This document shows, piece by piece, positions 1-13,709 of a DNA stretch of 13,709 nt. The stretch comes from Planctomycetota bacterium. Its GTDB lineage: Bacteria; Planctomycetota; JADGBV01. The translations under genes and the position numbers were made by a program. The stretch is from contig JADGBV010000063.1 of assembly GCA_015231345.1 (NCBI GenBank), positions 1 through 13,709 of the forward strand, read 5' to 3'. Below the pieces are notes generated by a model. That model was not told where the DNA came from, made no database searches, and saw nothing but the letters and a program-made list of their open reading frames with translations. Each line of letters begins with the position of its first letter. The first letter of the stretch is position 1.

Positions 1-2
1 CA

Positions 3-551
3 ACTGTTCTGTATTGGCTTGTCGTCATTATGGGAGCCATAGACATTGACGGCTTAGATATCGATATTGACCTTGATGGCTTGGATGGGATCTCAGGAAC
101 ATTGCTTTCCTTCGTTTATATCAAAGAGCTCCCCTTCACTATTTTCATTTCATGCTGGTCAGCCATATGCTGGTTTTTTGCCATGACATTTACTTATTAT
201 ATTAATCCAGAAAGATCTTTATTTTTGGGTTTATGCGCCCTCCCCGTTATTGTCATTATTGGCATCATTGCTTCACGTTTCATTCTTTACCCCATTCGTC
301 ATTTCTTCGCTAGCTTAAAAGGCGATGAGCATGAAAAGGACAATAATCTCATTGGCAGAATTGCTTCGGTGGAAACTACAACAATCAATTCTACTTTTGG
401 CCGAGTTCAGGTCGAATCAACATCTAGTCCTATTCTTGTCGGCGCAGTCTGCGAAGATGGAACCACTTTAAATAGAGGTGATAAAGTGGTTATCATCGAA
501 TACCAAGAAGATAAAGATAAATTTTTAGTTTCACCTTTTAACGAAAATTAA
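3..551 (+). CDS. NfeD/YqiJ-like inner-membrane protein, flotillin-associated, probably 5'-truncated by the window edge
   Basis: The reading frame stays open from position 3 to the window start, and the ATG at 30 has no SD upstream, so it is likely an internal Met. The translated stretch before it (TVLYWLVVI) looks like the end of a TM helix. There are two hydrophobic TM-like segments (FTIFISCWSAICWFFAMTFTYYI and FLGLCALPVIVIIGIIASRFILYPI). A soluble C-terminal tail (GRIASVE...GRVQVES...GDKVVII) resembles the OB-fold beta-barrel of NfeD proteins. The gene lies 29 bp upstream of a flotillin gene, the classic NfeD-SPFH pairing (yqiJ-yqiK, yuaF-floT). Confidence 0.7.
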   Translation, partial: TVLYWLVVIMGAIDIDGLDIDIDLDGLDGISGTLLSFVYIKELPFTIFISCWSAICWFFAMTFTYYINPERSLFLGLCALPVIVIIGIIASRFILYPIRHFFASLKGDEHEKDNNLIGRIASVETTTINSTFGRVQVESTSSPILVGAVCEDGTTLNRGDKVVIIEYQEDKDKFLVSPFNEN

Positions 552-569
552 GTTTTTTACTCATCATTT

Positions 570-575
570 AAGGAG
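570..575 (+). promoter_or_regulatory. Shine-Dalgarno AAGGAG for the flotillin gene, 5-nt spacer to ATG 581
   Basis: A consensus AAGGAG is read directly from the sequence at the optimal distance from the ATG. Confidence 0.7.
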
Positions 576-580
576 CATAT

Positions 581-2632
581 ATGGATATTCAATTATCCTT
601 AGGGATTCTTGTAGCAATCGGTTTTATCGTATTTATCGGTTTGCTACTCTTCATTTCAAAATGTTATAGAAAAGTTTTACCTGGAACGGCCATGATCCGT
701 AACGGATGGGCTGGGACTCAAGTCTCTTTCACGGGAAAAATTGTATTACCCATTCTTCACAAATTTCAAGTGATGGATATTTCCGTTAAACGTGTAGAAA
801 TCGAAAGAAGTGCCGGAGATGGCCTCATATGTAAAGACAACCTACGAGCTGATATCAAAGTTGTCTTCTTTGTTCGTGTCAACAAAACAGAAAATGATGT
901 TTTGAGAGTTGCAGATATGATTGGTGTCACTCGTGCGAGCACTCGAGAAGCCCTCAATGAACTCTTCGATGCTAAATTTAGTGAATCACTTAAAACTGTC
1001 GGTAAACTCTTTGAGTTTGAACAACTCTATAATGCCCGTCGAGAATTCAAAGAACAAATTGTAGAGCTTATTGGCACTGATCTGAACGGCTATACCTTAG
1101 AAGATGCTTCTATCGATTACTTGGAGCAGACTGATATTCATAGCCTAAAAGACGACAATATTTTAGATTCACAGGGGATCAAGAAGATCACTGAACTCAC
1201 AGCCATTCAACGCATCAAATCCAATCAAATTAGAAATGATGAACGCAAAACAATCACACAGCAGGATGTGGACGCCCGTGAAGCCATTTTAGAAATGGAG
1301 AGACAAAAAGCTGAATCCGAAGAACGCCAACGTCGTGAAGTCGCCAATATTAAGTCACGCGAATCTTCAGATATTGCACGTGTTCAACAAGAAGAGAGAC
1401 AGAAAGCCGAACAGGCTCGTATTATAGCCGAAGAAGAAATTCTCGTTGCCGAAGAAAATAAAATGCGCCAAATCATTGTGGCACAAAAGAACAAAGAACG
1501 CACTGAGGCTATTGAGTCTGAACGAATCGAAAAAGACCGCATGCTGGAAGCAACCGAAAGAGAAAAAACAGTTTCCCTGGCAACCATCGAAAAAGAAAAA
1601 GCTTTGGAAATAGAAAAACGAAATATTCAAGATACCATCAGAGAACGAATCATGGTCGAAAAATCTGTGGTTGAAGAAGAAGAACGAATCAAAGATACTC
1701 GCGAGTTAGCCGAAGCCGAGCGAGCCAAAGCTGTTACACTCACTGAAGCAGAACGTGACGCAGAAGAAGAAGCTCTAAAAAGAACCAAGGAAGCTGAGGT
1801 GGCCAAGAAAGCTGCTGAACTCAAAGCTGAACAAGATCTTGTCACCCACGTAAAAGCAGCTGAAGCCGAAAGGAAAGCTGCCGAACTTCAAGCTGAACAG
1901 AGAGTCATTGAAGCAGAAAGCCTTCAAAGTGCAGCCATCAAAAAAGCTGAAGCCAAGAAAGTTATGGCTGATGCAACGGCTGCGGAAGAAGCTGCATCTG
2001 GCCTAGCAGAAGCACAAGTCATTTCTGTTAAGTCAGACGCACTTAAAAAGCAAGGAGAAGTAGAGGCCGATATTATGCTACGTAAGTCCACGGCTGAAGC
2101 AGAAGGCATCTCGAAGAAAGCAAGCTCCATGAAAGAGCTAGATGGCGTAGGTAAAGAGCATGAAGAATTCAAACTTCGTCTCAATAAAGACAGAGACTTA
2201 CAACTCGCATCTATCAATATGAACAAAGATGTGGCCATCGCCCAATCTAGTATCGTCGCCGAAGCCCTTAAAACTGCCAACATAGACATCGTTGGAGGAG
2301 AAACTCAATTTTTCAATAATGTTATTGGTGCCATTACAGAAGCACGTTCCGTCGACCGCCTAGTCAAAGGGTCTGAAGTTCTCTCAGAGGTCAAAGACAC
2401 ATTCTTCCAAGGCAATGACCCAGAATTCTTCAAAACGCAGTTGAGATCATTCATCGACAATATGGGAGTATCCATTGATGACATGAAGAACATTCAACTA
2501 TCAACTCTCTTTTCAAGGCTTTCTAGTCAAATGAAAGACGATAAATCTACGAGCAAACTCAACTCTCTCAAAGAGGTCGCTGGAAAAGCTGGTCTGCTTA
2601 GTGAAAAAATCAGTTCACTCTTGGGAGTGTAA
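581..2632 (+). CDS. Flotillin-like SPFH/band-7 domain protein (YqiK/FloT family) with extended charged coiled-coil region
   Basis: An N-terminal TM anchor (LSLGILVAIGFIVFIGLLLFIS) is followed by an SPFH-like core (MIRNGWAGTQVSFTGKIVLPILHKFQVMDISVKRVEIE...DNLRADIKVVFFVRV) that matches flotillin/YqiK N-terminal conservation. Amino acids ~235-480 form a very long E/R/K/A/Q-rich heptad-like stretch typical of the flotillin domain. The gene has a strong SD and sits immediately downstream of an NfeD-like gene. Confidence 0.9.
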   Translation: MDIQLSLGILVAIGFIVFIGLLLFISKCYRKVLPGTAMIRNGWAGTQVSFTGKIVLPILHKFQVMDISVKRVEIERSAGDGLICKDNLRADIKVVFFVRVNKTENDVLRVADMIGVTRASTREALNELFDAKFSESLKTVGKLFEFEQLYNARREFKEQIVELIGTDLNGYTLEDASIDYLEQTDIHSLKDDNILDSQGIKKITELTAIQRIKSNQIRNDERKTITQQDVDAREAILEMERQKAESEERQRREVANIKSRESSDIARVQQEERQKAEQARIIAEEEILVAEENKMRQIIVAQKNKERTEAIESERIEKDRMLEATEREKTVSLATIEKEKALEIEKRNIQDTIRERIMVEKSVVEEEERIKDTRELAEAERAKAVTLTEAERDAEEEALKRTKEAEVAKKAAELKAEQDLVTHVKAAEAERKAAELQAEQRVIEAESLQSAAIKKAEAKKVMADATAAEEAASGLAEAQVISVKSDALKKQGEVEADIMLRKSTAEAEGISKKASSMKELDGVGKEHEEFKLRLNKDRDLQLASINMNKDVAIAQSSIVAEALKTANIDIVGGETQFFNNVIGAITEARSVDRLVKGSEVLSEVKDTFFQGNDPEFFKTQLRSFIDNMGVSIDDMKNIQLSTLFSRLSSQMKDDKSTSKLNSLKEVAGKAGLLSEKISSLLGV

Positions 2633-2665
2633 TTAAACACTAAGATCCAACTCTTTATTATCAAT

Positions 2666-2697
2666 GTGCGGGGTTAGAGGAAGTTCCTCTCCCGCAC
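2666..2697 (+). promoter_or_regulatory. Intercistronic GC-rich RNA hairpin (13 bp stem with 3-nt bulge, triloop) between flotillin and giant ATPase genes; no U-tract
   Basis: GTGCGGG(2666-2672) pairs with CCCGCAC(2691-2697), and AGAGGA(2676-2681) pairs with TCCTCT(2685-2690), leaving loop AGT. The downstream sequence tcactcagtaatacgg has no T-run, so this is not a canonical intrinsic terminator. Confidence 0.4.
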
Positions 2698-2724
2698 TCA
2701 CTCAGTAATACGGAAATAGACTAA

Positions 2725-5700
2725 ATGGCTGAAGAAAATAGCACATCTCAATTAGAAGGCGGTAGTTACGAAATCCTCAAAAATCGCCTTAATAATGCCT
2801 CTGGCGATCTCAATACGCGCATCGAGAATTTAAATCAGAGGCGCAAGAAACTCTTTGGAGCGATTGAATTTGAGCTTGCCAACACAGGGCGAGTCACAAC
2901 GAAGCATAACTGCACACCTAGGGATATGGTGCCCATCAACTCCCATTTTATCTTCGGCTATAATGTGCACATAGGCCTCAAAACCACAACTGAACTTGAG
3001 GATGTTTTCGGTGTTTATCGTTATGAAAATGATTCTTTTCATGAAGAGTCCCTTGAGTTACTAGGCAACGAAAAATTCCTCAAAGACTTTGCCGATTTAT
3101 ATAAATTCTACCGTCACACCACCTTCTCTCGCTTTGCCATACGTGGCCCTCACCTCTTCATGATTTTTCGAACCGGAAAGAAAGCAGAAGACATCAAAGC
3201 TTTTAAATGGCTCATCTCGGAAGATAAATTAAGCTACATAGGTAACCGTAGTGAAAACGAATATTCATTCCCTGACCAGCATACATTCCAGTGGGAAAGA
3301 ACGGGGCGTGACGACCAGCGAGGTGGCGCATTCCCTCATATATCCATTAAGGACAAAATATTTGTAGAAACAGTCGGGGGTGACCTTACCATAAAAATTG
3401 AAGACAACACAGATTCTGGTCAAGGCATCTATGCCGAGCCCGTAGAATATGAAGATCAAACTCTTGATGATGCTGAAATATACTTCGCAACAATTGGCAC
3501 GATCATCTTATTAAAAATACGGCCCTACCAAGAAAAGGACTACCGCTATATTGCCTATTGCGAGAAAGTATCCCAAGCCTGGAGAATCGACAGCCTAGAA
3601 GAGTCGTGCATTCTTCTCCCTGAAGATCAAGGAATCGTCTTCCCTGGTGGCTGTCTCTTACAAAGCGGAGCCATCAAAACTTTCGAACATTCCACTGATG
3701 GCATGCGCCTCGATGAATGCATCCGTTCACCCAATGGTGAAGATTACCTATATGTCTATTACGAATATCAGCAAGGAAACTACCTACTGCTACCCTATAA
3801 TATCGTAGACCAACAAATGGATTCTCCCATCAACTGCCATGGTTTCTCATTATTTGATGATGGTAAGTTGGCACTATTCTCCAGCGAAGACAGACCTGGG
3901 AAACAACATATTCTGCAACTTTGGCAAACTCCATTTACCGCCAAAGAAAGAGATGTCACCTTAGATAGCCAAGATAACAGCGACATCTACTTAAGTAAAT
4001 TAGGCAATAAAGACATCGTAAAAACTCTTGCTGAATGCAAAGAAATCATCTTACTCGCTGCCAAAGATGAGTCTTATATGGGACTCTATCATGAAATTGC
4101 ACAAAACGCTGAGCGCTTACTTGAGCATTGCTTTTGGTTAGAGAGAGAAGAAGTCGGAAAAATCAATGAACCTCTGATTGCCATTCGTGAGGTTGCTCTC
4201 GCAGCCATGGATGAATACGAGAAAGTTCGCCAAGTTAAAGAACAAACCAAGCAAAGTTTCAAAAACGTTGAAAACGAACTTAAACTTCTCTGTGCTGAAG
4301 TTGACTCAGCAGCTTATACGCAACTAGAAGATTACGTCAGTAAATTATCACAGTTAAGGACATTCAAAGGGTCTGTCATTGTACTGAAAGATTTAAAGTA
4401 TGCTGACATCGAAAAAGTCACACAGTTTGAAGAAAAACTCAACGAAAGATCAAGCCGACTTTCAAACGGTTGTATTAATCTCCTTCAAGAAGACTCTGCC
4501 CTAGCCATATATGAAGAACAAATTAAAGGTTTAGAAGAGCAAGTCTCGCAAATCACATCAAGTAGCCAAGCCAAAGAACTTGAAGATCAACTCAAAGGCA
4601 ATGCCGAAAACCTTGAACTCTTAACTGAGTTAGTGGGTAGCCTCAAAATAGACGATCCAAATCAGTCGACTATCATAATGGAAAAACTCTCAGCCATCTT
4701 TGCTTTACTTAATCAAGTTAAAGCACACCTTAAAAATCGTTATGATGAAATAGGTCAAAAGGAAGGCGAAGCAGAATTCGCTGCTCAAATGAACCTCATT
4801 GACCAAAGCCTATCATCAGCCATAGAACGAGCCGACTCCCCAGAGAAATGTGATGAATCATTATCTCGAACGATGGTCAAACTAGAAGAATTAGAAGGTC
4901 GTTTTGGCGACTTTGATGTTTTCATAGAGAAACTAGCAGATAAACGCGATGCCATCTACAGTGCCTTCGAATCACGAAAATTAATTCTACAGGAAAAAAG
5001 ACAAAAAAAGATTCAGGCCCTCACGTCAGCCTCAGAAAGAATCCTGACCAGCGTACAATCCCGCTTAAGCCGATCCGAAAATATAGAAGCAATCCATAGC
5101 ACATTCTCAGCTGATATCATGGTGGATAAAGCTCGAGACCTCGCCGAGCAACTACGAGCTCTAGGGAATGTTGTTAAAGCCGATGAAATCGAAGGAAAAC
5201 TGAAAAGCTCTAAAGAACAAGCCATACGTCACCTTAGAGACCAACTTGAGCTTTCTGGAGAAGGAGAAGACTCTATTCGCCTGGGCCGCCATTCATTCAG
5301 CGTCAACCGGCAAGCTCTAGAGTTGAGTTTAGTGATGCATAACGATCACCCACACTTTCACCTTTCTGGGACTGACTATTTCGAGAAGGTCCAACACGAA
5401 GAACTGGAAGCCACAAGAGCCGTCTGGAGTCAAGAGATCGTTTCAGAAAACCAGCACGTTTACCGAGCTGAATACTTAGCCTACCAATTCACCAAAGACT
5501 ACCAAAACAACGACACAGCAATCCACGATTTAGCAGAAGAGACTCTAAGCGAAGAAATCGCCAAGTATATCTCTTCCCGTCATGATGAAGGCTATGTCAA
5601 AGGTGTCCACGATAAAGATGCTGCACTCATAAGTCAATCTTACTCTCGCATTAAACACAAACTCGGCCCTCTTTCGGGCACTCCTTCAGAGCGTGCCTTA

Positions 5701-7881
5701 GCCAGGGTGTGGCTAGCAGCAAATAAGGGCAGCACAAACTATAAGAAAATTCAAGAAACATCTTTAAGCTACCATAAACTCCAAGCCACCTACCCCGGTA
5801 GTGAAGGCGGGCAAAATTTAAGAAAAAGATTACAAGCCGATTTACAGCATTACTTAGAAAATCTTGATCTATTCAGTCACCTAGAAATACCTGGAGCAAG
5901 CGAATACATCATATACCTTCTAGGCAGTGGAGGCAAAGAGCACATGACCTTAGAAACTCAGAGATTACTAAAAAATCTCGTGCGCCAAATAGACCTTAAG
6001 GGAGAATTTAAAATCCCCATTCAAAGCAATCCAGAAATAGCCTACCCAGCCATCAAAGATTGGGCACGAGCTTTGGTCATCAGTGAATATGGCAAAGTCC
6101 CTGCAGGAGGTGTCATCGAAGAAATTGCCTCCTTAGCTTTAAGTGGTCAACACGATAACGCAAAAACACTAGATACCAAAACATCTTTGCTCATTGAAGG
6201 CATGAGAGGCGCACATACTCGTTTAAAAGAGAGCAGTCTTACCTTTGAGTACTCCAATTTCATTCAACGTATGCATCTCTTTACTCAAGAAACTGTTCCT
6301 GCATATCGGAGCTATGAGTTAGCGAAAAAGAATGTTCTCAATAGCAAACGTTCCCAACTGCGCCTTGATGAATTCAAACCCAGAATCCTCAGCTCATTTG
6401 TGCGTAATCGTCTTATCGACGAAGTTTATTTGCCCATTATTGGCGATAACCTCGCTAAACAAATGGGAAGCCTCGGCGCTACCAAACGCACTGACCTCAT
6501 GGGACTCCTGCTCCTTATATCTCCACCAGGTTATGGAAAAACGACCCTGATGGAATATGTCGCTGACCGATTAGGCTTAACTTTCGTTAAAATTAACGGC
6601 CCAGCCATCGGGCACCGAGTGCTTAGCCTTGACCCTGCAGAGGCCCCCAATGCAAGTTCACGAGAAGAGATTAACAAATTAAATTTAAGTTTGGAGATGG
6701 GTAATAATGTCATGATCTACCTTGATGATATCCAACATGTCAACCCAGAATTTTTGCAAAAATTCATCTCTCTTTGCGATGGCCAGCGCCGCATTGAAGG
6801 TGTATATCAAGGTAAACCCAGAACCTATGACCTCCGTGGCAAGAAAGTAGCCGTTGTTATGGCAGGGAATCCCTATACAGAAAGCGGAACTCGCTTTCAA
6901 GTTCCAGATATGCTATCCAATCGTGCCGACACTTATAACCTAGGGGATATTCTCAGTGGGCACGGCAATGCTTTTGAAGTCAGCTACTTAGAGAATGCAC
7001 TCACCTCCTCTCCTTTTCTTTCTCCTTTGGGACAACGCTCCAGAAAAGATATTCACGCCTTTATCAAAGCAGCTGAAACTGATTCAACAGAGCATATGGA
7101 GCTGGAAGGAAGCTACAGCAATCAAGAAATGCAAGAAATCCTGAGTGTCTTAAAGCACCTTCTGGTGATTCGAGATGTGATTCTTAAGGTCAACCAAAGA
7201 TATATCATATCCGCAGGCCAAGATGACCGTGACCGCACAGAGCCTCCTTTTAAATTGCAGGGCTCTTACCGTAACATGAATCGCATGGTAGAAAAGGTAC
7301 AAGCCATCATGAATGAAACAGAAGTGCGCAATATTATTTTGGATCATTACGTAAACGAATCACAAACCCTCACAGCTGGAGCAGAAGCCAATATATTAAG
7401 CTTCAAGGCTCTCATGAACTGGCTTGACGATAATGAAAAGCAACGCTATGAGCATGTACTTGATTCCTTTCGCCAACAAACGAATATGCTGAATATTGAC
7501 GATAACGACCCTCTAGCACCTGTTCTTGCCCAACTTAGTACTCTTAATGGCACCATCTCATCCATAGGCAAGAATCTCACTCTTCCTCAAGATAAACAAG
7601 ATATTTCCTTCGACGTTGAGGCTTTCAGTCAAGCTCTTCAAGAAAGCCTAAGTCCACTCAAGAATCAAGAAATAAAAGTGGTCAATAAAATCCCATCAGT
7701 TGTCACAGGTGTCTTGAAGAATCAATTAAAGCTTATTGAAAATTGGATGAAACCCTTACTCAAAGCTCAACTCACACAATCCAAAGACCTGGGCGAACTT
7801 CGCGATTCACTTGCGACGACTCATAGAAGCTATATGGATCTAGTTAGTTCCATTAACACTAAAGACAAAAAAACAAAATAG
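2725..7881 (+). CDS. Giant (1718 aa) multidomain protein: N-terminal ~420-aa unclassified domain, long central coiled-coil/alpha-helical region, C-terminal MoxR/AAA_5-type AAA+ ATPase module and ~300-aa C-terminal helical tail
   Basis: A single uninterrupted 5.16-kb ORF in the same orientation as the upstream genes. Walker A is PPGYGKTT at 6523-6546 and Walker B is IYLDD at 6715-6729. The MoxR/AAA_5 signature VAVVMAGNPYTESGTRFQVPDMLSNRADTY aligns by eye to [22 protein letters not shown]. I see no hydrophobic TM segments. A heptad-like charged region spans aa ~430-1000. Confidence 0.9.
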   Translation: MAEENSTSQLEGGSYEILKNRLNNASGDLNTRIENLNQRRKKLFGAIEFELANTGRVTTKHNCTPRDMVPINSHFIFGYNVHIGLKTTTELEDVFGVYRYENDSFHEESLELLGNEKFLKDFADLYKFYRHTTFSRFAIRGPHLFMIFRTGKKAEDIKAFKWLISEDKLSYIGNRSENEYSFPDQHTFQWERTGRDDQRGGAFPHISIKDKIFVETVGGDLTIKIEDNTDSGQGIYAEPVEYEDQTLDDAEIYFATIGTIILLKIRPYQEKDYRYIAYCEKVSQAWRIDSLEESCILLPEDQGIVFPGGCLLQSGAIKTFEHSTDGMRLDECIRSPNGEDYLYVYYEYQQGNYLLLPYNIVDQQMDSPINCHGFSLFDDGKLALFSSEDRPGKQHILQLWQTPFTAKERDVTLDSQDNSDIYLSKLGNKDIVKTLAECKEIILLAAKDESYMGLYHEIAQNAERLLEHCFWLEREEVGKINEPLIAIREVALAAMDEYEKVRQVKEQTKQSFKNVENELKLLCAEVDSAAYTQLEDYVSKLSQLRTFKGSVIVLKDLKYADIEKVTQFEEKLNERSSRLSNGCINLLQEDSALAIYEEQIKGLEEQVSQITSSSQAKELEDQLKGNAENLELLTELVGSLKIDDPNQSTIIMEKLSAIFALLNQVKAHLKNRYDEIGQKEGEAEFAAQMNLIDQSLSSAIERADSPEKCDESLSRTMVKLEELEGRFGDFDVFIEKLADKRDAIYSAFESRKLILQEKRQKKIQALTSASERILTSVQSRLSRSENIEAIHSTFSADIMVDKARDLAEQLRALGNVVKADEIEGKLKSSKEQAIRHLRDQLELSGEGEDSIRLGRHSFSVNRQALELSLVMHNDHPHFHLSGTDYFEKVQHEELEATRAVWSQEIVSENQHVYRAEYLAYQFTKDYQNNDTAIHDLAEETLSEEIAKYISSRHDEGYVKGVHDKDAALISQSYSRIKHKLGPLSGTPSERALARVWLAANKGSTNYKKIQETSLSYHKLQATYPGSEGGQNLRKRLQADLQHYLENLDLFSHLEIPGASEYIIYLLGSGGKEHMTLETQRLLKNLVRQIDLKGEFKIPIQSNPEIAYPAIKDWARALVISEYGKVPAGGVIEEIASLALSGQHDNAKTLDTKTSLLIEGMRGAHTRLKESSLTFEYSNFIQRMHLFTQETVPAYRSYELAKKNVLNSKRSQLRLDEFKPRILSSFVRNRLIDEVYLPIIGDNLAKQMGSLGATKRTDLMGLLLLISPPGYGKTTLMEYVADRLGLTFVKINGPAIGHRVLSLDPAEAPNASSREEINKLNLSLEMGNNVMIYLDDIQHVNPEFLQKFISLCDGQRRIEGVYQGKPRTYDLRGKKVAVVMAGNPYTESGTRFQVPDMLSNRADTYNLGDILSGHGNAFEVSYLENALTSSPFLSPLGQRSRKDIHAFIKAAETDSTEHMELEGSYSNQEMQEILSVLKHLLVIRDVILKVNQRYIISAGQDDRDRTEPPFKLQGSYRNMNRMVEKVQAIMNETEVRNIILDHYVNESQTLTAGAEANILSFKALMNWLDDNEKQRYEHVLDSFRQQTNMLNIDDNDPLAPVLAQLSTLNGTISSIGKNLTLPQDKQDISFDVEAFSQALQESLSPLKNQEIKVVNKIPSVVTGVLKNQLKLIENWMKPLLKAQLTQSKDLGELRDSLATTHRSYMDLVSSINTKDKKTK
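6442..6984 (+). other. AAA+ (MoxR/AAA_5-like) ATPase module inside the giant ORF (approximate domain bounds)
   Basis: P-loop GYGKTT, Walker B hhhhDD (LDDIQH; the second acidic residue is Asp rather than the usual Glu), and the sensor/arginine region NPxxExGTxxxxPDxxxxR, all read from the translation. Confidence 0.7.
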
Positions 7882-7903
7882 CTTATGAGTGCAATATGAT
7901 AGC

Positions 7904-7960
7904 CCCCATTTAAGCCATGGGGACGTCCATTTCATTCTCCTTTTCTTTTCTCTTTATATC
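7904..7960 (+). terminator. Weak candidate terminator after giant gene: CCCCAT/ATGGGG 6-bp stem (loop TTAAGCC) followed ~10 nt later by a T-rich tract
   Basis: The inverted repeat at 7904-7909 and 7917-7922 is read directly. The T-rich run ttcattctccttttcttttctcttt is not immediately adjacent to the stem, so this is a weak call. Confidence 0.25.
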
Positions 7961-8151
7961 TTTAGCGACTACCGGCGCAGCAACAAGCATGGCGACATTT
8001 ATTAGGAATTTCTTTATTTTGTAATACAAATTATTGAAGCCTGGAAATCTAAAGTGCTGAAAAACAACCATTCACGACGAACACACCACAACTATTCTAA
8101 TCCAGCGACACCTTCTGCCTGCCAATATATGAATCGAAAAATTTAAATTTC

Positions 8152-8179
8152 TTGAATTCGTCTACATTATTGTATATTA
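8152..8179 (+). promoter_or_regulatory. Candidate sigma70-type promoter for LamG gene: TTGAAT(8152-8157)-16 nt-TATATT(8174-8179), with TG immediately upstream of the -10
   Basis: Hexamers read from the sequence. Spacing and position (~50 nt upstream of the start codon) are appropriate. Not verified. Confidence 0.3.
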
Positions 8180-8217
8180 TTCGCTACTAAAGATTGCAGC
8201 TGGCAAAACATCATTTT

Positions 8218-8222
8218 GGAGG
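8218..8222 (+). promoter_or_regulatory. Shine-Dalgarno GGAGG 5 nt upstream of TTG start codon of LamG gene
   Basis: GGAGG-aataa-TTG. The in-frame TAA at 8225-8227 excludes any upstream start. The TTG start is needed to include the signal peptide. Confidence 0.6.
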
Positions 8223-8227
8223 AATAA

Positions 8228-10411
8228 TTGTTTTTCGCAAAGAAATTTCTTGCCATTTATTTAGCTGCGATTCTATGCATATCTCATTGTAGCAAAGCTG
8301 ATATTAAGTCATTATCAGGAACCATCAGCTTAGACTCTAATCTAGACAACAAAACCGAAGCCATCTTAAATTCAACAGGCTTAGGAATAGGAACAACACC
8401 ACAGAGCAACCTCCATATTGCTGGCAATGCCATATTTACGACTTCCTTGTCAATTGGGGACACTTCCATTAGCTCAAGCAACCTAAATGTCTCAGGCACA
8501 CTATCCTATAACATAAATTCAATCACCTCATCACGTACCCTTTCAGGCAATCACTCCACCTATCTAGTCGAGACTGGCGGCACTGGTAACATCGAACTTT
8601 TTATGCCCTCTCCTTCAGCTCATGAGGGAAAAATACTGACATTCAAGAAAACCTATTCCGGAAATACCGTAACATTAAGTCATGTCACTCAACTCGATGG
8701 AATTGGAGATTTAGATCTAGGCGATGGAGCTGTCGTTAGCTTGGTATCAAACGCTAAATACTGGTATATTATAAATATAAATCAAGGGAGCAGTTCTGGA
8801 ACAGCCGAGATTGTACCACCTAAAGCTGACACCCAAATGAGCTTAGGCTTTGACAGTGACCTAGAAGATGAAAGCGCATACGATAATGATGGTAGTTTCT
8901 CAGGCAACACCTATGCTGCTGCAGCCACAACAGGCGTTGTGGGCAAGGGATTAGATTTTGACGGGGTTGATGATTTTATTGAGGTGGATCATTCCAGTTC
9001 ATTAAGTCTAGCAAATGCAGGCTCCATCAGTTTATGGATTAAGCCTTCATCCAACATTGCAAGTCAAGGTACATTATCAGGATTCACAGAGATCACAGCG
9101 CCTCAAGGAACTGGGGTAAATTCACCTGGGCAGGTATCCATGACCTTGGTTGGCAATACGATTAAAATGGCCTCCGCTCAACATGATGATGGGAATGAGA
9201 AGTATCAGTATGGAGGGACTGGAGAAGATTTTAGTGGTTTATCATGGACCGATTTCACAGCATCATCCGGTTCTGGCAAAGGCGAATCGACTTCTATTGC
9301 CATTGATTCCGATGGAGACAAACTGTACTACGCCTCATTTACTCATCAGGGATTAAGCGAATTTGTTCATACAACCAGTTCAAATCTGGACTTTGCAAAT
9401 ATTTCCACTTGGGCTGAAACCTCTAACCCTCCTCCTGATGGAGCTGGGCACAACGATCCCTGCTTTATGGATATGGTTTTAGTCGACACCAAAATGTACA
9501 TTGCACTCTATCTTCATGATGGTGGCATAGAAAAGGCCTATGTCACATCAGTTAATTTAGATGGTAGCGGTGCAAGTTGGCAAGATATCACCTCGACTCT
9601 TGATGGTGGCGGTGGAGCAGAGTACTCCATGCCTGCCATAGATTCAGACGGAGAGAAATTGTACTATGCCTTTTTTGCAAATAATAATGCGGATGAGTAT
9701 TTATACTTCGCCTCTTCAAATTTAGATGGAAGTGACTTTGCATTAACCTCAACGATTACAGCTCCTGATGCTACAAGAAAAGACTCTCCCATATCCATAT
9801 CTATGGTCATTGCTGGCGACACAATTCATTATAGTATTTATGTCGGCAATGCCGATGGAGCGCAACTTTTCACAGCCTATGGTGACAAAGCATACACTAC
9901 TTTTAGCGGCTGGACTGATCAAGGGTATAATTACAACCGAGATCTAGGCATTAAAGTCAGTGCTACAGTTGATATGGTTACTGATGGCAAAGCAATTTCT
10001 ATTCTCACACATTCTTCGAATGTTACCCTTGGTGATAATTTAATGTATGCCACAATTCCTCTTGATGGAGGACCTATCCTTAGTAAAGGGGATGCTTATG
10101 CACTTCATTATACCGGTGGCGGCCTTGTATTTGATTGGGCAGGCTCTCCCAAAAGTTTCGGCAGTCTACCAGCGAATACCTATACTCATGTAGGCATTAC
10201 CTACGATGGAAATGTAATGAATTATTACATCAATGGGTCTCAAGTACGTCGACAGACCGTAACAGCAGACTTCACCCTCACTTCTGACAATCTATTAATT
10301 GGTGGCGATGGGGTATCGAGGTATTTCGATGGTCATTTGGATGAAGTTAAAATATTTGGGCGTGGGCTATCAGCGAGTGAAATGTCCGATTTATATTTAC
10401 TCGGCCAGTAA
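8228..10411 (+). CDS. Secreted LamG (concanavalin A-like lectin/glucanase, Laminin_G_3-type) domain protein with internal DSDG-KLYYA repeats; TTG start
   Basis: Signal peptide MFFAKKFLAIYLAAILCISHCSKA. The LamG_3 N-terminal hallmark GKGLDFDGVDDFIEVDHSSSLSLANAGSISLWIKP lies at aa ~240. The LamG_3 C-terminal hallmark YFDGHLDEVKIFGRGLSASEMSDLY lies at the extreme C-terminus. The two repeated segments are AIDSDGDKLYYASF and AIDSDGEKLYYAFF. Confidence 0.85.
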   Translation: MFFAKKFLAIYLAAILCISHCSKADIKSLSGTISLDSNLDNKTEAILNSTGLGIGTTPQSNLHIAGNAIFTTSLSIGDTSISSSNLNVSGTLSYNINSITSSRTLSGNHSTYLVETGGTGNIELFMPSPSAHEGKILTFKKTYSGNTVTLSHVTQLDGIGDLDLGDGAVVSLVSNAKYWYIININQGSSSGTAEIVPPKADTQMSLGFDSDLEDESAYDNDGSFSGNTYAAAATTGVVGKGLDFDGVDDFIEVDHSSSLSLANAGSISLWIKPSSNIASQGTLSGFTEITAPQGTGVNSPGQVSMTLVGNTIKMASAQHDDGNEKYQYGGTGEDFSGLSWTDFTASSGSGKGESTSIAIDSDGDKLYYASFTHQGLSEFVHTTSSNLDFANISTWAETSNPPPDGAGHNDPCFMDMVLVDTKMYIALYLHDGGIEKAYVTSVNLDGSGASWQDITSTLDGGGGAEYSMPAIDSDGEKLYYAFFANNNADEYLYFASSNLDGSDFALTSTITAPDATRKDSPISISMVIAGDTIHYSIYVGNADGAQLFTAYGDKAYTTFSGWTDQGYNYNRDLGIKVSATVDMVTDGKAISILTHSSNVTLGDNLMYATIPLDGGPILSKGDAYALHYTGGGLVFDWAGSPKSFGSLPANTYTHVGITYDGNVMNYYINGSQVRRQTVTADFTLTSDNLLIGGDGVSRYFDGHLDEVKIFGRGLSASEMSDLYLLGQ

Positions 10412-10510
10412 ATAGTCCCACTTAATCATAAAACCTTGCAGTTAAGGGCTCAAAGCATCTCCTAAATCAATTCCCAGCGACTTGCTTTCCATAAAACTCG
10501 TATCACCCTC

Positions 10511-10540
10511 TTGACATCAATTCGCTTATTTTAATATAAT
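10511..10540 (+). promoter_or_regulatory. Near-consensus sigma70 promoter TTGACA(10511-10516)-18 nt-TATAAT(10535-10540) driving the small secreted-protein gene with a very short leader
   Basis: Both hexamers are perfect consensus, read directly. The predicted TSS is ~10547, only ~9 nt before ATG 10556. Confidence 0.45.
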
Positions 10541-10555
10541 TGAACGGATTTGTCA

Positions 10556-10927
10556 ATGAAAATTATCTTACTTATACTTTTTATCTACTGCACCCTTGGT
10601 ACAGAAATGCTTTGTGCCTACCAAGGCAAGTGGTCATTCGTCAAAGAAGATTTCAAGAAAGTCCACCCTTGGCTGCCAAATTCCCTTATAAATAGGGCAT
10701 TAAGAACTCGTCTTGTTCTTAAAGAAGATAGTTACGCCCAATTTGACCACAATGGCAAATTGATGAAAAGCATCAGAGAACTGAAAGTTTTAAAGAAAAA
10801 GAGTGAAAGTCACTGGCTTTTACAAAGAAAAGAAGGAAATAAGCAGATTGAATTTGAGGTCTATTTTAAGGACTCTAAATGGTTTTACCTAGAAGGCAAG
10901 AAAACCTATCAAATTGAGCAAAAGTAA
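10556..10927 (+). CDS. Small secreted/lipo-protein of unknown function (123 aa from ATG 10556; the ORF track's TTG at 10550 is an alternative start)
   Basis: N-terminal signal-like segment MKIILLILFIYCTLGTEMLCAYQ, with Cys residues near the cleavage region, followed by a lysine-rich soluble domain. The gene has its own strong promoter. I recognise no known domain. Confidence 0.6.
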   Translation: MKIILLILFIYCTLGTEMLCAYQGKWSFVKEDFKKVHPWLPNSLINRALRTRLVLKEDSYAQFDHNGKLMKSIRELKVLKKKSESHWLLQRKEGNKQIEFEVYFKDSKWFYLEGKKTYQIEQK

Positions 10928-10975
10928 CAGATATCTTGCTAATTTATATAGAAAATATGCGCTTCACCCATAGAA

Positions 10976-11137
10976 TCATTCTTCGATTTCGTGTTCCTTT
11001 CTGAATTTCTGAGCAAAATTCATTATCCAATTCACAACAGCCGCTTCACCTAGATCTCGTCCGGCTTTTTCGGACTCAATCCATTTGTATCTTTCGATTT
11101 CACGAATTTGCATGCTGTTGTAATCTTGCAAGGTCAT
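10976..11137 (-). CDS. Unlisted 53-aa minus-strand ORF (MTLQDYNSMQIREIERYKWIESEKAGRDLGEAAVVNWIMNFAQKFRKEHEIEE) with strong SD; small conserved-looking hypothetical protein
   Basis: Manual reverse-complement translation. ATG at 11135-11137 (plus-strand coordinates), stop TGA at 10976-10978. AGGAGAGAGAC lies immediately upstream of the ATG on the minus strand. The ORF fills an otherwise empty 500-bp gap between convergent/divergent genes. It is below the 60-aa cutoff of the supplied track. Confidence 0.45.
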   Translation of the reverse strand: MTLQDYNSMQIREIERYKWIESEKAGRDLGEAAVVNWIMNFAQKFRKEHEIEE

Positions 11138-11193
11138 GTCTCTCTCCTATTTAACTATTATCGACCTTCTCACTCATTTAGAATAGCTAATTC

Positions 11194-11209
11194 TGTGATA
11201 TAACTTACA
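11194..11209. promoter_or_regulatory. CRP-like site TGTGA-tataac-TTACA (one mismatch to TGTGA-N6-TCACA)
   Basis: Read directly. It lies ~60-65 bp upstream of the minus-strand small ORF start, a position compatible with class II-like placement. Confidence 0.3.
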
Positions 11210-11253
11210 CTAGACTTGATAAGCACGGAAATTCAACAATTTCTAGGATACGA

Positions 11254-11269
11254 TGTGAGTTATTTCACA
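11254..11269. promoter_or_regulatory. CRP-like site TGTGA-gttatt-TCACA (perfect match to CRP core consensus half-sites)
   Basis: Read directly. It is flanked by partially palindromic cga/acg. Its centre lies 60 bp from the other CRP-like site, in the divergent region between the small minus-strand ORF and the beta-helix gene. Confidence 0.4.
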
Positions 11270-11376
11270 ACGATACAGCACGTCAAATGAGACACTTTCA
11301 AGTTAAAGCGTTGATGAATTCATTCTATGAGCCTGGTTCCACCCCAGTCTAACAAACAACCTAAAATTAAGTATTC

Positions 11377-11404
11377 TTGATGAAAGAGGCAGTGAATGTA
11401 TCAT
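11377..11404 (+). promoter_or_regulatory. Candidate promoter for beta-helix gene: TTGATG(11377-11382)-16 nt-TATCAT(11399-11404); AAGGA SD at 11423-11427
   Basis: Hexamers and SD read from the sequence. Moderate match only. Confidence 0.25.
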
Positions 11405-11435
11405 GTCAAAAAACTGCTGGGCAAGGACACCTTGA

Positions 11436-13685
11436 ATGAGAAATAACACTAAGCACCTAACTCTAATTATAGCACTTTGCCTTATCCCTTTTAACTTCAT
11501 TGAAGCAAGGGATTATTATGTGAGTCCTAACGGCTCAGACCATAACCCAGGCACCCTCAAACATCCCTTAAAGACATTTTCCGCAGTCACAAAAAAGCTA
11601 AAACCAGGCGATACCTGCATCATTCGCGAAGGCATCTACTCCGAAGTCCTGCGTCCACAATCTTCAGGAGAAGCTAAAAAACCTATAACCTTCACAAACT
11701 ATAAAAATGAGAAAGTAGTACTTACTGGTGCCGATACAATAACTGGCTGGGCAAAGGAGGAAAATGGAATCTACTCAGCGCCAATGCCATGGAGCCTCCC
11801 TGAAGGCAATCAGGTTTTTGCTAATGGCACCATGCTTAGTGAGGCGGTATGGCCTGCGTCCGGTGATGAGCATTTATTCAAACCCATACGGGCAAAAGCC
11901 ACAAAAGGAACTCCAACTACCCTAACATGCCCAGAAATACCCGGAGGAAAAGATTCATGGAAAGAAGCACAGCTGTGGTGTGCAGGAGGAGCAGCTTGGA
12001 TTTGCTGGACAGCATCGGTTACAGGATACGACGACACAACAAAAACGCTGAGTTTCAAGCTAGAAAAATGGAAGAATAAGTGGTATTTTCCTAAGAAAGG
12101 GAACTTATTCTCACTTAGAGGAATCCGGCAAGCACTCAAAGCACCCGGACAGTGGCTCTATGACAACAATAAGAAGCGTTTGCTTCTTATCCCGCCAAAA
12201 GGCACTCCTATAGAATCAATTCATATCGAAGCGAAACGCCGGAAAAATGTAATTGATCTCAAAGGGCGATCTCATATCATCATCTCAGGCTTAGACTTCC
12301 GTTCAGGAGGGCTTCATTCAAATAAAGAATCATCGCACATAACTCTCAAAAACCTTCGTGGAAGGTACCTGTCGCACTCCTATACCAGAAATATGAGTTT
12401 CGAAACAGGAGTCATCATTTCTGGAGATCATTGCCTCGTTCTTAATTGCGACTTCGGCTATGCTTCTGGCTCAGTACTCCATGTACGCGGCAAAAACAAC
12501 CGAGTGATTAATTCCTATCTTCATCATGGCTGTTACTCGGGACTTTTCAGCAGTGGAACGGTATTTCTTTCCGGCACACGCACTCTATTCAGCCACAATA
12601 CTGTACGTCATGCAGGGCGTGATTTAATCAATACCTCCCACTTAATGGAAAGCCTCGTCCAATATAACGATGTCTCCGATGCCGGCTGGTTAACCAAAGA
12701 CCTGGGTATGTTTTATGGTCATAATACAGACTTTGCAGGAACACGATTTTGCTACAACCTAGTGCACGACAATCATGCAGAACATTGTGCTATGGGTATA
12801 TACTTCGACCATCTTAGTCATAATGCCATTTTACATAATAATATCATATGGAATGTAGGAATGGATGCTATTCGTTTTAATAACCCTAGTTATTGCAACC
12901 TCATTTTCAAGAATACCTTTTGGAATACTGGACCACTACGAACCTTCGATCACACCAAAAGAAACGATCTTTTTGCTTGTCGTTTTTCCCAAAATATTTT
13001 TAATGCTAAAACAAATCTCCCCAAGCATGTTAATCTGAGCAATAATCTAGTGAGTCGCACCCCGCCACTTCGCAACCCAGCCAAAGGTGATTTTCGTCTC
13101 ACTGATAATATTCGAGAAAAAGTTGGAGCTCTTGAACCAGGACAAGCCATCTTTAAAGCTGGATGTGATTTTGATAATCCGCCGAAGCCCTTACCAGTGT
13201 ATACAACAAAACGCTTTCCTTGGATGAACGGCATCAAGAATGCATGTTTTGAGTATTCATCACTTGAATACTGGCAAAAGAAAAGAGCTCAAACAGCTAA
13301 ACTGACCAAAGGGAACGGATGGGGAAATGAAAATGGTAGAAAAGCACTTCACCAAACCGGCACCTCTAAACAAGAACTTCGCCTCGGGCCAGAAAATGAT
13401 GAGATTATTCAAGTAGTGAAGAACCTCAGTCCTAATACTCCTTATACATTTTCGGTTTGGTTGAGAGTTTCTTCTAGCGAAGAAAAAGTGCTTGCAACAG
13501 TGCAAGGGCATGGAGGGGCTGCCAAAACAACCTCTTCTAGCTCTGTAGAGTGGGTACGCAAAAGCATTTCATTTACAACCGGACCTCAATCAACGAGAGC
13601 CATCATCTCTCTGATAAAGTCTTCTGGAGGAAAGGGTTATGCATGGTGTGACAATGCAGTATTACCACTAACTCCTGCTAATTGA
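11436..13685 (+). CDS. Secreted right-handed parallel beta-helix (pectate-lyase fold, PbH1 repeats) protein with C-terminal CBM4/9-like carbohydrate-binding module; candidate polysaccharide lyase/glycosidase
   Basis: Signal peptide MRNNTKHLTLIIALCLIPFNFIEA. The N-terminal cap DYYVSPNGSDHNPGTLKHPLKTF...KPGDTCIIREGIY is typical of beta-helix enzymes. Multiple PbH1-like repeats are present (IISGLDFRSGG, VIISGDHCLVLNCDF, NRVINSYLHHG, LFSHNTVRHAG, VQYNDVSDAG, LVHDNHAEH, ILHNNIIWNVG, LIFKNTFWNTG). The C-terminal ~150 aa match the CBM_4_9 pattern (W...NLSPNTPYTFSVWLRVS...VEWVRKSISFTTG...DNAVL). Confidence 0.9.
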   Translation: MRNNTKHLTLIIALCLIPFNFIEARDYYVSPNGSDHNPGTLKHPLKTFSAVTKKLKPGDTCIIREGIYSEVLRPQSSGEAKKPITFTNYKNEKVVLTGADTITGWAKEENGIYSAPMPWSLPEGNQVFANGTMLSEAVWPASGDEHLFKPIRAKATKGTPTTLTCPEIPGGKDSWKEAQLWCAGGAAWICWTASVTGYDDTTKTLSFKLEKWKNKWYFPKKGNLFSLRGIRQALKAPGQWLYDNNKKRLLLIPPKGTPIESIHIEAKRRKNVIDLKGRSHIIISGLDFRSGGLHSNKESSHITLKNLRGRYLSHSYTRNMSFETGVIISGDHCLVLNCDFGYASGSVLHVRGKNNRVINSYLHHGCYSGLFSSGTVFLSGTRTLFSHNTVRHAGRDLINTSHLMESLVQYNDVSDAGWLTKDLGMFYGHNTDFAGTRFCYNLVHDNHAEHCAMGIYFDHLSHNAILHNNIIWNVGMDAIRFNNPSYCNLIFKNTFWNTGPLRTFDHTKRNDLFACRFSQNIFNAKTNLPKHVNLSNNLVSRTPPLRNPAKGDFRLTDNIREKVGALEPGQAIFKAGCDFDNPPKPLPVYTTKRFPWMNGIKNACFEYSSLEYWQKKRAQTAKLTKGNGWGNENGRKALHQTGTSKQELRLGPENDEIIQVVKNLSPNTPYTFSVWLRVSSSEEKVLATVQGHGGAAKTTSSSSVEWVRKSISFTTGPQSTRAIISLIKSSGGKGYAWCDNAVLPLTPAN

Positions 13686-13709
13686 TAATTTCTAGGATCT
13701 ACGCAAGTA

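Follow-up and report, generated by a model that had tools for sequence, protein, structure and literature searches.

A giant MoxR-class AAA+ ATPase encoded beside an NfeD-like protein and a flotillin in about 13 bacterial phyla

Introduction

The function of bacterial flotillins is a matter of debate, and so is the way in which their assemblies form, open and are recycled. A contig from a Planctomycetota bacterium (JADGBV010000063.1, positions 1 to 13,709; this whole stretch of 13,709 nucleotides is referred to here as the window) raises the question of whether such assemblies are served by an ATPase of their own. In the window, the genes for a small NfeD-like membrane protein and a flotillin are followed by one for a giant AAA+ ATPase. 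The initial annotation, which was made from the sequence alone, had proposed that the three genes form a unit in which flotillin and NfeD are coupled to a soluble AAA+ machine. An ATPase that accompanies a single flotillin subfamily across about 13 phyla offers a concrete experimental handle, and hosts of the module that can be cultured include Flavobacteriia, Hymenobacter, Gimesia, Pseudomonas with pQBR103, Streptomyces, Vibrio and Proteus.

Results

An NfeD-like gene, a flotillin gene and a giant ATPase gene share one orientation

The gene order, the coordinates, the shared orientation and the spacer between the flotillin and ATPase genes given in the initial annotation were all confirmed on ORF calls (Table 1). 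The three called ORFs span 30-551, 581-2632 and 2725-7881, all on the plus strand. The contig end truncates the first of these genes, and the ATG at position 30 is internal, because the gene product lacks about 23 N-terminal residues in an alignment with 29 orthologues. A truncated first transmembrane (TM) segment and an acidic, D-rich linker are followed by two more TM segments, at aa 34-54 and 63-81 of the product read from that ATG, and by an NfeD-like domain at the C terminus. The Pfam NfeD family (PF01957) matches it weakly (17.4 bits, with the cutoff at 29.1; E 0.0052; aa 105-157), and its similarity to Escherichia coli YqiJ is marginal (E 0.005 over 15 residues). We base its identity as an NfeD-like protein on the transmembrane pattern and on its orthologues in 56 loci, which likewise stand upstream of flotillin.

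Table 1. Positions of the genes, domains and spacer elements of the module in the window
Feature	Position	Strand	Evidence
NfeD / YqiJ-YuaF-like small membrane protein gene	3..551	+	ORF open to base 3
683-aa flotillin/YqiK-type SPFH protein gene	581..2632	+	Band_7, YqiK alignment
Flotillin-ATPase spacer, 92 nt	2633..2724	+	Sequence, fold
Interrupted 13-bp hairpin	2666..2697	+	Sequence, fold
1718-aa soluble giant AAA+ ATPase gene	2725..7881	+	Pfam DUF3686 + DUF7902 + AAA
N-terminal helix + β-propeller (DUF3686, aa 28-469)	2806..4131	+	Pfam, AlphaFold2 model
Helical rod (aa 420-843, including DUF7902, aa 592-674)	3982..5253	+	Resembles spectrin-type three-helix repeats
MoxR-class AAA+ core (about aa 1250-1420)	6472..6984	+	Walker A/B, sensor-1, arginine motifs

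Scanned at its whole length against Pfam, the flotillin gave no match; residues 1-230 scanned alone matched Band_7/SPFH (41 bits, E 2.7e-10). An alignment to E. coli YqiK shows 29% identity over residues 10-443 of the protein (434 residues, E 1e-43), and its C-terminal 240 aa gave no alignment to YqiK. It has the membrane anchor, the SPFH (Band_7) domain and the EA-rich helical region of the SPFH/flotillin (YqiK, FloT) family: the domains come after a single N-terminal anchor (aa 7-25) and a basic stretch, with SPFH at about aa 30-210 and a long E/A/K-rich helical region. A further domain near the C terminus (about aa 505-640) is conserved, with invariant columns in 20 orthologues. Databases label the flotillin orthologues "flotillin family protein" or "YqiK", and a precomputed domain is absent from nearly all of them. 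Because the flotillin is missed by a whole-length Pfam scan and few of its orthologues carry a precomputed domain, context screens that are based on domains will miss the link to the ATPase.

The ATPase combines a propeller, a helical rod and a MoxR-class core

The Pfam matches of the ATPase are DUF3686 (aa 28-469, 578 bits), DUF7902 (aa 592-674) and AAA (aa 1262-1385), and no hydrophobic or TM segment was found in its 1718 aa. It has more than 4800 homologues, which are 1600-1900 aa long among the matches listed, and DUF3686 occurs solely at the N terminus of proteins of 1600-2000 aa or in fragments. In an AlphaFold2 model (mean pLDDT 82), about 28 predicted strands form a β-propeller between aa 50 and 401, for which Foldseek returned only generic 6-7-bladed propellers at 8-10% identity. 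The "coiled coil" of the protein looks like spectrin-type three-helix repeats, which is a new detail. The fold of the AAA+ core is nearest to MoxR members (the CbbQ/NorQ/RavA group), and the core contains a Walker A motif (PPGYGKTT), a Walker B motif (DDIQH), sensor-1 (AGNP) and an arginine motif (PDML(A/S)NRAD). A canonical Walker B with the catalytic glutamate (hhhhDE) is absent, and DD stands in its place. The DDIQH motif, also a new detail, was present in 80/84 orthologues and invariant in alignments. A Walker B of this kind may make the ATPase a poor hydrolase, in which case it could act as a scaffold or nucleotide-dependent switch and not as a motor.

MoxR ATPases usually act with a VWA partner; CbbQ and NorQ, for example, are stand-alone MoxR AAA+ ATPases of about 260 aa with the VWA-domain adaptors CbbO and NorD. 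In contrast to these, the core in the window is embedded in a protein that also carries a propeller and a rod, and its Walker B has DD and not DE. Pfam found no VWA domain in the six ORFs of the window, and the module has no VWA gene.

Databases name the protein a "DNA repair ATPase", and we found no evidence that supports the name. A repair ATPase that lies next to a flotillin gene by historical accident seems very improbable to us. Pfam titles DUF3686 "ATPase involved in DNA repair", and such a role is suggested only by this title, by names taken from it and by a weak P-loop similarity to RuvB_N (22 bits, below cutoff). That similarity, however, is confined to the Walker A region of a MoxR-like fold; DNA-binding, nuclease and helicase domains were not found, and the conserved gene context is wholly membrane-related. 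A literature search found the term DUF3686 in no paper and returned no experimental study of this ATPase family.

The ATPase gene is linked to flotillin across phyla

Linkage was counted in 68 orthologous loci with sufficient upstream DNA. A flotillin orthologue lies directly upstream of the ATPase gene on the same strand in 65 of them, and an NfeD-like gene is also present in 56; flotillin keeps this place and strand in 7/7 further loci. The linkage spans about 13 bacterial phyla, the gene order is kept too in Binatia, Pseudomonas, Streptomyces, Deinococcus and Vibrio, and both reverse look-ups that started from flotillin orthologues (2/2) returned to the ATPase. Three loci (L024, L042 and L050) have the ATPase and no flotillin nearby. 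Clustering of neighbours over 80 loci gave flotillin, NfeD, PspA, CesT/Tir and an HTH regulator as the only recurring clusters (more than about 8 of the 80 loci), and downstream of the ATPase there was no conservation beyond closely related loci. Orthologues lying mostly away from SPFH/NfeD genes, which the initial annotation had named as the sign of chance adjacency, were thus not what we saw. These counts rule out chance adjacency and support the proposed three-gene unit that couples flotillin and NfeD to a soluble AAA+ machine.

The pairwise distances of the ATPases and of the flotillins correlate (r = 0.75, Mantel p = 0.001, with no species-tree control). Such a correlation across distant phyla fits stable co-inheritance, and it bears on whether the module might be an anti-phage or conflict system, in which a giant NTPase is coupled to membrane sensor or effector proteins. 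Giant ATPases with repeat domains are common beside membrane proteins in defence islands, some copies of the module are on large plasmids, and mobile and toxin-like genes have been inserted beside some copies. Stable co-inheritance argues against this role, as do several other results. PADLOC 2.0 gave marginal matches to the P-loop only (mad8, E 0.015; TRIP13, E 0.03; 12-13 bits), no homologue was present in 50,697 phage records, and the Pfam scan gave no effector domain, whether nuclease, protease, TIR or of another kind. Conserved beside the module are PspA, CesT/Tir and polyamine genes, with defence genes not among them. We consider a defence role improbable.

A strong hairpin recurs in the flotillin-ATPase spacer

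The statement in the initial annotation that the spacer has no promoter-like consensus needs correction, since a match at 9/12 positions exists at 2634-2661, although only at chance level: the window holds 17 such matches, and 16.1 are expected. The hairpin to which the annotation had drawn attention is real. It reads GTGCGGG...AGAGGA-AGT-TCCTCT-CCCGCAC, no U-tract follows it, and the spacer folds at -24 kcal/mol (z = -3.3 against shuffles). Among flotillin-ATPase spacers, 72% (n = 25) fold at or below -18 kcal/mol, compared with 36% of other co-directional spacers (n = 335; p = 2e-4). The strong hairpin recurs in this spacer across phyla, which is a new detail. We regard it as a candidate partial terminator or mRNA-stability element, and it could equally be a full terminator.

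Several Clostridia, Verrucomicrobiota and Planctomycetota loci have called flotillin and ATPase ORFs (longest start) that are within 9-12 nt of one another or share 11 nt. Many Bacteroidota carry unrelated insertions between flotillin and the ATPase (DUF559, an IS200-like gene, lipoproteins), and the ATPase must be expressible alone there. These insertions, together with the strong hairpin and the weak promoter-like match, would suit genes that are chance neighbours or are transcribed independently and have no functional coupling. With the linkage in 65/68 and 7/7 loci and the near contact or overlap of the called ORFs in some lineages, we find this hardly credible, and independent transcription alone would leave the functional link between flotillin and the ATPase intact. 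The three genes make up one conserved module, and its co-transcription, at least in part, is very probable.

The window matches the abbreviated form of a described PspA operon

The initial annotation could not recall a description of this linkage. The linkage is not new, because both the operon and its abbreviated three-gene form were already reported by Ravi et al. (2024, mSystems 9:e00847-23, PMC11237479; preprint 2020). Their operon runs CesT/Tir-PspA - YqiJ/YuaF - Band-7/flotillin - β-propeller+coiled-coil+AAA+, with Dokdonia donghaensis ANH61663.1 as an example, and their general reading of it, reached independently, is the same as ours (PMC11237479). The window has three features of that operon, namely a TM+SPFH flotillin, a multi-TM neighbour of the YqiJ/YuaF type and a downstream propeller-helical-AAA+ ATPase. 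Its three proteins are identical in kind, order and orientation to those of the abbreviated form, and the architecture and order of the ATPase (propeller, rod, AAA+) match Table S3 of that paper. The two accounts differ in that the paper assigns the ATPase to no class, whereas we place it in the MoxR class and see a spectrin-like rod in it.

The Bacteroidota loci in our set reproduce the full form, in which CesT/Tir-PspA and a divergent HTH regulator are added upstream of the three genes. PspA is present in 18 of these loci (upstream on the same strand in 17; downstream on the opposite strand in L019) and CesT/Tir in 16, with domain scores of 139 bits for PspA_IM30 and 191 bits for CesT_Tir_1. 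On the Pseudomonas plasmid pQBR103, PspA...NfeD-SPFH-ATPase form one gene string, and in the Verrucomicrobiota locus L081 a divergent pair of PspA and AAA genes adjoins the module on the opposite strand. The window contains no PspA or CesT/Tir, and since the contig ends within the NfeD gene, the upstream DNA is missing. Ten further loci from Planctomycetota, with 5-10 kb of sequence available upstream, have neither.

PspA is an ESCRT-III homologue, and its linkage to the module in some lineages recalls Vps4-ESCRT-III and the archaeal CdvC-CdvB pair, a possible functional analogy in which an AAA+ ring remodels a membrane-bound polymer. On this basis, the ATPase might be a Vps4 analogue that acts on a PspA polymer, with flotillin and NfeD serving only as a recruiting platform. 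The shared gene strings in Bacteroidota and on pQBR103 and the adjoining PspA gene in L081 are consistent with this idea. So is the suggestion that abbreviated operons act with PspA encoded elsewhere (Ravi et al. 2024, PMC11237479), and the SPFH protein YdjI has been reported to recruit and localise PspA in Bacillus subtilis. A 2025 review, moreover, knows of no Vps4-like regulator of PspA in bacteria (PMC7619361). Yet PspA is linked to the ATPase in just 18/68 loci, against 65/68 for flotillin, and the PspA of L081 has a separate AAA partner of its own. The core is MoxR-class and not of the classical meiotic clade to which Vps4 belongs, and Pfam found no MIT domain. We therefore judge it unlikely that PspA is the principal substrate.

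Discussion

On balance, we favour a reading in which the ATPase is dedicated to the cytoplasmic face of the flotillin/NfeD assembly and remodels it with ATP, and in which the module belongs to the PspA-type repertoire of envelope and membrane maintenance. From their sequences, the NfeD/YqiJ-like protein and flotillin are predicted to be anchored in the inner membrane and the ATPase to have no membrane segment; by the positive-inside rule, the body of flotillin would face the cytoplasm. Flotillin may form the usual SPFH oligomeric cup, for which PDB sequence searches returned no match, with the giant ATPase as its dedicated cytoplasmic partner. A contact of the ATPase with flotillin or NfeD is what we infer, from gene order only. 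The MoxR-class core would oligomerise into a ring, while the propeller and the spectrin-like rod would extend to the flotillin assembly and attach to it, perhaps through the conserved C-terminal domain at its apex, or else to the clients that flotillin and NfeD hold. ATP binding and slow hydrolysis, as a DD Walker B might allow, could then lead to the assembly being built or dismantled or to clients being released. In Planctomycetota, the module would work with PspA encoded elsewhere or without PspA, and the spacer hairpin probably lowers expression of the ATPase relative to the scaffold.

A more specific form of this remodeller model is put forward tentatively. The ATPase may be the missing energy-consuming partner of flotillin microdomains, a MoxR ring on a spectrin-like rod whose propeller docks on the flotillin apex. 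It would open the flotillin/NfeD cage, take it apart or unload it, and act likewise on PspA polymers where these are present, as a functional counterpart of Vps4 from a different AAA+ clade, with the hairpin setting a high ratio of scaffold to motor.

FtsH and the m-AAA proteases are membrane-anchored AAA proteases of the classical clade that lie within an SPFH cage. The likeness to HflK/C-FtsH and to prohibitin-m-AAA on which the initial annotation drew holds loosely: in each case an SPFH scaffold is coupled, genetically or physically, to an AAA+ machine. It does not extend to the machine itself, since the ATPase of the window has no TM anchor, no protease (M41) domain and a core from another AAA+ clade. 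In Staphylococcus aureus, FloA-NfeD has been described as an ATP-independent holdase for unfolded proteins (PMC11222466).

The first two genes of the module resemble E. coli yqiJK and B. subtilis yuaFG (floT), in which a small membrane protein gene is likewise followed by one for a TM+SPFH+helical flotillin. In E. coli, yqiJK is followed by sibD/ibsD and not by an ATPase gene. The flotillin of the window is 130 aa longer than YqiK, with the conserved C-terminal domain as an unaligned extra part.

Conserved linkage of NfeD-like, flotillin and ATPase genes

The window spans a whole contig (13,709 bp) of a Planctomycetota metagenome-assembled genome, and ORF calling returned six sizeable ORFs in it, all on the + strand. 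Together with Pfam searches and the spacer sequence, it confirmed, with small corrections, the gene order proposed in the initial annotation: an NfeD-like gene, a flotillin gene and, after a spacer of 92 nt, a giant ATPase gene (see the table). By hydropathy, the NfeD-like protein has two transmembrane (TM) segments, the flotillin has one, at its N terminus, and the ATPase has none; two membrane-anchored proteins are thus encoded ahead of a soluble one. The NfeD-like reading frame extends to the contig edge (window 1-60) and, relative to 29 orthologues, lacks about 23 N-terminal residues, including most of the first TM segment. Because the contig ends inside this gene, any upstream PspA/CesT or regulator gene of this organism lies out of view. 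An Rfam scan of the window gave no match. Database entries 100% identical to the products are named "DNA repair ATPase" (the 1718-aa protein) and "flotillin family protein" (the 681/683-aa protein). The former name is the one argument for a true role of the ATPase in DNA repair, which we consider extremely improbable.

Features of the module and its surroundings in the window
Feature	Window position (nt)	Strand	Residues (aa)	Basis or remarks
NfeD-like gene	3/30-551	+		Pfam NfeD 17.4 bits, under cutoff
Flotillin gene, 683 aa	581-2632	+		Band_7/SPFH 41 bits on residues 1-230
Flotillin C-terminal domain	2093-2632		505-683	Strongly conserved in the ATPase-linked subfamily
Promoter-like match	2634-2661			9/12
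Interrupted 13-bp spacer hairpin	2666-2697			-24 kcal/mol, z = -3.3; U-tract absent
ATPase gene, 1718 aa	2725-7881	+		Pfam DUF3686 28-469 (578 bits), DUF7902 592-674, AAA/AAA_5 1262-1385
ATPase helix			12-44	AlphaFold2 model
ATPase β-propeller, ~28 strands			50-401	AlphaFold2 model
ATPase long helical region			420-843	AlphaFold2 model
ATPase small β unit			850-888	AlphaFold2 model
ATPase helical domain			915-1140	AlphaFold2 model
ATPase Walker B	6724-6738		1334-1338	DDIQH
Short hairpin	7904-7922			CCCCAT-N7-ATGGGG, 23 nt past the ATPase stop; not listed by scan
T-rich tract	7930-7960			Follows the short hairpin
Genes 3' of the ATPase	8228-13685	+		Putative secreted PD40/Laminin_G_3 protein (LamG/PD40), 727 aa; 125-aa protein with hydrophobic N terminus; 749-aa β-helix/CBM_4_9 protein, polysaccharide-lyase-like

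Ten homologues of the ATPase were aligned, and 80 loci encoding its orthologues were fetched from one-genome-per-species contigs spanning Planctomycetota, Bacteroidota, Verrucomicrobiota, Kiritimatiellota, Lentisphaeria, Omnitrophota, Desulfobacterota, Clostridia and Chitinispirillaceae. At the 68 loci with 2.8 kb or more of sequence upstream, neighbors were counted by tblastn searches whose queries were the window proteins together with representatives of the clusters. A flotillin orthologue (33-57% identity, essentially full length) lay directly upstream of the ATPase gene on the same strand at 65 of these 68 loci, and an NfeD-like gene lay upstream of the flotillin gene at 56; only L024, L042 and L050 had no flotillin nearby. 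The ATPase orthologues are thus found mostly beside SPFH/NfeD genes, which refutes a chance adjacency of the three genes and supports the functional three-gene unit suggested in the initial annotation. In the reverse look-up, flotillin orthologues of one Verrucomicrobiota genome and of Binatia were each followed by a DUF3686 ATPase. The ATPase also occurs in a plasmid collection, in records from Pseudomonas fluorescens pQBR103, Streptomyces, Deinococcus, Vibrio, Proteus, Halomonas, Photobacterium, Hymenobacter and Nonomuraea, and flotillin lay directly upstream in all four that were examined. In several lineages the flotillin and ATPase ORFs, taken from the longest start as called, are separated by only 9-12 nt or share 11 nt. 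Across 60 loci, the pairwise distances of the flotillin correlated with those of the ATPase (r = 0.75; Mantel p = 0.001, with species kinship ignored).

Gene conservation 3' of the ATPase was limited to closely related loci, which places the end of the module at the ATPase. The window genes on this side (LamG/PD40, β-helix/CBM), which are not conserved beside the module elsewhere, were ruled out as members. That the module is a defense system is very unlikely: PADLOC returned no real match, a phage collection contained no match, and the genomic context speaks against it.

Insertions of 0.4-3 kb lie between the flotillin and ATPase genes at loci L009, L020, L022, L028, L029, L036, L045, L048, L071 and L076, many of them from Bacteroidota, one from Desulfococcaceae and one from Akkermansiaceae. 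The inserted genes are unrelated ones (among them DUF559 endonuclease-like genes, lipoproteins, an IS200-like transposase and an AbiEii-like toxin), and those found in some Bacteroidota were rejected as extra components because they are heterogeneous. This spacer appears to be either permissive to insertions or a target for them.

Relationship to PspA and to a published operon

At loci of Flavobacteriia, Cytophagia and Hymenobacter, ORF clustering showed the module to be extended upstream by genes encoding CesT_Tir_1 (131 aa, 191 bits) and PspA_IM30 (243 aa, 139 bits) proteins and by a divergently oriented gene for an HTH_3 regulator. This extended Bacteroidota form, with CesT/Tir-PspA, is the same operon as that described by Ravi et al. 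(2024, mSystems 9:e00847-23, PMC11237479; bioRxiv 2020), whose Table S3 gives the same gene order, including the divergent HTH-protease gene, in the row for Dokdonia donghaensis. The window represents that operon in its abbreviated form. The linkage had initially been thought undescribed, a claim that fails because it was already published in the preprint of 2020 and the paper of 2024. PspA-band 7-NfeD neighborhoods were also reported by Popp et al. (2022), with no mention of the module's DUF3686-type ATPase in the passages searched. The present analysis adds the MoxR class, the spectrin-like rod and the DD Walker B of the ATPase, the subfamily-specific C-terminal domain of the flotillin and the recurrent hairpin. 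We found no experimental work on the flotillin/NfeD/DUF3686-ATPase module in the literature; it is widespread and experimentally uncharacterized.

PspA was encoded at 18 of the 68 loci (upstream on the same strand at 17, downstream on the opposite strand at L019), CesT/Tir upstream at 16 and a divergent HTH regulator upstream at 16. The PspA linkage is recurrent: PspA is part of a single gene string with the module on pQBR103 and in Bacteroidota, and is adjacent to it but divergent in L081, a Verrucomicrobiota locus (sgz303538). In L081, the module has a PspA_IM30 gene and an AAA gene (PF00004, 559 aa) immediately upstream in divergent orientation (4207-6806). PspA here has an ATPase of its own, and its linkage to the module is of a second, independent kind. 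On the 425-kb plasmid pQBR103 of P. fluorescens SBW25 (L084, 1-12190), the module closes one co-directional string of PspA, rhomboid, DUF2491, DUF350, DUF1190, glutathionylspermidine-synthase-like, NfeD-like, SPFH and ATPase genes, which unites both PspA operon classes of Ravi et al. PspA could itself be the true substrate, with the ATPase acting as an analogue of Vps4. We regard this as unlikely and favor flotillin/NfeD as the primary partner of the ATPase because the coupling is 65/68 for flotillin versus 18/68 for PspA.

The flotillin subfamily carries its own C-terminal domain

Scanned whole against Pfam and NCBIfam, the 683-aa flotillin gave no match, probably on account of its coiled-coil composition; the SPFH domain was detected only after the coiled-coil part had been removed. 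A precomputed Pfam domain is likewise absent from almost all of the 120 orthologues listed, and domain-based neighborhood screens would overlook this partner of the ATPase. Comparison with PDB sequences, whether with the single sequence, a 20-sequence profile or the SPFH domain alone, yielded nothing useful. Residues 10-443 align with Escherichia coli YqiK (29% identity, E 1e-43). The orthologues are ~680-720 aa long compared with 553 aa for YqiK, and YqiK does not align to the C-terminal domain of the ATPase-linked subfamily. Unlike the module, E. coli yqiJK has no ATPase gene downstream. Invariant positions of this domain include H527, E528, E529, F530, K531, G572, G573, F577, F578, F608 and F609. 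Solved SPFH cages suggest by analogy that the flotillin C terminus would sit at the apex of the cup, facing the cytoplasm, as a natural docking site, and the ATPase may dock at this domain.

Architecture and proposed action of the ATPase

Among 1.84 billion proteins, DUF3686 was found in 677 representative clusters. It was always N-terminal in proteins of 1600-2000 aa, or lay in fragments of them, and is confined to one architecture. No relative of the ATPase has a solved structure, and its similarity to PDB sequences is limited to the Walker A region. Such P-loop-level matches (p97, VAT, Rix7, RuvB) hinted at a classical-clade AAA protein, an assignment overturned by fold search. We built two AlphaFold2 models, each from 30-sequence alignments; that of residues 1-1150 had a mean pLDDT of 82. 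The AAA+ core is of the MoxR class, with nucleotide-binding motifs intact. A search with the N-terminal model found no specific relative of the propeller, only generic 6-7-bladed propellers. PPGYGKTT is present in 83 of 84 orthologues, the Walker B sequence DDIQH in 80 and AGNP in 81, and PDML(A/S)NRAD is almost universal. The second Walker B residue is Asp in place of the usual catalytic Glu. Asp at this position is known in AAA+ modules that bind ATP and hydrolyze it slowly, and the motif hints at slow hydrolysis or switch-like behavior. In L006, a Rubripirellula metagenome-assembled genome, the ATPase frame (9929-15238) is broken into ORFs of 776 and 887 aa by a frameshift, as a pseudogene or through an assembly error.

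We infer that the ATPase remodels the flotillin/NfeD assembly by means of a ring, rod and propeller. The ring would be carried on the spectrin-like rod, and the propeller would bind the cytoplasmic face of the assembly, or clients held there; the ATPase would then spend ATP to remodel the assembly, contributing to PspA-type envelope maintenance.

A recurrent hairpin follows the flotillin gene

The initial annotation saw no promoter-like consensus in the flotillin-ATPase spacer. A match does exist there, but such matches are no commoner than chance in the window, in a scan that does not cover planctomycete promoters. We surveyed hairpins at 25 loci with flotillin-ATPase spacers of 40-300 nt, using gene boundaries from a crude ORF caller. 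The median for the best local hairpin was -21.4 kcal/mol, with 72% of these spacers at -18 kcal/mol or below, versus 36% of 335 other co-directional spacers from the same loci (Mann-Whitney p = 2e-4) and 20% of shuffled spacers (p = 5e-4). For NfeD-flotillin spacers the median was -2.5 kcal/mol. A strong stem-loop stands right after the flotillin stop codon in several phyla (the window, L004, L005, L006, L010, L016, L044, L052, L053, L056, L061, L062, L064, L072 and other loci). Hairpin sequences vary by locus, and most of those listed have no U-tract in the 10 nt past the folded window. These data point to conserved regulation by the hairpin, which would act as a partial terminator or a 3'-end stabilizer so that more scaffold than ATPase is made, and which may set the flotillin:ATPase expression ratio. 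Beyond the ATPase stop codon, the short hairpin and its T-rich tract are a possible terminator at the end of the module.

Follow-up and report, generated by a model that had tools for sequence, protein, structure and literature searches.

The window analysed here, a 13,709-nucleotide stretch of a Planctomycetota MAG, opens with three genes on the forward strand in the order yqiJ-like, flotillin, ATPase, separated by spacers of 29 and 92 bp.

1..551, + strand: gene for a yqiJ/yuaF-type (NfeD-like) membrane protein, the first operon gene, with its 5' end lost at the contig start
581..2632, + strand: flotillin-family (YqiK-type SPFH) gene, 683 aa
Within 581..2632, + strand: flotillin architecture, consisting of an N-terminal TM segment, SPFH/band-7, a long Glu/Ala/Lys-rich coiled coil and a C-terminal flotillin region
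2725..7881, + strand: giant ATPase gene, 1718 aa, an uninterrupted ORF with an ATG start; DUF3686-DUF7902-AAA family

The yqiJ-like frame is open from base 3, and the stretch TVLYWLVVIMGAIDID, 5' of an ATG at base 30, fits the family consensus. A profile of yqiJ-like orthologues aligned with E. coli YqiJ over nearly the whole length in hhalign (probability 96.4%, E=1.3e-9); Pfam YqiJ_N matched five of 18 orthologues, the match to the NfeD C-terminal domain was weak, and the protein shows about three TM-like segments. The 683-aa flotillin, which has a single N-terminal TM-like segment, gave no Pfam match even at E<=10, and PDB profile searches returned only a weak match to the QmcA coiled coil (E=4.5e-4) and none to an SPFH domain. 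Its identity as an SPFH/flotillin protein was settled by hhalign, in which a profile of 22 orthologues matched E. coli YqiK with a probability of 100% (E=8.5e-40) across 388 columns, the SPFH domain among them. The flotillin link suggested in a preliminary description of this DNA thus holds up.

A conserved operon and a catalogued family

Comparison of 80 related loci showed that the ATPase gene is the third gene of a conserved, phylum-spanning yqiJ(NfeD-like)-flotillin-ATPase operon, in which a flotillin gene almost always adjoins that of the ATPase. Flotillin lies upstream of the ATPase on the same strand in 71 of the 80 loci, and only four loci with at least 7.6 kb of upstream sequence are without it; the yqiJ-like gene is directly upstream of flotillin in 60. 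The suggested co-occurrence of the orthologues with flotillin/NfeD genes thus holds widely, if not invariably, and several gene pairs overlap by 4–11 bp. Clustering of all neighbouring ORFs yielded only three further recurrent families, found in 17–19 Bacteroidota loci: one of PspA/IM30 proteins, one of small CesT/YbjN-like proteins and one of HTH regulators transcribed divergently, arranged as HTH(-)|CesT-PspA-YqiJ-flotillin-(variable insert)-ATPase. The 0.5–2.4 kb gaps between flotillin and ATPase in these Bacteroidota loci contain variable inserted ORFs and no conserved fourth gene. Annotated records show related arrangements on plasmids, with YjfI-PspA-...-SPFH-"DNA repair ATPase" on pQBR103 of P. 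fluorescens SBW25 and "flotillin family protein"-"DNA repair ATPase" on a Streptomyces plasmid; in Streptomyces and pQBR103, NCBI names the flotillin equivalents 'flotillin family protein' or 'SPFH domain-containing protein'.

The genes conserved next to the ATPase in the 80 loci all encode membrane-stress proteins, and neither a VWA gene nor a repair gene is among them. The genes downstream of the ATPase in the window, encoding a LamG protein, a 125-aa small secreted protein and a beta-helix/CBM protein, were conserved neighbours in none of the 80 loci and were therefore excluded from the system. Promoter and terminator scans performed at chance level and were hence uninformative on operon boundaries.

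The ATPase is a member of the catalogued DUF3686-DUF7902-AAA family, which carries the NCBI name 'DNA repair ATPase', and NCBI nr already lists an identical protein as 'MAG: DNA repair ATPase [Planctomycetes bacterium]', its 13,709-bp contig being the window itself. A word-indexed search recovered at least 4803 homologous proteins at E<=1e-10; the best 120 of these are 43–51% identical to the ATPase at 93–100% query coverage, and nearly all of those 120 are 1627–1901 aa long with the same Pfam set. For DUF3686 alone, 1.84 billion cluster representatives were scanned exhaustively with HMMER and 688 matched, 242 of them at E<=1e-30; in complete proteins the domain is always N-terminal in a chain of 1600–1930 aa, and shorter matches look like fragments. 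A scan of one genome per species placed the family in at least 568 species, with taxa including Planctomycetota, Bacteroidota, Verrucomicrobiota, Desulfobacterota, Clostridia, Kiritimatiellota, Omnitrophota and Fibrobacterota, and it was also found, in records of plasmids and chromosomes, in Pseudomonas, Proteus, Vibrio, Photobacterium, Halomonas, Streptomyces, Nonomuraea and Deinococcus. Large plasmids such as pQBR103 are among its carriers, no phage-borne copy was found, and mean column identity across phyla in the family alignments is 52–57%.

The preliminary description had raised the possibility of an undescribed family; instead, beyond its entries in Pfam and NCBI, both the architecture and the operon were described by Ravi et al. 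2024 (mSystems, PMC11237479; preprint 2020), who reported a 'beta-propeller + coiled-coil + AAA-ATPase' protein in a CesT/Tir-PspA-YqiJ/YuaF-band-7/flotillin operon. Their protein belongs to what Pfam lists as DUF3686 and NCBI as 'DNA repair ATPase'. Their example, the operon around Dokdonia donghaensis ANH61663.1, is given in their Table S3 with the gene order that we recovered, and they noted that an 'abbreviated' operon form is widely distributed. The window represents this abbreviated form, and both it and the full Bacteroidota form were recovered among the 80 loci; in the window, the upstream region where PspA could lie is cut off by the contig end. The likeness extends to the protein itself, which has a propeller-like N-terminus, a helical/coiled-coil middle and a C-terminal AAA+ module in that order, and we found no essential difference from the system of Ravi et al.; the window holds a Planctomycetota MAG copy that is 43–51% identical to other members and adds nothing beyond what Pfam, NCBI and Ravi et al. 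2024 had already catalogued. To their account our analysis adds the structural placement of the AAA+ core near MoxR, the helical pre-AAA domain and the invariance of the DD Walker B. Experimental studies of DUF3686-DUF7902-AAA proteins did not turn up in a literature search, and the family is thus known computationally but experimentally uncharacterised. A preprint on a flotillin-associated rhodopsin was of no relevance to the ATPase.

Domain anatomy of the giant ATPase

The 1718-aa chain divides into the following parts, the model-based features being predictions.

2806..4131 (aa 28–469), + strand: DUF3686 domain, with an N-terminal long helix, ~28 beta-strands that would form an irregular beta-propeller-like body, and a C-terminal helical bundle
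4132..5322 (aa ~470–866), + strand: predicted helical charged stalk, partly heptad-periodic, containing DUF7902
4498–4746 (aa 592–674), + strand: DUF7902 (Pfam PF25472, E=1.1e-23)
5323..6408 (aa 867–1228), + strand: pre-AAA globular domain, a small beta-meander followed by ~10 helices in the AF2 model
6409..6954 (aa 1229–1410), + strand: AAA+ alpha/beta core with Walker A/B, pre-sensor-1 hairpin, sensor 1 and arginine-finger candidate
nt 6529–6546 (aa 1269–1274), + strand: Walker A GYGKTT, by motif match
nt 6721–6738 (aa 1333–1338), + strand: Walker B LDDIQH, with D1334 and D1335 invariant
aa 1356–1369, + strand: predicted pre-sensor-1 beta-hairpin, strands 1356–1361 and 1364–1369, between alpha3 and beta4
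nt 6868–6936 (aa 1382–1404), + strand: NP...R block NPYTESGTRFQVPDMLSNRADTY, with sensor 1 at N1382 and arginine-finger candidate R1400
6955..7494 (aa 1411–1590), + strand: lid and C-terminal helical domain, helices in the model, carrying the invariant motif RTEPPFKLQGSYRNMNR, with R1516 as sensor-2 candidate
7495..7881 (aa 1591–1718), + strand: poorly conserved C-terminal tail and stop codon

The N-terminus is beta-rich, as had been anticipated, but far from matching nothing recognisable it corresponds to full-length Pfam DUF3686 (PF12458; E=9.6e-174, 578.5 bits versus a cut-off of 25, profile positions 1–447 of 448). Of the ~500-aa coiled coil that had been proposed to follow it, a charged, heptad-periodic helical stalk stands, but with a length of ~400 aa (aa ~470–866), while aa 867–1228 form a separate globular domain. 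The stalk is poor in Pro/Gly and in aromatics, and a 3.5-residue hydrophobic periodicity (z=2–4.9) was detected in several 56-aa windows within aa 450–760, a pattern from which its ~400 residues are predicted to be helical and partly coiled coil. The pre-AAA domain is confidently predicted as a block (pLDDT mostly 85–97; 87.4 for the model of aa 860–1600) and carries the conserved motifs FSVN.Q, HLTGT, VYR.EYLAY and EGYVKGVHD.DA in the family alignments; Pfam gave only noise for this region, and no family could be assigned to it. Past ~aa 1600 the family consensus is mostly undefined, and many Bacteroidota/Clostridia homologues stop near the equivalent of aa ~1615–1620.

The ATPase is a cytoplasmic protein: no TM segment was found, the maximal Kyte-Doolittle mean over 19 residues being 1.37 with no window above 1.6. 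Searches with VWA, nuclease and protease profiles in Pfam, NCBIfam and PADLOC gave no match, in agreement with the preliminary description, and DNA-binding, nuclease and ABC-type motifs were likewise not found; NCBIfam and PADLOC otherwise returned nothing informative on this protein.

Placement of the AAA+ module

The ORF and the three motifs that had drawn attention to it are all present. GYGKTT, LDDIQH and NPYTESGTRFQVPDMLSNRADTY do not vary across two family alignments (20 and 78 members), and the residues invariant in both include K1272, T1273, D1334, D1335, N1382, R1400, R1504 and R1516. In the predicted model, the core runs from beta1 (aa 1261–1265) through Walker A, beta2 (aa 1286–1291), a loop and alpha2 (aa 1310–1325) to beta3, which ends in D1334-D1335, and then through alpha3, the hairpin, beta4 with N1382 at its end, a short helix that closes with R1400, and beta5 into the lid. 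This places the Walker A/B, sensor 1, arginine finger and sensor 2 residues at their expected AAA+ positions. By motif the nucleotide site is intact and, because its catalytic residues are invariant in both alignments, it looks functional. The same invariance makes the Asp-Asp Walker B, which had been singled out from this one sequence, a fixed trait of the family. The sequence DDIQ is found in the Walker B region of DnaA too, and SF3 helicases likewise have DD; by analogy, a DD Walker B would be compatible with slow, switch-like hydrolysis.

Profile searches supported a P-loop NTPase over the ATPase region, with PF00004 (AAA) and PF07728 (AAA_5) both above their cut-offs. The generic AAA profile scored higher (30.8 bits), covering only positions 1–95 of 131, than AAA_5 (25.3 bits versus a cut-off of 22; positions 2–125 of 139), and there was no Pfam match to AAA_3. 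When the AAA profile was aligned with single E. coli AAA+ proteins, hhalign gave probabilities of 95.6% for RuvB (39 columns), 92.3% for FtsH, 92.2% for ClpX, 88% for Lon and 18.6% for RavA; this method cannot decide the clade, because only 22–39 columns around Walker A align. Searches of PDB sequences likewise returned only P-loop matches, to p97, VAT and Rix7, those of the family profile being confined to the P-loop/beta2 segment of p97.

Comparison of the predicted structure was more informative, and showed that the nearest structural relatives of the AAA+ core are CbbQ and NorQ, not RuvB. CbbQ aligned over 242 of its own 267 residues, so that the lid is included in the match. RuvB membership was rejected (22.1 bits versus an NCBIfam cut-off of 282; Pfam RuvB_N 22 versus 27, E=1.5e-4), as was membership of the classical AAA clade (Vps4, p97, FtsH), whose marks, namely no pre-sensor-1 hairpin, a two-arginine second region of homology and a full-length PF00004 match, are not those of this module.

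We therefore read the module, on the basis of the model, as a non-canonical MoxR/AAA_5-like core, a reading for which sequence-only comparison is much less clear. The MoxR/AAA_5-type assignment made at the outset accordingly stands in that AAA_5 is above cut-off and CbbQ/NorQ are nearest by model. Canonical MoxR proteins (CbbQ with CbbO, NorQ with NorD) are ~250–350 aa long and have a VWA-MIDAS protein as a separate partner, whereas the present module is embedded in a chain of 1718 aa and neither the ATPase nor any conserved neighbour contains a VWA domain. It also differs in its Walker B, DD rather than DE, in its negligible similarity to the RavA profile, and in the predicted lack of the helix-2 beta-hairpin, the beta2-alpha2 interval being a confidently predicted 18-residue loop with a short helix in the predicted structure only. 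The model also contains no aromatic pore loop, which argues against classical substrate threading. Midasin/Rea1 (Mdn1), which has six AAA modules per chain and a C-terminal MIDAS domain, shows no detectable homology to the ATPase beyond the AAA core; with its single AAA module and N-terminal propeller-like domain, the ATPase would, unlike Midasin, need to oligomerise.

Proposed role at the flotillin scaffold

MoxR relatives (CbbQ/CbbO, NorQ/NorD) and midasin remodel complexes by coupling an AAA_5-type ring to a substrate-binding adaptor. We propose, with a probability of roughly 0.55 for the explanation as a whole, that the ATPase is a cytoplasmic, probably ring-forming, MoxR-like AAA+ remodeller that acts on the flotillin/YqiJ scaffold, in which the separate VWA adaptor of MoxR systems would be replaced by a covalently fused N-terminal beta-propeller-like domain on the ~400-residue helical stalk. 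The propeller arms would attach to the cytoplasmic flotillin/YqiJ assembly and also, in some lineages, to PspA polymers, a proposal made because SPFH proteins build large cages or domes and, in B. subtilis, PspA is recruited by an SPFH protein. ATP binding would be followed by slow, switch-like hydrolysis, consistent with the invariant Asp-Asp Walker B, and the ATP cycle may then drive assembly, opening or disassembly of the scaffold under membrane stress. Membrane organisation and repair in bacteria depend centrally on flotillins and PspA, and no energy-consuming factor is known for assembling or recycling the large oligomers of these proteins; being giant, highly conserved and genetically tied to flotillin across more than ten phyla, the ATPase family is an obvious candidate for such a remodeller and a good experimental target for how these scaffolds are remodelled.

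Two other readings share the genomic context with scaffold remodelling and place the substrate elsewhere. The enzyme could be a client quality-control motor that extracts, unfolds or matures membrane proteins inside a flotillin/YqiJ microdomain, as FtsH does in the HflK/C cage. The context is compatible with this, but we consider it unlikely, since it fits the distribution less well than scaffold remodelling does: beyond CesT, PspA and the HTH regulator there is no other conserved neighbour and hence no conserved client gene, the ATPase has no protease domain, TM anchor or aromatic pore loop, and it is far bigger than an enzyme inside the cage would need to be. Alternatively, it may be a Vps4 analogue whose true substrate is the ESCRT-III-like polymer of PspA/IM30, with flotillin/YqiJ merely the membrane platform. 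PspA and a CesT/YjfI-type chaperone share the operon in 17–18 Bacteroidota loci and on pQBR103, Ravi et al. [quoted passage not shown] As with the quality-control motor, the context fits and the distribution fits less well, and we regard a dedicated PspA disassemblase as rather improbable.

The remaining two readings would move the ATPase away from membrane scaffolds altogether. The database names 'DNA repair ATPase' and 'ATPase involved in DNA repair' (NCBI and Pfam) would make it a RuvB- or SMC/SbcC-like repair enzyme, and a superficial resemblance exists in the long helical stalk, which recalls SMC or Rad50, and in a weak P-loop similarity to RuvB (RuvB_N below cut-off; hhalign over 39 columns). 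Nothing aligns outside the P-loop, however, the core is structurally nearest CbbQ/NorQ, the conserved neighbours are never repair genes, and a literature search gave no support for the name; we find this reading scarcely credible. The family probably uses ATP to remodel the flotillin scaffold, not to repair DNA, and its database name is probably wrong, in which case the label is a misannotation in thousands of genomes, and the practical value of the window lies in a corrected annotation and a sharper testable hypothesis. Conflict systems commonly contain large multi-domain NTPases that carry propeller sensors, and together with the copies on large plasmids such as pQBR103 this could point to an anti-phage/abortive-infection operon that senses membrane perturbation. 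Such a role appears very improbable to us: no PADLOC-DB model matched the ATPase, YqiJ-like, flotillin or LamG proteins at E<=0.01, phage copies and effector domains (nuclease, protease, TIR and so on) are lacking, and the fixed operon composition and high cross-phylum conservation are unlike those of diversifying defence loci.

Returning to scaffold remodelling, a more specific form of it can be put forward tentatively, although we think it less likely than the general proposal. The family might supply the ATP-dependent factor, long missing, that remodels SPFH/flotillin cages in bacteria and, via them, PspA/ESCRT-III-like polymers, with a hexameric MoxR-like ring whose six propeller-tipped arms would grip the flotillin dome for its slow, switch-like opening or dismantling. 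If true, this would be a bacterial counterpart to Vps4- or NSF-style scaffold recycling, built from a different AAA+ clade. The parallels with known systems are functional analogies only: HflK/C-FtsH pairs an AAA+ enzyme with an SPFH cage, as the operon here includes an SPFH protein, and Vps4-ESCRT-III pairs an AAA+ protein with ESCRT-III/PspA-type polymers, as PspA is encoded in the operons of some lineages.

Mosaic appearance of the ATPase core

In the AAA+ core of the ATPase, the segment that spans the P-loop and beta2 (LLLISPPGYGKTTLMEY..LG..F.KINGP, residues ~1260–1292, window 6502..6600) showed striking sequence similarity to p97/VAT D1, while the C-terminal half of the core resembles MoxR proteins in its pre-sensor-1 hairpin and NP...R block. 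Together, these features give the core a mosaic appearance, which accounts for the conflicting Pfam labels that it carries among family members (AAA, AAA_5, RuvB_N and AAA_22). One homologue of 1834 residues (P0053) has additional Pfam ankyrin-repeat matches, suggesting that extra protein-binding modules are occasionally added to members of this family.

The ATPase-linked flotillin and its antisense reading frames

Searches with the Pfam Band_7 and Flot models returned no match at E≤10 to the flotillin orthologue (window 581..2632) or to its relatives in other loci. Profile comparison detected homology to E. coli YqiK (E=8.5e-40), marking the protein as unmistakably a YqiK homologue. Compared to E. 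coli YqiK, the ATPase-linked flotillins are longer by ~130 residues, and they may form a subfamily of their own, under-annotated in the databases.

Both the flotillin and ATPase genes contain long antisense open reading frames, which recur among the 80 related loci (L001–L080; clusters 2, 3, 5, 9 and 10 of the neighbouring reading frames). Two of these lie within the flotillin gene:

1367..1630, (-) strand, antisense reading frame
1924..2289, (-) strand, antisense reading frame

Rather than genes, these frames are low-complexity mirror images of Glu/Ala/Lys-rich coiled-coil coding sequence. The same coding region is the source of a strong AT skew (0.33–0.36) at window 1000–2500.

Gene neighbourhood of the operon

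The remaining genes in the window are as follows:

1..551, yqiJ/NfeD-like gene, 5' part beyond the contig end, frame open from base 3
8228..10411, secreted LamG-domain protein (NCBI MBF0197072.1)
10550..10927, 125-residue signal-peptide protein without matches
11436..13685, secreted beta-helix and CBM_4_9 protein, probably a polysaccharide-active enzyme

The ATG at base 30, given as the start of the yqiJ/NfeD-like gene, is internal to its reading frame, and because this gene crosses the 5' end, any PspA or CesT genes upstream would fall outside the contig. In the 80 related loci compared, none of the three downstream genes is conserved next to the ATPase.

In many Bacteroidota loci, inserts of 0.5–2.4 kb, made up of variable reading frames, separate the flotillin and ATPase genes (L003, L011, L017, L025, L033–L035, L040, L041, L046, L049 and L079), whereas in other phyla the operon is tight. 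Small transmembrane proteins and lipoproteins are among the inserted products, along with some that, by eye, we take to be DUF559-like or transposase-like.

On the P. fluorescens megaplasmid pQBR103 (L083, NC_009444.1 84452–101870), the SPFH-ATPase pair is part of a longer, fused cluster that also includes YjfI, PspA, a rhomboid protease, DUF2491, DUF350, DUF1190 and a glutathionylspermidine-synthase-family protein. This cluster unites the two PspA operon classes that were described separately by Ravi et al. (PMC11237479).
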